In this document: positions 1 to 64,000 of the stretch, piece after piece | Layout: every line of letters starts with the position of its first letter | Numbering within the stretch: the stretch's first letter is position 1 | NCBI GenBank assembly: GCA_041662245.1 | Contig: JBAZSW010000004.1 | Span: forward strand, 11,454 to 75,453 | Direction: 5' to 3' | Source of the DNA: Parcubacteria group bacterium | Lineage (GTDB): Bacteria > Patescibacteriota > Minisyncoccia > Moranbacterales > UBA9337 | DNA: 64,000 nt | Made by a program: the position numbers and the translations under genes | Notes under the pieces: model-generated | Databases searched by the model: none | The model's input: the letters and a program-made list of their open reading frames with translations, nothing else | Told to the model about the DNA's origin: nothing

Positions 1-1388
1 AAAAAGATTATAAGAAAGAAGTCGATTATCTAGCTATTCATCATTATCTTACTTATCAATATTGCCCTACTCCACTGACTGGATTTAAGGATATAAAAAA
101 ATTAGAACCGGCTCACTTTCTATTTATTGATTTAAAAAATAAAAAGGTTGAGAAAGAAAAATATTGGAAATTGGATTATTCCAAAAAATTGAATCTTTCC
201 CAAAAAGAATGGAAAAAGAGAATTATGCTAAAATTGGATGAGTCTGTGCGTTTACGCATGATTTCCGATGTGCCTATTGGCGCTTTTCTCTCGGGAGGTA
301 TTGATTCCAGCGCGATAGTGGCGCTGATGAGCCAGCATAGTGATAAACCCATTAAAACTTTTTCTATTGGCTTTGGCGAAAAAAAATATAATGAACTCCG
401 CTATGCTAAAATTGTTGCAAGGAAGTTTAAAACTGATCACAAAGAATTCATCGTTAAACCCAATGCTATCGAGCTCCTTCCAATGCTTGTAAGACAGTAT
501 GAGGAGCCTTATGCTGACTCGAGTGCCCTACCTACCTATTATGTTAGTAAATTGACTAGAGAATATGTGACTGTCGCTTTAAATGGTGATGGAGGTGATG
601 AAAACTTTGGTGGCTATGGTCGCTACAGCGTTCAAAAATTTGGACTTTGGTATGATAAAATTATGCCTCTTCATAAATTTATTGTCTTACCCATCAGTAA
701 GTTTTTAGCTAAAAATATTAAAAATACTTTTTTCGATAGAGCTTATGTTTTTGCCGAAACACTTTCTCAAAAATATAACTATCGGTATATTAATTATATC
801 CGCTATTTTTCCAATGAATTAAAAGAAAAAATGTACACCGATAGCTTTAAAGAAAAAACTAAAAATATTGATTCGTACGACATAGTGGCTAGTAAATTCA
901 ACGAAGCTGGAACTAAAGATAAGATGGACCAATGCCTTTACGCTGATTTTAATACTTATTTACATGATGACCTAATGGCTAAAGTCGATATTGATTCTAT
1001 GACTGTGGCGCTAGAAGGTCGTTCCCCTTTTCTCGATCATGAGCTCCTCGAGCTCACAGCTCAAATTCCCTTTGATCTAAAACTTAAGGGATATAATAAT
1101 AAAAAATATATTTTAAAAGAAGCTTTGCAAGGGCTAGTGCCAGATGAAGTGATGTTTCGACCGAAAATGGGATTTGGAATTCCGATTGATATTTGGTTTC
1201 GCGGAGAGCTTAAGAATTACGCCTATGACCTCCTTTTATCTGAGCAATCACTTTCTAGGGGTATTTTTAAAAAAGAAGCCGTTTTGAGCCTCCTAGATGA
1301 ACACACTAAAACAAAAATAAGTCATGCCTACAGAATTTGGGCGCTTATCACCTTAGAGCTTTGGTTTAGAGAATATTTCCCCTCGTAA
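1..1388 (+). CDS. asnB: Asparagine synthetase (glutamine-hydrolysing)-like amidotransferase, 5'-truncated by the window edge. The reading frame is open from position 3; the listed ATG at 171 is internal.
   Basis: PP-loop SGGIDSS motif and a conserved AsnB C-terminal region (EPYADSS, GGDE). Such amidotransferases commonly open polysaccharide loci. Confidence 0.8.
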   Translation, partial: KDYKKEVDYLAIHHYLTYQYCPTPLTGFKDIKKLEPAHFLFIDLKNKKVEKEKYWKLDYSKKLNLSQKEWKKRIMLKLDESVRLRMISDVPIGAFLSGGIDSSAIVALMSQHSDKPIKTFSIGFGEKKYNELRYAKIVARKFKTDHKEFIVKPNAIELLPMLVRQYEEPYADSSALPTYYVSKLTREYVTVALNGDGGDENFGGYGRYSVQKFGLWYDKIMPLHKFIVLPISKFLAKNIKNTFFDRAYVFAETLSQKYNYRYINYIRYFSNELKEKMYTDSFKEKTKNIDSYDIVASKFNEAGTKDKMDQCLYADFNTYLHDDLMAKVDIDSMTVALEGRSPFLDHELLELTAQIPFDLKLKGYNNKKYILKEALQGLVPDEVMFRPKMGFGIPIDIWFRGELKNYAYDLLLSEQSLSRGIFKKEAVLSLLDEHTKTKISHAYRIWALITLELWFREYFPS

Positions 1389-1410
1389 AATTTAACCCCC
1401 ATTTCTGTCC

Positions 1411-2310
1411 TTGCGAGTCGGTACTCCAACGTGGCAATCCAGAAATATGTTTATAATAAGTCACAGCAATATGCTCTACAAAAAAATTATTATTATCTCT
1501 TTTGTTTTTGGAATAATTCTTTTGTCATTGAATATTTATGGGCTTTTTATTTCTTTAAGAAGTCCTTTGATTTATAATCCGGAACTTTTCTCTCATAAAA
1601 CAAGCGACATAATCACCATGTCAGAAACTGAAGTTTTTTCAAAAATATCCCAGAGAAAAGGACACACCAATGAAGAATTCTTGGAAATTACAACGGATTC
1701 TATTCATAATGGCATGCTTCACTATTGGGACGATGAACTAAAGAATGAGTTTAATCTAAGGATTCCTATTTATGAAAATTACATACTCTTTACACTCAGC
1801 TATATCCATCCTGGAATATTTCAGAAGTATGAAATAAGTGGCTTATGGGAAAAAGGTGTTGAGCGAGGTGTTGGTTGGTGTTCTCAGTCTTCCTGTATTC
1901 TAGCCTCAGCTCTAAGATCAAATGGCTTAAAATCAAAGGTTTATGTTATGCAAAATCATACTGTTGCATTAATTGAAGTTGATGCCAAAGAAAAAAAGGA
2001 ATGGATTGCTGATCCTGATTATGGGGTAGTCATCCGTCATAGTATTGATGAAGTTGAGAGCAATCCTAAATTAATTAAATTATTTTACGAAGAAAAGGGT
2101 TACGATCAAAATACGATTAATAACTTAGTTGCAATTTTCGATAAAAATAACGAGATTGAGCGTAAGAGTAATTTCATACGCCACACAAATTATTGCTCTC
2201 TGAAACATCGAGTATTTGAATATTTTACATATGTCATAAAATGGATACTGCCATTTATATTAATTTTTCCGCTAGTCTACGCGAAGAGTATTAAGAGACG
2301 TCAACATTAA
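1411..2310 (+). CDS. Hypothetical membrane-anchored protein with a possible transglutaminase-like (papain-fold) Cys-His-Asp core.
   Basis: N-terminal TM helix. GWCSQSSC..LRSNGLKSKVYV, then H in NHTVALIEVD, then ADPDYG fits the transglutaminase-like C/H/D spacing. Start codon uncertain. Confidence 0.4.
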   Translation: MRVGTPTWQSRNMFIISHSNMLYKKIIIISFVFGIILLSLNIYGLFISLRSPLIYNPELFSHKTSDIITMSETEVFSKISQRKGHTNEEFLEITTDSIHNGMLHYWDDELKNEFNLRIPIYENYILFTLSYIHPGIFQKYEISGLWEKGVERGVGWCSQSSCILASALRSNGLKSKVYVMQNHTVALIEVDAKEKKEWIADPDYGVVIRHSIDEVESNPKLIKLFYEEKGYDQNTINNLVAIFDKNNEIERKSNFIRHTNYCSLKHRVFEYFTYVIKWILPFILIFPLVYAKSIKRRQH

Positions 2311-2320
2311 TAAAATAATT

Positions 2321-3421
2321 ATGAAAAGAAAAAGGATATTACACCTCATCACAGGTCTTGAAATTGGGGGTGCTGAGATGATGCTCCTTAAAACCTTACC
2401 AAAAATGCAAGATGATTTTGATAATCGTGTTTGCTGCATCATGGGTCATGGACCAATGGGTAAAAAATTGGAAGAAGCTGGCATACCCGTTTATTATCTA
2501 AATTTAAAAAATATTTTTGAGTTAGGTTTGATTCTCAGGTTTAGAAAAGTAACTAAAGAATTGAAACCCAATATCCTAGTAACCTACTTAATTCATGCTG
2601 ATTTATTTGGTCGTGTTTTTGGCAGATTATTTGGCATAAAAAAAATAATTTGCAACCAACGAGGGTCACTGCTACAATGGGAATTTCTGAGGGTTATTGA
2701 TAGGCTAACAAAATGCTTAGTTACCCATTATATTGTCCAAACCAAAGTCACTAAAAGAGAACTTGCGCAGAAACTTCATTTGCCTTTAGAAAAATTTACA
2801 GTTATCCCTAACTCCATTGATGTTTCAGAATATAAATTCGAACTAGACAAAGATGCAAAGAAAAAAGAATTAGGAATAAATCCTACTAATCAAAATATCG
2901 TTTGCGTCAGTAATTTGCGTCGTAGCAAGGGTCATGAATATCTATTGGAAGCTTTTGAAGAAATTTACGCCAAAAATAACAATATAAATCTGCTAATTGT
3001 CGGCGATGGTGAGCGAGAAGTTGAGTTAAGAGAAAAAACAGAAAACTACTCTTCAAAAAATAATATTTATTTTCTTGGAAAAAGAAGTGATGTAAAAGAG
3101 ATTCTTAGGATAAGTGATGTCTTTATACTCCCTACTCTTGCCGAAGGAATGAGTAATGCAATTATGGAAGCTATGGCAACGGGACTTGCGATTATCACTA
3201 CAGCTATTGAAGTAAATAAAGAACTTATCCAAGATAATTATTCGGGACTGTTGGTACCTACACAAAATAGCATAGCGATTAGTCAATCCATAGATAAAAT
3301 CACTTATAATCTAAAACTCAAAAATCAGCTCAGATTCAATGCAAAAGAAAAAATAATAAACAACTTTTCAGTAAAGGCCTGTGTCGAAAAAACTAAGAAT
3401 CTTTACAATACTATCTTATAA
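2321..3421 (+). CDS. Glycosyltransferase family 4 (GT-B, retaining).
   Basis: C-terminal EX7E-type motif LPTLAEGMSNAIMEAMATGLAIITT and an N-terminal GlycTransf_4-like region. Confidence 0.85.
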   Translation: MKRKRILHLITGLEIGGAEMMLLKTLPKMQDDFDNRVCCIMGHGPMGKKLEEAGIPVYYLNLKNIFELGLILRFRKVTKELKPNILVTYLIHADLFGRVFGRLFGIKKIICNQRGSLLQWEFLRVIDRLTKCLVTHYIVQTKVTKRELAQKLHLPLEKFTVIPNSIDVSEYKFELDKDAKKKELGINPTNQNIVCVSNLRRSKGHEYLLEAFEEIYAKNNNINLLIVGDGEREVELREKTENYSSKNNIYFLGKRSDVKEILRISDVFILPTLAEGMSNAIMEAMATGLAIITTAIEVNKELIQDNYSGLLVPTQNSIAISQSIDKITYNLKLKNQLRFNAKEKIINNFSVKACVEKTKNLYNTIL

Positions 3422-4252
3422 TTTTTTCAAAAGAAATTCATTACAACCTATACTTCTGACTCCCGTGTATTTTTCGCAGATCATATTATACTTTTTAAAA
3501 TAAACAATAATTTCTTTCACTGAAGCATACTCATAGGGATAACCACCTAACCAATCTTTTATATCAGTAAAAAAATTCATACCTCTTAAGGTTGAATAAT
3601 TTTTAATATACGAAAATGGATTTTTTAGATTAGCTACTAGACCAATAACAAAATAAGTTACATATACACATTCCATTATTTTCTTGATAGCAACATTTGA
3701 GGAATTATAAAATCTTTTTAAATTTACCCATAATTTAGAAGTACCCTCTAGTATACATTTTGTGTTTTTATTATAAATAGCCAAATAAAAAACTCCCTCA
3801 GTTTTCATTAATTGAATAACATTTTCAAAGGCTCGATACATTTCACCAGTGTGATGCAAAACTCCCCAAGAATATACTATATCAAATTGACCTAGGGTTT
3901 TAATAAAATTCTCATCTAGGGCTGAACCTTTTGTAATTTTCCAGTTTTCAGGATTGCCATTTTTTTCTTTTAGATATTTAGCACAAGCAATAGAGAAATC
4001 ATCCACATCTACACTGACGACTTCTTTTGCTCCGAGCAGATAAGCAGCTAGAGAAAATAATCCGCTTCCAGATCCAATATCCACAAAAGTTTTATCTTTA
4101 ATCTTATCTTCACCTCCTAAAAATTCTACCAATGATTTTTTAGCTTCCTGTATTTTTTCATCTGTTAGCGTTTTTAAGAAATTCTGCCAATTTTTACCAA
4201 AACTAAAATGTTTCTTATTTTTATATGTATCTTCGTATATTTCATTTTTCAT
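3416..4252 (-). CDS. Class I SAM-dependent methyltransferase.
   Basis: Motif I VDIGSGSGLFSLAA and post-I acidic residue (VVSVD). Confidence 0.8.
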   Translation of the reverse strand: MKNEIYEDTYKNKKHFSFGKNWQNFLKTLTDEKIQEAKKSLVEFLGGEDKIKDKTFVDIGSGSGLFSLAAYLLGAKEVVSVDVDDFSIACAKYLKEKNGNPENWKITKGSALDENFIKTLGQFDIVYSWGVLHHTGEMYRAFENVIQLMKTEGVFYLAIYNKNTKCILEGTSKLWVNLKRFYNSSNVAIKKIMECVYVTYFVIGLVANLKNPFSYIKNYSTLRGMNFFTDIKDWLGGYPYEYASVKEIIVYFKKYNMICEKYTGVRSIGCNEFLLKKL

Positions 4253-4266
4253 ACTTTTTATTTTAA

Positions 4267-5622
4267 TTATTTACAATATTCGCACAAGATGTTGGCTATT
4301 TTTTCTCCTGAATTTCCACGAAGAGAATGGGCTAATTCTTTTGCTGTATCAGTTTTAACATATTTATGGTTAATACAAAAATTAATTTTTTTAACTAAGT
4401 CGCTCAATGAATGAGCAATATGAGATCCATCTCTCCGTAATAAATATTCTGCATGATTAAATTTATAAAATCTTTTGACTGAACTATAAAAATCTAGTTT
4501 GTCTTCATCGAAAGCTATTCCTATAGCTGGAGTTCGCATAACTAAGGCCTCCAGAAGAACAGTTGAAACAACATTCAAAATTACATCTGAATTTTTTAAG
4601 ATATTGCCATAATGGACGAGATCTTCCATTTGAAATCCCATGCCATCATTAAGTTGAATATTTTTAGAATTTGTAGTTTCTATTTTGACATTATTATATT
4701 TTTTAAGATTTTTGTAATATTTGATATCATCTCTGGGATGTAGCCTAACCAGCAAAAACCATTTAAACACTATGGATTTTTCAAACTCTTTTATTATTTT
4801 TTCAATTATTATATTTTCATTAGGAATCATTGGATGAGTCCCTGTTGTATATGTTATAATTTTGCGATCATTTGTAATACCCAAGTATTCGCATAAATTC
4901 TCTTTACTTAATAAATTTTTGTTTTTTAGATAAAAATCTAATTGTGGTATACCAACTTTATGTACACTCCCTTTATAATCTGAGAAAAAAGATAAGATTT
5001 CCTCTTCTTGAAATTTATTCCAAATTAATATTTTCTCAAAATTAATATTTATTGGCCCCTTAGAACTTAAATTATCCCAGCTATGAACCATTCCCACTAT
5101 CGGGATGCACCTGTCCAGAGCCTCCTTTATGACGCTAAAATCAAATCTAAATGAAGGAGCTGTCACAAAAATAACATCTGGTTTTATTTTAGAAATTAAT
5201 AACTTTGTTTTTTCATCTTTAGAAAATAAAAATTTAAAATAATCAAAAAATAAATACTGTTTTTTCCAAGATAAAAAAAATCTTAGAAATAAACACAAGC
5301 CTAAGATTAGGCGCTGAGAAAAAATTAAACTTTGATCTTTAGTTTTTACATCAAAAGTAGATGAGTTAATATATTTATTAAAAGAAATAATAGTGGCTTG
5401 AGAAAAAACCATTTGAAAAAATTTAAATTTTTCTGGAATAAAATGAAGTGAAATTGAAGGATATTGTTCATAATTAAATATCTTCTTAACATCTTTTAAT
5501 GGAATTGGCGTAAAAATATGTATTTCATTATATTTTTTTAATAATAATTCCAAAAAAATAACATTTAAAAAAAGATTTTTAAATGTTGAACCAAATGGAG
5601 CAGTAATAATTATTTTATTCAT
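4267..5622 (-). CDS. Putative CMP-sugar-dependent glycosyltransferase (HP-motif; sialyl/Kdo-transferase-like or capsule-synthesis-like).
   Basis: 451 aa with a GT-B-like architecture. It carries an RLHPRDD (HP) motif and HSWDN. It sits immediately downstream of neuA/neuC/neuB. Family assignment is tentative. Confidence 0.4.
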   Translation of the reverse strand: MNKIIITAPFGSTFKNLFLNVIFLELLLKKYNEIHIFTPIPLKDVKKIFNYEQYPSISLHFIPEKFKFFQMVFSQATIISFNKYINSSTFDVKTKDQSLIFSQRLILGLCLFLRFFLSWKKQYLFFDYFKFLFSKDEKTKLLISKIKPDVIFVTAPSFRFDFSVIKEALDRCIPIVGMVHSWDNLSSKGPININFEKILIWNKFQEEEILSFFSDYKGSVHKVGIPQLDFYLKNKNLLSKENLCEYLGITNDRKIITYTTGTHPMIPNENIIIEKIIKEFEKSIVFKWFLLVRLHPRDDIKYYKNLKKYNNVKIETTNSKNIQLNDGMGFQMEDLVHYGNILKNSDVILNVVSTVLLEALVMRTPAIGIAFDEDKLDFYSSVKRFYKFNHAEYLLRRDGSHIAHSLSDLVKKINFCINHKYVKTDTAKELAHSLRGNSGEKIANILCEYCK

Positions 5623-5634
5623 ATCAATCCAGTT

Positions 5635-6369
5635 TTATTTTAGTTTTATTTTATTATTTATTTTTTTCATCATGTATTCAGCCTTTAGCCAATCAAATTC
5701 ATTATCTATATCAATTGATCTTTCTTTCGGCACAATATGTCCAACAATATTATTCCCAAAAATCTTATTTTTCTTCATCAATAGATCCCTGGTCATTACA
5801 TAAACTGCACCGCTTCTTTTGTAAGCAGTTGGCAAATCCTGACGTCTAAAAACATTCTCCTTAATGCAATACGGAAATACCCTGTCTCCAATAATTTTTT
5901 TTATTTTAATTGGATGATTGCAATCAATCTCAACAAGGCTAACTGCTGAATCTGCCTGTTTATTATTTATAATCTTTTTCAGAGTTTCATCAATATCTTT
6001 TGCCTCACGTAATGGAGAAGTTGGCTGGAGAATAACAACGTAATCAAAAATGATGCCTAACTTTTTCTCCATAAAATCATTGGCATGTTTCATGACATCG
6101 ATATGACTAGCTGTATCAGATGCTAATGCGGCTGGACGCAAAAAAGGAACCTGAACTTTTAATTTTTTTGATATATCAGCTATCTTTTTATCATCTGTAG
6201 AAACAATCAGATGGGAAATCAATTTACTTTTCTTTGCCACTTGGATTGTATAAACAACAAGAGGCTTCTTTCTTAATTTTTTTAGATTTTTTCCCGGAAT
6301 TCCCTTTGAACCGCTTCTGGCAGTGATAACCGCTAATATCTTATATTTTTTTTTCATAAATCTAATCAA
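5635..6369 (-). CDS. neuA: Acylneuraminate (nonulosonate) cytidylyltransferase, CMP-NeuAc synthetase family.
   Basis: N-terminal ILAVITARSGSKGIPGKNLKKL signature of the CTP_transf_3 family. Confidence 0.85.
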   Translation of the reverse strand: MIRFMKKKYKILAVITARSGSKGIPGKNLKKLRKKPLVVYTIQVAKKSKLISHLIVSTDDKKIADISKKLKVQVPFLRPAALASDTASHIDVMKHANDFMEKKLGIIFDYVVILQPTSPLREAKDIDETLKKIINNKQADSAVSLVEIDCNHPIKIKKIIGDRVFPYCIKENVFRRQDLPTAYKRSGAVYVMTRDLLMKKNKIFGNNIVGHIVPKERSIDIDNEFDWLKAEYMMKKINNKIKLK

Positions 6370-7525
6370 TAAATTCTTTTTGAGTGTAAAGTTTTATCTT
6401 GGCTAAAACTCTAGCGATTTCTTTACTTGTATCATTTGAATGATATAGACAAGATTGTTCATATCTACCTACCTTTAATTGACGCCTGATTGCTTTTTCA
6501 ATCTCTTTATTTGAATTATTGCAACGAATAACATTTTGCGCCCTTAAACGATTATCTTGCCTTTGCCCAATATCCACAACTGGGATTCCTAAATATGAAC
6601 ATTCCTTAATACCAGCTGAAGAATTTCCAACTAAACATCTTGCGTTGGATAGTAGTCTCAGAAATTTTTTAGGATGCAAGTATCTCAGAAATTTTATTTT
6701 ATGATCGACTTCTTGATCATTAAACAATCTCAATTCATGAGATATTTTTTCTGCACCTGCATCAAAATTAGGCCAAAACCACAAAATCTGAATATCGAAT
6801 TTATTCACTGCCTTTAGAATCTCTCTTGTATAAATAGATAAATTATCAATTTGACTTGTAACAGGATGAAACATTACCATAATATACTCTTTAGTAAAGT
6901 CAAAATTCGCACCACTACCCACATTTTTTAAATTTATATTCCCATTTTCTTTTAAAACTTTTTTTGCAACTTCAATATCCGGACTTCCAAAATTAAATAC
7001 ATATTTTTTTCTTTCTCCCATTCTTAAAATTCTTTCATATGCATCTTCGTTTGTTGCAAAATGTACATGTGAAAGTTTAGTTATGGCATGTCTTACTGAT
7101 TCATCTAACGTTCCACTTTTATCCCCTCCTTCTATATGAGCAACTGGAATATTCATATACGAAGCGGCTATAGTAGCAGCAAGTACTTCAAATCTATCTG
7201 CTCTTACAACAACTACATCTGGATTTATTTCATTAAAAACAGATGAGAATTCAACTATTCCCAACCCTACCGTCTTAGATTTTGTAATAACATTGTCGCC
7301 CTCCAAATTGAAATGAACTTCGTAAACAAATTTGTAATTCTCTTTTTCTAATATATTTTTTATATTGAAATCATGTGAAACATGTTTACTCAAAAGCACA
7401 GAACCACCTAAAACAATATGTAATTCAACATCTTCTCTTTTTTTTAATTCATTGAGAATTAAAAAATTCCGACTATAATGAATTGGACTAGTAATTACAA
7501 AACAAATCTTTCTTTTGTGAATCAT
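6362..7525 (-). CDS. neuC: UDP-N-acetylglucosamine 2-epimerase (NeuC-type hydrolysing epimerase inferred from context).
   Basis: Epimerase_2 motifs RADRFEVLAATIAA, PVAHIEGGD, DESVRHAITKLSHVHF. Flanked by neuA and neuB. Confidence 0.8.
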   Translation of the reverse strand: MIHKRKICFVITSPIHYSRNFLILNELKKREDVELHIVLGGSVLLSKHVSHDFNIKNILEKENYKFVYEVHFNLEGDNVITKSKTVGLGIVEFSSVFNEINPDVVVVRADRFEVLAATIAASYMNIPVAHIEGGDKSGTLDESVRHAITKLSHVHFATNEDAYERILRMGERKKYVFNFGSPDIEVAKKVLKENGNINLKNVGSGANFDFTKEYIMVMFHPVTSQIDNLSIYTREILKAVNKFDIQILWFWPNFDAGAEKISHELRLFNDQEVDHKIKFLRYLHPKKFLRLLSNARCLVGNSSAGIKECSYLGIPVVDIGQRQDNRLRAQNVIRCNNSNKEIEKAIRRQLKVGRYEQSCLYHSNDTSKEIARVLAKIKLYTQKEFID

Positions 7526-7531
7526 AAATAT

Positions 7532-8392
7532 TTAATAATTTTTACCTAATCTTCCTGTATATCTTTCTCTTGTGAGTTTTTCTTCGGGAAGCAAATCTAA
7601 ATTACCCGTACCCATCAATACATCATATTTATTTCTCCATTCACAAAGATCGATAAAGACATCAGGCTCATCTGCAATCATATGTGTTGTAATGGGTTTC
7701 AGCCCTTTTCCGACACTGTGAGATATTTGTGGCGTGTTTTTATCTATCGTAAAATGTTTTTCAATATAGTCGACCCCAATTCCCATTGAAAAAACTGCCG
7801 CTTCTAACCCCAAAACATGATCAGAATAACCGACAGAGTTGGCCACAGTCTTTAGCCAACAGAGTTTTTTTAAATTAGCTTTTTCCATTGGACAAGGATA
7901 AACCGATACACAATGCATAATTGTATATTTTCCTGATTTTAATATATCAATAGCTTTTAAAATCTCATCTTGGGTTGACATACCAGAAGAAACAATAACC
8001 TCTTCGAAATTATCCCTAATTTTCTTTAAAAAATCAAAATGCTTAAGATCTGTACTTGCTATTTTTATCGATTTTAACCCTAATTCTTTTAAAAATTCAA
8101 TTCGACCAAAATCATAGCATGTTGTCATAAAATCAACATTATTTTTTTCACATTCTTCCTTCAATATATAATGTGCCTCATCAGAAAGCTCAAGTGAAGC
8201 ATATCTTTTTTTATCTGGATCTATATCGCTTACATTTTTACTTTGCCAAGACTGAAATTTTACAATATCCACCCCAGTTTCTGCTGCAGATTTTATCATT
8301 TTTTTTGCCAAATCAATATTACCATTGTGACAAGAAGCAATTTCCGCAATTATTTTTGGTTTGTTACTCATATTTTTTTCCATTACATTCAA
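7532..8392 (-). CDS. neuB: N-acetylneuraminate/nonulosonate synthase (NeuB family), short form. The real start is probably the internal M of MSNKPKIIAEI.
   Basis: IIAEIASCHNGN...VDIVKFQSW NeuB N-terminal signature. 286 aa suggests a missing or shortened SAF domain. Confidence 0.8.
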   Translation of the reverse strand: MNVMEKNMSNKPKIIAEIASCHNGNIDLAKKMIKSAAETGVDIVKFQSWQSKNVSDIDPDKKRYASLELSDEAHYILKEECEKNNVDFMTTCYDFGRIEFLKELGLKSIKIASTDLKHFDFLKKIRDNFEEVIVSSGMSTQDEILKAIDILKSGKYTIMHCVSVYPCPMEKANLKKLCWLKTVANSVGYSDHVLGLEAAVFSMGIGVDYIEKHFTIDKNTPQISHSVGKGLKPITTHMIADEPDVFIDLCEWRNKYDVLMGTGNLDLLPEEKLTRERYTGRLGKNY

Positions 8393-9209
8393 AAATTAAA
8401 TAAATACTGTCTTTTGAATCCTCTTCTTCATATAAAGAATGCACCTTAATATCATTAAAAAAATTACTAAGAAAAATCTCTAGACTAATTTTACTGAAAT
8501 AGTTTCGATGATCAAACCAATGCCACCTAGCTCTACCCATTTTTTCATATTTTTTATTCGGGAAACGATTTGGAACACTTATGAAAAATTTTCCATCTTT
8601 TTTAATAAATTTATACAAGTTTTGAAATGCTGGAAGCATGTCCTGAGGAGCCATATGCTCGAAAACCTCATAGGCACAAACGGAATCAAATTTTCCGAAT
8701 CTCAATGGAAAGTTTTCAATAGTAAAATTCTCTAGTTTTATTTTTTTAGCTACACCATAATTAATTATTCCTTGTTTCAATAAATCTTTAATTAATCTTT
8801 TCCCATCTTTAATGGCAGATTTTCTTATATCTATGCCAACTACCTTTGAAACATTTGGAATTTGAGCAATCTTGATACTCACACTCCCATCGCTACATCC
8901 GACTTCCAAAACTTTCTTTCCATAATTAAAACTCTCAATTAGCTCGATTCTTCTCAGGTCGTCCTGCAACATATTTTTTACATTTTTTTCAACTTTATCA
9001 GGATAAAAAACTCTTTTAATTTGATCTTTATACTTTTCAGCACTATTATTTTGATCTTTCTCGTTCCACAAATATGATTCGATTACAACTGGCAACACGC
9101 AAGAAGAATCCGTGGATATAGTTTCTTTTTTTGCGAAAGAATTAAGCATTTTGCCTTCTTTGTCCAATAAAACAATTTTTTTAATATTCTTTATCATATT
9201 TAAATTCAA
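8364..9209 (-). CDS. Class I SAM-dependent methyltransferase.
   Basis: Motif I LEVGCSDGSVS and a Methyltransf_11/23-like layout. It overlaps the neuB start by 29 nt, so operonic. Confidence 0.75.
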   Translation of the reverse strand: MNLNMIKNIKKIVLLDKEGKMLNSFAKKETISTDSSCVLPVVIESYLWNEKDQNNSAEKYKDQIKRVFYPDKVEKNVKNMLQDDLRRIELIESFNYGKKVLEVGCSDGSVSIKIAQIPNVSKVVGIDIRKSAIKDGKRLIKDLLKQGIINYGVAKKIKLENFTIENFPLRFGKFDSVCAYEVFEHMAPQDMLPAFQNLYKFIKKDGKFFISVPNRFPNKKYEKMGRARWHWFDHRNYFSKISLEIFLSNFFNDIKVHSLYEEEDSKDSIYLIFECNGKKYE

Positions 9210-9256
9210 TAATCAATTATCATTCTATGCTCATAAAACACATTATACAACTTTTT

Positions 9257-10549
9257 CTATTGAAATGCAAAATACTTCTTTCTAATTGCCAAACTTACAA
9301 CATAAGCCATTACCCATACAAAAAAACTTAAATTGAAAGCTACCACCGCACCAAAAAGGCCATATTTAAAAATTAAAGTAAATGACAAAATAATTTTGGT
9401 AATATAATAAACGGTATCTGAGAAAACAATAACTGCATTCATTTTCTTTGCATATACATATCTTACAATCATATTCTGAGGAATATATAAAATAATAAAC
9501 AAGACAAAATATTTTGAATACGAATAATATTCTGTATAGTTAGTGCCAAACAATAGCAAACAAAGTTTTACGATAAAAAAATAATAAAATACTGATAATA
9601 TTAAAATCACTATACCAAAAAATAATACAATTGCTCGTTTATTTTTTAGTAACTGCCATAAGTCTTCATTCGTAATTATAAATTTAGGAAAAAGTATACT
9701 TAAAAGTGGCTTCACACTTTCTCTTAACTTGATTGGAATCAATGAAACAATTGAATACGCAGCTAGTGTCACGGGGGACAAAAAAGTTGCTAGTATAATT
9801 TTATCTACATTATCAGCCACTATTCCAAGTGCACTAATTTTTGTTAAAAAAAATCCATATTTATCAACATCTGGATCTTTATTATTATTATTTATATATT
9901 TTAAACTTTTTTGATAAAATAAAACATTAAATAAAGCAAAAATTCCTAGATATATGGTCGCTATTACTAACAAATTATCCTTATAAAACAAAATAGCCAA
10001 AACAGAAAATAAGGTATTTACAATTGATTGAATGGAAAAATATTTAGCTGAAATGTCAAAAAGTGCCTTTCCTTGCAAAAAACTATCCCATGTATTGAAA
10101 GCATAAAAGAATGGAAAAATTATTGAAGTTACCAGTAAAGATATTCCTAATGGAAAACTTTCCTTTATGTAATAAAATCCAATAATCCAAAGGATGGGAA
10201 TCCCTATAATACTCCATAAAAAACTTTTTTTAACGACACTCTGATAATTCCCATCACTTCCATTGGCAACTGCCGCAGAAATTGATGTATTTAAACCTGA
10301 AATAGAACAAATTGAAACTATGGACCAAATAGAAATTATCAATTGATATTGACCAAATACTTCTTTGCTTAAAAATCTAGCGAAAGAAATATATAGAATC
10401 AAGCCAGCAATAATAGTTATAATTTGTCTTAAGCTAACCCAAAAACCATTCTTAATAAAATATGGCAAGTCGAGGCCTATTTTTTTGCCCAATTTTTTAG
10501 ATAAACTATAGACTTTTTCTTGTATTTTATTTATTATTTTCATATTCAA
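9257..10549 (-). CDS. Polysaccharide biosynthesis protein / Wzx-like flippase (MOP superfamily).
   Basis: 430 aa and ~12 predicted TM helices. Typical Wzx length and placement at the end of a glycan locus. Confidence 0.7.
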   Translation of the reverse strand: MNMKIINKIQEKVYSLSKKLGKKIGLDLPYFIKNGFWVSLRQIITIIAGLILYISFARFLSKEVFGQYQLIISIWSIVSICSISGLNTSISAAVANGSDGNYQSVVKKSFLWSIIGIPILWIIGFYYIKESFPLGISLLVTSIIFPFFYAFNTWDSFLQGKALFDISAKYFSIQSIVNTLFSVLAILFYKDNLLVIATIYLGIFALFNVLFYQKSLKYINNNNKDPDVDKYGFFLTKISALGIVADNVDKIILATFLSPVTLAAYSIVSLIPIKLRESVKPLLSILFPKFIITNEDLWQLLKNKRAIVLFFGIVILILSVFYYFFIVKLCLLLFGTNYTEYYSYSKYFVLFIILYIPQNMIVRYVYAKKMNAVIVFSDTVYYITKIILSFTLIFKYGLFGAVVAFNLSFFVWVMAYVVSLAIRKKYFAFQ

Positions 10550-10553
10550 ATAA

Positions 10554-10667
10554 TTTTTTTGAGGAATTTTCGCATTTCATCACTCATTTCATGCCCAAAA
10601 ACCCTTACGTGTACAGCTTCAGTCAAAGTTATCAATTGTAATTTCAAATTCTCAATCATTTTTTTCT
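10554..10667. repeat. R1 repeat copy A (~100 nt family). Core: gcccaaaaaccc...acagcttcagtcaaagttatcaattgtaatttcaaattctcaatcattttttt.
   Basis: Near-identical to copies at 12441-12550, 13745-13815 and 14207-14295, all in the same orientation. Confidence 0.9.
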
Positions 10668-10687
10668 TTCAATTATTTCATTCTCTA

Positions 10688-10762
10688 AAATGTATCAACA
10701 TACCACCTGCCCGCTAGTTGCTACAGCGTTGCAGGCGGGCGGCCGTGCCAACTCGACACATT
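10688..10762. repeat. R2 palindromic repeat (tgtatcaacataccac|ggccg|tgccaactcgacaca). A 35-nt GC-rich hairpin element H is inserted at 10706-10741.
   Basis: Compare insert-free copies at 14655-14694 and 15299-15337. An identical H-bearing copy sits at 14334-14405. Confidence 0.9.
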
Positions 10763-10842
10763 GTATTCATATTATCCCAAAGCTCGACGACCACATTATT
10801 TTAACACAATCCCAAATACTAGCCCAATTCAAATACCTATCA

Positions 10843-12279
10843 TCAAACAAGTAAAAAATATTTCAGCGGTATTTGCACAATGTTCTCCTTTTCAAAAATA
10901 TTCAATTCGTTTTTTGATATAACCAGTCCATATTTTGCTTTTACTTTAGACGCTGTTTGAATTACTTGAGATATACCTTTATTTCCCATCCCAACCTCTA
11001 TTATAATTTTCTCCCTTGCAAAACCCAAGATAAAATCCGCTCCACCCTGGGCATTATCATACGTGAGTGAAGTATTTATTTTTTTGAAAAGAAATCTACT
11101 TAAGTACATTCCAATCGTATCCTCCAGTAGTTTTCCTGAATAATTTTCTTTTGAAATTACATTACCAATAAAGTTATAATACATTGATCGGAAAGCTGGC
11201 GAAGCAAATAGGTATTTGGAAGGCTTTTTTACCTGATTCAAATGAGAGCCGTGAGGATACACTCTAATTAATGTTTCAGTTTTCTCTAGCGCATTAAAAA
11301 TTTCCATAATTTTAGGACGACTAATGTTGAAAATTTCCGATAATTTTACATAACTTAGTTGTTCTATATCTGCAGTCGCATAAAGAATTGAAGGAATTTT
11401 TGAAATTGTTTCCGAATTAAATTGACCAGTCCTGGCGACATCACTGTTGATTATCCTATCTAACGTTTTATTTATTTGATCATAAACCAAGGCCTCATTG
11501 TTTAACATAACCATAAAAGGAAGCGAGCCATATCTCATATATCTTTCCATCTCCATTCTTTCGATATCAATCCAATATTCATTTATTCTATTTTCGATTC
11601 TGCGCATACCTGCATAGACATCTACCGCAGAGACTGAATTAAAAATTACTCTTCGAACTTCTTTTCGAAGACCTGCTGTTTCACTTTTTCCTGTCTTAAT
11701 TTTCATATATTCCACAAAACTGAGTGGGAACAATTTTTCAAATATAGCCCTTCTTGCGATATCGGGGTTCGTATTAAGATTTAGCGCCGAAGATCCAGTA
11801 GCAAAAATAAAAACATTTTTTGACCTATCATACAGACTTTTTAATGTGATAGCCCATTTTTCATCATATTGGATCTCATCAAGAAATAGATAAAGAGGTT
11901 TATCAAGTCTTTCCATTGCGACTCCAATTAAATCTTCATATGCTTCCAAAACATCATTCAATCCGACGCCAAGAATTTGAACTATATGATCAACTGATAA
12001 ATATAACCGGCGAACATCTCTGTTTTTTTCCACATAATACAACTGTGACATAATTGTAGTCTTTCCGGCGCCCCGAAGGCCGGTCAAAATAAGCCACCTG
12101 GCAGTGGATTTGTGTTCAAAAAAATCCGTAAAATATTTATGTAATTTTATATAAATATTTCTCTTGGGTCGTAGCTTTTTATTTTCATCGAAAATATAAG
12201 CTTCAGCTCGAAAATCCGCCTGCGAAATTTGATCTTGCAAAAACTTTATTATCTTTTCTCTTTTTTCATTATTAGCCAT
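10843..12279 (-). CDS. AAA+ ATPase (AAA_14-like) with a C-terminal DUF4143-like domain.
   Basis: Walker A GLRGAGKTT and Walker B LFLDEIQ. 478 aa architecture typical of archaeal-type ATPase/DUF4143 proteins. Confidence 0.8.
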   Translation of the reverse strand: MANNEKREKIIKFLQDQISQADFRAEAYIFDENKKLRPKRNIYIKLHKYFTDFFEHKSTARWLILTGLRGAGKTTIMSQLYYVEKNRDVRRLYLSVDHIVQILGVGLNDVLEAYEDLIGVAMERLDKPLYLFLDEIQYDEKWAITLKSLYDRSKNVFIFATGSSALNLNTNPDIARRAIFEKLFPLSFVEYMKIKTGKSETAGLRKEVRRVIFNSVSAVDVYAGMRRIENRINEYWIDIERMEMERYMRYGSLPFMVMLNNEALVYDQINKTLDRIINSDVARTGQFNSETISKIPSILYATADIEQLSYVKLSEIFNISRPKIMEIFNALEKTETLIRVYPHGSHLNQVKKPSKYLFASPAFRSMYYNFIGNVISKENYSGKLLEDTIGMYLSRFLFKKINTSLTYDNAQGGADFILGFAREKIIIEVGMGNKGISQVIQTASKVKAKYGLVISKNELNIFEKENIVQIPLKYFLLV

Positions 12280-12440
12280 ACCATTTTAAAATTATTTTAA
12301 TGCTAAATATAGTTTACATTAAAACTATAAATCTTGTCAATATTTATTTACAAGTGTATAGAGACTCCCTATTTACGGCTAATTTAAACAACTTTTTGCT
12401 ATTTTTCTTGTTTGCTTTCTTAAGTTAAAACGGAAGGGGG

Positions 12441-12550
12441 TTTTGAGGAATTTTCGCATTTCATCACTCCGGCCCTGCCCAAAAACCCGCCGATGCACAG
12501 CTTCAGTCAAAGTTATCAATTGTAATTTCAAATTCTCAATCATTTTTTTG
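12441..12550. repeat. R1 repeat copy B.
   Basis: ttttgaggaattttcgcatttcatcact...gcccaaaaaccc...acagcttcagtcaaagttatcaattgtaatttcaaattctcaatcattttttt. It lies immediately 5' of the ATPase gene on the minus strand. Confidence 0.9.
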
Positions 12551-12629
12551 TTTCAATAATTTTTATTTTTTTATCCATTTCTAATATCTAGTTATTATTG
12601 TTTTTGTACATTAGTAATGTATATTATTT

Positions 12630-13676
12630 TCAGTCTTTTATATATGTTATTTTCATCTTATAGTAAGTCGCCCTTCCTTTGCCAAACTTTTCAATTATCC
12701 CTAGGGATATTAATTTCCTAAAATCAAGATTTCTCGTCGGTTTTGCTCGTGTAGTTAGCTTAGCATAATCTCGATCGCTAACATATCCATTATTCTCTAT
12801 GTATTTGATAATTTTCTTGTGATAATTCTTAATTGCCGTATCGGGAGAGATGACCACCTTTTCAAGCTCTTTACTGACGCGTAATAGTTCATCAATAATT
12901 CCGTCTGTAAAATATTCCAGCCACGACGTAAAATCGAATTGATCTTTAATATCATAATAATTTCCCATTACACCAACTTCTTGAAAATATTTACTGACAT
13001 TATTATTGTAATAATTTTCAAAACTAAAAAGATTAAAAGTATTTAGTCCCATTTTGGCTAATAATACCTTAGTGGCTAGACGAGCTGTTCTGCCATTGCC
13101 ATCAATAAAGGGATGGATGATTACAAATTGCTTATGAAATAATCCAGCCAAAATCAACGGGTCAATGATATCTTTATTTATATTTATATAACTCAATAAG
13201 TCATTCATCAGCTCTAATACGTCTAATTGCTCTGGTGGCAGATAAACGACCTGGCGAGCTCTTGGATCATTTACAAAAACTGCTTCTTGCCTTAATCGTC
13301 CGCATCGATGCTTTTCAATTAAATCTTGTGTTATGTTTTTTTGAATCTCCAATATCAAATCTAAATCAAAAGAATGCTCTTTATCTTTTGACAAAGAGCT
13401 CAGAGTAATTAACGCCTTATTGTAATTTAAAACTTCCCTCTCGCTATCACGAACATGTTTGGGGGCATTTTTTATAATTCTTTTAACGTCAGTCAAGGGT
13501 AATGGGTTTCCTTCAATGCTCGTAGAAGAAAAGGCGGAAATTTCCCGCGCCCGCCTCTCAAATTCTGCCAAAACAACATCCGAAAAATTCCGATTATTCA
13601 AATCAGTAATAATTTCAGTTATTTTTTTAATGTTAGCTAATAGTTGGCTAGAAATAGTATATTTTGGCTCAAACAT
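12630..13676 (-). CDS. Fic family protein (class II, with an N-terminal autoinhibitory helix).
   Basis: Fic active-site motif HPFIDGNGRTARL. Inhibitory (S/T)xxxE(G/N) motif STSIEGN in the N-terminal Fic_N region. C-terminal wHTH-like tail. Confidence 0.9.
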   Translation of the reverse strand: MFEPKYTISSQLLANIKKITEIITDLNNRNFSDVVLAEFERRAREISAFSSTSIEGNPLPLTDVKRIIKNAPKHVRDSEREVLNYNKALITLSSLSKDKEHSFDLDLILEIQKNITQDLIEKHRCGRLRQEAVFVNDPRARQVVYLPPEQLDVLELMNDLLSYININKDIIDPLILAGLFHKQFVIIHPFIDGNGRTARLATKVLLAKMGLNTFNLFSFENYYNNNVSKYFQEVGVMGNYYDIKDQFDFTSWLEYFTDGIIDELLRVSKELEKVVISPDTAIKNYHKKIIKYIENNGYVSDRDYAKLTTRAKPTRNLDFRKLISLGIIEKFGKGRATYYKMKITYIKD

Positions 13677-13744
13677 AGATAATGATAGTTACTTATATAG
13701 ACTAATTATAGACGATTATTAGACGATTGTCAACCTCTTACTCA

Positions 13745-13815
13745 GCCCAAAAACCCTCAGGTGCACAGCTTCAGTCAAAACAATTAACCTTAATTTCAAT
13801 ATTCTCAATCATTTC
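13745..13815. repeat. R1 repeat copy C, in the divergent region between Fic and the 80-aa gene.
   Basis: gcccaaaaaccctcaggtgcacagcttcagtcaaaacaattaaccttaatttcaatattctcaatcattt. Confidence 0.85.
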
Positions 13816-13911
13816 TATATTATGCATTATTTTACAATATTTTACAATTTAGCTATAATCTAGCCATAAGACTCGTTTGACACTCCCGAAGTAAGGTTTT
13901 ATAATTAAACT

Positions 13912-14154
13912 ATGAAAAATAACAACAAAACAAAAAAAGAAATGACTATTGATGATTTAGCGCTAATGGTAGCTAAAGGCTTTAATGATGCAAATGAAAG
14001 GATGAATAAACGTTTTGATCAAGTAGATAAGAGATTTGAGAAAATTGAATCACGCCTTAAAAATATTGAAGCTGATCTTAATAAAAAGTTAGACAAAATT
14101 GAACATAACACTCTTATTTATCGAGTTGAAAAATTAGAGAAGAAATTTGCTTAA
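13912..14154 (+). CDS. Small coiled-coil hypothetical protein (80 aa).
   Basis: Heptad-rich K/E sequence (MNKRFDQVDKRFEKIESRLKNIEADLNKKLDKIE). A hairpin terminator follows at 14184-14212. Confidence 0.5.
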   Translation: MKNNNKTKKEMTIDDLALMVAKGFNDANERMNKRFDQVDKRFEKIESRLKNIEADLNKKLDKIEHNTLIYRVEKLEKKFA

Positions 14155-14183
14155 TATAAAATTTTAGAATTATTCAAAATATA

Positions 14184-14212
14184 AACAGGTCCACAACCTG
14201 TTTTTTTATCAC
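14184..14212 (+). terminator. Rho-independent terminator (aacaggtccacaacctgtttttttat).
   Basis: 7-bp stem aacaggt/acctgtt with a 4-nt loop and a T7 tract, directly after the 80-aa ORF. Confidence 0.7.
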
Positions 14213-14295
14213 TCATCTCATGCCCAAAAACCCTCAGGTGCACAGCTTCAGTCAAGGTTATCAATTGTAATTTCAAATTCTCAATCATTTTTTTC
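14207..14295. repeat. R1 repeat copy D.
   Basis: atcactcatctcatgcccaaaaaccctcaggtgcacagcttcagtcaaggttatcaattgtaatttcaaattctcaatcattttttt. Confidence 0.9.
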
Positions 14296-14333
14296 TTTTT
14301 TTAAAATATTTCACCTTTCTTACCTATTCCCCA

Positions 14334-14405
14334 AAATGTATCAACATACCACCTGCCCGCTAGTTGCTACAGCGTTGCAGGCGGGCGGCCGTGCCAACTC
14401 GACAC
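14334..14405. repeat. R2 palindromic repeat copy with the H hairpin insert (14353-14388).
   Basis: Identical to 10688-10762 over ~72 nt (aaaatgtatcaacataccacctgcccgctagttgctacagcgttgcaggcgggcggccgtgccaactcgacac). Confidence 0.9.
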
Positions 14406-14654
14406 CTACCTATATCGCCCCAATTATAAATCCCGAACCCATCCATTTCTCTATTATGCATTATTTTTCCGCTCCCGCCCATACTTGAAAATTTTATTAT
14501 TTAGGTGCACAATCTAAATGCAATGACATCTCGAAAGAGAAGCTCTGAGATTCCAACTAGACGGGGTCGTTTTTTTATTCCAAATCTCGGACAGAAGTTC
14601 ACACAATTCACATTGTTAGGTGGAGATTTTTTTATTTTATTTTTCTTTTTTTTA

Positions 14655-14694
14655 AAATGTATCAACATACCACGGCCGTGTTAAGTTGACACAT
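14655..14694. promoter_or_regulatory. R2 palindrome without insert (tgtatcaacataccac ggccg tgttaagttgacaca), 25 nt downstream of the PaaX-like gene.
   Basis: Imperfect inverted arms (13/16) around a GGCCG centre. Candidate dimeric-regulator binding site. Confidence 0.5.
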
Positions 14695-14717
14695 TATATT
14701 GACATTGCAAACAAATG

Positions 14718-15290
14718 CTAGATTTCTAAATTAAAAAGTTTTGCAAAATGTCTTTTAATCTTATCTTCATTATCAATTTTTAAGGCTGTAATAACTCTGA
14801 CATATTTTTGAGCAGAATACAAATCAATCACTTCCAGCATGGCTTCTTCCAAAGGATAAGGAGAAACAAATACGCTATGTTGAAGTTTAAAAAATTTAAG
14901 CTCTCGCAAATGATCTCGTAAAATATCGCGAAAAGCTCGGTCTTTCTCTGGAATGTCAAAAAGAACAATTCTCCATCTATTATCCCACTTTCTTGGCTTC
15001 TTAAAATTTATTGATTTTCCAATCAGACTAAGCATTCTTGCCTGCTTTATCCCCTCTGCAGTAAGCAGTAATTTAAAGGAACCATTGGGAGATATTTTTT
15101 CTTCAATTAATTTTTCTTTCGAAAGTTTACTGATGGAGCGATTAAAATTACGCTGGTCTATCCTTTCCCAATCTTTTTTTAATGTTCGAAGTGTCCTAAA
15201 ATACTGTCTAGAAGAATTCGATACTCCTAAAGCCACACCGCCCAAAAGCACTAGCATAATCTTTTTTTGTGTTGTTCCAAATTTATGCAT
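14718..15290 (-). CDS. PaaX_C-like domain protein (putative transcriptional regulator; Cas2/VapD-like fold family).
   Basis: C-terminal WDNRWRIVLFDIPEKDRAFRDILRDHLRELKFFKLQHSVFVSPYP matches the PaaX C-terminal domain consensus pattern. Recognised from memory and not searched. Confidence 0.5.
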   Translation of the reverse strand: MHKFGTTQKKIMLVLLGGVALGVSNSSRQYFRTLRTLKKDWERIDQRNFNRSISKLSKEKLIEEKISPNGSFKLLLTAEGIKQARMLSLIGKSINFKKPRKWDNRWRIVLFDIPEKDRAFRDILRDHLRELKFFKLQHSVFVSPYPLEEAMLEVIDLYSAQKYVRVITALKIDNEDKIKRHFAKLFNLEI

Positions 15291-15298
15291 ACATTATT

Positions 15299-15337
15299 TG
15301 TATCAACATACCACGGCCGTGTTAAGTCGACACATTT
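15299..15337. promoter_or_regulatory. R2 palindrome without insert, immediately upstream (-9 to -47) of the PaaX-like gene start.
   Basis: tgtatcaacataccacggccgtgttaagtcgacacat. Its position relative to the start codon suggests an operator/promoter. Confidence 0.5.
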
Positions 15338-15625
15338 ATTATATTACTTTTTTGGCATACACTGTAACAATAGGTATATCTAAATATACATTAAAACATG
15401 ATTTTTACTGATAGTCTTTACCCCATTAAATAAAAACTTATCGGACGAAAAAAATACAACTATAATTTCAAAGACTCCTTGGAAAGATTGCGTTTTATTT
15501 ATTATATTTTACCACTTTTCAAATATTAGTTCAAAGCAAGATTCCTGAAGCTAGTCCTGATTGCAAAAAGAAATTATTGTCGTGCCATGGACTTTTCAGA
15601 CATGCTTCATTATAATTAAGTTACT

Positions 15626-17104
15626 ATGAAAAAAAGCATTCATCATATATTAATTCAACCCTATTTAGGTATAAGTCTATTGCTTTTAGTATTTCTGCTA
15701 AAAGGGTTTTTATTTGTAACTATCTTACCTATTTTTCAAGGTCCCGATGAACCTATTCATTATGCCACTATCCAATATTTTGCAGAACCTAAGGAAAAAA
15801 ATTGGGATATCCAAAAAATCGACAAGGAAGATTTCTTCCCTGATGGAGATAATACGAATACTTATCATTATTCTCAAGAAATCAAAAAAACAGCTGAAAT
15901 TTCCCAATTTGATGAAATAAAATTTCATGGTACGAATACTTCACTTTTCTTATCTGGATCTGATGGAGCAATTGAGCAAACCCTCCCTCAAGCTTCTTGG
16001 AAAAAATATATTGATTCTTATCCTCCCTCCATAGTTGGCGGCCCATCTTTATATTATTTAGTTACTTCCCAAATTGAAAAGTTTTTTTCATCCTCTGACA
16101 TTTTGGTTCGTTTTTTTTCCATTCGCATATTCTCTGTTTTTTTAGGAATATTAACTGTCCTTTTGGCTTATTTAACTACGTTAAAAGCTGGCTTCACCCA
16201 AAAACAGGCCTTGGTAATCTCTACCATTATCGCCTTTCAACCCATGTTTACCCAGACAGCAGCTATAATAAATTATGACATCCCTTTAATATTTGCCTTT
16301 TCACTTTTTACTTATGCGACAGTTGCTCTTCTGAGACATGGCTTTCAATGGAAATATTTTTGTTTTCTTTTTTTGGGAGCATTGGTAGGAATATTAGTCA
16401 AAGGAACGGGTCTTATTTTGCCCGTTTTGATTTTTCCGATTTTAATTTATCTTATTTATCAAAAAACAGATTTTGGTTTAGGCAAAAAAAAGTTTTTCTT
16501 TTATCTATCCGCTCTTTTTGTCATAGCTATTGCGTTTTTTATTATTTTCGGACCAAAAGGAACTACCGAAATTTTTACCGATTTTTCGGCAACTTCGAAT
16601 TTTTCCTCCCCGCTTGAATCATTACAGAAATACATTGTCATCACTGCAGAACGCTGGGACTTTTTTGAGCTTACTTATTGGGGGAGCTTTGGCTGGCTAG
16701 ACGCACAGGTTTCTGATTATGTATTAATTTTTATTTGGCTAACAGAAATAGTTGCCCTAGCAGGAATAGTTTATGCATTTTTCTTTAAAAAAATCCCATC
16801 TTCTTTTTTACCCGAAAAAAAATATATAATTTTTATGATTTTAATGCTAGTTGCCCTTCAAGGCTTAATTCGTTTTTATGATTGGAAAATTTTTTACAGT
16901 GATGGTTCTATTATAATCGGAACTCCAGGGAGATACTTTTTGCCTAATATTATTTCACATTTTTTGGTTTTATTTTTTGGCCTAGGATCCTTTTTCTCAA
17001 AAAAGAAACATTTTGATATATTGCTAATAACTTCCTTAATTTTAATGATTGGATTTTTCTTCTATTCTCTTTTTAATATTATTATCCCTCGCTATTATTT
17101 ATGA
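15626..17104 (+). CDS. Polytopic membrane protein, GT-C-fold glycosyltransferase-like (DUF2142/ArnT/PMT-like).
   Basis: ~12 TM helices. The first periplasmic loop carries the GPDEPIHY (DE) motif typical of GT-C enzymes. Confidence 0.45.
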   Translation: MKKSIHHILIQPYLGISLLLLVFLLKGFLFVTILPIFQGPDEPIHYATIQYFAEPKEKNWDIQKIDKEDFFPDGDNTNTYHYSQEIKKTAEISQFDEIKFHGTNTSLFLSGSDGAIEQTLPQASWKKYIDSYPPSIVGGPSLYYLVTSQIEKFFSSSDILVRFFSIRIFSVFLGILTVLLAYLTTLKAGFTQKQALVISTIIAFQPMFTQTAAIINYDIPLIFAFSLFTYATVALLRHGFQWKYFCFLFLGALVGILVKGTGLILPVLIFPILIYLIYQKTDFGLGKKKFFFYLSALFVIAIAFFIIFGPKGTTEIFTDFSATSNFSSPLESLQKYIVITAERWDFFELTYWGSFGWLDAQVSDYVLIFIWLTEIVALAGIVYAFFFKKIPSSFLPEKKYIIFMILMLVALQGLIRFYDWKIFYSDGSIIIGTPGRYFLPNIISHFLVLFFGLGSFFSKKKHFDILLITSLILMIGFFFYSLFNIIIPRYYL

Positions 17105-17814
17105 TTAAAAAAATTCCAAAAAAATATTATAAATTTTTTTATTTTGGATTTTTGTGTCTGATTATTTTTGTAATTGGTTACCGATTCGTCTCGATGCTTA
17201 CGATTCCAGACTCTTCTTTTAATTTTGAAAAAAAAGATACCTCTAGAATTTATCCATTTTTTCCAATTACTCAAAAATTTAGCGCTTCCGAAAATAATCT
17301 TAATCAAATAAAAATAATCTTAAAAAATATTAATTTACAAGTCTCTGACAAGATTACCCTTGAACTTAATAATGAATCCTGTAATGAAACAATTGCAAAA
17401 ATGGATATAACTAATACTTCTTGGCGATTTCCTATCTTTGACCGTTTTTCTTTTCCGGCAATAAGTGACTCTCGAGGGAAAACATATTGTCTTAAAATAA
17501 CCTATTTTACAAAAAATGCTGACATTAAAAAAAGCGATTATCCTGAAGTTTCATTAGATTCTCAAATGCTTTTTATCCAACCATTTGAAAACACTCGTCC
17601 CAATTTCAATAAAAAAGCGAGCTCGCTGGTGATGCGTCCCGCTTACACAAATGGAGGTATCTTGGCCAATTTAACTACCCTAAAAAATAGAATTTCTCAA
17701 GACAAACCATTATTTCTTAAAAACAATTATCTTGTGACTTTATTTATTTCTTTTCTCACTCTTACCTTTTTGTTGCTTCTCTTTATTATATCTCACCATT
17801 CAAACAAAAAATAA
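17101..17814 (+). CDS. Hypothetical protein with N- and C-terminal TM anchors.
   Basis: Its start overlaps the upstream gene's stop (ATGA), suggesting translational coupling. No recognisable motifs. Confidence 0.45.
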   Translation: MIKKIPKKYYKFFYFGFLCLIIFVIGYRFVSMLTIPDSSFNFEKKDTSRIYPFFPITQKFSASENNLNQIKIILKNINLQVSDKITLELNNESCNETIAKMDITNTSWRFPIFDRFSFPAISDSRGKTYCLKITYFTKNADIKKSDYPEVSLDSQMLFIQPFENTRPNFNKKASSLVMRPAYTNGGILANLTTLKNRISQDKPLFLKNNYLVTLFISFLTLTFLLLLFIISHHSNKK

Positions 17815-17826
17815 TTAACAACAATC

Positions 17827-18612
17827 TTATTTTCTATCCCATTTGTACATATAGGGTATGCGCTTCCATATTCCCACAAGCCCATGTTTTTTAAATTCCC
17901 TAAATGTATTTAAAAATAGTTCCTTTGCTCTTTTAATTTTCAAAATCTTTAAAAGTGATTTATTCTCCTTTTCTTTTATTTTCCTAAATTCTTTTATTTT
18001 TGAGTTTATAACTTTATCTTTTTCCAAATCTCTTTTTTCTTTTTTTATAACAATAGTAAAACCATTTCCTACTTTATCGTCCACGTCTTGAAAGTCAATT
18101 ACTTTCCAGTTTAAATCAATCACTTCAATTAAATCCAGTAAACTCTCGGTTACCCAAAAAGAATAATGATTAGATTTTGGGACAGGAAAGATTCCTGTTT
18201 TATGCCTTTTTATAAGTTCCTCCGTGGTAGTTATAGGATTTTTTCTATCGAAAGTCCTTTCCTTATGAGGCACAATAATAAAAATATATCCACCCTCTCT
18301 CACTACTCGATACCATTCCTTCAGCGCTTTTATAGGATCAGAAAAATGTTCTAACACATGAGAATTAATCACAAAATCCTGCGAGTTATCTTCGATGGGC
18401 AAGTCATCTCCTTGTGCTACTATGTCCACTTTTAAAAAGTCTCCTCGCATCTCCAATTCTTCTCTTTTAAATACTGTTTCTTCTTCAGTATAATCAATAT
18501 TCTGCGTGTTAAGACCAAAAGGATTATGTGCAGATCCTCCAATCTCAAGTCCCTTTAGCCCATCTAAATATTTGTGAGCAAGTGCACTTTCGGGAAATTT
18601 TTTTTCTTTCAT
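17827..18612 (-). CDS. Class I SAM-dependent methyltransferase (Methyltransf_11-like).
   Basis: LEIGGSAHNPF motif I and DFVINSHVLEHFSDP...GGYIFIIVP. Confidence 0.75.
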   Translation of the reverse strand: MKEKKFPESALAHKYLDGLKGLEIGGSAHNPFGLNTQNIDYTEEETVFKREELEMRGDFLKVDIVAQGDDLPIEDNSQDFVINSHVLEHFSDPIKALKEWYRVVREGGYIFIIVPHKERTFDRKNPITTTEELIKRHKTGIFPVPKSNHYSFWVTESLLDLIEVIDLNWKVIDFQDVDDKVGNGFTIVIKKEKRDLEKDKVINSKIKEFRKIKEKENKSLLKILKIKRAKELFLNTFREFKKHGLVGIWKRIPYMYKWDRK

Positions 18613-18913
18613 TATCTTTTTTTATTAGTTATTTAGAGTATATTTAGTTTGTTTATTTTTTCTCTTGTACAAATTAAGCAACTTTGATTTAACTAAAATA
18701 AAATTAATTTTTTCTATAATTTATATTTTAAATCACCAAAGCTATCCTTTTTATTAAGTTTATCAAATTCTCGTTAACTTCACAAACATTATTGTTTGGA
18801 CAAGCACCTGTGCAATATTTGACCAAAAGTGTATCCTGCTATAATTTTTAAAGAATAATACCTTTAAAATACTAACACTTTATACTTTCTCTTAAATAAT
18901 CTATACTAGAAGT

Positions 18914-21067
18914 ATGTTAAATTTAGAGACAAAAATTAAGGAAACTTTTCATATCAAGCCATCTCAAGCAGAAAAGTTAAAGAAACTCGGTATTATTACG
19001 GTAGGTGATTTTCTATTTCATTTTCCAGCTCGTTATGATGATCTTTCGAAGCTAGTTAATATCGCAGATATAATTCCAGAGCAAAGCGCGACTGTAAACG
19101 GAGAAATAATAAAATTTAACCTAAAAAGAAGTTGGCATAAAAAAATTAGCATCATTGAAATTCAACTTCAAGATGAAACGGGAATTGTCCGCGCCACTTG
19201 GTTTAATCAAAAATATTTAATTGATGTTTTTAGTAAAAATAAATATATCCGCCTCAGCGGTAAGGCCAAGCTAGATAAAAATGGTTTTAACTTCTCCAAT
19301 CCAATCTGGGAAATATCCGACAAAAGCCCCAATCATACAGGACGAATTGTCCCAATTTATCCAGAAACCAAGGGCATTACTTCCAAATGGCTACGCTGGC
19401 AAATCGAAACTATTTTTAAAAATGATTTTGAGATTATCGATCCCCTTCCCAGTGAGATATTAAAAAAATATCATCTCCCTACTCTCAAGAAATCTCTTTT
19501 TGATATTCATTTTCCCAAATCAGAAGATTCTTATTTGGTAGCGCAAAAAAGATTTGCCTTTTTTGATATGTTTCTAATCCAACTGCATTCTTTACAAATC
19601 AAAAAACAACTCAAAAAAGAAAGTGCTCAAAAATTAGAATTTCCTGACTTGGAAATCAAAAAATTTCTCGATTCCCTACCCTTTGAATTAACTAATGACC
19701 AAAAAAAAGCTTTTAAAGAAATAAAAAAAGATTTAGAAAAATCCCATCCCATGAATCGCCTCTTAAATGGAGATGTGGGCTCCGGCAAAACCATCATTGC
19801 TCTTTTGGCAGCTCTTCAAACATCCATTAATGGCTTTCAGGTCGCCGTTATGGCGCCAACGGAAGTTTTAGCCTACCAACATTTCGAAAATTTTTCTAAA
19901 ATACTCTCTGCTTTTAATATTTCTGTGGGACTTCTTACCAATTCTTATAAGTTAGTCAACGGTTCGGAGTCAACAGTTCAGAGTAAAGAAAAATTGTTAT
20001 TAAAAAATTCGAAATTAGAAATTCAAAATTATTCCAATAATATTAAAAAGATTTCACGTGAAACAATGCTGGAGAAAATTAAAAATGGTGCTATTGATAT
20101 TGTTATCGGTACCCATGCCATCATTCAAAAAGATATTCGTTTTAAAAATTTGGCTCTTATTATTATCGATGAACAGCACCGATTTGGCGTTGCTCAAAGA
20201 AGTCATTTGCAACAAAAAATTACTGAAATAAATGATGGCTTAGCTAATAAAATTCCTCATTTTTTAACCATGACCGCCACTCCCATTCCTCGCACTATCT
20301 CGATGACCCTTTTGGGAAGTTTGGATGTCTCCTTAATAACCCAAATGCCTAAAAATAGAAAACCTATTATTACTCAAATGGTATTACCCAATAAACAGAA
20401 TGAAGTTTATAATTTTATTCGCAGTGAAATTAAAAAAGGCCATCAAGTCTTTGTTATCTTACCCCTAGTTGAAGAATCTGAAAAAATTACTGAAGTAAAA
20501 GCAGCTATCAGCGAACATGAGCGCCTTCTGCGAGATGTTTTTCCCGATCTAAGATTAGGCCTTTTGCATGGTCGAATGAAAAGCAAAGAGAAAGAAAAAA
20601 TAATGTTGGATTTTAAAAATAAAAAAACTGATATTCTTGTGTCCACTTCAGTTATCGAAGTAGGAATTGATATTCCCAATGCGACAGTAATGATAATCGA
20701 AGAAGCCTATCGATTTGGACTTTCTCAGCTTCATCAATTTCGTGGAAGAGTCGGACGTGGCGAAAATCAATCCTATTGTTTTTTGTTTTCTAAAAATTCC
20801 ACTGCTCGCCTAAAGACTCTAGAAAAATATACAGATGGATTTAAAGTTGCCCAAAAAGATTTAGAATTACGAGGTCCTGGAGATTTCCTCGGCACTCGCC
20901 AATCAGGACTAGCTGACTCTACGATGCAAAATATAACCAATATTAAAATGATAAAATTCGCCCTAGAGGAAGCTCAAACTATAATTAAAAAGGATATCTA
21001 TTTAAAAAAATATCCCCTCCTCAAAAAATCATTAGATAAAATGAGCCAAAATATTCATTTGGAGTAA
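18914..21067 (+). CDS. recG: ATP-dependent DNA helicase RecG.
   Basis: Wedge/OB N-terminal region. Helicase motifs GDVGSGKT, DEQHRFGV and QLHQFRGRVGRG. 717 aa. Confidence 0.9.
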   Translation: MLNLETKIKETFHIKPSQAEKLKKLGIITVGDFLFHFPARYDDLSKLVNIADIIPEQSATVNGEIIKFNLKRSWHKKISIIEIQLQDETGIVRATWFNQKYLIDVFSKNKYIRLSGKAKLDKNGFNFSNPIWEISDKSPNHTGRIVPIYPETKGITSKWLRWQIETIFKNDFEIIDPLPSEILKKYHLPTLKKSLFDIHFPKSEDSYLVAQKRFAFFDMFLIQLHSLQIKKQLKKESAQKLEFPDLEIKKFLDSLPFELTNDQKKAFKEIKKDLEKSHPMNRLLNGDVGSGKTIIALLAALQTSINGFQVAVMAPTEVLAYQHFENFSKILSAFNISVGLLTNSYKLVNGSESTVQSKEKLLLKNSKLEIQNYSNNIKKISRETMLEKIKNGAIDIVIGTHAIIQKDIRFKNLALIIIDEQHRFGVAQRSHLQQKITEINDGLANKIPHFLTMTATPIPRTISMTLLGSLDVSLITQMPKNRKPIITQMVLPNKQNEVYNFIRSEIKKGHQVFVILPLVEESEKITEVKAAISEHERLLRDVFPDLRLGLLHGRMKSKEKEKIMLDFKNKKTDILVSTSVIEVGIDIPNATVMIIEEAYRFGLSQLHQFRGRVGRGENQSYCFLFSKNSTARLKTLEKYTDGFKVAQKDLELRGPGDFLGTRQSGLADSTMQNITNIKMIKFALEEAQTIIKKDIYLKKYPLLKKSLDKMSQNIHLE

Positions 21068-21086
21068 CAATGTGGTAAATTTTTAA

Positions 21087-21126
21087 AGGGGTGGCATTCT
21101 GCTAAATGCTACCCCTTCTTTTTTAG
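21087..21126. terminator. Bidirectional rho-independent terminator (aggggtggcattctgctaaatgctacccct + T-tract).
   Basis: GC-rich imperfect hairpin followed by tctttttt. Lies between convergent recG and the 109-aa ORF. Confidence 0.65.
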
Positions 21127-21452
21127 AAAAAACTCCTTTCATCTGACAATTTAATGTCAGTCGGAACTATAATTGTTTTATCTTTATGGACTTTCCCTCT
21201 CTGGTGAGGAATGTGAAATTTGATAATCACATCACCAGTTTTGGGCAGATAATTGTCTACCCTTAGATGAACTTCATTTTGAAAAATTTCCATTCCTCCG
21301 AAATGATTATACAATCCATCTGGATCTTCAAGTTCAAAATTATGAGAAGCTACCATCTCTTTCTCTTCAAAAAGACTTATAAGAAAAATGTTTTGGTCTT
21401 TTACTGCCATAGCTATCATGCCATAATTTTTTTTACCAAATTCAAATTTCAT
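21123..21452 (-). CDS. Hypothetical protein (109 aa).
   Basis: ORF only; no recognisable motif. Confidence 0.35.
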   Translation of the reverse strand: MKFEFGKKNYGMIAMAVKDQNIFLISLFEEKEMVASHNFELEDPDGLYNHFGGMEIFQNEVHLRVDNYLPKTGDVIIKFHIPHQRGKVHKDKTIIVPTDIKLSDERSFF

Positions 21453-22015
21453 CCGTTCTCTCCATTCTCATACTTTTTAATAAAAAATGAACAAGTCCCC
21501 TTCTGACTATAACCCATTTATTGTAATATAATATCTGAAGTTAATCAAATTCGGTATAATTAACAGTACCGCCCAATGGCTTATTGGTACATTGCCCTAT
21601 CCTCTTGTCAGTTTATCACTAACAATGTATAATATCATATAGATACAATTTAATCAAGTATTGATGTGGTCTCACCAACCATGGAGCTTGTGTTTTTAGG
21701 GATTTAGCAAGATAAATCCCAAAAAGTCGCCCAAATAAAATCGGGAAGCTAAGTGGAACCGTCCAAGCTTTGGACCTTAGCAATTCATAATTTTGTTTTG
21801 GCGTTTTTTTATTTTTTATTAAAGGCAAAGCCGAAGGCGGGTTTCACAAATTAAACAATCAGCTATATCTAAATAAATACTAGGTTTTGTTGCGGGAGAT
21901 TTATCCACAAGGTCGAAATGACAAACTCGAATGATTCATTGAAAAATTAAGCCTCTCTCGGCACTTTTTCAATTACCAAAAAATAACTAAATAATAATTT
22001 TAACACATAAATAAT

Positions 22016-23758
22016 ATGAATAAAGAAAACAAAAATGAAATTTTAAAACATTCTACAGCTCACATTTTGGCTGCAGCTGTTTTGGATATGTTTCCCGAGG
22101 CTAAATTTGGAATCGGACCAGCCATTGAGGAAGGCTTTTATTACGATTTTGAATTGCCTCGAACTCTCATTCCTGAAGATTTAGAAATTCTCGAAGAAAA
22201 AATGCAAAATATTATCAAGGAAAATCATCTTTTTGAAAGAAGGGAGATTTCTATTGAAGAAGCCTTGGAGCATTTTACGAAACTTAACCAAACTTACAAA
22301 ATTGAATTAATCAATGATTTAAAAAACGCAGGCGAAACCACTGTGTCCGTTTACAAATCTGGACATTTTACTGATCTTTGCCGAGGACCGCATGTTGAGT
22401 CTACTAAAGAAATAAATTCACAAGCTTTCAAATTAACCAAGATTTCTGGCGCTTATTGGAAAGCAGACGAAAAGAACACTCAATTGCAAAGAATCTACGG
22501 AGTAGTTTTTAGCGATAAAAAAGAATTGAAAGAATATTTACATCAACAAGAGCAGGCTAAGCTAAGAGACCATAGAAAAATTGGAAAAGAATTGGATTTA
22601 TTTTCTTTTCATGAAGTGGCTCCAGGCATGCCGTTTTTTCATCCTCGTGGAACTATCATTTATAATGAGTTAAAAAATTTCTGGATTGAAACTCAAAAAG
22701 AATTTAGTTATGAAACAATTCTCTGTCCTTCTATGTTGGACGTCTCTATTTGGAAAAAATCAGGACATTGGGATCATTACAAGGATGATATGTATTTCGT
22801 AAGTGCTGGAGAAAATGAAAAGCAGTTTGCATTACGTCCAATGGATTGCCCAGGAGCAATCTTGGTTTATAATAATTCTCTGAAGTCATATCGAGACTTG
22901 CCCCTACGCTACGCTGAGCCAGGCTTAATTACTCGTAAGGAAAAATCCGGACAACTCGGAGGATTACTTCGCGTTCAACAATTTACTCAAGATGATGCTC
23001 ATATTTTCATTAGCACAGATCAAATCAAAGAGGAAATTAAGAACGTAATCCAACTAATAGACAAAATCTACAAACCATTTGGCTTAGAATACAAAGCCTA
23101 TCTCTCTACTCGCCCAGAAGACTTTATGGGTAAAATAGAAGATTGGGACAAGGCTGAAGAATCTTTAAAAAAAATACTCGAAGAATTATATGACGGCAAT
23201 TACGGCCTTAAAGAAAAAGATGGAGCGTTTTATGGTCCAAAAATTGATTTTCAATTAAAAGATGCTATTGGAAGAACGTGGCAATGTGCCACGATTCAAC
23301 TAGACTTTCAAATGCCTCTCAAATTCGATTGCAAATACATAGACAAAGATGGGAAAGAAAAGACACCTGTTTTGATTCATCGAACCATAATGGGCTCTTT
23401 TGAGCGCTTTATGGGAATTCTAATTGAGCACTACGCCGGAGCTTTCCCAACTTGGCTTTCCCCCATTCAAGTAGCTATCGTACCTGTGAGTGAAAAATTC
23501 AATGACTACGCCAATGACGTAAAAAATAAACTTATAACCAGTGGGATTCGAATACACTTAAACATAAAAGATGAAAGCCTAGGTAAAAGAATCCGCGAAG
23601 AGGAAAAATTAAAAGTTCCTCATATCCTCATAATTGGAGAAAAGGAAGTTGCTGACAGCACTGTGACTGTGCGCTCACGTGGAGTGAAAAAACAAAAAAC
23701 TTTAGGAGTGGAAGAATTTGTGAGTCAAATTATGAAAGAAGTGGCTAACAAAAAATAA
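22016..23758 (+). CDS. thrS: Threonine--tRNA ligase (short form lacking the N-terminal TGS domain).
   Basis: HSTAHILAAAV editing-domain start. Class II motifs FRVQQFTQDDAHIF, HRTIMGSFERFMGILIEHYAG, and the anticodon-binding C-terminus. Confidence 0.92.
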   Translation: MNKENKNEILKHSTAHILAAAVLDMFPEAKFGIGPAIEEGFYYDFELPRTLIPEDLEILEEKMQNIIKENHLFERREISIEEALEHFTKLNQTYKIELINDLKNAGETTVSVYKSGHFTDLCRGPHVESTKEINSQAFKLTKISGAYWKADEKNTQLQRIYGVVFSDKKELKEYLHQQEQAKLRDHRKIGKELDLFSFHEVAPGMPFFHPRGTIIYNELKNFWIETQKEFSYETILCPSMLDVSIWKKSGHWDHYKDDMYFVSAGENEKQFALRPMDCPGAILVYNNSLKSYRDLPLRYAEPGLITRKEKSGQLGGLLRVQQFTQDDAHIFISTDQIKEEIKNVIQLIDKIYKPFGLEYKAYLSTRPEDFMGKIEDWDKAEESLKKILEELYDGNYGLKEKDGAFYGPKIDFQLKDAIGRTWQCATIQLDFQMPLKFDCKYIDKDGKEKTPVLIHRTIMGSFERFMGILIEHYAGAFPTWLSPIQVAIVPVSEKFNDYANDVKNKLITSGIRIHLNIKDESLGKRIREEEKLKVPHILIIGEKEVADSTVTVRSRGVKKQKTLGVEEFVSQIMKEVANKK

Positions 23759-23791
23759 AAAAGTCCTTAAAATATAAAGCTCTCTCGCTCC

Positions 23792-24224
23792 TGTCATCCT
23801 CGCGAATGCGGGGATCTCCTGTAAGTTAAATAAATAAAATAATATGAAACATTATTACGTTTATATTTTAACAAATAAAAAGGATGGCGTTCTATATATT
23901 GGAATTACTAATAATCTAGAGCGAAGGGTTTGTGAGCACAAAAATAAAAAAATAAAAGGATTCACAGAAAAATATAATTTAGATAAATTAATTTTTTATG
24001 AAGAGACTAACGACGTGGCATTTGCTATCCAAAGAGAAAAGCAGTTGAAAAAATGGAATAGAAAATGGAAAATAGATTTAATAGAAAAAGATAATCCAAA
24101 TTGGACAGACTTGGCAAGTAGCTGGTATGGAGATTAAATGTAGAGATCCCCGATAAATTAATTTCTGAAGTTCTCCGCCGGCTGGCGGATCGCTAAGAAA
24201 TTATATTTTCGAGGATGACACACT
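23792..24224 (+). mobile_element. Mini-element carrying a GIY-YIG nuclease gene. Bounded by inverted termini tgtcatcctcg..cggggatctc (left 23792-23819; right 24141-24224 as reverse complement).
   Basis: Exact 11-bp terminal inverted repeat tgtcatcctcg/cgaggatgaca plus an inner cggggatctc/gagatccccg. Related solo copies of the right-end region (R3) occur at 27530-27597, 53359-53450 and 54645-54716. Confidence 0.55.
23844..24137 (+). CDS. GIY-YIG nuclease family protein (YhbQ/UPF0213-like, 97 aa).
   Basis: N-terminal YYVYILTNKKDGVLYIGITNNLERRVCEHK GIY-YIG signature. Confidence 0.85.
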   Translation: MKHYYVYILTNKKDGVLYIGITNNLERRVCEHKNKKIKGFTEKYNLDKLIFYEETNDVAFAIQREKQLKKWNRKWKIDLIEKDNPNWTDLASSWYGD

Positions 24225-24341
24225 GAAAAACAATTTTTATTCTTAAAAAGTATATGCCTAGGTATATACTTTTTAATTTGAATTTTATTTTTTATTTCAA
24301 TACCCAAAAAACTACTGCCTACAAGCTACCTACACTGAATT

Positions 24342-26072
24342 CTACCATCCTCCGCCACCGCCTCCACCACCGCCACCTCCAGCTCCACCGCCACCTCCTG
24401 AACCCGAAGGAGCAGAAGTATTGGCAGAAATACTCTCCGATAAACTCGTCATTGCAGAAGAAAAGTTATTAGCATCAAACGTTCCTAAGCTGCTACCTAC
24501 ATACCAAGCTGGCACATGTGTAGCAAAATATTCTTCCCCGTAAATTTCTTTTATTTTTTTTATCCAAATATCCGTAATTTCAAATAAAATCGCGTAAGGA
24601 AGAAACTTCTCAAAAATATTTTCTTCTTCATAAAACTTCGCCCTATCTTTATCCACTGTTTCCATAAAAAGTTTAAAACCATCAATTTGCCACTTCATTT
24701 GGGCTCCCTCTGTAGTCCGTTTGGGCATAATAAAACTAAAAATCAAAAAAATTATACTAGCAGAAATCGTTGCTAAGGCCAAACCTACAGAAACACTAAA
24801 TAACATCATTCCTCCAAAGATAGTCAAAAAACAAAGAATCTGAAAAGCTGTCGCAAAAGAAAGTCCTGATTTTACAATTAAATTTTTGTTAATTAATATT
24901 TCAGTCCCTTTTTTCTTAACATCGGCCAAAACTTTATAAAAACTATTTTTTAATGAAGACAAAGTTACAATATTACCCGCACTAAATACTTCATCTAAAA
25001 TAGCTTTCTGAGCTTCATTTAAGCCCTTTTCAGCCTCGGCATTATTAGTTCGAGTAAACTCATAATCTTTGGAATGAAAAAATAATATTTTATTATCCAC
25101 TTCCCTTATAGTTAAAATTTTCTGAGTGGCAAAATTGATTATCTCGGCTGTAATAAAATTATTTTTAAAAGTTCCATTACTAAGCAACAACCCCATCTCT
25201 AGAGGAGACATTCCCTTGGGTGCTTCATACTCGGCAATGACAGTTTTATCCAGCTTGGGATCTTTGCCATATTTCTGCCAAAGCCTAAAGCAAATAGAAA
25301 AAATAATAACAGGAATCAGGAGAGAAAAATATTTTCCATATTTTTCCCAAAAACTAGGAATGTAAGGAGTGAAAATATTTTTAGGAAAAGTTACTGCAGC
25401 GGTAATTCCCTGTCCTACCGCTAACGTCCCTATTGAGTTAACTTCCAACATATTACTATTCATCCATTTAAAATCAGCCAAAATATTCCCTTTTTCACCC
25501 AAAAAACCAGAATATATATCCACAGTACTATTTTCTTTTTTTACTTCTTCAGGAAAAATTATTTCAATGCGTGCACTATCAATTTCCAAATCCCAAAAAT
25601 TTCCTGTTAAATTCCAGTAGAATTCATCAAAATTATTATTATAAAAACGAATAGCATTTTTTACTCTATATTTAATTACATAAATGTGTGTGCCTTGGAC
25701 AGTTGTGCTGGCATCTCCAATTTTCCAAGTTACAGTATTATCACTACTGTTTTTAGACTCGGTAAATTTATAGTCATTACCATTTTCGTCTTTAATACTA
25801 ATAAGATCAATGGGAGTTTTCACAGTCCCCTTGCCATCAATATTTATTTTTTCAGGCAATATTCGAAATATTCCATGTTTACCAATAGCTTCACCACAAT
25901 CAGCCACAATCTTTTCAGTGATATTCAAACTAGAATCTCGATTAATAACTATTTGAGAATCTAATCTTTTTACATACCAATCAGTAACGTTTTCGCGAGC
26001 CAGAGAATCTCCAACAAATAAAAATTGTGTGGCAAATAAGGCTAAAATTAGTTTGAAATAAATGTTTTTCAT
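24342..26072 (-). CDS. DUF2207-domain membrane protein with a C-terminal poly-Gly tail.
   Basis: Signal/TM at the N-terminus and a central TM pair. Long extracytoplasmic N-domain. C-terminal SGSGGGGGAGGGGGGGGGGGW typical of DUF2207 proteins. Confidence 0.7.
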   Translation of the reverse strand: MKNIYFKLILALFATQFLFVGDSLARENVTDWYVKRLDSQIVINRDSSLNITEKIVADCGEAIGKHGIFRILPEKINIDGKGTVKTPIDLISIKDENGNDYKFTESKNSSDNTVTWKIGDASTTVQGTHIYVIKYRVKNAIRFYNNNFDEFYWNLTGNFWDLEIDSARIEIIFPEEVKKENSTVDIYSGFLGEKGNILADFKWMNSNMLEVNSIGTLAVGQGITAAVTFPKNIFTPYIPSFWEKYGKYFSLLIPVIIFSICFRLWQKYGKDPKLDKTVIAEYEAPKGMSPLEMGLLLSNGTFKNNFITAEIINFATQKILTIREVDNKILFFHSKDYEFTRTNNAEAEKGLNEAQKAILDEVFSAGNIVTLSSLKNSFYKVLADVKKKGTEILINKNLIVKSGLSFATAFQILCFLTIFGGMMLFSVSVGLALATISASIIFLIFSFIMPKRTTEGAQMKWQIDGFKLFMETVDKDRAKFYEEENIFEKFLPYAILFEITDIWIKKIKEIYGEEYFATHVPAWYVGSSLGTFDANNFSSAMTSLSESISANTSAPSGSGGGGGAGGGGGGGGGGGW

Positions 26073-26172
26073 AATTTATTATAATGTATTAAGTATCATG
26101 TATTAAGTATAAATAATAATATTTGTCTTATCTTTTCTATTTTACCTTACAAACATTAAGAACTTTAAAACT

Positions 26173-26790
26173 TTATAAACTTTTAATTTTTGGTTTTCTG
26201 ATTATAAAAAACAATCCAACTGCTACAATTGCACCCAATGTATCCGCCAGCATGTCTTTTTGTGCATCCCAAATATCTCCTTGGCTTCCCAAATAGGCTG
26301 CTCCAGCCACTGGATCAGATAAAGATGCATAAATCCATTCAATCAACTCATAACTCATCGCGATGGTCGCAATCACAAAAATTGGATAAGTAAATAATAA
26401 AAATTTGTTACCTACTAATCTTTTATTCCAAATCCACTCTGCTATTGCAAAGGCATAAAATCCCACTGAAAAATGAGCTATCCTATCAAAATGATTTCTC
26501 GAAAAGCCAAAAAAATCCGTCACCCAATCAAAAGGTACCCGCTCGAAAGTCCAATGTCCACCAATAGTGTGGAGATAAATAAGTACAAACATTAGCGCAT
26601 ACGCCATTTTGGAAAAACGAATTCCACCCCAATATATTCCCAAAATTAAAGCTAAAATAATCCATACCGTTAAATTTTCCACAAACCAAGTTGCTCTGTC
26701 CAATGGGTTAAAAGCTAAAACTAAGAACAAAACTGCATAACCTATCATTAAATACTTTAAAAAAAATTCTGATTCTTTTTTCTTTTGCAT
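26173..26790 (-). CDS. Hypothetical polytopic membrane protein (possibly YjdF/DUF2238-like).
   Basis: 205 aa with ~6 TM helices. Family call is from memory only. Confidence 0.4.
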   Translation of the reverse strand: MQKKKESEFFLKYLMIGYAVLFLVLAFNPLDRATWFVENLTVWIILALILGIYWGGIRFSKMAYALMFVLIYLHTIGGHWTFERVPFDWVTDFFGFSRNHFDRIAHFSVGFYAFAIAEWIWNKRLVGNKFLLFTYPIFVIATIAMSYELIEWIYASLSDPVAGAAYLGSQGDIWDAQKDMLADTLGAIVAVGLFFIIRKPKIKSL

Positions 26791-27001
26791 AATATTTTTT
26801 AAATTTTATTTTCTCCTTTATATTCTATCACAATTGACTAACAAAACAACAAAAATACTATTTTATCTGTATTTTTTTGGATATTTTAAAACATAGAATT
26901 CTACCTATTTTATATCGAAGACTATTGATTTTATAAGAAATTTTCAATAAAAAATCTTCACCAATTCAATCGATGAAGATTTTATGCGTCCTACCTTCTT
27001 T

Positions 27002-27352
27002 TCAGGAAAAACATGTATTAGCCATATCCATTTTTATTTCTTGCACAATTTTTTTAATCTGAAATATATCTTTCTCATCACAAACTGATTCTCGAGCGGC
27101 CGCTATCCTCTTTGACAAATTGTCCAATTTTTCTCTATCAGTACACTTAAGGTCTTCTGCTAAAAAAATCGTGACACGCTCTGCCAAATGTTTTAATTCC
27201 GGCAAAGCCCACCAACCAACTGCTATGTGAGTTGCCTCGTCACGTTCTTTTTTAATCCGCCTAATTTTTAATATTCCGTAAACTATAGGAAAAATTATCA
27301 AAAAAAATATCAAAAAAAATCCGAAAAATACAGGGAAGGAAAATGTATGCAT
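27002..27352 (-). CDS. Hypothetical membrane-anchored protein (116 aa).
   Basis: N-terminal TM helix followed by a charged helical domain. Confidence 0.4.
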   Translation of the reverse strand: MHTFSFPVFFGFFLIFFLIIFPIVYGILKIRRIKKERDEATHIAVGWWALPELKHLAERVTIFLAEDLKCTDREKLDNLSKRIAAARESVCDEKDIFQIKKIVQEIKMDMANTCFS

Positions 27353-27484
27353 GGCTTACTCCTTATAAATAAGGTTTAAAAAAAGAACAACTGAATATAA
27401 TAATCCCCCTAATTAAAATCCATGTTTTTATTATACTATTTTTTACCATTTTTAACTAACTTTTTAATAATGGAAAAATTAAAA

Positions 27485-27514
27485 GCAAAAACACGGTTTC
27501 ATCCGTGTCTTTTG
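27485..27514. terminator. Hairpin terminator (acacgg tttcat ccgtgt, then cttttg / on the minus strand tttttgctttt).
   Basis: 6-bp GC-containing stem with T-tracts on both strands, ~135 nt downstream of efp. Confidence 0.5.
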
Positions 27515-27529
27515 AAATATTGTTTTTAA

Positions 27530-27597
27530 TGTCAGAGATTCCTCCACTTCTAAATTTTTGACTACAAAAATTTATTCGGTCGGAATGACAATACCAA
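27530..27597 (+). repeat. R3 repeat (solo copy of the right-terminal region of the GIY-YIG element).
   Basis: tcagagattcctccacttctaaatttttgactacaaaaatttattcggtcggaatgacaatacc. ~80% identical to 54645-54716 and to the reverse complement of 53359-53450. Confidence 0.7.
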
Positions 27598-27648
27598 AAC
27601 ATTTACACCGACTCTAGCATTTTCAATATCTAGAATATTTAAAACATC

Positions 27649-28206
27649 CTATGCTCTAGAAACATATTCACCCTTATCTGTATTTACAATAATTTTATCC
27701 CCTTCATTTACAAATAAAGGAGTAGTAATCTTAGCTCCAGTTTCTACTGTTACGAGCTTATCTCCACTGGACGCGGTATCACCTTTAATCCCTGGGGGAG
27801 CATAAGTCACAGTTAAAGTTACCTTAACAGGAAGTTCGATATTGATTGGGTTACCATTAAAATTGATAATAGCCACCTCTACTCCTTCAACTAAATACAA
27901 GGCTAAATCTCCAATAACTTTTTTAGGCAGAGAAAATTGATCATAGGTTTTACTGTCCATAAAAGCAAAACCATCTCCATCTTGATAGAGATACTGGGCA
28001 TAAGTTTTTTCTATATCAGCCTCATTTACTTTGTCAGCTCCTTGAAAAGTTTTTTCTAGAACTGCTCCTGTCATCAAATTTTTCAATTTGGTGCGAAGCA
28101 CTGCTCCTGCTCTTCCCATTTTAGAATGTTCATCCCAAAGTACCTTGTAAGGCTCCCCTTCCAAAACAATATTTTTTCCTGATTTTATTTTTGAGATATT
28201 TAACAT
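27649..28206 (-). CDS. efp: Elongation factor P.
   Basis: EF-P N-terminal KOW region (MGRAGAVLRTKLKNLMTGAVLEKTF) and two OB domains. 185 aa. Confidence 0.9.
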   Translation of the reverse strand: MLNISKIKSGKNIVLEGEPYKVLWDEHSKMGRAGAVLRTKLKNLMTGAVLEKTFQGADKVNEADIEKTYAQYLYQDGDGFAFMDSKTYDQFSLPKKVIGDLALYLVEGVEVAIINFNGNPINIELPVKVTLTVTYAPPGIKGDTASSGDKLVTVETGAKITTPLFVNEGDKIIVNTDKGEYVSRA

Positions 28207-28310
28207 TTAAAGTTAATTTCAAATTTTAAATTTCAAATTTTAAATGAAATCCTAATTGATAAATTAATAAATTCAAATTTGATTCGAAATTATAAATTCG
28301 AAATTCGAAA

Positions 28311-28520
28311 TTATTTAATAACTATTGGTGTTAATGCCATTATCCTAGATTGCTTGATAGCTCTAGTTAAAGTTCTTTGATGACGAGCGCAAGTCCCAAA
28401 TCTTCTAGGCGGATAAATTTTTCCTTGAGAGTTAACGAATCTTCTTAGCAACTCTGCATTTTTATAGTCAATTTTATCTATTTTATCTTGACAAAACTGG
28501 CAGGTCTTTTTTTCTAACAT
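28311..28520 (-). CDS. rpsR: 30S ribosomal protein S18.
   Basis: [49 protein letters not shown]18 signature. rpsF-ssb-rpsR order. Confidence 0.9.
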
Positions 28521-28589
28521 TGGATTTGAAGCTTAAAATTATATTAAATTTGATTTAATACAATGAGCTAATAATTCTATTTAAATTAA

Positions 28590-29114
28590 TTAAAATGGAA
28601 CATCTTCAATCTTTATTTCTTCTTGTTCTTCATCTAGATTAATAGTGGGAATTTCCTCTTCCATTGCGGATACAGGAGTATTTTGAGCTGGAGCGGCAGT
28701 CGCTGGCGATACGTTACTTCTGGGTGATTGGGATTGATTCATTGGATTGCTAGCCGTTCTAGGGGCTCCATAACCACTTTGTCCTTGAGGTTTTGCACCA
28801 AATTGCATTTCGGTAGCCACTACCTCGGTTACTCTTCTCTCGACATTGTCTTTCCCTGTATAGCTTCTAGTTTGCAATCTTCCTTCAAAGAAAGCTTCTT
28901 GTCCTTTTACTAAATATTGTCCAGCAATCTCGGCTACTTTTCCGAAAAGAACAATATTATGAAATTCTGTAGTTTCTTGCTTTTGACCATTCTTATCAGT
29001 CCAATAGCTATTGGTAGCAAGACTAATGCTGGCTACGGTAGATCCCGTATTAGTAGTTCTAATTTCAGGATCACGAGTCAATCTTCCTACTAACGTCACT
29101 TTATTAATATTCAT
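28590..29114 (-). CDS. ssb: Single-stranded DNA-binding protein.
   Basis: OB-fold N-terminus (VTLVGRLTRDPEIRTT...TEFHNIVLFGKVAEIA), Gly/Gln/Pro-rich linker and acidic tail ending DVPF. Confidence 0.9.
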   Translation of the reverse strand: MNINKVTLVGRLTRDPEIRTTNTGSTVASISLATNSYWTDKNGQKQETTEFHNIVLFGKVAEIAGQYLVKGQEAFFEGRLQTRSYTGKDNVERRVTEVVATEMQFGAKPQGQSGYGAPRTASNPMNQSQSPRSNVSPATAAPAQNTPVSAMEEEIPTINLDEEQEEIKIEDVPF

Positions 29115-29173
29115 AATTTTGTTTTAAAAATAAATTGCATAATTATTTTTGCAATTTATTTTTATTTAAGAAA

Positions 29174-29815
29174 TTAGATGTTTAGAATTTCGTCTAATTT
29201 TTCATCAATATCATCTCCTAAAATTTCATCCTCTTCTTTTTTCTTAGCTTTTTTCTTTGGTTTTTCTGTTATTTCCTTTTTAGTTTCTTTAGCAACCTCC
29301 TCTTTATTTTCTTTGACTTTAACTACTTCAGTCTTTGTCTCTTCTTTCTTTTCTTCCTTGGCCTCAGTTACAACTTTTTCTACAGGAATAACTTCTTTTT
29401 TAGGAGCTTCCACCTTTTTCTCCTCTCTTCTTGTACCGGCTGTCATCGAAAACTGACCTTTGTTTTTCTCATCAGCAATTTCTAAATCTTTCAATGGTGG
29501 CAAATTATCAGTCTTAACCAACATAAATCTTAAAATATCTTGGTTGAATCTCAACTCTTTATTCATTTCTCCCATTATATCATAATCTAAAGACATTTCT
29601 TCTCTCTCATCCCTAGTGGGAACAGTAAATCTTCTAGCTACATAAGTCCCTCTGCTTTCTCCTTTGATAATATAACTCAATCTTCTTTTTCTTACAAATT
29701 CTCCTTCTGTAAAAGTTCCCTTGTGCTTTTCAATTATTTGCTCTACAATTGGTCTTATTTTATCCAAATTGGCCTCTTTAGATTCTCCAATTAGATAACA
29801 GATTTCATATTCCAT
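29174..29815 (-). CDS. rpsF: 30S ribosomal protein S6 with a long K/E-rich C-terminal extension.
   Basis: MEYEICYLIGESKEANL...HKGTFTEGEFVRKRRLSY S6 core. ~110-aa charged tail. Confidence 0.85.
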   Translation of the reverse strand: MEYEICYLIGESKEANLDKIRPIVEQIIEKHKGTFTEGEFVRKRRLSYIIKGESRGTYVARRFTVPTRDEREEMSLDYDIMGEMNKELRFNQDILRFMLVKTDNLPPLKDLEIADEKNKGQFSMTAGTRREEKKVEAPKKEVIPVEKVVTEAKEEKKEETKTEVVKVKENKEEVAKETKKEITEKPKKKAKKKEEDEILGDDIDEKLDEILNI

Positions 29816-29908
29816 ATTTTTCTACTTTTATACTAAATTAAACCAATTATTCCCATTCTCACAAAAACAGGATATGCTATAAATTTAATTAATTTAGTAT
29901 TAATTATT

Positions 29909-29957
29909 ATTTAAAAAATAAACTTACCAAAAGAAAGTCCCCTATTTGGTAAGTTTA
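29909..29957 (-). terminator. Rho-independent terminator downstream of rpoC (aaacttaccaaa..tttggtaagttt + T-tract on the minus strand).
   Basis: 11-bp stem aacttaccaaa/tttggtaagtt. On the coding (minus) strand it is followed by tattttttaaat. Confidence 0.6.
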
Positions 29958-30065
29958 TTAAACATCTTATCCTTTTTTAAAAAAGGCGAGATATTCTTAG
30001 GACTTTCTTAAATTGTAATAGACTAACACTATCAGTTATTCCAACGCTTGTCAACAAAAAGCTCT

Positions 30066-33000
30066 CTAACTTTCTCGAAAACCACTTCCTGCAGGGATAA
30101 GTCTTCCGATGATAACATTTTCCTTAAGACCTTTGAGCGTATCTTCCTTGCTTTCAATGGAGGCGTTAATTAATACTCTGGCAGTTTCAATAAATGAAGC
30201 AGCACTCAAGAATGATTCGGTGGATAAAGCCACTTTGGTAATTCCGAGAATCACAGGACTGCCTTGTGCTTTCTTTTTACTGTTCTTTTTGGCTTTTTCG
30301 TTTACTATTTCGTATCTTTCACGACTAACCACATCTCCCACTAACAGTTCAGTTTCTCCAGAATTTTCAATCTTAATTCTACTTAACATCTGCCTGATAA
30401 TAACCTCAATATGTTTATCGTTGATTCCTTCACCCTGAGAAGCGTAAATTTCCTGAATTTCTTTAACGATATAGCGATGCACTGCTTCATAGCCCATAAC
30501 CTTATAAAGTTTTTTAAGATCAATGTGTCCCTCAGACAAAATTGTACCTTGAGCAATTAATTCACCATTGGAAACTTTAACACTAGCATTAGCAGGAATT
30601 TGATATTCTTTTACATCACTCTTATCAGAAGTGGATTCAATTTTGATAATAGTATATTTTCCTCTTGCATCAGTTTCGATACTCCTAACTTTTCCATCTA
30701 CTTCGGAAATAAGAGCTTCTCCTTTAGGAGGACGTACTTCAAAAATTTCTTCAACACGAGGAAGACCTTGAGTAATATCTGAGCCGGCAACTCCTCCAAT
30801 ATGAAAGGTACGCATAGTAAGCTGAGTTCCTGGCTCTCCAATTGCTTGAGCGGCAACAATACCTACTGCTTCTCCCTTCTTTACCAATCCACCTCTTCCC
30901 AAATCCAATCCATAACATTTCTGACAAACACCCACTCTTGTTTTACAAGCCACAATACTTCTTATTTTAATCTTAGCAATGTTAGCTTTTTCAATTTCTT
31001 TAGCTTGTTCTCTAGTGGCCAATTCTCCTTTAGAGGCTAACTTCTTTTTAGTCTTTGGATCTAAAACATCCTCCAATAGAACTCTGCCTACTACTCGATC
31101 AGCAAAACTTTGTCCAATTCTATCAGAATCCTCTTTGTATAAATAAGTTCCTTCGCTATCGCCACAATCTTCTTCTCTAACTACAATATCTTGACTAACA
31201 TCTACTAAACGACGAGTCAAATAACCAGCGGTAGCAGTCCTAAGAGCTGTATCAGCCATACCTTTCCTTGCTCCATGAGTGGACATGAAATATTCCAATA
31301 CGTTAAGGCCTTCTTTAAAAGAACTCTTAACTGGAAGTTCCATAGTTTCTCCACTAGCATCTGCCATCAAACCTTTCATACCAGTCATCTGAACTACTAC
31401 TGATTCACTACCTCTAGCCTTAGAATAAACCATTGCATAAACTGGACCTTCTTTATCTAAAGATTCTCTAACTTTATCGGTGATTTTATTTTTGGCTTCA
31501 TTCCAAATTTCAATAGATTTATTTCTTTTTTCTTCAGCAGTCAAAAGTCCATCGTTATATTGGTCTAAAACAATTCCAATCTTATCTTCTGATTCTTGCA
31601 TGATAGCTCCTTTTTCTTTTGGCACTACAAGATCATCCATTCCCCAACTAATTCCAGATTTTCCAGCTGCTTTAAATCCTAAGTTTTTTACATTATCAAC
31701 AAATTCAGCTGTTTTTTCTTGTCCAACAGCTACTATCATTTTAGAAACTATTTTTTTTAATTCAGCCTTAGTCATCTCTGCATTTACAAATCTTAATTCC
31801 TCGGGCAAAAGTTCATTGAACATAATTCTACCAATAGAAGTTTCCAGCAATTCTCCATTAAAAATAACTTTCATTCTTGAATTAACCTTGGCGTAACCTA
31901 ATTGATATGACATCAAAGCTTCTTCAGGAGAAGAAAATGATTTAATTTCTGCCTTTTTATTTTCTTTGATATGAGTTAAATAATAAATACCTAAAACAAT
32001 ATCCAAAGTCGGAATAGTTATCGGATCACCACTGGCTGGTTTAAGAAGATTTTTTGAAGAAAGCATCATATTAGCACTCTCTTCTCGAGCTTTGTCAGTA
32101 AGAGGTACATGAACCGCCATTTGGTCTCCATCAAAATCAGCATTAAAAGCACTACATACCATTGGATGAAGTTGAATTGCTTTTCCCTCGATAAGCACCG
32201 GTTGAAAAGCTTGAATGGAAAGTCGATGTAAGGTGGGGGCACGATTTAGAAGTACATAATGTTTTCGAATAATATTATCCAAAATTTCATAAGCTACTTC
32301 TGTGTCGGTATCCACCATTCGACCAGCCATTCTAACATTATGCGCATATTCTTTTTCAATTAAATCATGAATAATGAAAGGCTTAAATAACTCCAAAGCC
32401 ATTTTCTTTGGTAAACCAACTTGGTGAAGTTTAAGTTGTGGTCCTACCACGATAACACTTCGTCCTGAATAATCAACTCTTTTTCCAAGTAAATTTTGTC
32501 TAAAACGACCTTGTTTTCCTTTTAATGAATCAGCTAAAGATCGAAGAGGTCTTTTTTGTCCTGTAGAAGCCGCTACTGAAGCATGCGAACGACGCATACT
32601 ATTGTCAAACAAAGAATCTACCGCCTCTTGAAGCATTCTTTTTTCATTTCTGGTAATAACTTCTGGCGCTCCTAGACTAATCAATTTCTTAAGACGATTA
32701 TTTCTATTAATAATTCTTCGATACAAATCATTTAAATCGCTAGTGGCGTATCTTCCACCATTAAGAGCCACCATCGGACGAAGATCTGGCGGAATAACTG
32801 GAATCACTGTTGGAAACATCCAATTTAATTCAAGAGTAGATTCCTTAAAACCTTGCAATAGTTTTATTCTTCTAAGAATTTTTTGATCTGTTGCTTTTCC
32901 GGCTTGAGCCAATTCTTTTTTAAGATAAATAATTGTGCTACCAATATCTAAATTTGACAAAAGTGTTCGAATCGCCTCAGCCCCGATTCCCGCTGTAAAA

Positions 33001-33650
33001 ACTTGTCCTGCCTGAGAAGAAAGATTAAAATAATCAATTTCTGACAAAACTTGAAACAATTTAAGATTTTTTACTTCATTGACGATATAATCGCATTGCC
33101 CTTTTAAATCTTCCAATGTAGCATTTAATTCAGCGCTATCCTTTCCTTCTTGCTTAGCTTTTTTGAATTTATTTTTGTATTCTCTTTTAGCTTGCTCAAT
33201 AAATTCTCTTCTTCTTTCTTCATCAATAGAAGTAACAATGTAAGCTGAAAAATAAACTACTCTTTCTAAATTTTGATAAGATAATCCCAAAGCTAAACCA
33301 ACTCGGGAAGGAACACTTCTGAGAAACCAAATATGAGAAACCGGAACAGCTAATTTAATATGTCCCATTCGTTCTCTTCTAACGTTTGATTTAGTAACTT
33401 CCACTCCGCATTTATCACACACTATTCCTTTATATCGAATTCTCTTGTATTTTCCGCAATAACATTCCCAATCCTTAGCAGGACCAAAAATTTTCTCACA
33501 GAAAAGACCGTCTTTTTCATAACGTTGAGTTCGATAATTAATAGTTTCTGGTTTAGTTACCTCTCCCCTAGACCAACCCATTATTTTATCTGGGCTAGCA
33601 AGACTTAGGCGAACACTTTTGAAATCGCTTACACCTGTATTGTTTTCCAT
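30066..33650 (-). CDS. rpoC: DNA-directed RNA polymerase subunit beta'.
   Basis: NADFDGDQM catalytic motif, zinc-binding CxxC pairs near the N-terminus, 1194 aa. Confidence 0.97.
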   Translation of the reverse strand: MENNTGVSDFKSVRLSLASPDKIMGWSRGEVTKPETINYRTQRYEKDGLFCEKIFGPAKDWECYCGKYKRIRYKGIVCDKCGVEVTKSNVRRERMGHIKLAVPVSHIWFLRSVPSRVGLALGLSYQNLERVVYFSAYIVTSIDEERRREFIEQAKREYKNKFKKAKQEGKDSAELNATLEDLKGQCDYIVNEVKNLKLFQVLSEIDYFNLSSQAGQVFTAGIGAEAIRTLLSNLDIGSTIIYLKKELAQAGKATDQKILRRIKLLQGFKESTLELNWMFPTVIPVIPPDLRPMVALNGGRYATSDLNDLYRRIINRNNRLKKLISLGAPEVITRNEKRMLQEAVDSLFDNSMRRSHASVAASTGQKRPLRSLADSLKGKQGRFRQNLLGKRVDYSGRSVIVVGPQLKLHQVGLPKKMALELFKPFIIHDLIEKEYAHNVRMAGRMVDTDTEVAYEILDNIIRKHYVLLNRAPTLHRLSIQAFQPVLIEGKAIQLHPMVCSAFNADFDGDQMAVHVPLTDKAREESANMMLSSKNLLKPASGDPITIPTLDIVLGIYYLTHIKENKKAEIKSFSSPEEALMSYQLGYAKVNSRMKVIFNGELLETSIGRIMFNELLPEELRFVNAEMTKAELKKIVSKMIVAVGQEKTAEFVDNVKNLGFKAAGKSGISWGMDDLVVPKEKGAIMQESEDKIGIVLDQYNDGLLTAEEKRNKSIEIWNEAKNKITDKVRESLDKEGPVYAMVYSKARGSESVVVQMTGMKGLMADASGETMELPVKSSFKEGLNVLEYFMSTHGARKGMADTALRTATAGYLTRRLVDVSQDIVVREEDCGDSEGTYLYKEDSDRIGQSFADRVVGRVLLEDVLDPKTKKKLASKGELATREQAKEIEKANIAKIKIRSIVACKTRVGVCQKCYGLDLGRGGLVKKGEAVGIVAAQAIGEPGTQLTMRTFHIGGVAGSDITQGLPRVEEIFEVRPPKGEALISEVDGKVRSIETDARGKYTIIKIESTSDKSDVKEYQIPANASVKVSNGELIAQGTILSEGHIDLKKLYKVMGYEAVHRYIVKEIQEIYASQGEGINDKHIEVIIRQMLSRIKIENSGETELLVGDVVSRERYEIVNEKAKKNSKKKAQGSPVILGITKVALSTESFLSAASFIETARVLINASIESKEDTLKGLKENVIIGRLIPAGSGFRES

Positions 33651-33737
33651 ACTTTTTTTGGAAAAGGTTAGTCAAAACCCAAATGGGTCAATTGAGCTAA
33701 CTTAAAATATTATGAGGTTATTTAAAATAAAGTTCTA

Positions 33738-36700
33738 TTATTTTATGTATTCTTCTGTCTCATTACTTTTTTTGATTCCAGTTAATTCCACATCCATACA
33801 AAGTCCTTTTAATTCATTTACCAAAACGTGGAATGAAGCTGGGATGCTTGGACTACTAATTCTTTCTCCTTTGATGATCGATTCATAAGCACTAGAACGA
33901 CCTCGAACATCATCTGATTTTATAGTCAACATTTCTTGTAATGAATAAGCAGCTCCATAACCTTCAAGCGCCCAAACTTCCATTTCTCCAAAACGCTGTC
34001 CACCAAATTGAGCTTTTCCTCCTAACGGTTGTTGGGTAATCAATGAGTAAGGTCCAATTGATCTCATGTGCATCTTATCATCGATAAGATGGTTGAGTTT
34101 CATTATATACATCATTCCCACAGTCGATTCGTTATCAAAATATTCTCCTGATTTTCCATCAATTAATCGAACTTTTCCATTTTCAGGAAGACCCGCTTTT
34201 TTTAATTCTCCTTTAATATCATCTTCACTTACTCCGTCTAATGCAGGTGTAGCTACTTTATAGCCCAATTTAGAAGCGGCCCAACCCATATGAATTTCCA
34301 AAATCTGACCAATGTTCATACGACTAGCTACTCCCAATGGATTTAAAATAACATCCATTGGAGTTCCGTCTGGAAGGTGTGGCATATCTTCGACAGGAGC
34401 AATTCTTGAAATAACACCTTTATTTCCATGACGACCAGCTAGTTTATCTCCCACAGCTACTCTTCGTAATTGAGCTACTGAAATTTGAATTTTCTTAATT
34501 ACTCCCGTAGATAATTTATCCCCTTGTTCACGAGAAAATATTCTTACATCCACAACTTTTCCATGTTTACCATGGGAAAGATATAAAGATGAGTCTTTTA
34601 CGTCTCGAGATTTTTCTCCGAAGATAGCACGTAACAACCTTTCTTCCGCAGTTAAATCTCCCTCTCCTTTGGGTGTAATTTTTCCCACAAGAATATCTCC
34701 CGAAACTACTTCTGCACCTACTCTAATAATTCCTTCTTGATCCAAATTTTTTAATCTATCTTCTCCGATATTTGGAATATCCCTAGTTACTACCTCTGGT
34801 CCTAACTTTGTGTCTCGCACATCAATTGCAAAATCTTCTATATGAATAGAGCTGTATCTATCATCATGCAATAATCTTTCTGAAAGAATAATTGCATCTT
34901 CAAAGTTGTAACCTTCCCAAGGAATAAAAGCAGTTAATACATTTTGACCCAAAGCAATTTCTCCATTATCAGTAGAAGCTCCATCAGCTAATAATTGACC
35001 TTTCTCTACTACGTCTCCCACAGTCACTCGAGGGATTTGATTCATACTGGTAAAAGCGTTGGATTTAGCAAAACTTTGCAAAACATATTCTCTTTTGTAA
35101 TATTTATTTTTTGCGCCAGCTGGATTTTCTTCTTTTACAATCACTCTACTTGCATCAGCTACAATAACTTCTCCATCACGAATCGCCAAAACAACTTGTC
35201 CACTATCAGCAGCAGCCTTATCTTCGATTCCTGTTCCTACGATTGGAGCTTCCGGTTTAACACAAGACACCGCTTGACGTTGCATATTTGATCCCATCAA
35301 TGCACGGTTGGCATCATCATGCTCCAAAAAAGGAATCATGGAAGTAGCCACAGAAATACATTGTTTAGCAGACACATCTACAAAATCTAAATTTTCGGCG
35401 TCAATCATTGAAGGATGTCCTTTAACACGAGCTTCAACATTTTTGGTCAAAATGTTTCCATGATCATCAGTCTTAATTCCGGCATGAGCAATACTTTTTC
35501 TGTCTTCTACTGTTGCATCAATAAATTCAATTTTTTCTGTAATAAAAGGAACAACCTTAATAGATTCTTTTTTAGTTTTAACGATTTCCTTGGCAAGTTT
35601 AGTATCAATTTTATCACCCTTTTTTCCTACGCCGGAAATATTTTCATCTAAAATTCTATTTTCAAGTAATTCAATTTCATTTTTTGAATATTTTTCCACT
35701 TTTAGATAAGGGGTTTCTAAAAATCCGTATTTATTTATTCTAGCATAAGTCGCCATTTGCCCCACCAAACCAATATTTGGACCTTCTGGAGTTTGCACAG
35801 GGCAAATTCTTCCATAATGAGAATGATGCACATCTCGCACTTCAAACCCAGCTCTTTCTCGAGTTAAACCCCCAGGACCCATGGCACTTAATCTTCTTTT
35901 GTGCTCCAGCTCTGCAAGTGGATTAACCTGATCCATAAATTGAGACAACTGTGAACTAGAAAAAAATTCCTTAATTGCAGCTGCTACGGGTCGAGAATTT
36001 ACAATTTGTCCTGGGACAACTGTTTCGATATCACAAGTACTCATTCTATCTTTAGCATTCCTCGCCATTCTCGCCATTCCTACTCTTAATTTGTTTTGAA
36101 TTAGTTCTCCTACTCCTCTTACTCTTCTATTTCCTAAATGATCAATATCATCAGCTTGAGCTAGAGGGTCATTATTAAGTCTAATAATTTCCTTAATTAT
36201 TAAAATCAAATCTTCCACCATCAAAACCCTATTCTCTTTTTCATCAGAAAGACTAACTTCCAAACGTTGATTAAGTCGATATCTTCCCACGCTACCAAAA
36301 TCATATTTATCAAAATCAAAAAACATCGAATCAATCATCTGCTTCGCATTTTCCTCTGTAGCAAAATCTCCTGGTCGCACTCTTTTATAAATTTCTTTAT
36401 AACTCTCCCCTGCAGTTTTGGAGATATCTTTTCTTAAAGTTGTTTCAATATAATCAATATCACCTTTGTTAATATCAGCAAAAACTTTTCTCATTACACT
36501 ATCACTTTGTCCGAAAGCGCGTAAAAGAGAAGTTATTGGCAATTTCCTTTTTCTGTCTATTTTAACAGAGATTACCCCATCATAATCTGTATCGATTTCC
36601 AACCATGCTCCCCTATTGGGGATAATTTTCGCTCCAAAAGTTTTCTTTCCCTTTTGATAATCCATTGTAAAAAACACACCGGGGCTTCGAATAAGTTGGT

Positions 36701-37178
36701 GAACTACTACTCTTTCAACACCATTGATTATAAAAGTTCCTCTGTCAGTCATGATTGGGAAGTCTCCCAAATAAATTTCTTGATCTCTAATTTCTCCTGT
36801 CTTTTTTATAAGTAGCGATGCTCTTGCCTTTAGCGGAGCTTCAAAAGAAATATTCTTTTCTTTTGAAACTGATTCCACATATTTCGGTTCGTCTAAATAA
36901 AAACCTGAAATGTTAACCTCCAAATTTCCAGAATTATCTTTGACTGGATTAATTTCGTCTATTAGGTCTTGAAAACCTTTCTCCAAAAACCAATCATAAG
37001 AATCTGTTTGAGATTCAATTAGGTTCGGAAGAGAAACCATAAAATTCTTTTTAAAGAATTTTCTCTTGGATAGAGATGATGATGAACCTATCCTTTTTTT
37101 CACCTTTAGTTCCTTCTTACTTTTAGACATAAAAACAATTCCCATAACAACTCTTTGCGCATTAACAAAAAGAGTCAT
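33738..37178 (-). CDS. rpoB: DNA-directed RNA polymerase subunit beta. The start is probably an internal Met (MSKSKK.. or MVSLPNL..) rather than 37178.
   Basis: Conserved rpoB blocks (GEMEVWALEGYGAA, RMNIGQILE, GGQRFGEME). 1146-aa ORF. Confidence 0.97.
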   Translation of the reverse strand: MTLFVNAQRVVMGIVFMSKSKKELKVKKRIGSSSSLSKRKFFKKNFMVSLPNLIESQTDSYDWFLEKGFQDLIDEINPVKDNSGNLEVNISGFYLDEPKYVESVSKEKNISFEAPLKARASLLIKKTGEIRDQEIYLGDFPIMTDRGTFIINGVERVVVHQLIRSPGVFFTMDYQKGKKTFGAKIIPNRGAWLEIDTDYDGVISVKIDRKRKLPITSLLRAFGQSDSVMRKVFADINKGDIDYIETTLRKDISKTAGESYKEIYKRVRPGDFATEENAKQMIDSMFFDFDKYDFGSVGRYRLNQRLEVSLSDEKENRVLMVEDLILIIKEIIRLNNDPLAQADDIDHLGNRRVRGVGELIQNKLRVGMARMARNAKDRMSTCDIETVVPGQIVNSRPVAAAIKEFFSSSQLSQFMDQVNPLAELEHKRRLSAMGPGGLTRERAGFEVRDVHHSHYGRICPVQTPEGPNIGLVGQMATYARINKYGFLETPYLKVEKYSKNEIELLENRILDENISGVGKKGDKIDTKLAKEIVKTKKESIKVVPFITEKIEFIDATVEDRKSIAHAGIKTDDHGNILTKNVEARVKGHPSMIDAENLDFVDVSAKQCISVATSMIPFLEHDDANRALMGSNMQRQAVSCVKPEAPIVGTGIEDKAAADSGQVVLAIRDGEVIVADASRVIVKEENPAGAKNKYYKREYVLQSFAKSNAFTSMNQIPRVTVGDVVEKGQLLADGASTDNGEIALGQNVLTAFIPWEGYNFEDAIILSERLLHDDRYSSIHIEDFAIDVRDTKLGPEVVTRDIPNIGEDRLKNLDQEGIIRVGAEVVSGDILVGKITPKGEGDLTAEERLLRAIFGEKSRDVKDSSLYLSHGKHGKVVDVRIFSREQGDKLSTGVIKKIQISVAQLRRVAVGDKLAGRHGNKGVISRIAPVEDMPHLPDGTPMDVILNPLGVASRMNIGQILEIHMGWAASKLGYKVATPALDGVSEDDIKGELKKAGLPENGKVRLIDGKSGEYFDNESTVGMMYIMKLNHLIDDKMHMRSIGPYSLITQQPLGGKAQFGGQRFGEMEVWALEGYGAAYSLQEMLTIKSDDVRGRSSAYESIIKGERISSPSIPASFHVLVNELKGLCMDVELTGIKKSNETEEYIK

Positions 37179-37408
37179 CTAATGAGTTTTAAAATAAGTT
37201 ATTTAATTGTCTTTTCGATATATATAATTCATTGGATATCTACAGAGTTAAGTATACATTATTTATATATGGTGTCAACTCTAAATATCTTTACAAAATA
37301 ATAATCATAATAAATTATAAATAGAACAACCTCGAAGATCACAAAAAATAGTTTTTATTCACTTAATTCGATGTTTAGCAAGAATGAGCCCTTAATTTTA
37401 AATTAGTC

Positions 37409-38482
37409 CTATTTTTCAACAAGAACTTCCACCCCTGGCATTGGTTCACCACTTAAAAATTCCAGCATCGCACCACCTCCAGTAGAAACAAAAGAAAGCT
37501 CATGTTCCAATCCGCTTTCATTAACTGCCTGCACAGACTCTCCTCCTCCGATTACTGAAAAAGCGCCACTAGCAGAAATAGCTTCGAGAATTTTTCGCGT
37601 GCCATTGTCATAAGGCTTTTTTTCAAACAGCCCCATTGGTCCATTCCAAACAATAGTTTCAGCATGAGAAATAATTTCGCAAAATTTTTCAATAGTTTTT
37701 TCTCCAATATCTAATCTTCCCTCATTGGCAAAATCAAAAGGTAAAACAACTTTAGAATCAAATTGCATACCCCCATCAATCGCTTCATTAGCAATTTTTC
37801 CTCCCACCAGAATAAAATCATAATTTTTGACAAATGAACTTATCAGGGGAAGTTTGGTTTCAATTTTTGCTCCTCCAATAATAGCTACCGCAGGATGTTC
37901 GGGATGATCTTTTACTTTAGATAAATTTTCTACTTCTTTTTGGAATTGAAATCCTGCGTAAGAAGGCAACTTTTGGGCCACCCCCACAGTTGAAACATAA
38001 CCTCGATGTGAATCGCTAAAAGATTCATTGACAAAAATATCAAAATTTTCTGCTAATCTAGTAGAAAAATTTTCATCATTTTCACTTTCTTCTTTATAAA
38101 ATTTTATATTTTCCAACAAAAAAACATCATATTCACCAGCAAATTGCATTCGGTGCTTTTTAATCACATTAGAATCACAACTAGGAATCAGCTTTATTTT
38201 TAGACTCAATATTTTTCCAATTTCTTTAATTATATTGTTAAAAGAAAACATTGTCATCCATTCTAATCCGTGATGCTCTTTTTGATATTCTTCTGGGCGA
38301 CCAAGATTTGACATCATGGTTACCTTTCCTCCCTGAGCAATAATATAATTTATAGTTTCTTTAACTGTTTCAATTTTATATGGCTCCTTAATAACATTTC
38401 CTTCGTAAGGAACATTAAAACTCACTCGCACTAAAACTTCCTTTCCTTTTAAATTAGCATCTTGTATTTTTCTAATTTTCAT
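37409..38482 (-). CDS. pgk: Phosphoglycerate kinase (compact form).
   Basis: N-terminal LKGKEVLVRVSFNVP and the C-terminal nucleotide-binding GGGA motif region. 357 aa. Confidence 0.88.
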   Translation of the reverse strand: MKIRKIQDANLKGKEVLVRVSFNVPYEGNVIKEPYKIETVKETINYIIAQGGKVTMMSNLGRPEEYQKEHHGLEWMTMFSFNNIIKEIGKILSLKIKLIPSCDSNVIKKHRMQFAGEYDVFLLENIKFYKEESENDENFSTRLAENFDIFVNESFSDSHRGYVSTVGVAQKLPSYAGFQFQKEVENLSKVKDHPEHPAVAIIGGAKIETKLPLISSFVKNYDFILVGGKIANEAIDGGMQFDSKVVLPFDFANEGRLDIGEKTIEKFCEIISHAETIVWNGPMGLFEKKPYDNGTRKILEAISASGAFSVIGGGESVQAVNESGLEHELSFVSTGGGAMLEFLSGEPMPGVEVLVEK

Positions 38483-38506
38483 GGTGTTGTTTTTATTTTT
38501 TATTAT

Positions 38507-38660
38507 TCAGTTAACGAGTTAACGGATTAACGAGTTATTTTGTAATTTTTTTATTAGTTAATTTTATATAAAACTTTTTAATATTTAGCACTTAGCAATA
38601 AAATTGTATATTAATTTTTGGATTTTCATAATTCGTTAACTCGTTAATGCGTTAACTCCA
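38507..38660. repeat. Inverted repeats gttaacgagttaacgg / cgttaactcgttaa bracketing the ~95-nt AT-rich pgk upstream region.
   Basis: cagttaacgagttaacggattaacgagtta (38507-38536) versus aattcgttaactcgttaatgcgttaactc (38631-38660), imperfect reverse complements. Confidence 0.6.
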
Positions 38661-38678
38661 TAATCATAAATTTAAATA

Positions 38679-39776
38679 TTAATCCATCCCCAATATCCCC
38701 ACAATCACCCCAATTACTGCACAAACAATAGCAAAAATCCACGCTCGCATCACTACCTTTGGTTCAGGCCAACCTTTAGCTTCAAAATGATGATGAATAG
38801 GCGCTGCTAAAAAAACTTTCCGACCAAAAAACTTCTTGCTTGTTAGTTGAATCACGACGCTACCACTTTCCAAAACATAAATAAAAACAATAATCAAAAG
38901 GGGAATGATTGAATTATTAAGCATCGCCACTACTCCCAATGTCGTTCCCAGTGCCATCGCCCCCGTGTCCCCCATAAAAAAACGAGCAGGATAAATATTA
39001 AACCAAAGAAAAGCCAAAAGCGCTCCTGAAATCGCCGCACAAAAAGCTGCCAAATCAATTTTATTTTGAGCAAAAGAAATAATAGCAAAAGATGAGAAAG
39101 CCATAAAAAGCACTCCTCCATTTAGTCCATCTAACCCATCTGTTTCATTAGAAGAAATAGCGGTAAATAAAATTATAAAAATAAAAACCAAAATATACCA
39201 CCATCCAATATGAAAATCTCCAATAGCACTTAAATGTATCTTACTCATATTAAGTTTGTAAAAAAACCACCACGCTCCTAAAAAAGCAATTGATAAAAGC
39301 CACCAAAATCTCATCGCAAATCTCATTCCTCCACCCTTATTTGAGCCGATACCCTTAACACTCATAAAATCATCAAATAATCCCAATATGCCAGCAGTCA
39401 CCAAAACAAAAAGAGGAACCCAAGTTTGAGCACGACTCAAAAAATCAAGTCGAGCAACAAAATTGATATTTGTCCATTTGGCGAGAGTTGGAAAAAAATA
39501 TTCAGAAATAATTATTAAAATAAAAACTGTCACCCATACTATTAACCCTCCCATCGTAGGGGTCCCAGACTTACAAGCATGCATTTTATTGACAAAAGTT
39601 AGTTTTTTTCCATCAACAGAATTTTCTTTAATCTTTATTCCTATTTTATATTTGTATAAAATATTGGTCCAAATCGGAGTAATTAAAAAAGCCAGCACGA
39701 AAGCCAGCATCCCTGTGAAAAGAATTTTTATTACGTTAACCACTTCTGGAATAGTTTGAATTTGAGCGATAACCAT
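38679..39776 (-). CDS. mraY: Phospho-N-acetylmuramoyl-pentapeptide-transferase.
   Basis: KSGTPTMGG, NETDGLDGL and MGDTGAMALG motifs. 10 TM helices. Confidence 0.93.
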   Translation of the reverse strand: MVIAQIQTIPEVVNVIKILFTGMLAFVLAFLITPIWTNILYKYKIGIKIKENSVDGKKLTFVNKMHACKSGTPTMGGLIVWVTVFILIIISEYFFPTLAKWTNINFVARLDFLSRAQTWVPLFVLVTAGILGLFDDFMSVKGIGSNKGGGMRFAMRFWWLLSIAFLGAWWFFYKLNMSKIHLSAIGDFHIGWWYILVFIFIILFTAISSNETDGLDGLNGGVLFMAFSSFAIISFAQNKIDLAAFCAAISGALLAFLWFNIYPARFFMGDTGAMALGTTLGVVAMLNNSIIPLLIIVFIYVLESGSVVIQLTSKKFFGRKVFLAAPIHHHFEAKGWPEPKVVMRAWIFAIVCAVIGVIVGILGMD

Positions 39777-39869
39777 AATTTAGGTGTTAGCTTTTTAGTT
39801 TTTAGCTTCTTAGGTAATTAAAATTATTCGAAAAACTACTAACTACTTTCCTAATAAGCTAATAGCTGT

Positions 39870-40979
39870 TTATATTTTACTCTGCTTTGATATATTGAGC
39901 AATATTCCCATCGCTACCATAATAAAAATAAAAGAAGTTCCTCCATAACTGATAAAAGGAAGGGGAATACCCGTAAGAGGAATAATAGCTAAAATAGCAG
40001 AAATATTTACAAACGCCTGAAAAATAACCCAACTTACAATTCCAATTGCTACAATTTTGCCAAAATCATCAGGCGCATTTCTGGCAATTCTTATTCCTCT
40101 AAAAGCAAAAGCGATAAACAACAAAACTACTACTGTCGCTCCTATCATTCCCAATTCTTCCCCTATAATCGCAAAAATTGAATCTCCTACGGGCTCTGGT
40201 AAATAATTGAATTTTTGGCGACTATGTCCTAGTCCCACTCCCAAAATTCCTCCTGAACCAACAGCTAACAAGGCCTGAGTGATTTGATAGCCCACTCCAC
40301 GCGGATCATGTTCTGGATTTAAAAAAACTAACATTCTATTCAGTCGATAGGGCTCCATAACGATTAAGCCCGCCAAAGCCACTATACCACTGAAAAAAAT
40401 TCCCCACATATGAGAAAGATTTGCCCCTGAAACAAAAAACATAGCTATAGAAATTAAAATGACCACACCCAATGTCCCTACGTCTGGTTGTTTAATAATC
40501 AAAAACCCCATAATAGCCAAAATTCCCAAAAAAGGAATCATCCCTTCATAAATATCCCTAATGCGATCTTTTCCTCGACTAGCTAGCCATGCTGCTAAAT
40601 ACAACACCATAGAAAGCTTAGCCATTTCTGAAGGTTGAAAAGAAATAGGTCCTAAATTTATCCAACGACTAGCTCCATAAATATTTTTTCCGACTCCTGG
40701 AATAAAAACTAAAATCAAAGCAACTATCGTAACAATAAAAAATGGTACGGCAAATTTTTTCCATACATGATAATCTATCCGACTAAAAAAATATAATGCT
40801 AAAAATCCAGGCAAAAATCCATAGAGAAATTGATGAGAAATAAAGTAGTTTTGATCACCAAATCTAGTCTTGGAATATAAAACACTAGCACTAGCAATCA
40901 TCATCAATCCAAAAACAGACAAGGTAAAAATTATTGTCAGCAAGGGCTTATCCATTTGTCTAGTTTCTTTTTTTTCCAA
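39870..40979 (-). CDS. ftsW: FtsW/RodA/SpoVE (SEDS) family peptidoglycan polymerase.
   Basis: SEDS-family polytopic profile with the PLPFISYGGTS C-terminal motif. Confidence 0.88.
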   Translation of the reverse strand: MEKKETRQMDKPLLTIIFTLSVFGLMMIASASVLYSKTRFGDQNYFISHQFLYGFLPGFLALYFFSRIDYHVWKKFAVPFFIVTIVALILVFIPGVGKNIYGASRWINLGPISFQPSEMAKLSMVLYLAAWLASRGKDRIRDIYEGMIPFLGILAIMGFLIIKQPDVGTLGVVILISIAMFFVSGANLSHMWGIFFSGIVALAGLIVMEPYRLNRMLVFLNPEHDPRGVGYQITQALLAVGSGGILGVGLGHSRQKFNYLPEPVGDSIFAIIGEELGMIGATVVVLLFIAFAFRGIRIARNAPDDFGKIVAIGIVSWVIFQAFVNISAILAIIPLTGIPLPFISYGGTSFIFIMVAMGILLNISKQSKI

Positions 40980-41018
40980 TTTTTTATATTTATTTAACTT
41001 TAACTTAAACTCTAATGT

Positions 41019-41807
41019 TTATATACCGCTATTTTCTTTTTTCCACTTCTCAATTTCCTTATGATTTCCACTGAGTAAAACGTCAGGAACTTTCCAGCCG
41101 TTGAATTCTTCAGGTTTAGTGTAATGAGGATACTCGAGACTAAATTTTGAATTTTTAATTTTGAATTTTGAATTCTCATCTTCCATTTGTGAACTATTTT
41201 TAGCTTCCTTTGTCTGTGAACTGTTGACTGCAAACTGCAAACTACTGCCAAAGCTTTCTTCCATTAAAGACTCCTTATTTCCCAAAACTTCCGGCAAAAG
41301 TCGACTAACTGAATCCACTACAATCATAGCAGGAATCTCACCACCAGTTAAAACATATTCTCCAATAGAAAACTCTTCATCAATAATATTTTGAGCTACT
41401 CGTTCATCCACTCCTTCATAACGTCCACAAATTAAAATTAAATTTTTATATTGAGCCAACCTCTTGGCATCCGCTTGGGTATATTTTTTTCCCTTAGCTG
41501 AAAAAAGAATCACCCGAACGTTTTTAGAATTTGATATTTGGAATTTCGAATTTGTTTGTAATTTGGAAATTGGAACTTGAGATTTTAAAAATTGAACACA
41601 CCTCCAGATGGGTTCAATTTTCAATACCATTCCCGCTCCACCTCCATAAGGAGTATCATCTACTGTTTGATGTTTATCTGTAGCATAATCGCGAAGATTG
41701 TGAATTTTAATTTCAATCAAATTTTTCTTTTGCGCCCGCGCTAAAATAGACTCAGCAAAATATGAATCAAAAATCTTGGGAAAAATTGTAATAATATCAA
41801 ATTTCAT
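41019..41807 (-). CDS. trmD: tRNA (guanine37-N1)-methyltransferase TrmD, with low-complexity insertions.
   Basis: MKFDIITIFPKIF..YGGGAGMVLKIEPI SPOUT knot signature. Inserted NSKF/KIKNSKF repeats are encoded by AAATTCGAAATT-type simple DNA repeats. Confidence 0.88.
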   Translation of the reverse strand: MKFDIITIFPKIFDSYFAESILARAQKKNLIEIKIHNLRDYATDKHQTVDDTPYGGGAGMVLKIEPIWRCVQFLKSQVPISKLQTNSKFQISNSKNVRVILFSAKGKKYTQADAKRLAQYKNLILICGRYEGVDERVAQNIIDEEFSIGEYVLTGGEIPAMIVVDSVSRLLPEVLGNKESLMEESFGSSLQFAVNSSQTKEAKNSSQMEDENSKFKIKNSKFSLEYPHYTKPEEFNGWKVPDVLLSGNHKEIEKWKKENSGI

Positions 41808-42087
41808 GGTTTAGCTTATTAGGTATTAGGTTATAGCTTATTAGTTTTTAAAATAAAATTATATAGACATGTCATTTCGATCAAATAAATTTATACGTGG
41901 AGAAATCTTAATTAAAAAATTAAAACAATTCAACAATATAACAATTCCAACACTTAGAACATTAATCATCTTACCATTTTTTATTAAAATTAAAAAGCTA
42001 TATCAATCCCCCATATATTAAATAAAACCTCTTGCAAGGTATCGACCTCACAAGAGATTGGCAAAATTTTTATATTATCGTTTTCTT

Positions 42088-42399
42088 TCATTTTCTTTCA
42101 AAAATGTAGTCAACTATAGCGTTCACCGTTTCCAGTGTGGTAGCATCCCTTTGAGAAATTTCCAGACCAAATTTTTCTTCCGCATCCATTATCATTTGAG
42201 TCAAATTCAGAGAACTCAAACCCAAATCATCCACTAGAGAGCTACTTGGATTCATTTCTCTCTCCTCAATACCTGTTTGCTCCACAATTGCCTTAGTTAC
42301 TATTTTCATTATTTCTTGCCTAGTCATAATAATGCCTCCTTTGACATATAGAAATTTTTCTAAAAAAAATAATAAGATTGCTAAAATTAAATATACCAA
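42088..42399 (-). CDS. Acyl-carrier-protein-like small protein. The real start is probably the internal Met (MTRQEIMK, ~42324).
   Basis: Phosphopantetheine-attachment-like DDLGLSSLNLTQMIMDAEEKFGLEI. Confidence 0.55.
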   Translation of the reverse strand: MVYLILAILLFFLEKFLYVKGGIIMTRQEIMKIVTKAIVEQTGIEEREMNPSSSLVDDLGLSSLNLTQMIMDAEEKFGLEISQRDATTLETVNAIVDYIFERK

Positions 42400-42453
42400 A
42401 AAATATACATAATATCAAAGGGTGTCTGCATAAATCATACCGACACCCTTTTT

Positions 42454-42753
42454 TTAATTTGACAACCCTTTGCCATATAAGGTACTGATGGCATCTTCAA
42501 CAATCAAATTATTTCCACTCACCACTTGCACATTTTTTTCTTTTTTTAAATGAACAGTGATGATTTCCTGACCGCTTCTGACGACAACTACCCCAGTTGC
42601 CCTGGCAAATTGAAAGATGCGTTCAATTGATGGAGGTTCCTCCTCGTCAATGATAATTATTTTCTCGCCAGGTTCTCTGTCGCCAGTTTTATTAATACCA
42701 ACTCTGTCCACCTCCCCTTTCCTAAAAATTTCCGCTTTCATATCGTGCCTCAT
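42454..42753 (-). CDS. Hypothetical protein (99 aa).
   Basis: ORF with locally elevated GC. Overlaps the upstream ORF by 4 nt (coupled). Confidence 0.45.
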   Translation of the reverse strand: MRHDMKAEIFRKGEVDRVGINKTGDREPGEKIIIIDEEEPPSIERIFQFARATGVVVVRSGQEIITVHLKKEKNVQVVSGNNLIVEDAISTLYGKGLSN

Positions 42754-42974
42754 AATCTTCTGACATAATCGTCAAGATGCTCAGCCACATTGAAATCCGA
42801 ATACTGCTCACAAACATAGGCTGCCACACGGGTTGGTCGTTCATTGTGCATCAAAAAATTATAAAGATTCGTAAATTCGAAAATAACTTTCCCTCCAAGT
42901 CCCTCTGGCAGTCTGCTTCTCTTCTTTGATCTCTCTACAAACTTTTCCCAATCATTCAAAGGATGCTCGTTCAT
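42750..42974 (-). CDS. Hypothetical protein (74 aa).
   Basis: ORF with locally elevated GC (~42% vs ~30% background). First gene of a three-gene mini-operon with the ACP-like gene. Confidence 0.45.
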   Translation of the reverse strand: MNEHPLNDWEKFVERSKKRSRLPEGLGGKVIFEFTNLYNFLMHNERPTRVAAYVCEQYSDFNVAEHLDDYVRRL

Positions 42975-43142
42975 TCTTATTCACCTGTGGTTTAAAATTT
43001 ATCGGATAAGGTTTAATAAAAAACCAGTTAGACGGACTTACCAAGTTAGCACATTACACCAGTTTAGTCAAATAAATAACTTAATCCATCTTGCCTTAAT
43101 TCAATTTTACTGATATTATTTCCATTGTATTTAAAAAAATAT

Positions 43143-43232
43143 GGAGAGATGGCTGAGCGGTCGAAAGCGACAGTCTTGAAAACTGTTGTGCCTTTACGGG
43201 TACCGGGGGTTCGAATCCCTCTCTCTCCGCCA
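43143..43232 (+). tRNA. tRNA-Ser (anticodon TGA), CCA encoded.
   Basis: ggagagatggctgagcggtcgaaagcg..cttgaaaactg..long variable arm..gggttcgaatccctctctctccgcca. Cloverleaf folds by hand. Confidence 0.85.
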
Positions 43233-43380
43233 AGTTAAATCCTTAACCTAAGGATTTTTTATTTAGTAAATAATTTTATAGATAATTATTTGCTAACGTA
43301 TTAAAATAAAATACTAAAATATTTTATGTTATTGAGTTATTGTGCTATAATCCAAATATAAAATTATTACTTCAAATAAA

Positions 43381-43944
43381 ATGGACTTGCACAAAAATAT
43401 TCCTCCCCAAAAAAATGTTCACATCAATCATGAAGGCGAATATCTCGAAAATCCCCATGATTTTATGCTAGAGCAAAACAATCATAATATTCTATTGCAT
43501 TGGCAGGGACCGGAGTATGAACATTATCCCAAAGAGAAAATTTGGTACAGTGTTGCAGCTCTAATTTTATCGGCTATTATAATTTATGCCCTTGTTATCA
43601 ATAGTCCTATCATGGCAATTACCTTTGTTTTGATTGGCGCGGTAGGTTACATTCAACTAGAAAAATTTCCTCGAGTTTTGGATTTTAAAGTAACCAATGA
43701 CGGCGTAATGGCAGGAGGAGAACTTTATGAATTTGATAACATAAAATCATTTTGGATATTTTATGAACCGCCTCATACTAAAATTCTCAGTCTCCACACC
43801 GATGCAATGCTCACTCCTTTTATTCATATTCCTGTTCACCAGATAGACCCCGTTAAACTGAGAGAAATACTTATGGAGTTTGTACCTGAAGAAAAACAAA
43901 AACCCACGCTTGTTGACACGATCGAAAGACTTCTGCATATATAA
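43381..43944 (+). CDS. Hypothetical membrane protein (two TM helices).
   Basis: ORF with a TM hairpin at residues ~55-95. Confidence 0.45.
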   Translation: MDLHKNIPPQKNVHINHEGEYLENPHDFMLEQNNHNILLHWQGPEYEHYPKEKIWYSVAALILSAIIIYALVINSPIMAITFVLIGAVGYIQLEKFPRVLDFKVTNDGVMAGGELYEFDNIKSFWIFYEPPHTKILSLHTDAMLTPFIHIPVHQIDPVKLREILMEFVPEEKQKPTLVDTIERLLHI

Positions 43945-44039
43945 AAAACGCCAATGCTCCGAAAGTCTGCTAGGACTCTCGGAGTCTTTTCATCCATAAG
44001 TTTATATGATAGGATACGCTAGTATTTGAACACAAAATT

Positions 44040-44113
44040 GCTCTCGTAGTTCAACGGATACCTGTCCGCAGTGCTACAGCGTTGCAGGCGGGGAACGCGA
44101 GTTTGGCAAACTC
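44040..44113 (+). pseudogene. tRNA 5'-half fragment (positions 1-43 of the downstream tRNA-Arg) interrupted by a 33-nt GC-rich H hairpin element at 44061-44093.
   Basis: gctctcgtagttcaacggata [cctgtccgcagtgctacagcgttgcaggcggg] gaacgcgagtttggcaaactcg. No T-arm follows. Confidence 0.7.
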
Positions 44114-44158
44114 GGCAATGTAAGTTAGAGGCAACATTTATAAAGACAAGCAAAATGA

Positions 44159-44230
44159 GCTCTCGTAGTTCAACGGATAGAACGCGAGTTTGCGGAACTC
44201 GTAATTGAAGTTCGATTCTTCACGAGAGCA
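44159..44230 (+). tRNA. tRNA-Arg (anticodon GCG, an unusual choice), no encoded CCA.
   Basis: Hand-folded: acceptor gctctcg/cgagagc, D gttc/gaac, anticodon stem cgagt/actcg with loop ttGCGga, T tgaag/cttca with ttcgatt loop. Confidence 0.75.
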
Positions 44231-44263
44231 CATCTATTTTAAAAAACGCCCGTTTGGCGTTTT

Positions 44264-45565
44264 TTAACTTTCTATAAATTCTTTTTTTCTCCAAGCTTTA
44301 GATTGGCGACAAAGTATTTTTTGGGCTTCTTGCGGATTTAACATTATTTGTTCAATTACTTTCTCCATCCGCATGCCTTGCGAACCTTTTACTAAAATTA
44401 AATCTCCCTCACTGATTATATTTTTTACAATTCTTCCCGCCTCGACTGGATTATCGAAAAACAAAACACTCTTTATATAATTATCACTTCCCAATAAATT
44501 TTGAACTGCCTCACGCATCTTTTTGCCTACTAAAATTAACTTGTCAAATTTTCCTTCCAAAACAGTTTTTATCACATCCGCATGTCCTTTAGCAGAGTCT
44601 TCTCCTAATTCAAACATATCACCTAAAATAACAAATTTTCTATTAGCCTTTATTTGATCCAATGTCGCAATGGCTGCCAAAGCTGAAACGGGGGAAGAAT
44701 TGTAAGTGTCGTCAATTATCAAACTTCCACTCACTCCTAAAATTAAGTTCATCCTCCCGCGAGGTGATTGGAAATTTTCCAGAGAAGCTAGCGCATTAAT
44801 TAAATTAACCTTAAAATACTCACCTACTGCCACGGCAGCCAAAGCTGCATAAAGTTGATGCTTGGCAATAATTCGAGGTAGTCGCAAAGGAATGATTTTT
44901 CCTTTAAAATTTAACTTAAAACTCAATCCCCTAGAATTTCCTTTCTCGTCATAATTAAAGCGAACGTCCGTCACCTTGATATCAGCTTCCTCAGTAAAAC
45001 CGTAAGAAATTATTTTTGCCTTTATTGTTTCTAATTCTTCTTTGATAAACAGATTATCCGTATTTAAAATAGCCACGCCACTGCCAGAAATTGATTTTAC
45101 TAAAATGCTTTTTTCCTTAGCAATCGCCTTTATGTTTTTGAAAAACTCCAAGTGACTTGAGGAAATATTGGTTAAAATACCCACCTCCAATGGAATAAAA
45201 TCCATAAGATATTTCATATCCCCCGGTCTATCAACAGCCATCTCTAAAACTAAAATTTCAGGATATCCCCAAGGAGTAATCAACCAAAAAATCCATTTTA
45301 AAAAAACTACCAGCCATTTAAATAAATTTTTTCCACCAGTTTTAGCGCCAATAATAGTAAGAGGAATTCCAATTTCATTATTATAATTTTCTTCATTCTT
45401 CCTTACCTTAAAATTATTTTTTAAAACCAAAAAAACCGCCTCTTTGGTGAGAGTTTTACCCACAGAGCCTGTTATTCCCACTACTTTAGGCTTATGTCTC
45501 TTCAAAATAATCACTGCCATAAACCGCAGCACTTTCTCTAGATAAATTATTTTTTTCGATTTCAT
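44264..45565 (-). CDS. murF: UDP-N-acetylmuramoyl-tripeptide--D-alanyl-D-alanine ligase.
   Basis: Mur ligase P-loop GITGSVGKT and central/C-terminal Mur ligase domains. Follows ddl as in dcw clusters. Confidence 0.85.
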   Translation of the reverse strand: MKSKKIIYLEKVLRFMAVIILKRHKPKVVGITGSVGKTLTKEAVFLVLKNNFKVRKNEENYNNEIGIPLTIIGAKTGGKNLFKWLVVFLKWIFWLITPWGYPEILVLEMAVDRPGDMKYLMDFIPLEVGILTNISSSHLEFFKNIKAIAKEKSILVKSISGSGVAILNTDNLFIKEELETIKAKIISYGFTEEADIKVTDVRFNYDEKGNSRGLSFKLNFKGKIIPLRLPRIIAKHQLYAALAAVAVGEYFKVNLINALASLENFQSPRGRMNLILGVSGSLIIDDTYNSSPVSALAAIATLDQIKANRKFVILGDMFELGEDSAKGHADVIKTVLEGKFDKLILVGKKMREAVQNLLGSDNYIKSVLFFDNPVEAGRIVKNIISEGDLILVKGSQGMRMEKVIEQIMLNPQEAQKILCRQSKAWRKKEFIES

Positions 45566-45594
45566 GAAATTAAATGATACTTTTTTAAAAAATA

Positions 45595-46797
45595 TTATTC
45601 TTTTTCCTCTTTTTTTATTTGTAGCTTTATCGAATTAGCAAAATTAAGAATATCTGACTTAAAAGTAGATGTTATTTTATTTTTTTCTCGATGTTGCTCT
45701 ATGGCTAAACTGATTAATTTTTCAATAAGCCCGCCCAATTCTAGTCCGCTCGCTTTCCAAAGATGATGGTAAAGAGTTCCCGGCATAGCATTAATTTCAT
45801 TAGCATACACTTTTCTGTTTAGCTTATCATAAAGAAAATCCACTCGAGCCGTTCCAGTACAATTAAACAATTTATAAATCCTCACCGCCATATTCTGCAC
45901 TTCCTTGGTAGTTTTTTCATCAATTCTTGCTGGAATTATAATGCCCCCTTTTGCATTTCCCAATTGAGCACCACCGTCTTTGAGATATTTATCTTCATAA
46001 TTAAAATGTTCCCCTTCAAAAACAGCTTCTTGTACCAGAGAGGCTACGGGCTCAGAATTTCCCAAAACAGCACAAGTGATATCCATTAAATTTTCTACAC
46101 TTTCTTCAACAATAATCCGATTATCATAATGAAGCGCTATTTCACAAGCATTTTCTAATTCTTCTCGATTGCTAACCTTGGCAATACCGATAGAAGAACC
46201 TAGTCTAGCTGGTTTTATAAATACTGGCCAATTTAATTTTTCAATTTTTTCTATTATTGAGTTTTTATTATTATCCCAAGTAATCTTTGTAAAATAAGTA
46301 AATTCTGTCGTAGGCATGCCACAGCTCTTATAAATTTGTTTAGTAATAATTTTATCCATAGTTATCGCCGAAGAAGCTACTTCGCAACCACTATAGGGAA
46401 CATTGCTAAGTTCAAATAATCCTTGAATTGTGCCATCTTCCCCATTGGCTCCATGAAAAGCAGGAAAAGCTAAGTCAATAGATATTTCTTTGGCCAATAG
46501 TCCTTTATTCTTCAAAACCAATTTATTGTTTGAAGCTTCTAGAGACACCCAGCAAGACTCCATCTTTTCTAAATTTTCTTCCAAATTTTTATCAGTAAAA
46601 AATTTCAGAGCCCCTAAACTTTCGGAAAAAAACCAGCGCCCTTTTTTATCAATATAAACAGGAACAACCTTATAGCCAAGTTTTTTTAGTTCAGCTATAA
46701 TCATTTGTCCGGTTATAATAGAAACCTCATGCTCCGGATTCCGGCTTCCAAAAAAAACACCTATATTTATTTTATTCTTATTCATATCTATATTCAT
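45595..46797 (-). CDS. ddl: D-alanine--D-alanine ligase.
   Basis: ATP-grasp fold, N-terminal IGVFFGSRNPEHEVS, C-terminal ARVDFLYD...NEINAMPG. Confidence 0.88.
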   Translation of the reverse strand: MNIDMNKNKINIGVFFGSRNPEHEVSIITGQMIIAELKKLGYKVVPVYIDKKGRWFFSESLGALKFFTDKNLEENLEKMESCWVSLEASNNKLVLKNKGLLAKEISIDLAFPAFHGANGEDGTIQGLFELSNVPYSGCEVASSAITMDKIITKQIYKSCGMPTTEFTYFTKITWDNNKNSIIEKIEKLNWPVFIKPARLGSSIGIAKVSNREELENACEIALHYDNRIIVEESVENLMDITCAVLGNSEPVASLVQEAVFEGEHFNYEDKYLKDGGAQLGNAKGGIIIPARIDEKTTKEVQNMAVRIYKLFNCTGTARVDFLYDKLNRKVYANEINAMPGTLYHHLWKASGLELGGLIEKLISLAIEQHREKNKITSTFKSDILNFANSIKLQIKKEEKE

Positions 46798-46924
46798 AAT
46801 ATTTATAAATTAATTTTAATGCTTAAGCTACTACAACCTTAGTTTCTAAAAAATAATATTTTTTAGAACTGCCGATGCGGATGCGAAAAACGAGAAAAAA
46901 TATTTGAAAGCGTAATTTATAGGT

Positions 46925-48289
46925 TTAAAAATAATTATCCGTTAAATCATTTTGAAAAATTATTGTATCTCCTTTTTGGAGAATATTGCTTAAATCATTA
47001 TGAGCCTCTTGGGTATTTTTGTAAACCTTATAATTAATAAACCCGCTCTTTTTCATTCCCATAATTATAAAGTTAACCATTTTACTCTTTATTAGCATCA
47101 CCAAATCAACATTTTTTGCATAAAGCTCTCCAATTTCTTCATGTATTTCCTGCGCTCGAGAACCTAATTCCACAAGTCCGGGGGTAAGTACCACTTTCCG
47201 ACCTGTTGCTTGTTTTAAAACCCAAATACCGCTTTTAATGCCATTTAAGTTTCCATTATAACTGTCATCAATAACCATAATATCTGTATGGGTATTATAA
47301 ATCGGTTCCAAGCGATGCTTCACGGGACACACAGCTGCCACCCCTTTAGAAATATCATCTAACGAAAAAAGAAATTCTTGGGCAATTTTTGCGCAAAGCA
47401 TAATCAAAGCAATATTGTGCTGAGCTAACAAACTAGTTTCAAAATTGTTACCCTCCCATCTGAATTTTAATCCTTTAAAATTTTCTCTAACTAAAATATC
47501 TTGAGCATCCTGCTTAGAAATTCCTATACTTTTTTTAAAAGCAAAACGAGAGTAATTTTTTTTGAGGTTTTCATCATCAAAGTTAAATAACGCCAACTCC
47601 TGAGTATTTTGAGAAATTTCAAATTTTGCTTCAATAATATTTTCCAAACTTCCAAAACGTTCCAAATGAGATTCATTAATACCTGTTAAAATTGAATAAA
47701 GTGGTTTCACCATCTCACAAATTTTTTTTATTTCTCCTTTTTGATAAGCTCCCATTTCCACCACGAAAATAGTCCCTTCTTTAAATTTGTCTTTATTTTT
47801 TATAATAAAATCGGCAATACCAATATCCGTATTGATATTTTCTGGAGTTTTTATGACCTCAAATTTTTGGGATAGAATAGTTGCCAAAATTTCTTTGACA
47901 CTAGTTTTGCCATAACTTCCTGCAATTCCAATAACTTTTACTTTACTAGTCAAAATGATTTTTCTAGCATTATTAATTTTTTTCTGCTTCAATATCATAT
48001 CCAATGGTTTAATAATCAAGAAAGCTAGACCCACGAGAAAAGGAAGTATTATGATCAAAATTGGAATTATACAAAATCCAATTATTCCCAATTGAATAAA
48101 AAATATCCCCACAATGATCCAAAAAAGAAGTTCTGTCACTAACCATAAAAGACGAGCTTTGGCAGTCCAGACTATTTTTTGTCTATTTTCTAAATTCCAC
48201 CACGCCAAATGAACGTAAACAAATCTAAAAAACCGACTAAAATAATAGTTTTCACTTTGAAAAATATAAATAAGATTTTTAAGTATCAT
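46925..48289 (-). CDS. Mur ligase family protein (MurE-like by dcw position) with an N-terminal membrane anchor of ~2-3 TM helices.
   Basis: P-loop GIAGSYGKTSVKE and Mur ligase middle/C domains. The first ~95 aa are hydrophobic helices, which is atypical. Confidence 0.7.
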   Translation of the reverse strand: MILKNLIYIFQSENYYFSRFFRFVYVHLAWWNLENRQKIVWTAKARLLWLVTELLFWIIVGIFFIQLGIIGFCIIPILIIILPFLVGLAFLIIKPLDMILKQKKINNARKIILTSKVKVIGIAGSYGKTSVKEILATILSQKFEVIKTPENINTDIGIADFIIKNKDKFKEGTIFVVEMGAYQKGEIKKICEMVKPLYSILTGINESHLERFGSLENIIEAKFEISQNTQELALFNFDDENLKKNYSRFAFKKSIGISKQDAQDILVRENFKGLKFRWEGNNFETSLLAQHNIALIMLCAKIAQEFLFSLDDISKGVAAVCPVKHRLEPIYNTHTDIMVIDDSYNGNLNGIKSGIWVLKQATGRKVVLTPGLVELGSRAQEIHEEIGELYAKNVDLVMLIKSKMVNFIIMGMKKSGFINYKVYKNTQEAHNDLSNILQKGDTIIFQNDLTDNYF

Positions 48290-49047
48290 CTAATTTGAGC
48301 TAAAAATATTTCATTAAAATCTTTTTCATTATCCAAAAAAACATAGTGTCCCGCCTTGGGAATGATATATAATTGCGAATTTTTAATTAATTGGTGCATT
48401 AATTTTCCATTATTTGAAGGGGTGTCTGTATCGTTTTGCCCCCAAATCAGAACAGTTGGCATAATGATTTTAACTAAATCATCGGTTAAATCTTCGCTGA
48501 TAACATTTAAATACGTATCTTTTAAAGCGCCCGAATTTATATAATCTTCAGAATCAATAATTTTGTAAAACCACTTTCTAGCTATAATTCTTACCTTTTG
48601 AATTCCTGGCAAAGAAAAAAATAATTTAAAAAATTTAGCAATAATGAAATAAATATATTTTTTGATGTTTTTCTTTCGAATACCTGCGCTCCCAATCAAA
48701 ATTAATTTTTTTATTTGATTACCCTCGGCACAATATTTAATCCCAATAGCACCTCCAAAAGAATGACCAGCGAGAATGGGATTTCTGATTTCTAATTTTT
48801 CCAGAAAATCTTTAACAAAATTTGCATAATCATCCAATGACCATGGGGTCTGAGGCATTTCACTGTCACCAAATCCAGGTAGATCAATCGCTATAAAGTT
48901 TTCACATTTAGCTAAAGTTTTTTGAAAATGACTAGCCTGCGATCCCCAACCATGTAGAAAAATTAAAATATTATTTTTATCAATAACCCTACTTTGATAA
49001 TATTTGATATGAAGATTTTGAATAATAATATCTTTTCCTTGTAGCAT
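48286..49047 (-). CDS. Alpha/beta hydrolase fold protein.
   Basis: Nucleophile elbow GHSFGG and an HGWGS-type oxyanion region. Embedded in the dcw cluster. Confidence 0.75.
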   Translation of the reverse strand: MLQGKDIIIQNLHIKYYQSRVIDKNNILIFLHGWGSQASHFQKTLAKCENFIAIDLPGFGDSEMPQTPWSLDDYANFVKDFLEKLEIRNPILAGHSFGGAIGIKYCAEGNQIKKLILIGSAGIRKKNIKKYIYFIIAKFFKLFFSLPGIQKVRIIARKWFYKIIDSEDYINSGALKDTYLNVISEDLTDDLVKIIMPTVLIWGQNDTDTPSNNGKLMHQLIKNSQLYIIPKAGHYVFLDNEKDFNEIFLAQIR

Positions 49048-49106
49048 AAATATTTCTTAAAAGCATAAAGCTAAAAACAATGATCATAAAATATAATCCC
49101 GCCAAC

Positions 49107-50885
49107 TTATTTCATAATTTTCTCTTCTTTTTGTATTGGTTCAGTCGGCTCCACATTATAATAATTTAACAAAAATTTCATCACTTCTCCAAAGGCAGGA
49201 GCAGCACTAGATTCCGCCCATTCCACATCTTTTGGGTTATCTATTTTAACTATAACAGTAAACCTAGGGTTATCCAATGGCGCAATTCCCGCAAAAGATC
49301 CTACGTTAATCCCTTCCTCATAACCCCCTCCCCCCTTTTTGGCCACTTGAGCTGTTCCTGTTTTTCCACCTACCCTGTAACCACTTACAGCCGCTCTTTT
49401 CCCATGACCATTTACTACTACATCATGAAGCATCTCTCTTACTTGATTAGCGGTGTCTTCAGTTATCACCCTTCTTATAATTTCTGGTTCCTCTATTTCC
49501 TCGGATCCATCAGCATAAATTTTTTTATCTACTATTAAAGGACGCATTAGCTTTCCACCATTGGCAATAACTGAATAAGCATTTAAAATTTGTAATGGCG
49601 TTACCGTTATCCCCTGTCCAAAAGCAACTGTAAAAAATTGAATATTACTTTTTAGGTTATTTAAATTGCGAATATCTCCCGAAGCTTCATTGGGCAAAGC
49701 AATTCCCGTTTTTTCACCAAAACCAAAATTACGAACATAATCCGCAAATCTTTTATTGCCCATCAATTTTTCTGCAAAAATAACTCCTGTATTTAAAGAT
49801 TTATTTAAAACATCCGTCATTGTCTGCTGTCCATTAGCCTTTTCATCTGAGTTCTTTATAGTATAACCTGCCTCCACAATCGCTCCCGTATCCACATAAG
49901 TAGTATTGGGAGATATAACACCTGCATCAATCGCACTAGCTAGGGTCATAGTTTTAAAAACAGATCCAGATTCATAAGAATTTGATACTGACGAGTTAAT
50001 GTAAACGTTCATATCCTCAACTTTTCCGAATTCATTGGGATTAAAATTGGGATAATTAGCCATAGCTATAATTTTCCCAGTACTTGGTTCTTGAACCAAG
50101 ATGCTTCCTGCATCCGCTTGATGTTTTTCCATCGTAGCTTTAAGAATTTTTTCTATCTCATATTGCACAGCTTGATCAATAGTCAAAACTAAATTTACTC
50201 CATCTTGAGCAGGAATTTTATCCCTATCAGTAATAGATATCCATCTGCCGGCACTATCTCTTTCTTGAGAAACGCTTCCATTTTTCCCACGAAGCTCTTC
50301 TTCCCAATAAGATTCTATTCCATATCTACCCACTTCTTTTTCTCCGTTTGAACCTACAAAACCTACTACTTGCGAAGCCAATTCTTTTCCAGGATAATAA
50401 CGATAATTTTCGCCTATTAATTCAACTCCTTTAAGTTTTAAATTGTTTATTTTATCAGCTTCTTCTTGGGAAAGTTTTCTTTTTACTATTTCAAACATAT
50501 CATTAGGATCAGCTAACTTTCTTTCAATTTCCCCCCTATCAACTCCCAAAATGTAACTTAATTCACTAATAACTTTATCTCTGTCATCCACTAACTTGGG
50601 CTCCAAAAAAACCATCTTGTATTCTCTATTGGCTGCTAGAGGATATCTGTTTTCTCCATTTTTTAAATAAATTTCTCCTCTTCCGGCAGAAAGTTCGCTA
50701 AAGGCTTGATGCTGATCTTCGGCTATAGCCCGAAACTTAGCATAATCATGCACTTGCAATATAAAAAGGCGAATAATGATTATTATTCCCATTAAAAAAA
50801 TAATAGCAGCTAAAAAATAAATTCTTTGGCTGCTTACCAACTTGTCCCTCTTATTCTTTCCTTTAGATAAAATCATTTTCTGCAT
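49107..50885 (-). CDS. ftsI: Penicillin-binding protein 2 / FtsI transpeptidase.
   Basis: N-terminal TM, SGSVFK (SxxK), SLNT (SxN) and KTGTA (KTG) motifs. Confidence 0.9.
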   Translation of the reverse strand: MQKMILSKGKNKRDKLVSSQRIYFLAAIIFLMGIIIIIRLFILQVHDYAKFRAIAEDQHQAFSELSAGRGEIYLKNGENRYPLAANREYKMVFLEPKLVDDRDKVISELSYILGVDRGEIERKLADPNDMFEIVKRKLSQEEADKINNLKLKGVELIGENYRYYPGKELASQVVGFVGSNGEKEVGRYGIESYWEEELRGKNGSVSQERDSAGRWISITDRDKIPAQDGVNLVLTIDQAVQYEIEKILKATMEKHQADAGSILVQEPSTGKIIAMANYPNFNPNEFGKVEDMNVYINSSVSNSYESGSVFKTMTLASAIDAGVISPNTTYVDTGAIVEAGYTIKNSDEKANGQQTMTDVLNKSLNTGVIFAEKLMGNKRFADYVRNFGFGEKTGIALPNEASGDIRNLNNLKSNIQFFTVAFGQGITVTPLQILNAYSVIANGGKLMRPLIVDKKIYADGSEEIEEPEIIRRVITEDTANQVREMLHDVVVNGHGKRAAVSGYRVGGKTGTAQVAKKGGGGYEEGINVGSFAGIAPLDNPRFTVIVKIDNPKDVEWAESSAAPAFGEVMKFLLNYYNVEPTEPIQKEEKIMK

Positions 50886-51075
50886 ATATTCATTTTCTTA
50901 AAAATATCTCTTCCCCATTATATCCCATCTCAATTTTTTAAGAAATCTATCCCTTAAAAGGAATGATCTAACTGATTGACATGCATATTCATTAATAAAG
51001 TTTAATTCTTAAAAAAATCTTCTCTGAGAATTAACCAGCTGCTACAAATAAATCATGTCCCATAAAATTAGACAT

Positions 51076-51384
51076 CTATTTCCCCAATGCCATCGCATCC
51101 TCATTGTCATCAATATAAGTCACATCTTTTACTTCCACCATATTTAAATTTCCAATATTATCTTTTATATTATAAAAAGAATTTAACTCTGCCTCTTGGA
51201 TTTTCAATTGTTCATTTTCTTTTTTGAGATCTTCTATTCTTTGCTCAACTTTTCTAACCTCATATCCCTTTACTGCTGTGGTATTAATAATACCTAAATA
51301 CGCTCCACAAACCAGCAGACACAAAGAAACTGCCAATATTTTCGCCTTAGCAAAACTACGCTGATGATTATTTATATTTTCCAT
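51076..51384 (-). CDS. ftsL: FtsL/DivIC-like cell-division protein (septum formation initiator).
   Basis: Single TM followed by a coiled-coil (EDLKKENEQLKIQEAELNS). Sits between rsmH and ftsI. Confidence 0.6.
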   Translation of the reverse strand: MENINNHQRSFAKAKILAVSLCLLVCGAYLGIINTTAVKGYEVRKVEQRIEDLKKENEQLKIQEAELNSFYNIKDNIGNLNMVEVKDVTYIDDNEDAMALGK

Positions 51385-51511
51385 TTATTTGTTTACCCCA
51401 TTAAATTATTTTGACTTAATCGGGATTGTTAATTTTTTGTTTTTATTTTATTTGAAACCCTATTTATTAAATTAATTTCATTTAAACAAAGGTTTTCTTA
51501 AGACAAAATAT

Positions 51512-52459
51512 CTAAATTCTTTCTATTATTCTTAATTTAGCGCTTCTGGACCTTGGATTGATTTCTATTTCTTTCTTTGATGCTACTGTTGGTTTCTTGG
51601 TAATTGCTTTTATCTTAGCTCTTACTTTGCAACGGCATACAGGGAATTCTACGGGACAGATACAATTCACTCGAGCTTCTTTAAAAATATTTTTTACCAG
51701 TCTATCCTCTCCCGAATGAAATGAAATTACCGCTAACCTTCCACCTACTATTAGTCCGCTAATAGCTTCCCCGAGGAATTTATTAATATTTTCCAATTCC
51801 TGATTAACTTCCATTCGAATAGCTTGAAATGTTTTGGTGGCAAAATGTATTTTCTTCCGCTTATCTCTTTCGGGAATCGCTTGAGAAATAATTTTTACCA
51901 GTTCATCCGTTCTCTCAATTTCTTTTTCCTTTCTAGCTTGAACTATTTTTTCCACAATCCTAAAGGCAAATTTTTCTTCTCCCAAATCTCTGATAATTTT
52001 AATCAAACTTTCTTGAGAATATCTATTTACTATATCCTGAGCGGTAATTTCTTGTCTTTTATCCATTCGCATATCCAGCACGGATTTGGAATTAAAACTG
52101 AAACCTCGCTCTTTATTATCCAGCTGATCAGAAGATAATCCAAAATCTGCCAAGATTGCATCTACTTTTTCAATCGCGTTATCTCTCAAAATTTGGTTTA
52201 ACTGAGAAAAATTGTTCTGCACTAAAATTAAATTCTGGGGCTTTATTTTTATTTTTAATTCTTTTATTTTATTTTTAAATCTTTTAATCGCTTCCGCATC
52301 TCTATCAATTGCTATCAATCTTCCTTCTGGTAAAATTATCTTTAAAATTTCAATTGAATGTCCTCCTCCCCCCAGTGTCGCATCCACTACTGTCATTCCT
52401 TCTTTTAAATTCAATCCACTAATTGCCTCTTCTAGTAATACTGATTTATGAATTGTCAT
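51512..52459 (-). CDS. rsmH: 16S rRNA (cytosine1402-N4)-methyltransferase RsmH.
   Basis: VDATLGGGGHS SAM motif. Downstream of mraZ. Confidence 0.9.
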   Translation of the reverse strand: MTIHKSVLLEEAISGLNLKEGMTVVDATLGGGGHSIEILKIILPEGRLIAIDRDAEAIKRFKNKIKELKIKIKPQNLILVQNNFSQLNQILRDNAIEKVDAILADFGLSSDQLDNKERGFSFNSKSVLDMRMDKRQEITAQDIVNRYSQESLIKIIRDLGEEKFAFRIVEKIVQARKEKEIERTDELVKIISQAIPERDKRKKIHFATKTFQAIRMEVNQELENINKFLGEAISGLIVGGRLAVISFHSGEDRLVKNIFKEARVNCICPVEFPVCRCKVRAKIKAITKKPTVASKKEIEINPRSRSAKLRIIERI

Positions 52460-52574
52460 ACTTTAGGTTGTAGGTTGTAGCTTTTTAGCCATTAGCTTTT
52501 TAGACTTTTAAAATTCCAACGTCATAAAATCTCAAATTCCTAATCACCCAATAGCTACTGCGCTACTCGCTAAA

Positions 52575-53024
52575 TTAATATACTCCCAACTTACCCAACT
52601 GCTCAGCTATCTCGTCACTACTCTTTTCTGCTTTTGTTTTATAATTATTCCATTTTGATTTATCCCAAACCTCTAATCTATCAAAAAGTCCAGCCACAGT
52701 TACATCTTTTTTTAGTCCGGCATATTCCTTGAGATAATCAGGAATTAAAATTCTTCCTTGTTTATCTAATTCTACATCCAATGCTCCGGCTAACATTAGA
52801 CGAATAAAACTTCTCGTACCTGATTCGCCCACTGGTAAACTTCCCAATTTTTCGGCTAACTTTTCCCAAGTTTTCATCGGATAAATAAACAAACATTTAT
52901 CCATCCCACGAGTTATCACTACTTTTTTTCCAAGTTCAACTCGACACTTTGCTGGCATCGCTACTCTTTTTTTGGGATCAATTGTATGCTGATATTCTCC
53001 GATAAACATGCCATTTTTATCCAT
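52575..53024 (-). CDS. mraZ: Transcriptional regulator MraZ. The start is probably the second Met (MFIGEY.., 53010).
   Basis: Duplicated MraZ/SpoVT-AbrB halves with DxxxR-like motifs (DPKKRVAMP, DKQGRILIP). Confidence 0.88.
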   Translation of the reverse strand: MDKNGMFIGEYQHTIDPKKRVAMPAKCRVELGKKVVITRGMDKCLFIYPMKTWEKLAEKLGSLPVGESGTRSFIRLMLAGALDVELDKQGRILIPDYLKEYAGLKKDVTVAGLFDRLEVWDKSKWNNYKTKAEKSSDEIAEQLGKLGVY

Positions 53025-53358
53025 GAGTGGAGCGAATGGTCATAAAAATGAGCACCCCGCACCAATTTATGGACAAATTAAAATTCTTTAGATAACTAAG
53101 CCGTTAGGCACTTTACAATAATAAAATATAATTCTTAAAGTAATACTCTTGGAATTGGTTGCTAGGGTTTTTATCTTACATTCACAAATTCTAATTCCCT
53201 AAATTCTCATCTTCCTAAATTCCTATCAAAACCCCACTCTTCCCCACTCAACTACATTACACTACCATTTTACCCCACTTGCCTATATCTTGTCAACACT
53301 TTTTAATAAGTTTATAAGGTTTTTAAAGTTCCTAAAGTTTATAAAGTAAAACCCCAGA

Positions 53359-53450
53359 ATTATCATCTCGACTCGCCTCGCTAAAGCTACTGCAAAGCGG
53401 ACTAGATAATTTTTTGTACTCAAAAAATTAGAAATGGAGAGATCTTTTAA
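53359..53450 (-). repeat. R3 repeat (reverse orientation) carrying a diverged 33-nt GC hairpin insert (tcgcctcgctaaagctactgcaaagcggactag, 53373-53405).
   Basis: tcatctcgac[insert]ataattttttgtactcaaaaaattagaaatggagagatctt matches the reverse complement of 54645-54716. Confidence 0.7.
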
Positions 53451-54253
53451 AAAGCATTATCCCATAAGCGTGCGATAGTATATCTCATAAAACAATGAAC
53501 AATTTAAAAAGCCTTTTGCGTCAATCCGCAATCGGCTTTTTGTTTTTTCTCTTTTTGTCTTTTCTAATTTTTTGGGAGTGTAGTTCCATTTACGAGAACC
53601 TCAGCCAGACCACCACGACAGATTTTCTGTCGGCAGGATTTCTAAGCAGCTATGAGCAAAAAAATAATAACAGTAATGGCATACGCTTCAGTTTTGGTTA
53701 TTTCTCTCTTTAGGGGTATCACCTCATTGATGAAATCTCTAATGTAACTTTCTGCAATCCCCAAAACAATTACTATAAACAAAATAATAGCAGCACCAAT
53801 ACTGATAATTTTAATATATTCCATTGTTTTTTCTCCTCGTTATCGTACGTTTTCAAATATATCATCTCCATCATCCAATATTTATCCCAAATTAGACGAC
53901 TAACTAAGGATAAAGATTGGGTGATTGAAATCTTGTTAAATTGTCAAAAATCTAACTAACCCAAAATTATAGCATAAATATAATAAAAAGTCAAATTTTC
54001 AGATACCGCAATTTATAAAGTTTATAAGGTTTGTAAAGCTAAGTGAAATAAATAATAAAAAACCCCGATGTTAAATCGAGGTTAATTTGTGGACCGAAAC
54101 AGTCTCGGTCATAGATATTTTTTCTGACGAAAAAATTCCACGACCCTGTCTCGCGGTGTTCGCCTTTTTCTCCTGAAGTCGAAAAAACTCACACAACGCT
54201 CCGACTTTCGAGTCCTGACGAAAGCAAAACTCTTTACTTTCTTTCGATCACAA

Positions 54254-54282
54254 AAACCCCGATATTAATCGGGGATTATTTG
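54254..54282 (-). terminator. Rho-independent terminator of tRNA-Ala (ccccgattaatatcgggg + ttttt on the minus strand).
   Basis: Perfect 7-bp stem ccccgat/atcgggg. A partial second copy together with 11 nt of the tRNA 3' end lies at 54059-54098. Confidence 0.7.
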
Positions 54283-54355
54283 TGGACCGAACAGGACTCG
54301 AACCCGCCACCTCCTCAGTGCAAATGAGGCGCTCTACCAGATGAGCTATCGGCCC
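54283..54355 (-). tRNA. tRNA-Ala (anticodon TGC), CCA encoded.
   Basis: Reverse complement: gggccgatagctcatctggtagagcgcctcatttgcactgaggaggtggcgggttcgagtcctgttcggtcca. G3:U70 pair present. Confidence 0.85.
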
Positions 54356-54560
54356 ATTTATTTGAAATGGTAAACTATTAAATTGTAGATGCCTTCTCTG
54401 TGCAAGAGATTGAGAATGAGTGAGCAATCTCCGCTCAGACAATCTACTTGGCCCATTTATTTGAAATGGTAAACTATTAAATTGTAGATGCCTTCTCTGT
54501 GCAAGAGATTGAGAATGAGTGAGCAATCTCCGCTCAGACAATCTACTCGGCCCATTTATT
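54351..54560. repeat. Tandem direct repeat, 2 x ~105 bp, starting at the tRNA-Ala 5' end. Duplicates the tRNA-Ala upstream/promoter region.
   Basis: ggcccatttatttgaaatggtaaactattaaattgtagatgccttctctgtgcaagagattgagaatgagtgagcaatctccgctcagacaatctact repeated with 1-2 mismatches. Confidence 0.9.
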
Positions 54561-54644
54561 TATATTTCAAAACTAAAATAAATTATATAGTATATCTAAA
54601 AATTTGTCTAGCAAACAATCGGGCAATTTGACAATGCAGAGAGG

Positions 54645-54716
54645 AAAAGAAATCTTCTCAAGATCTCTCCACTTATAATTTCTTGAGTACAAAAAATTAT
54701 TCGGTCGAGATGACAC
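54645..54716 (+). repeat. R3 repeat copy, inverted relative to 53359-53450.
   Basis: aagatctctccacttataatttcttgagtacaaaaaattattcggtcgagatgacacac. Confidence 0.7.
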
Positions 54717-54787
54717 ACAAAAATTTTCATATATATTTTTCGCTGAAACAATATTGTGTTATTATGCTAACATGTTGAACTGATAAC

Positions 54788-55864
54788 ATGATTTATTTAA
54801 ACGCTCTTAATAGAATAAATGGCATTGGTCCTCAAAAAATAAAAATTTTAATGAGTCACTTTGGCAGTGGCGAAGAAATTTGGAAAAGTAATTTAAGCGA
54901 ATTAATAAAAAGTGGCATAAATGAAAAATTAGCCCAAATTATACTTAGCGAAAGAATCAAAATTAATCCCGAAGAGGAATGGGAAAAATTAGAAAAAGAA
55001 AATATTCGAGTTATTTCTTTTTTCGACGATACTTACCCTACTCTTTTAAAAGAAATTCCTTCCGCTCCTCAGATCCTTTATGTCAAAGGTGATTATGATT
55101 TTAATTCTGCTCCCATGATTGCTATCGTCGGTTCGAGAAAGTTTTCTAATTATGGTCAGCGTGTTGCTGCTTCAATTGCCTATGATTTAGCTAAAGCAGG
55201 AATAACAGTGGTTTCAGGGATGGCTCTTGGCATTGATGCTTTTGCTCACAGAGGCGCGCTAGATGGTGGCGGAAAAACTTTAGCAGTACTTGGCAGTAGC
55301 TTGGAAGATAAAAATGTTGGACCACGCGCTAACTTTAATCTTTCTCGCCACATTATCAATAGTGGCGCATTAATAAGCGACTATTCACTGGGAACGCAAG
55401 CTATCCCAGGCACATTTCCTGCTCGCAATCGTCTGATGGCAGGATTAACTTTAGGCACCCTAGTCATCGAAGCCGCTCCTGCCAGCGGGACATTAATTAC
55501 AGCCAGCATGGCTCTAGATTTCAACCGTGAAGTTTTTGCTGTTCCGGGAGATATTTTTTCTCCTAGCTCCCAAGGAACCAATCAGTTAATCAAGTCTGGC
55601 GCTAAAATTGTTAGCAGTGTGACAGATATTTTGGAAGAATTAAATATTGAAAAATTTCAACAAGAAAAAATTATAAAAAAGTTTATTCCTGCCTCAATTG
55701 AAGAAGAAAAAATTATAAAAATAATTTCTCACGAACCCGTTCACATTGACAGAATTATAAAACTCTCTAAAATAAAAACCAGTGGCGTTTCTTCTATTTT
55801 GATTATTTTAGAAATGAAAGGAATAATAAAAGATATCGGGGGACAAAATTATATAAGGCTATAA
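54788..55864 (+). CDS. dprA: DNA-processing protein DprA (Smf).
   Basis: Rossmann-like core IAIVGSRKFSNYGQRVAASIAYDLAKAGITVVSGMALGIDAFAHRGAL and a C-terminal DML1-like domain. Confidence 0.88.
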   Translation: MIYLNALNRINGIGPQKIKILMSHFGSGEEIWKSNLSELIKSGINEKLAQIILSERIKINPEEEWEKLEKENIRVISFFDDTYPTLLKEIPSAPQILYVKGDYDFNSAPMIAIVGSRKFSNYGQRVAASIAYDLAKAGITVVSGMALGIDAFAHRGALDGGGKTLAVLGSSLEDKNVGPRANFNLSRHIINSGALISDYSLGTQAIPGTFPARNRLMAGLTLGTLVIEAAPASGTLITASMALDFNREVFAVPGDIFSPSSQGTNQLIKSGAKIVSSVTDILEELNIEKFQQEKIIKKFIPASIEEEKIIKIISHEPVHIDRIIKLSKIKTSGVSSILIILEMKGIIKDIGGQNYIRL

Positions 55865-55978
55865 CAATTTCGAATTTTAAATTTTTAATTTTGAATCAAT
55901 TTTAAATCGCTAAATTAATAAATTTCAAAAACAATCACTTTTGTCAGATTTTCTTTTTTGAGAAAAAATATTTCCTGA

Positions 55979-58213
55979 TTGATATTTTTAAATTTAGATT
56001 TTAAAATTTTTGACACTATGCAACTTGTCATCGTTGAGTCTCCATCCAAATCAAAAACTATCAAAAAATATTTGGGCAGTGGTTATGAAGTAAAATCTTC
56101 TATTGGGCACATTCGTGATCTTCCCAAAAGCAATAAAAAGGCGATTGAAATTGAAAATAATTTTTTACCTCATTATGAAATTCTTGAAGGTAAAGAAGAT
56201 GTAATCGCTGATTTAAAAAAAAGTGCCAAAAAAGCTACTGAGGTACTTCTAGCAACTGACCCCGATCGTGAAGGAGAATCTATCGCTTGGCATCTTGCTG
56301 AAACTCTGGGCCTAAAAAAAGCCAAAAGAATTGTCTTTAATGAAATAACGGAACAAGCCGTCACAGAAGCAATTAAACATCCGCGGGCTATTGATTTAAA
56401 TTTAAAAAATGCTCAAGAGGCTCGCCGAGTATTGGACAGGCTTTTTGGCTATGATTTAAGTGGGCTGATTTGGAAAAAGGTTCGTTATGGACTAAGTGCT
56501 GGTCGAGTACAGTCTCCTGCACTTCGAATTATTGTCGAAAGAGAAAAAGAAATCCAAGCCTTTAATGCTGAAAAATATTGGAGCATCTTTTCTCAAGTAG
56601 CCAACAAAACTAAAAATAAATTTGAATTAACTTGCGCGCAAGAACCTCGTGACAAAAAAGATGTAAATGCAATAATTAAAGCGGGAGAAAAAGAGAACTG
56701 GATAGTCTCTGAAATTTCTGAAAAAGAAATTCATCGCATGCCCTATCCTCCTTTTATTACTTCCACGTTACAACAGGTAGCTAGCTCTAGACTGGGAATG
56801 GCTCCCTCCAAGACGATGTTTCTTGCTCAAAGACTTTACGAAGCGGGATTAATAACTTATATGAGAACCGACAGTACTATATTGAGCACATTGGCTCAAA
56901 AACAAATTGCGCAAATTATTACCAAAAAATTTGGAAAAGAGAACTTGAAACCACGAACTTTTAAAACTAAAAGTAAAGTAGCTCAAGAAGCCCACGAAGC
57001 GATCCGCCCTACTGACTTCAATAAATTTTCTGCCGGAGCCAATCCCGAACAAACAAAATTATATAATTTAATTTGGATGCGCGCCGTCGCTTCTCAGATG
57101 ACAGAAGCTCATTTGCTTAGTATGAAATTGATTGTCACGGTAGGAAAAGGCAAAAAAATTCCTGTTTTTGTCACCAAGGGTTCACGCGTTCTCTCTCAAG
57201 GCTGGTACAGTGCTGACACTCACGCCATCAGAGAAGATGTGGAATTACCTAAAGTTTCAGTTGGGGAAAAATTAAAATTTATTAGCATTGAAGCTAAAGA
57301 AAAAGAAACCTTGCCACCTCCTCGCTACACTGAGGCGGGACTAATTAAAGAGCTAGAAAAAAGAGGAATTGGTCGTCCTTCAACTTATGCCTCAATTATA
57401 AAAACTCTTAAAGATAGACAATATGCCGATAAAGAAGGTCGCACCCTAAAGCCTACCGACACTGGGGAAATAGTAAGTGATTTTCTTAGTGCGAATTTTG
57501 ATAAATATATTAGCGACTCTTTTACTGCCCAAATGGAAGATAATTTAGATGCAATTGCTAATGGAAAAAAAGAATACGCCAAAATTTTAAAATCTTTTTA
57601 TGGACCCTTCACTAAAGATATTAAATCCAAGGAAAATATTGAAAAAGTTACCAATCTAGGCAAGGCTGATAAAAAATTCAAATGTCCTCTATGCAAAGGT
57701 TCTATGATCATCAAATTGGGAAAAACTGGAAAATTTCTCAGTTGTGAAAAATTTCCCGACTGCACAGGTGGACGCACTATTGATGGAAATATTTTAGAAG
57801 GACCTAAAGAAACGGGAGAAAAATGTCCTAAATGCGAAACAGGAAAGTTAGTTACTCGCGAAGGAAAATTTGGAAAGTTTATTTCTTGCGATCAATTTCC
57901 TAAATGCAAATATATCAAAGAAGATCCAATTGAAAGTGCTAAAAGAAAAACAGGAGTTAACTGTCCTAAATGTAAGGATGGAGAAATGACCGAAAGGAAA
58001 GGACGCTTTGGAATTTTTTATGCCTGTTCTAATTACCCCGCTTGTCGCCATGCTATCAAATCTAAACCTACTGGGAAAGTTTGTTCTTATAAAAGACCCG
58101 AGCGAGTAGGTGGAAAATGTGGAGAATTAATGATGGAGGGAACCAAAACTATTCCCGAAAGATGTTCCGATAAAACTTGCCCCAATCATCGACCAGATAA
58201 ATTGGAAAAATAG
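55979..58213 (+). CDS. topA: DNA topoisomerase I with C-terminal zinc-ribbon repeats. The probable start is Met at 56018 (MQLVIVESP).
   Basis: TOPRIM LVIVESPSKSKTI, active-site GLITYMRTDS, and four CxxC..CxxC zinc ribbons at the C-terminus. Confidence 0.93.
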   Translation: MIFLNLDFKIFDTMQLVIVESPSKSKTIKKYLGSGYEVKSSIGHIRDLPKSNKKAIEIENNFLPHYEILEGKEDVIADLKKSAKKATEVLLATDPDREGESIAWHLAETLGLKKAKRIVFNEITEQAVTEAIKHPRAIDLNLKNAQEARRVLDRLFGYDLSGLIWKKVRYGLSAGRVQSPALRIIVEREKEIQAFNAEKYWSIFSQVANKTKNKFELTCAQEPRDKKDVNAIIKAGEKENWIVSEISEKEIHRMPYPPFITSTLQQVASSRLGMAPSKTMFLAQRLYEAGLITYMRTDSTILSTLAQKQIAQIITKKFGKENLKPRTFKTKSKVAQEAHEAIRPTDFNKFSAGANPEQTKLYNLIWMRAVASQMTEAHLLSMKLIVTVGKGKKIPVFVTKGSRVLSQGWYSADTHAIREDVELPKVSVGEKLKFISIEAKEKETLPPPRYTEAGLIKELEKRGIGRPSTYASIIKTLKDRQYADKEGRTLKPTDTGEIVSDFLSANFDKYISDSFTAQMEDNLDAIANGKKEYAKILKSFYGPFTKDIKSKENIEKVTNLGKADKKFKCPLCKGSMIIKLGKTGKFLSCEKFPDCTGGRTIDGNILEGPKETGEKCPKCETGKLVTREGKFGKFISCDQFPKCKYIKEDPIESAKRKTGVNCPKCKDGEMTERKGRFGIFYACSNYPACRHAIKSKPTGKVCSYKRPERVGGKCGELMMEGTKTIPERCSDKTCPNHRPDKLEK

Positions 58214-58241
58214 TTTTTAAAGTCAAAAAGTAAAAAAAGAA

Positions 58242-58280
58242 AACAGCCTAGAGAAATTTATTTTCTTGGGCTGTTTTTAT
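58242..58280. terminator. Putative bidirectional terminator (aaacagcc..ggctgttt + T-tract).
   Basis: 7-bp stem with a long loop, between convergent topA and the 169-aa ORF. Weak. Confidence 0.35.
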
Positions 58281-58291
58281 TTCTATAGTTT

Positions 58292-58801
58292 TTATTCGGA
58301 AAGCAGACAATGTACCACTTCTACAAACTCGACATGAAATGTTTTTTTCATCCTAACAATTTTTTTCACAGCTTGGACTTCCCGATAAACAGGAAGTTCG
58401 CACATTGACATTAACCTTTTGATCTCCCTGTCAACTTCACTATACGGCAAAATACTTTGTTTTTTTATCAATCGAACAATGTCCAGTGACAGTTCCTCTA
58501 AATAAACCATCACCATCGAACAAGGCATCCCACTCTCAAATCCATCAGCAAAATCATCAGTAATTCTTTTAAACTTTTGCTCAGATTTAGCAATCAGAAT
58601 ACCTTCTGAAAAAATATCCCCACATAAACTCATTAATTGAGTAAGGATATGATGACTATCACCATCGTCTTGCCCTGCAATTTCAAACCTCATATCATTC
58701 CTCCACAATATTAGTTTAATAATTTTGGCGATATTTAGCGTATCTTCTTTCCGCCGTGCCTCCAACTTGCCAAAAAAATAAGCACCCAAATGAGAACGCA
58801 T
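58292..58801 (-). CDS. Hypothetical protein. The real start is likely an internal Met (MRFEIAG.., ~58693).
   Basis: ORF only. The 5' portion overlaps the upstream ORF by 67 nt. Confidence 0.4.
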   Translation of the reverse strand: MRSHLGAYFFGKLEARRKEDTLNIAKIIKLILWRNDMRFEIAGQDDGDSHHILTQLMSLCGDIFSEGILIAKSEQKFKRITDDFADGFESGMPCSMVMVYLEELSLDIVRLIKKQSILPYSEVDREIKRLMSMCELPVYREVQAVKKIVRMKKTFHVEFVEVVHCLLSE

Positions 58802-59082
58802 ACGCTATAATAAGCATAAAAATATGTCTCTCTAGAGAGAGGAAAAAATAAACTGATTTCTAAATCATACAGTTTGTTTATCAACAACAAAGGCACTATT
58901 AACGTCGTAATGATTCCAAAAAATAAAAAAATAATTTTTTTCCAGATCTCTCCCAAAAGGTTGCGATGGATACTTTTATTTTTTTGAAAAATTTCTTCAA
59001 TCAGACACGTTCCTGCCCCAAAAATCATTACTAGGCAGAAAGACACTACTAATAAAATTAAAAAACTAGAATAATTTTCCAT
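58735..59082 (-). CDS. Hypothetical small membrane protein (3 TM).
   Basis: Hydrophobic helices; no motif. Confidence 0.4.
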   Translation of the reverse strand: MENYSSFLILLVVSFCLVMIFGAGTCLIEEIFQKNKSIHRNLLGEIWKKIIFLFFGIITTLIVPLLLINKLYDLEISLFFPLSRETYFYAYYSVCVLIWVLIFLASWRHGGKKIR

Positions 59083-59350
59083 AAATCCTCCTCTAAGATG
59101 AACGTTTATTTCTTTTGACTCTATTTAAATTGCTAATAAAGACTATAGCATAAAGGATGTAACTTGTTAAGAGCTAGCCAGATTTAGTAGTTTCAAAATC
59201 AAAATATCCAGAATTTAATAAAATTCTAAGTTTAAGTATTATGTCTTCACGTTATCAGATGAGTTTAATTTTTAACTAAGTACCACCTTGCTTATTACCT
59301 TTAAATTATTTATACTAAGAAAGTAAAAAATATTATTTTTTATTTTCATT

Positions 59351-60844
59351 ATGATATTGCTAAAATCTGAATTAAAAAATCTCCTCAGTGCTGTAAAGGT
59401 TCCCTTAACTCCTCCAAGGAGGGCTCTTATTGTTAAGGCTTTTGATTTTGCCGAAAAGGCTCATCAGGGACAAAAAAGAAGATCTGGGGAGGATTATTTT
59501 ATTCATTGCTTAGCTACCGCCAAAATATTGGCCGGCATTGGAATGGGCTCAAAAACTATTGCTGCTGGATTATTACATGATGTCCCCGAAGACACCCCCG
59601 TTACTTTAGCAGAAATAAAAAAAGAATTTGGCGAGGATGTCCATAATTTAGTAGAAGGAATTACTAAACTAGGAAAAATTAGGCTAAAAGAAACTAAAGA
59701 AGAATATCTTTTAGAAAATCTTCGCAAAATGTTTTTAGCGATGGCGGCTGATATTCGAGTAGTGATTATAAAATTAGCTGACCGCTTACACAACATGCGT
59801 ACATTAGAGTTTAATCCTCCAGAAAAAAGACCTAAAATTGCTAGGGAAACTATGGAAATTTATGTTCCTCTTGCTGATAGATTGGGAATCGGAGAAATTA
59901 AAGCTGAACTAGAAGACTTATCTTTTAAATTTACCGATCCGGAAAATTTTAAACTTGTTAAAAAAATACGTGATGACTATTATAAAGAGGGAGAGAAATT
60001 TAACAATCAAGCCATCCGAGAATTGGAAAAAGAAATTAAGAATCGAAAAATTAAAATAGCTAAAATTTATGGTCGCGCGAAAAATCTTCGTAGCTTGTTT
60101 CTAAAATTAAAAAAGAGAGAGATGGATATCGGGAGGATTTATGACTTGATTGCTATTCGTATTATTGTCCCGACAGTTTCAGATTGTTATGAAGCATTGG
60201 GAATAGTGCATAAAGTTTATCGACCAATGGTAGGAAGGATAAAAGATTATATTTCTCTTCCTAAACCCAATGGATACCAATCCATTCACACGACTATCTT
60301 TGGACCTGAAGGACGAATTATGGAAGTTCAAATCCGAACTCAAAAAATGCATGATGAAGCAGAATTTGGAATTGCTTCTCATTGGATTTACAACGAAAAC
60401 AAAAGGAGGGATTGGAAAAATTATTTCAGAGAAAAAGAAACCTATTCTGAAAATGAATTAGTTTGGATTAAACAATTGCGTGAATGGCAAAATGAAATAG
60501 GAAGAGATAATAAAGCCTTCTTAGAAGGATTAAAGATAGATTTTTTTAAAAATAGAATTTTTGCTATCACTCCCAAAGGTGATGTAATTGATTTACCTGA
60601 AGATGCTACTCCTATAGATTTTGCTTATGAAATTCACAGCGAAATTGGAGATGCTGTTACAGGAGCTAGAGCTGATGGAAAAATGGTTACATTAGATTAT
60701 AAAATCAAAAATGGTCAAATGATAGAAGTAATAACCACTAAAGATAAAAAAATTCCCAATAGAAAATGGCTGGAATTTGTGAAAACTTCCAATGCTAAAT
60801 CTCATATTCGCAGACAACTAAAAAGAAGCGATGAAATAATTTAA
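59351..60844 (+). CDS. RelA/SpoT-family (p)ppGpp synthetase/hydrolase, short form lacking the C-terminal TGS/ACT regulatory domains.
   Basis: HD hydrolase motif GLLHDVPEDT. Synthetase block RAKNLRSLFLKLKK...DLIAIRIIVPTVSDCY and QIRTQKMH. Ends at 497 aa. Confidence 0.88.
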   Translation: MILLKSELKNLLSAVKVPLTPPRRALIVKAFDFAEKAHQGQKRRSGEDYFIHCLATAKILAGIGMGSKTIAAGLLHDVPEDTPVTLAEIKKEFGEDVHNLVEGITKLGKIRLKETKEEYLLENLRKMFLAMAADIRVVIIKLADRLHNMRTLEFNPPEKRPKIARETMEIYVPLADRLGIGEIKAELEDLSFKFTDPENFKLVKKIRDDYYKEGEKFNNQAIRELEKEIKNRKIKIAKIYGRAKNLRSLFLKLKKREMDIGRIYDLIAIRIIVPTVSDCYEALGIVHKVYRPMVGRIKDYISLPKPNGYQSIHTTIFGPEGRIMEVQIRTQKMHDEAEFGIASHWIYNENKRRDWKNYFREKETYSENELVWIKQLREWQNEIGRDNKAFLEGLKIDFFKNRIFAITPKGDVIDLPEDATPIDFAYEIHSEIGDAVTGARADGKMVTLDYKIKNGQMIEVITTKDKKIPNRKWLEFVKTSNAKSHIRRQLKRSDEII

Positions 60845-60909
60845 TATTTTAAAAATACAAAATAAATAAGCATTTTAAATTATTTCTCAAATCACCTTTT
60901 CTATAATAA

Positions 60910-60939
60910 AAAACATCTTCCCTAGAAAGATGTTTTTTA
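60910..60939. terminator. Bidirectional rho-independent terminator (aaaaaacatctt ccctag aaagatgtttttt).
   Basis: 7-bp stem acatctt/aagatgt flanked by A- and T-tracts, between convergent relA/spoT and parB. Confidence 0.6.
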
Positions 60940-61015
60940 GATTTCATAATGCCAAACTGACAAATTAGCTAGTCTTAATATCTACCAGTTAAAAAATACA
61001 ATTATAATTCCAACA

Positions 61016-62119
61016 TTATATATCCCATAATTCCTCTGCCGTCTTTGGCTCTGACGCAACTTCTGGATCTATTGATTTTACGGATTCCACCGATTCTATC
61101 AGTTCCTCTATCGGTTCCATTGGCTCATCATTTGACTCCAAAGATTTTATTTCTTTTTCTGCTGTTTCTCTTTTCTCCACTGATAAATTATTAATGATTT
61201 TATTCAATTCATCATTGGAATAATAATCAATTATCACTCTTCCGCCATTTCCTCCCGATTTTGTCACCCTAACTTTCGTTCCCATCATCATACTAAGTCT
61301 GTCTTCTAAATCTTTTATCTCAGGATCAATATTTATTAATCTTTTGTGCGATTTTATAGAAATTTCTCTAGTTTTATTTTCCGTTTGACGAACAGTCCAA
61401 TTATTTTTTATTATTAAATCCAATAGAGCTCTTTGTTTTTCTATATTTTCAAGAGCTAAAATTGCTTTGGCGTGACCTTCACTAATAGTACCCTCTTTTA
61501 AAGCCTTGAGCGCTTCCATAGGCAACTTTAAAAGCCTAACTTTATTTGCCACCACGCTTCTACTCTTTCCCATTTTTTTAGCTACCTCTTCTTGATTCAT
61601 TTGAAATTCATCCATTAATTGTTGAAAAGACTTAGCTTCTTCGATAGGATTAAGATTGTGTCTTTGAATATTCTCTACAATGGCTAACTCTAGTTTTTGC
61701 TTATCTTTTATATCTCTTACGATAACTGGCACTTTGGTGAGCAATGCCAATTTTGACGCCTGCAACCTTCTCTCTCCTGCGATAAGTTCGTAACCATCAT
61801 CACTTTTAGTTACTACCAAAGGCTGCAATACCCCGTGCTCCTTAATTGAATCTGAAAGCTCTTTTAATTTTTCTTCGTCAAAATGAATTCTTGGTTGATA
61901 GGGATTGGCTGTAATTTTATTAATATCCACCTCTAAAACTCCTTGATTAAAATCGGAATTAGTTGCTTTTTTATCAACAGTCGTTTCTAGAGAGATACTT
62001 TCGTCCACTTTTTTACTATAAAGATCAAAAGCAGTATCCCGACTATTTTCATCCCTGTTTATTTTTTTTTGCGGAATAAGGGACGACAGTCCTCTTCCTA
62101 AACCATAATTTTGACCCAT
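61016..62119 (-). CDS. parB: Chromosome partitioning protein ParB/Spo0J with a C-terminal acidic extension.
   Basis: ParB box LIAGERRLQASKLA, HTH region, and a C-terminal dimerisation domain followed by an E/D-rich tail. Confidence 0.88.
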   Translation of the reverse strand: MGQNYGLGRGLSSLIPQKKINRDENSRDTAFDLYSKKVDESISLETTVDKKATNSDFNQGVLEVDINKITANPYQPRIHFDEEKLKELSDSIKEHGVLQPLVVTKSDDGYELIAGERRLQASKLALLTKVPVIVRDIKDKQKLELAIVENIQRHNLNPIEEAKSFQQLMDEFQMNQEEVAKKMGKSRSVVANKVRLLKLPMEALKALKEGTISEGHAKAILALENIEKQRALLDLIIKNNWTVRQTENKTREISIKSHKRLINIDPEIKDLEDRLSMMMGTKVRVTKSGGNGGRVIIDYYSNDELNKIINNLSVEKRETAEKEIKSLESNDEPMEPIEELIESVESVKSIDPEVASEPKTAEELWDI

Positions 62120-62205
62120 AATTATCTTAAAATTAAAATTCTAAAAAATAATTTAAATTTAGATTGATAATTTATTTATTATTTATTTTTTGTTTTTTAA
62201 AAAAT

Positions 62206-62991
62206 CTAATTATTAATTCCCCTTGAGCGCTCATCCATTTCTATAATTTCTCTTGCGATACCTTTATAAGCTCTAGCCCCCTTTGAAAAAGAATCAAAAT
62301 TCAAAATTGATTTTCCAAAACTGGGAGCCTCAGCTAAGCGAACACTTCGAGGAATAACATTTTCAAAAACGTGCCCCGGGAAATGTTCTCTTACTTCTTT
62401 TACTACCTGACGGGAAAGTCGATTTCGTCTATCAAACATAGTCAACATCACTCCTTTTATTTTTAAATCTGGTTGAATATTTTCTTTTACTAAGCTTATC
62501 GTTTCCAATAATTGACTTAATCCTTCCAAAGCATAATATTCTGTTTGAACGGGAATGATTATTTCATCACTGGAAACCAAACCATTAATAGTCAAGAGTC
62601 CCAAACTAGGCGGACTATCAATGATAATGTAGTCATATTCCGCTCTAATTTGTCTTAGGGAGTTATATAATTTAAATTCACGATTTTCCATATGAATCAT
62701 CTCGATTTCTGATCCAGCCAAATCCTGAGATGATGGTAAAATATCAAAACCTAATGATTTCTTCCGTACAATAATTTCTCGCGGATGCTTACCTAAAATC
62801 ATCGCTTGATAAAGATTATTTTCTAATTCTCTAACATTTATCCCTAACCCAGATGAAGCATTTCCTTGGGGATCCAGATCAACTAAAAGAACCTTCTTAC
62901 CAGCACTTGCTAAATAAGTAGTTAAATTAACAGCTGAAGTGGTTTTACCCACTCCTCCTTTTTGGTTGACTAAAGATATTATTTTTGCCAT
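62206..62991 (-). CDS. parA: Chromosome partitioning ATPase ParA/Soj.
   Basis: Deviant Walker A KGGVGKTT. 261 aa. Immediately upstream of parB. Confidence 0.9.
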   Translation of the reverse strand: MAKIISLVNQKGGVGKTTSAVNLTTYLASAGKKVLLVDLDPQGNASSGLGINVRELENNLYQAMILGKHPREIIVRKKSLGFDILPSSQDLAGSEIEMIHMENREFKLYNSLRQIRAEYDYIIIDSPPSLGLLTINGLVSSDEIIIPVQTEYYALEGLSQLLETISLVKENIQPDLKIKGVMLTMFDRRNRLSRQVVKEVREHFPGHVFENVIPRSVRLAEAPSFGKSILNFDSFSKGARAYKGIAREIIEMDERSRGINN

Positions 62992-63051
62992 AATTAATTA
63001 TAGTATAGCGTTTTTTAATAACTTTGAAAAGAGGGTGTTCTCTACGAAATA

Positions 63052-63083
63052 CCTGCCCGCAGTGCTACAGCGTTGCAGGCGGG
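63052..63083. repeat. H hairpin element copy (cctgcccgcagtgctacagcgttgcaggcggg), upstream of parA and next to tRNA-Leu.
   Basis: Same 32-nt GC-rich element as in 10706-10741, 14353-14388 and 44061-44093. Confidence 0.85.
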
Positions 63084-63160
63084 AAAACTTATACGAAATT
63101 ACGAATTTAGGAAAAATGAGAACATTGAATAATTGAGTATTTTTAAAATTCACAACAATT

Positions 63161-63242
63161 GCCCGGATGGCGAAATTGGTAGACGCGCACGACTCAAAAT
63201 CGTGTGGATTTATTCATGAGAGTTCGAGTCTCTCTCCGGGCA
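63161..63242 (+). tRNA. tRNA-Leu (anticodon CAA).
   Basis: gcccggatggcgaaattggtagacgcgcacgactCAAaatcgtg..long variable arm..gagttcgagtctctctccgggca. Hand-folded. Confidence 0.8.
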
Positions 63243-63447
63243 CAACATTAAAACAATAAATATAGCTTTCTAAAATCTCTCCCAAGAGAATTCGCCTCGT
63301 GAGGGTAACGAGGCTCTCTGAGCACAACACAAGAACGGTAAAATAAAAATTCAACCTTCTTTTTTCGGGTTGTTTTTTATTTTGATAAAAGTTAAAAAAA
63401 TTATTAAATTCTAAAAGGAGCTGAGGAAAATATCCCAAAGCTCCTTC

Positions 63448-63621
63448 TTATTTAGTTTTTTTTCTTTTCTTAGAAAAAGTTAATACTTGCACGAGTCTGA
63501 TGAAAATAAGAGCATTCGTCACCAACGCCGAAATAAAATATCCCAAAAAAATAATAGCAACTCCTGCCGATACAAACATCCAGTCAAAAAATTCAGGTAC
63601 ACTTCTCTTATTTTTTTTCAC
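63448..63621 (-). CDS. Small single-TM protein (57 aa, GTG start) with a perfect Shine-Dalgarno AAAGGAGGA 7 nt upstream. Not in the supplied ORF track.
   Basis: On the minus strand: aaaggaggatgctaac GTG aaa aaa aat aag..., giving VKKNKRSVPEFFDWMFVSAGVAIIFLGYFISALVTNALIFIRLVQVLTFSKKRKKTK. The SD is notable because almost all other genes lack one. Confidence 0.35.
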   Translation of the reverse strand: MKKNKRSVPEFFDWMFVSAGVAIIFLGYFISALVTNALIFIRLVQVLTFSKKRKKTK

Positions 63622-63651
63622 GTTAGCATCCTCCTTTTTTAAAATAACTAA

Positions 63652-64000
63652 TTATGGATTTTTAACTTCCGTTTTATCGCCCTTATCAAGAACGGCATTC
63701 TCAATATTACAATTTTTACCACTACTATGCTTATACCACTTTGAATTATTGTAATTATATGCTACACCGTTATTGTTTCCCTCTGAAGACAGAGAAAAAT
63801 TAGCGCACAATTCAAACTCTCCTTCGGTAATATTTCCATTTTTAATTGTTTTGTTTGTAATTTTATAACTATAAGGATTGCCAGTTTCGGGATCTTTTTT
63901 ATTACTACAATAAGAATAGGAAGAATCTTTAGCTAATACATTTAAAGATTCAGGAAGAGATTTATGTTCATTGGCATAATTATCTATACAAGTAGCCAAA
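63652..64000 (-). CDS. Hypothetical secreted/pilin-like protein, 5'-truncated by the window end.
   Basis: The ORF runs to the window edge. C-terminal Cys pair (C...NC) and an N/G/S/Y-rich composition resemble type IV pilin-like C-domains. Weak. Confidence 0.3.
   Translation of the reverse strand, partial: LATCIDNYANEHKSLPESLNVLAKDSSYSYCSNKKDPETGNPYSYKITNKTIKNGNITEGEFELCANFSLSSEGNNNGVAYNYNNSKWYKHSSGKNCNIENAVLDKGDKTEVKNP

Follow-up and report, generated by a model that had tools for sequence, protein, structure and literature searches.

Behind the threonyl-tRNA synthetase gene of an uncultured Parcubacteria/Moranbacteria-group bacterium lies a small gene for a GIY-YIG nuclease that is bounded on both sides by inverted repeats, and this arrangement raises the question of whether gene and repeats represent a small mobile element or a nuclease together with the DNA motifs that it recognizes. 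A first-pass annotation of the region had favored the former and described the unit as the footprint of a small selfish element. The stretch of DNA that was analyzed, referred to as the window in the following, comprises 64,000 nucleotides and is AT-rich with a G+C content of 32.8%.

The nuclease gene, here termed ssn, encodes a protein of 97 amino acids, as annotated before, which contains the GIY-YIG domain PF01541 of Pfam (residues 4-77, E=1e-18) and no domain other than this one. BLAST identified a single copy of the gene within the 64-kb window, and the closest homologues of the protein originate from Candidatus Moranbacteria. The gene and its flanking repeats form a cassette whose left end is located 33 nt past the stop codon of thrS, in agreement with the position just after thrS given earlier, and beyond the cassette follows a convergent gene encoding a DUF2207 protein. 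An exact look-up of the ThrRS and DUF2207 proteins of the window returned no identical record. Cassette and DUF2207 gene are separated by an AT-rich palindrome with a perfect stem, which is probably a bidirectional terminator and was missed by the terminator scan because the stem is devoid of G+C pairs. This palindrome is also kept 3' of thrS in two relatives lacking the cassette (loci L103 and L104), where its alignment scored above all shuffled sequences. No Rfam family was found at gathering threshold in the whole window or at E<=1 over positions 21400-24400, which include the hairpins and the thrS leader, and these searches gave no group I/II intron or ribozyme signal at the locus. The positions of all features are compiled in Table 1.

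Table 1. Features of the ssn locus and related hairpin units, numbered from the first nucleotide of the window.
Feature	Position	Strand	Sequence	Remarks
Marginal short R3-type unit	21897-21925	-	GTCATTTCGACCTTGTGGATAAATC	profile E=0.022; between thrS leader and thrS
thrS (threonyl-tRNA synthetase)	22016-23758	+		upstream neighbor; homologues with Pfam tRNA_SAD, tRNA-synt_2b and HGTP_anticodon
Left SRM hairpin unit	23792-23819	+	TGTCATCCTCGCGAATGCGGGGATCTCC	GTCAT end directed away from the gene; matches the published SRM pattern
Outer inverted repeat, left copy	23792-23802	+	TGTCATCCTCG	11 nt, exact
Inner inverted repeat, left copy	23809-23818	+	CGGGGATCTC
ssn	23844-24137	+		97 amino acids, GIY-YIG
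Right SRM-like unit	24143-24220	-		inverted; outer 11 nt and closing stem ATCCTCG/CGGGGAT in common with the left unit
Inner inverted repeat, right copy	24143-24152	-	CGGGGATCTC
GC hairpin	24174-24189		TCCGCCGGCTGGCGGA	within the right unit
Outer inverted repeat, right copy	24210-24220	-	TGTCATCCTCG	11 nt, exact
AT-rich palindrome with perfect stem	24243-24276	.	TTAAAAAGTATATGCCT/AGGTATATACTTTTTAA	between cassette and DUF2207 gene
R3-type unit	27534-27591	-	GTCATTCCGACCG...GTGGAGGAATC	profile E=1.4e-18; fold z=-3.6; gene-less, between open reading frames
Short R3-type unit	41869-41909	+		profile E=1.5e-5; inner hairpin lost, no stable fold; intergenic
Degenerate R3-type unit	53359-53446	+		profile E=2.8e-11 over 53400-53446; ATC replaces GTC; extra insertion of ~35 nt
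R3-type unit	54659-54717	-		profile E=1e-18; fold z=-2.4; gene-less, intergenic, adjoins tRNA-Ala

The inverted repeats themselves were as described in the first-pass annotation. The outer repeat occurs exactly twice in the window, once at each end of the cassette (0.44 matches were expected by chance with one mismatch allowed), and can be extended to 16 nt at 88% identity; the inner repeat is likewise restricted to its two positions beside the gene. The left unit represents a self-contained hairpin, ATCCTCGC-GAAT-GCGGGGAT, with a predicted fold of -6.4 kcal/mol as single-stranded DNA (z=-3.2). The right unit corresponds to the reverse complement of the left one with an insertion of ~52 nt in the loop, which consists of an AT-rich stem with the GC hairpin noticed earlier at its tip. 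The right end, with this hairpin capping its long stem, is predicted to fold at -17.7 kcal/mol as single-stranded DNA (z=-4.8). The long-loop form of the right unit is kept in relatives (loci L002, L005, L007, L008 and L012), and long-loop units resembling it were also found in other phyla. No T-run is present 3' of either flanking hairpin, and the terminator scan called neither of them.

A nuclease-hairpin pair of this kind has recently been described. The Ssn proteins form a family of site-specific single-stranded DNA (ssDNA) nucleases with cognate hairpin repeats, called NTS in Neisseria and Ssn-related motifs (SRM) in their general form (Chenal et al., 2025, Nat Commun 16:2388, PMC11893778). 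They are single-domain GIY-YIG proteins of ~94 amino acids (CDD cd10448), and Slx1 is given as a separate family inside the GIY-YIG superfamily; the Neisseria NTS reads CGTCATTCCCGCGMAVGCGGGAATCYRG, and the degenerate SRM pattern was published as HGTCWYN(0-2)YYVSBRHN(0-5)WNVSBRGN(0-2)RNCYNB (PMC11893778). An SRM occurs near the gene in 71% of the Ssn homologues and on both sides of it in 42% (PMC11893778). The four characterized enzymes bind the hairpin only as ssDNA and only on one strand, cut a few nucleotides 5' of the motif and do not cut double-stranded DNA; the GTC 5' of the palindrome is required for cutting and the C 3' of it for binding, and altering the stem sequence abolishes activity, while splitting the NTS into halves on separate oligonucleotides does not prevent cleavage (PMC11893778). 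In Neisseria, Ssn reduces transformation by motif-bearing DNA about five-fold (PMC11893778).

The protein of the window is 49% identical over 85 amino acids to the SsnA orthologue of N. gonorrhoeae (94 amino acids; 94.7 bits, E=4e-32). This reference, the gonococcal orthologue of the characterized N. meningitidis enzyme, was taken from a chromosome that is filed as a plasmid in PLSDB; it is the single match of that chromosome and represents an open reading frame of 94 amino acids with Y6, Y17 and E64 that lies inside an NTS array. These three residues are the ones mutated in the published work (PMC11893778), and they align with Y7, Y18 and E65 of the window's protein in invariant columns of the alignment. 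The motif agrees as well: the SRM pattern has one match in the 64 kb, with 0.06 expected, and this match coincides exactly with the left unit, which also agrees, in a gap-free comparison, with the Neisseria NTS consensus at 21 of its 28 positions. The right unit fails the published pattern even if the loop length is relaxed. Both flanking units carry the GTC directly 5' and the C directly 3' of the palindrome. Pfam and NCBIfam assign the protein only to the generic GIY-YIG domain, with all NCBIfam matches below threshold.

We conclude with high confidence that the locus belongs to the Ssn/SRM system described in that study and consists of an Ssn-family GIY-YIG endonuclease gene with two flanking SRM hairpins. 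The flanking repeats are accordingly best read as recognition hairpins of the nuclease and not as terminal repeats of the transposase type. The first-pass annotation had correctly assigned the nuclease gene, the inverted hairpins at its ends and the gene-less hairpins to one kind of repeat system and had noted that such cassettes are not a textbook class; the class has, however, been in print since 2025, including the hypothesis of its mobility. A search for literature on GIY-YIG genes linked to REP sequences, inverted repeats or transposases returned nothing relevant besides the Ssn paper.

The layout of the window was found to be widespread. Eighty loci with homologues of 52-71% amino acid identity were fetched from Bacteroidota, Cloacimonadota, Omnitrophota, Planctomycetota, Ignavibacteria, Proteobacteria, Bdellovibrionota, Spirochaetes and several candidate phyla, and the 75 of them with enough flanking sequence were counted. 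At 56 of the 75 loci, the hairpin unit closest to the gene upstream was on the plus strand; the closest one downstream was on the minus strand at 56, and both applied to 45, so that the GTCAT ends face outward as they do in the window. At only four loci did the nearest units face inward, which is also the orientation of the NTS copies nearest to the gonococcal gene. Hairpin units were 30-fold denser near the gene (8.9 per kb within 150 nt, as compared to 0.29 per kb beyond 300 nt), the median distance between upstream unit and start codon was 26 nt and that between stop codon and downstream unit 9.5 nt, and a T preceded the GTC in 42-43 of 45 units. A looser detector (GTC, a 5-bp stem and C) yielded 18 units with 12 expected and was therefore, as it is not specific in AT-rich DNA, used only near genes and with a minimum stem length of 6 bp.

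The hairpins without a nuclease gene elsewhere in the window, termed R3, had been regarded as solo ends homologous to the right end of the ssn element. By BLAST, the three loci given for them (27530, 53359 and 54645) are indeed related to each other, with 88-93% identity over 34-41 nt. A profile built from two copies of the window and three copies from relatives recovered these and in addition the short unit at 41869-41909 and the marginal one at 21897-21925, both of which had been missed before; the latter occupies the position at which three relatives carry the ssn cassette. However, neither BLAST nor the R3 profile linked any R3 copy to the right end of the GIY-YIG unit. What the two have in common is the general plan, GTCAT-arm-[AT-rich inner hairpin]-arm-C, together with the terminal motifs TCGArrATGACA and AGATC. 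The GTC and the C adjoining the palindrome are retained in four of the five R3 copies, and the arms covary among copies (ATCTC/GAGAT, ATTTC/GAAAT and ATTCC/GGAAT). All R3 copies are intergenic, and no R3-type unit was found beside ssn homologues in the loci fetched. Judged by these sequence features, the R3 units are a separate sister subfamily of hairpins and not detached ends of the ssn element. The 64 kb thus hold two hairpins of ssn's own type, four clear R3 units and one marginal R3 unit, and no cognate nuclease for R3 was identified within them.

We infer both cleavage by the window's protein and its biological role from the characterized relatives. By this analogy, Ssn would bind the hairpin when the DNA is single-stranded, exclusively on the strand reading GTCAT-stem-loop-stem-C, and would then hydrolyze the backbone a few nucleotides 5' of GTCAT. 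As both GTCAT ends point outward, the predicted cuts would fall just outside the cassette and on opposite strands, at ~23786-23791 of the top strand and 24221-24226 of the bottom strand. The enzyme should tolerate the long loop in the right unit, since cleavage of the NTS does not depend on its halves being joined. The likeliest role would be the trimming or restriction of motif-bearing ssDNA and, by that, a modulation of recombination, as in Neisseria transformation. As the Neisseria gene has the rare inward layout, the consequences of cutting may differ between the two.

Among the other explanations, the one that adds a selfish life cycle to the Ssn/SRM reading holds up best, although we consider it unlikely on balance. 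It regards the SRM-ssn-SRM cassette as an autonomous mobile element resembling insertion sequences, REP/RAYT systems or homing elements, in which the nuclease nicks beside its own hairpins and the cassette is then moved or copied through the recombination or repair of the host, with the gene-less hairpins as its non-autonomous relatives. The outward GTCAT ends bear on this possibility, as the predicted nicks bracket the cassette, and the authors of the Ssn study themselves put forward a hypothesis along the lines of insertion sequences or REP/RAYT (PMC11893778). The comparison of thrS flanks among relatives, proposed as a check by the first-pass annotation, revealed changes in both presence and position. 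Homologues with 79-88% amino acid identity occupy at least four contexts: downstream of thrS (the window and L002-4), between the thrS leader and thrS (L007, L008, L012), following an SMC-like gene (L005/6), and between the genes encoding a glycosyltransferase and a DNA polymerase III delta'-like protein (Pfam DNA_pol3_delta2; L009-11). In the two closest ThrRS relatives (L103, 88%; L104, 87%), ssn is absent on both sides of thrS whereas the palindrome 3' of thrS is kept. In addition, gene-less outward-facing doublets spaced ~50 nt apart occur at L007 and L008 (SRM type) and at L103 (R3 type), a Flavivirga locus (L044) has three cassettes in tandem, and the Ssn protein is 52-71% identical across many phyla. 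Between cassettes in different contexts, homology ends at the outer GATGACA; such an end would, however, also be expected if the hairpins were merely conserved binding sites.

Several further results speak against mobility. Target-site duplications are absent from 43 of the 45 surveyed loci and also from the window (GCTCC|...|CACTG), where ssn is single-copy. GIY-YIG enzymes hydrolyze DNA, and to our knowledge neither strand transfer nor a covalent intermediate has been described for them. Codon identity between the window and L002 was 67% for ssn (n=79) and hence barely above the 56-60% of the flanking genes, so that nothing indicates a recent transfer; as a test, this was negative or uninformative. 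The cassette stays at the same locus between Hanstruepera species and likewise between Kordia species. The Ssn family had no match in 50,697 phage records and nine weak ones in IMG/VR, and 33 of 72,556 plasmid records matched, several of them being chromosome-sized. An exact empty site was not obtained, as the spacers between thrS and the palindrome at L103 and L104 do not align with that of the window beyond the palindrome, and therefore no exact junction can be defined. A remnant of the right unit that was suspected at L104 did not exceed shuffled controls. Of the selfish element proposed initially, the layout reminiscent of insertion sequences thus stood, whereas the missing duplications, the single copy in the window and the missing phage matches did not fit. 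As duplications, signs of a recent transfer and the chemistry of a transposase are all missing, mobility of the cassette is treated here as a hypothesis. In its most far-reaching version, the cassette would be a self-propagating element of a new mechanistic class, in which a hydrolytic, ssDNA-specific GIY-YIG nickase cuts just outside its own outward-facing hairpins and the cassette is moved or copied from one hairpin-bearing site to another by host recombination; we regard this version as doubtful, too. If it applied, the cassette would have non-autonomous relatives similar to REP sequences and REPINs in the R3 units and in the doublets without a gene, and the three states around thrS in Moranbacteria (upstream, downstream and absent) would be footprints of its movement.

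The first-pass annotation had called the element homing-endonuclease-like. A homing endonuclease of the classical GIY-YIG kind, whether free-standing or carried by an intron, would cut double-stranded DNA at an allele lacking it and be inserted there through repair; such an enzyme appears highly improbable here. The GIY-YIG domain, a weak NCBIfam match to a group I intron endonuclease (23 bits, cut-off 56) and the variable position among relatives would be in accordance with such an enzyme. However, the protein comprises 97 amino acids in all, lacking the C-terminal DNA-binding domain, there is no intron or intein around the gene, no gene is interrupted by the ssn of the window, and the family has no counterpart in the phage records. 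The characterized Ssn relatives, moreover, leave double-stranded DNA uncut (PMC11893778). Least probable of all is a housekeeping structure-specific nuclease of the YhbQ/UPF0213 (Slx1-like) type with repeats that are incidental or simply transcription terminators. In its favor, ssn is short, encodes a single domain and is probably transcribed together with thrS, and the UPF0213 protein BH0048 (PDB 1zg2) is the best match of its product among solved structures (E=0.002). But this match reaches 21.7 bits as compared to 94.7 bits for the SsnA orthologue, the same hairpins flank 45 of 75 homologues across phyla with strong local enrichment, and the flanking hairpins lack T-runs, terminator calls and matches to Rfam families, so that the bit scores and the hairpin survey effectively refute the YhbQ-type assignment made initially. 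The fit to SRM and NTS, the identity to SsnA, the aligned Y/Y/E residues and the low score to BH0048 together identify the gene as ssn.

As the finding is explained by the 2025 paper, its main value lies in the correct annotation of the locus as an ssDNA nuclease of the Ssn type together with its hairpin motifs, neither a YhbQ-type gene nor a new class of transposon. It extends the Ssn family to candidate phyla, namely Moranbacteria and other Parcubacteria, Saccharibacteria and Peribacteria. Candidate-phyla bacteria depend on DNA uptake. Across phyla, the survey establishes the layout with cut-directing GTCAT ends facing outward as the dominant one. Since the long-loop SRM variants and R3 escape the published pattern, motif counts based on this pattern underestimate the number of repeats. 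The development of Ssn enzymes into ssDNA tools is under way, and new pairs of enzyme and motif with distinct stems are potentially useful reagents.

The locus can finally be set against the systems that it resembles. With insertion sequences it shares the terminal inverted repeats (11 nt exact, 16 nt at 88%), but not a target-site duplication or a recombinase of the DDE, HUH/Y1, serine or tyrosine type, as the sole open reading frame of the cassette encodes the GIY-YIG protein. REP/RAYT systems (REPINs) consist of IS200/IS605-like Y1 transposases bracketed by repetitive extragenic palindromes. Like these, the cassette has a single-copy gene between inverted hairpins that also occur without the gene, sometimes as doublets, in intergenic DNA, and in both the protein recognizes a hairpin in ssDNA, which for ssn is concluded from homology. 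In contrast, the ssn product is a hydrolytic GIY-YIG enzyme without a Y1_Tnp domain and not a HUH/Y1 protein, and therefore no covalent intermediate would be available for strand transfer. YhbQ, UPF0213 and Slx1 proteins are small GIY-YIG proteins of similar length, differing by the low score to BH0048 given above. At the relative's locus L005, a different small GIY-YIG gene without SRM flanks adjoins a tRNA gene and is possibly nearer to the YhbQ/UPF0213 type.

In the dRS3/NIME repeats of Neisseria, the palindrome of the NTS is formed by the dRS3 core ATTCCC-N8-GGGAAT, whose equivalent in the window is the stem and loop of the left unit. These repeats form dense arrays with hundreds of copies (9 pattern matches in 3.2 kb around ssnA), whereas the window has two units. 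The same applies to the numbers in Neisseria and Wolbachia, with hundreds of copies there as compared to one match to the SRM pattern in the 64 kb analyzed. Within the Ssn/SsnA system itself, the locus differs further by its host, as the main text of the Ssn study names no candidate-phyla lineage (PMC11893778), by GTCAT ends that face outward as in the majority of the survey whereas the nearest NTS copies of gonococcal ssn face inward, by the 52-nt loop insertion of the right unit that lies outside the published pattern, and by the co-resident R3 subfamily with its different stems. The locus agrees with this system in the single-domain GIY-YIG protein of ~95 amino acids, the catalytic Y/Y/E residues, the SRM flanking the gene on both sides and the presence of gene-less hairpins in intergenic DNA.

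Conflicting similarities were obtained for thrS and other genes when the window was compared with its relatives. The ThrRS of the window is only 62-66% identical to those of L002, L007 and L008, three loci of ssn homologues, whereas in the same lineages RecG (86%) and DUF2238 (82-87%) are much closer to the window's proteins. Conversely, ThrRS identity reaches 88% with L103, which along with L104 represents the closest ThrRS relatives and carries no ssn beside thrS, but the DUF2207 membrane proteins of the two are just 70% identical. ThrRS, in addition, occurs in two forms of unequal length (580 and 603 aa). These discrepancies suggest that some of the lineages have exchanged their thrS for an allele of foreign origin. 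The DUF2207 protein itself ends in a C-terminal glycine run (…SGSGGGGGAGGGGGGGGGGGW), which is kept in the L103 orthologue.

A conserved leader of ~175 nt was identified 5' of thrS, with copies in several relatives. In one stem, the loop displays an ACC (Thr) codon that is invariant. The leader further contains the motif AAGTGGAACCGTCC and a long helix resembling a terminator, with a T-run after it, and compensatory changes occur in 9 of its 47 predicted pairs. The leader looks like a compact T-box riboswitch; no Rfam family matched it, including at a threshold relaxed to E<=1. The ssn cassette, i.e., the gene with its two SRM hairpin units, is placed between leader and thrS in three relatives, L007, L008 and L012.

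Coordinates of features in the window and in loci of relatives
Feature	Sequence	Position	Strand
thrS leader	window	21640-21815	+
thrS leader	L002	2888-3069	
thrS leader	L008	4769-4935	
thrS leader	L012	637-809	
thrS leader	L103	2730-2911	
thrS leader	L104	105-287	
thrS leader	L122		
thrS leader	L123		
Marginal hairpin unit	window	21897-21925	
thrS	window	22016-23758	+
SRM unit	window	23792-23819	+
DUF2207 gene	window	24342-26072	-
R3 unit	window	53359-53446	+
tRNA-Ala	window	54282-54355	-
R3 unit	window	54659-54717	-
Gene-less outward-facing doublet, SRM	L007	526-668	
Gene-less outward-facing doublet, SRM	L008	5345-5487	
Gene-less outward-facing doublet, R3	L103	5520-5673	
Tandem ssn cassettes	L044	998-2302	
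Y1_Tnp gene	L012	33-488	-
Second GIY-YIG gene	L005	11150-11560	- (of locus)

In Flavivirga sp. 57AJ16 (L044), three ssn cassettes are arranged in tandem with a period of ~505 nt, each having a GTCATTCCTGCGGAGGCAGGAATC unit upstream (+) and downstream (-). Hairpin doublets without a gene were also detected, their units ~50 nt apart; those of L007 and L008 are of the SRM type found at the window's ssn ends. The L007 spacer includes GAAAATGGAAA, which is also found in ssn coding sequence, and this doublet is possibly, though not provenly, the remnant of an internally deleted cassette.

The L012 locus, whose Ssn is the closest to the window's among the relatives examined (88%), harbors a 151-aa Y1_Tnp gene (IS200/RAYT-type, PF01797) immediately 5' of the thrS leader. 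As this gene is flanked by GC-rich hairpins of its own, a second hairpin-associated gene type adjoins the ssn cassette. In L005, a second small GIY-YIG gene (~80 aa, MFYTYVLKSKKDNDLYIGFTEDL...), unrelated to ssn, is located directly 5' of a putative tRNA-like sequence, the first ~25 nt of which are duplicated before the gene. The arrangement resembles another type of GIY-YIG cassette, one that targets a tRNA gene.

Plasmid counts for the ssn family are too high, since PLSDB includes chromosome-sized records: NZ_CP119140.1 and NZ_CP119142.1 are 2.17-Mb Neisseria gonorrhoeae chromosomes entered as plasmids, and several further matching records measure 3.5-4.9 Mb.

Within the window, thrS, like ssn, is bracketed, by a marginal unit on one side and the SRM unit on the other. 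Elsewhere, two units of the separate R3 hairpin subfamily, their GTCAT-type ends pointing outward, enclose a 1.2-kb segment carrying tRNA-Ala and small ORFs. This segment shares with the ssn locus a 'motif-cargo-motif' arrangement.
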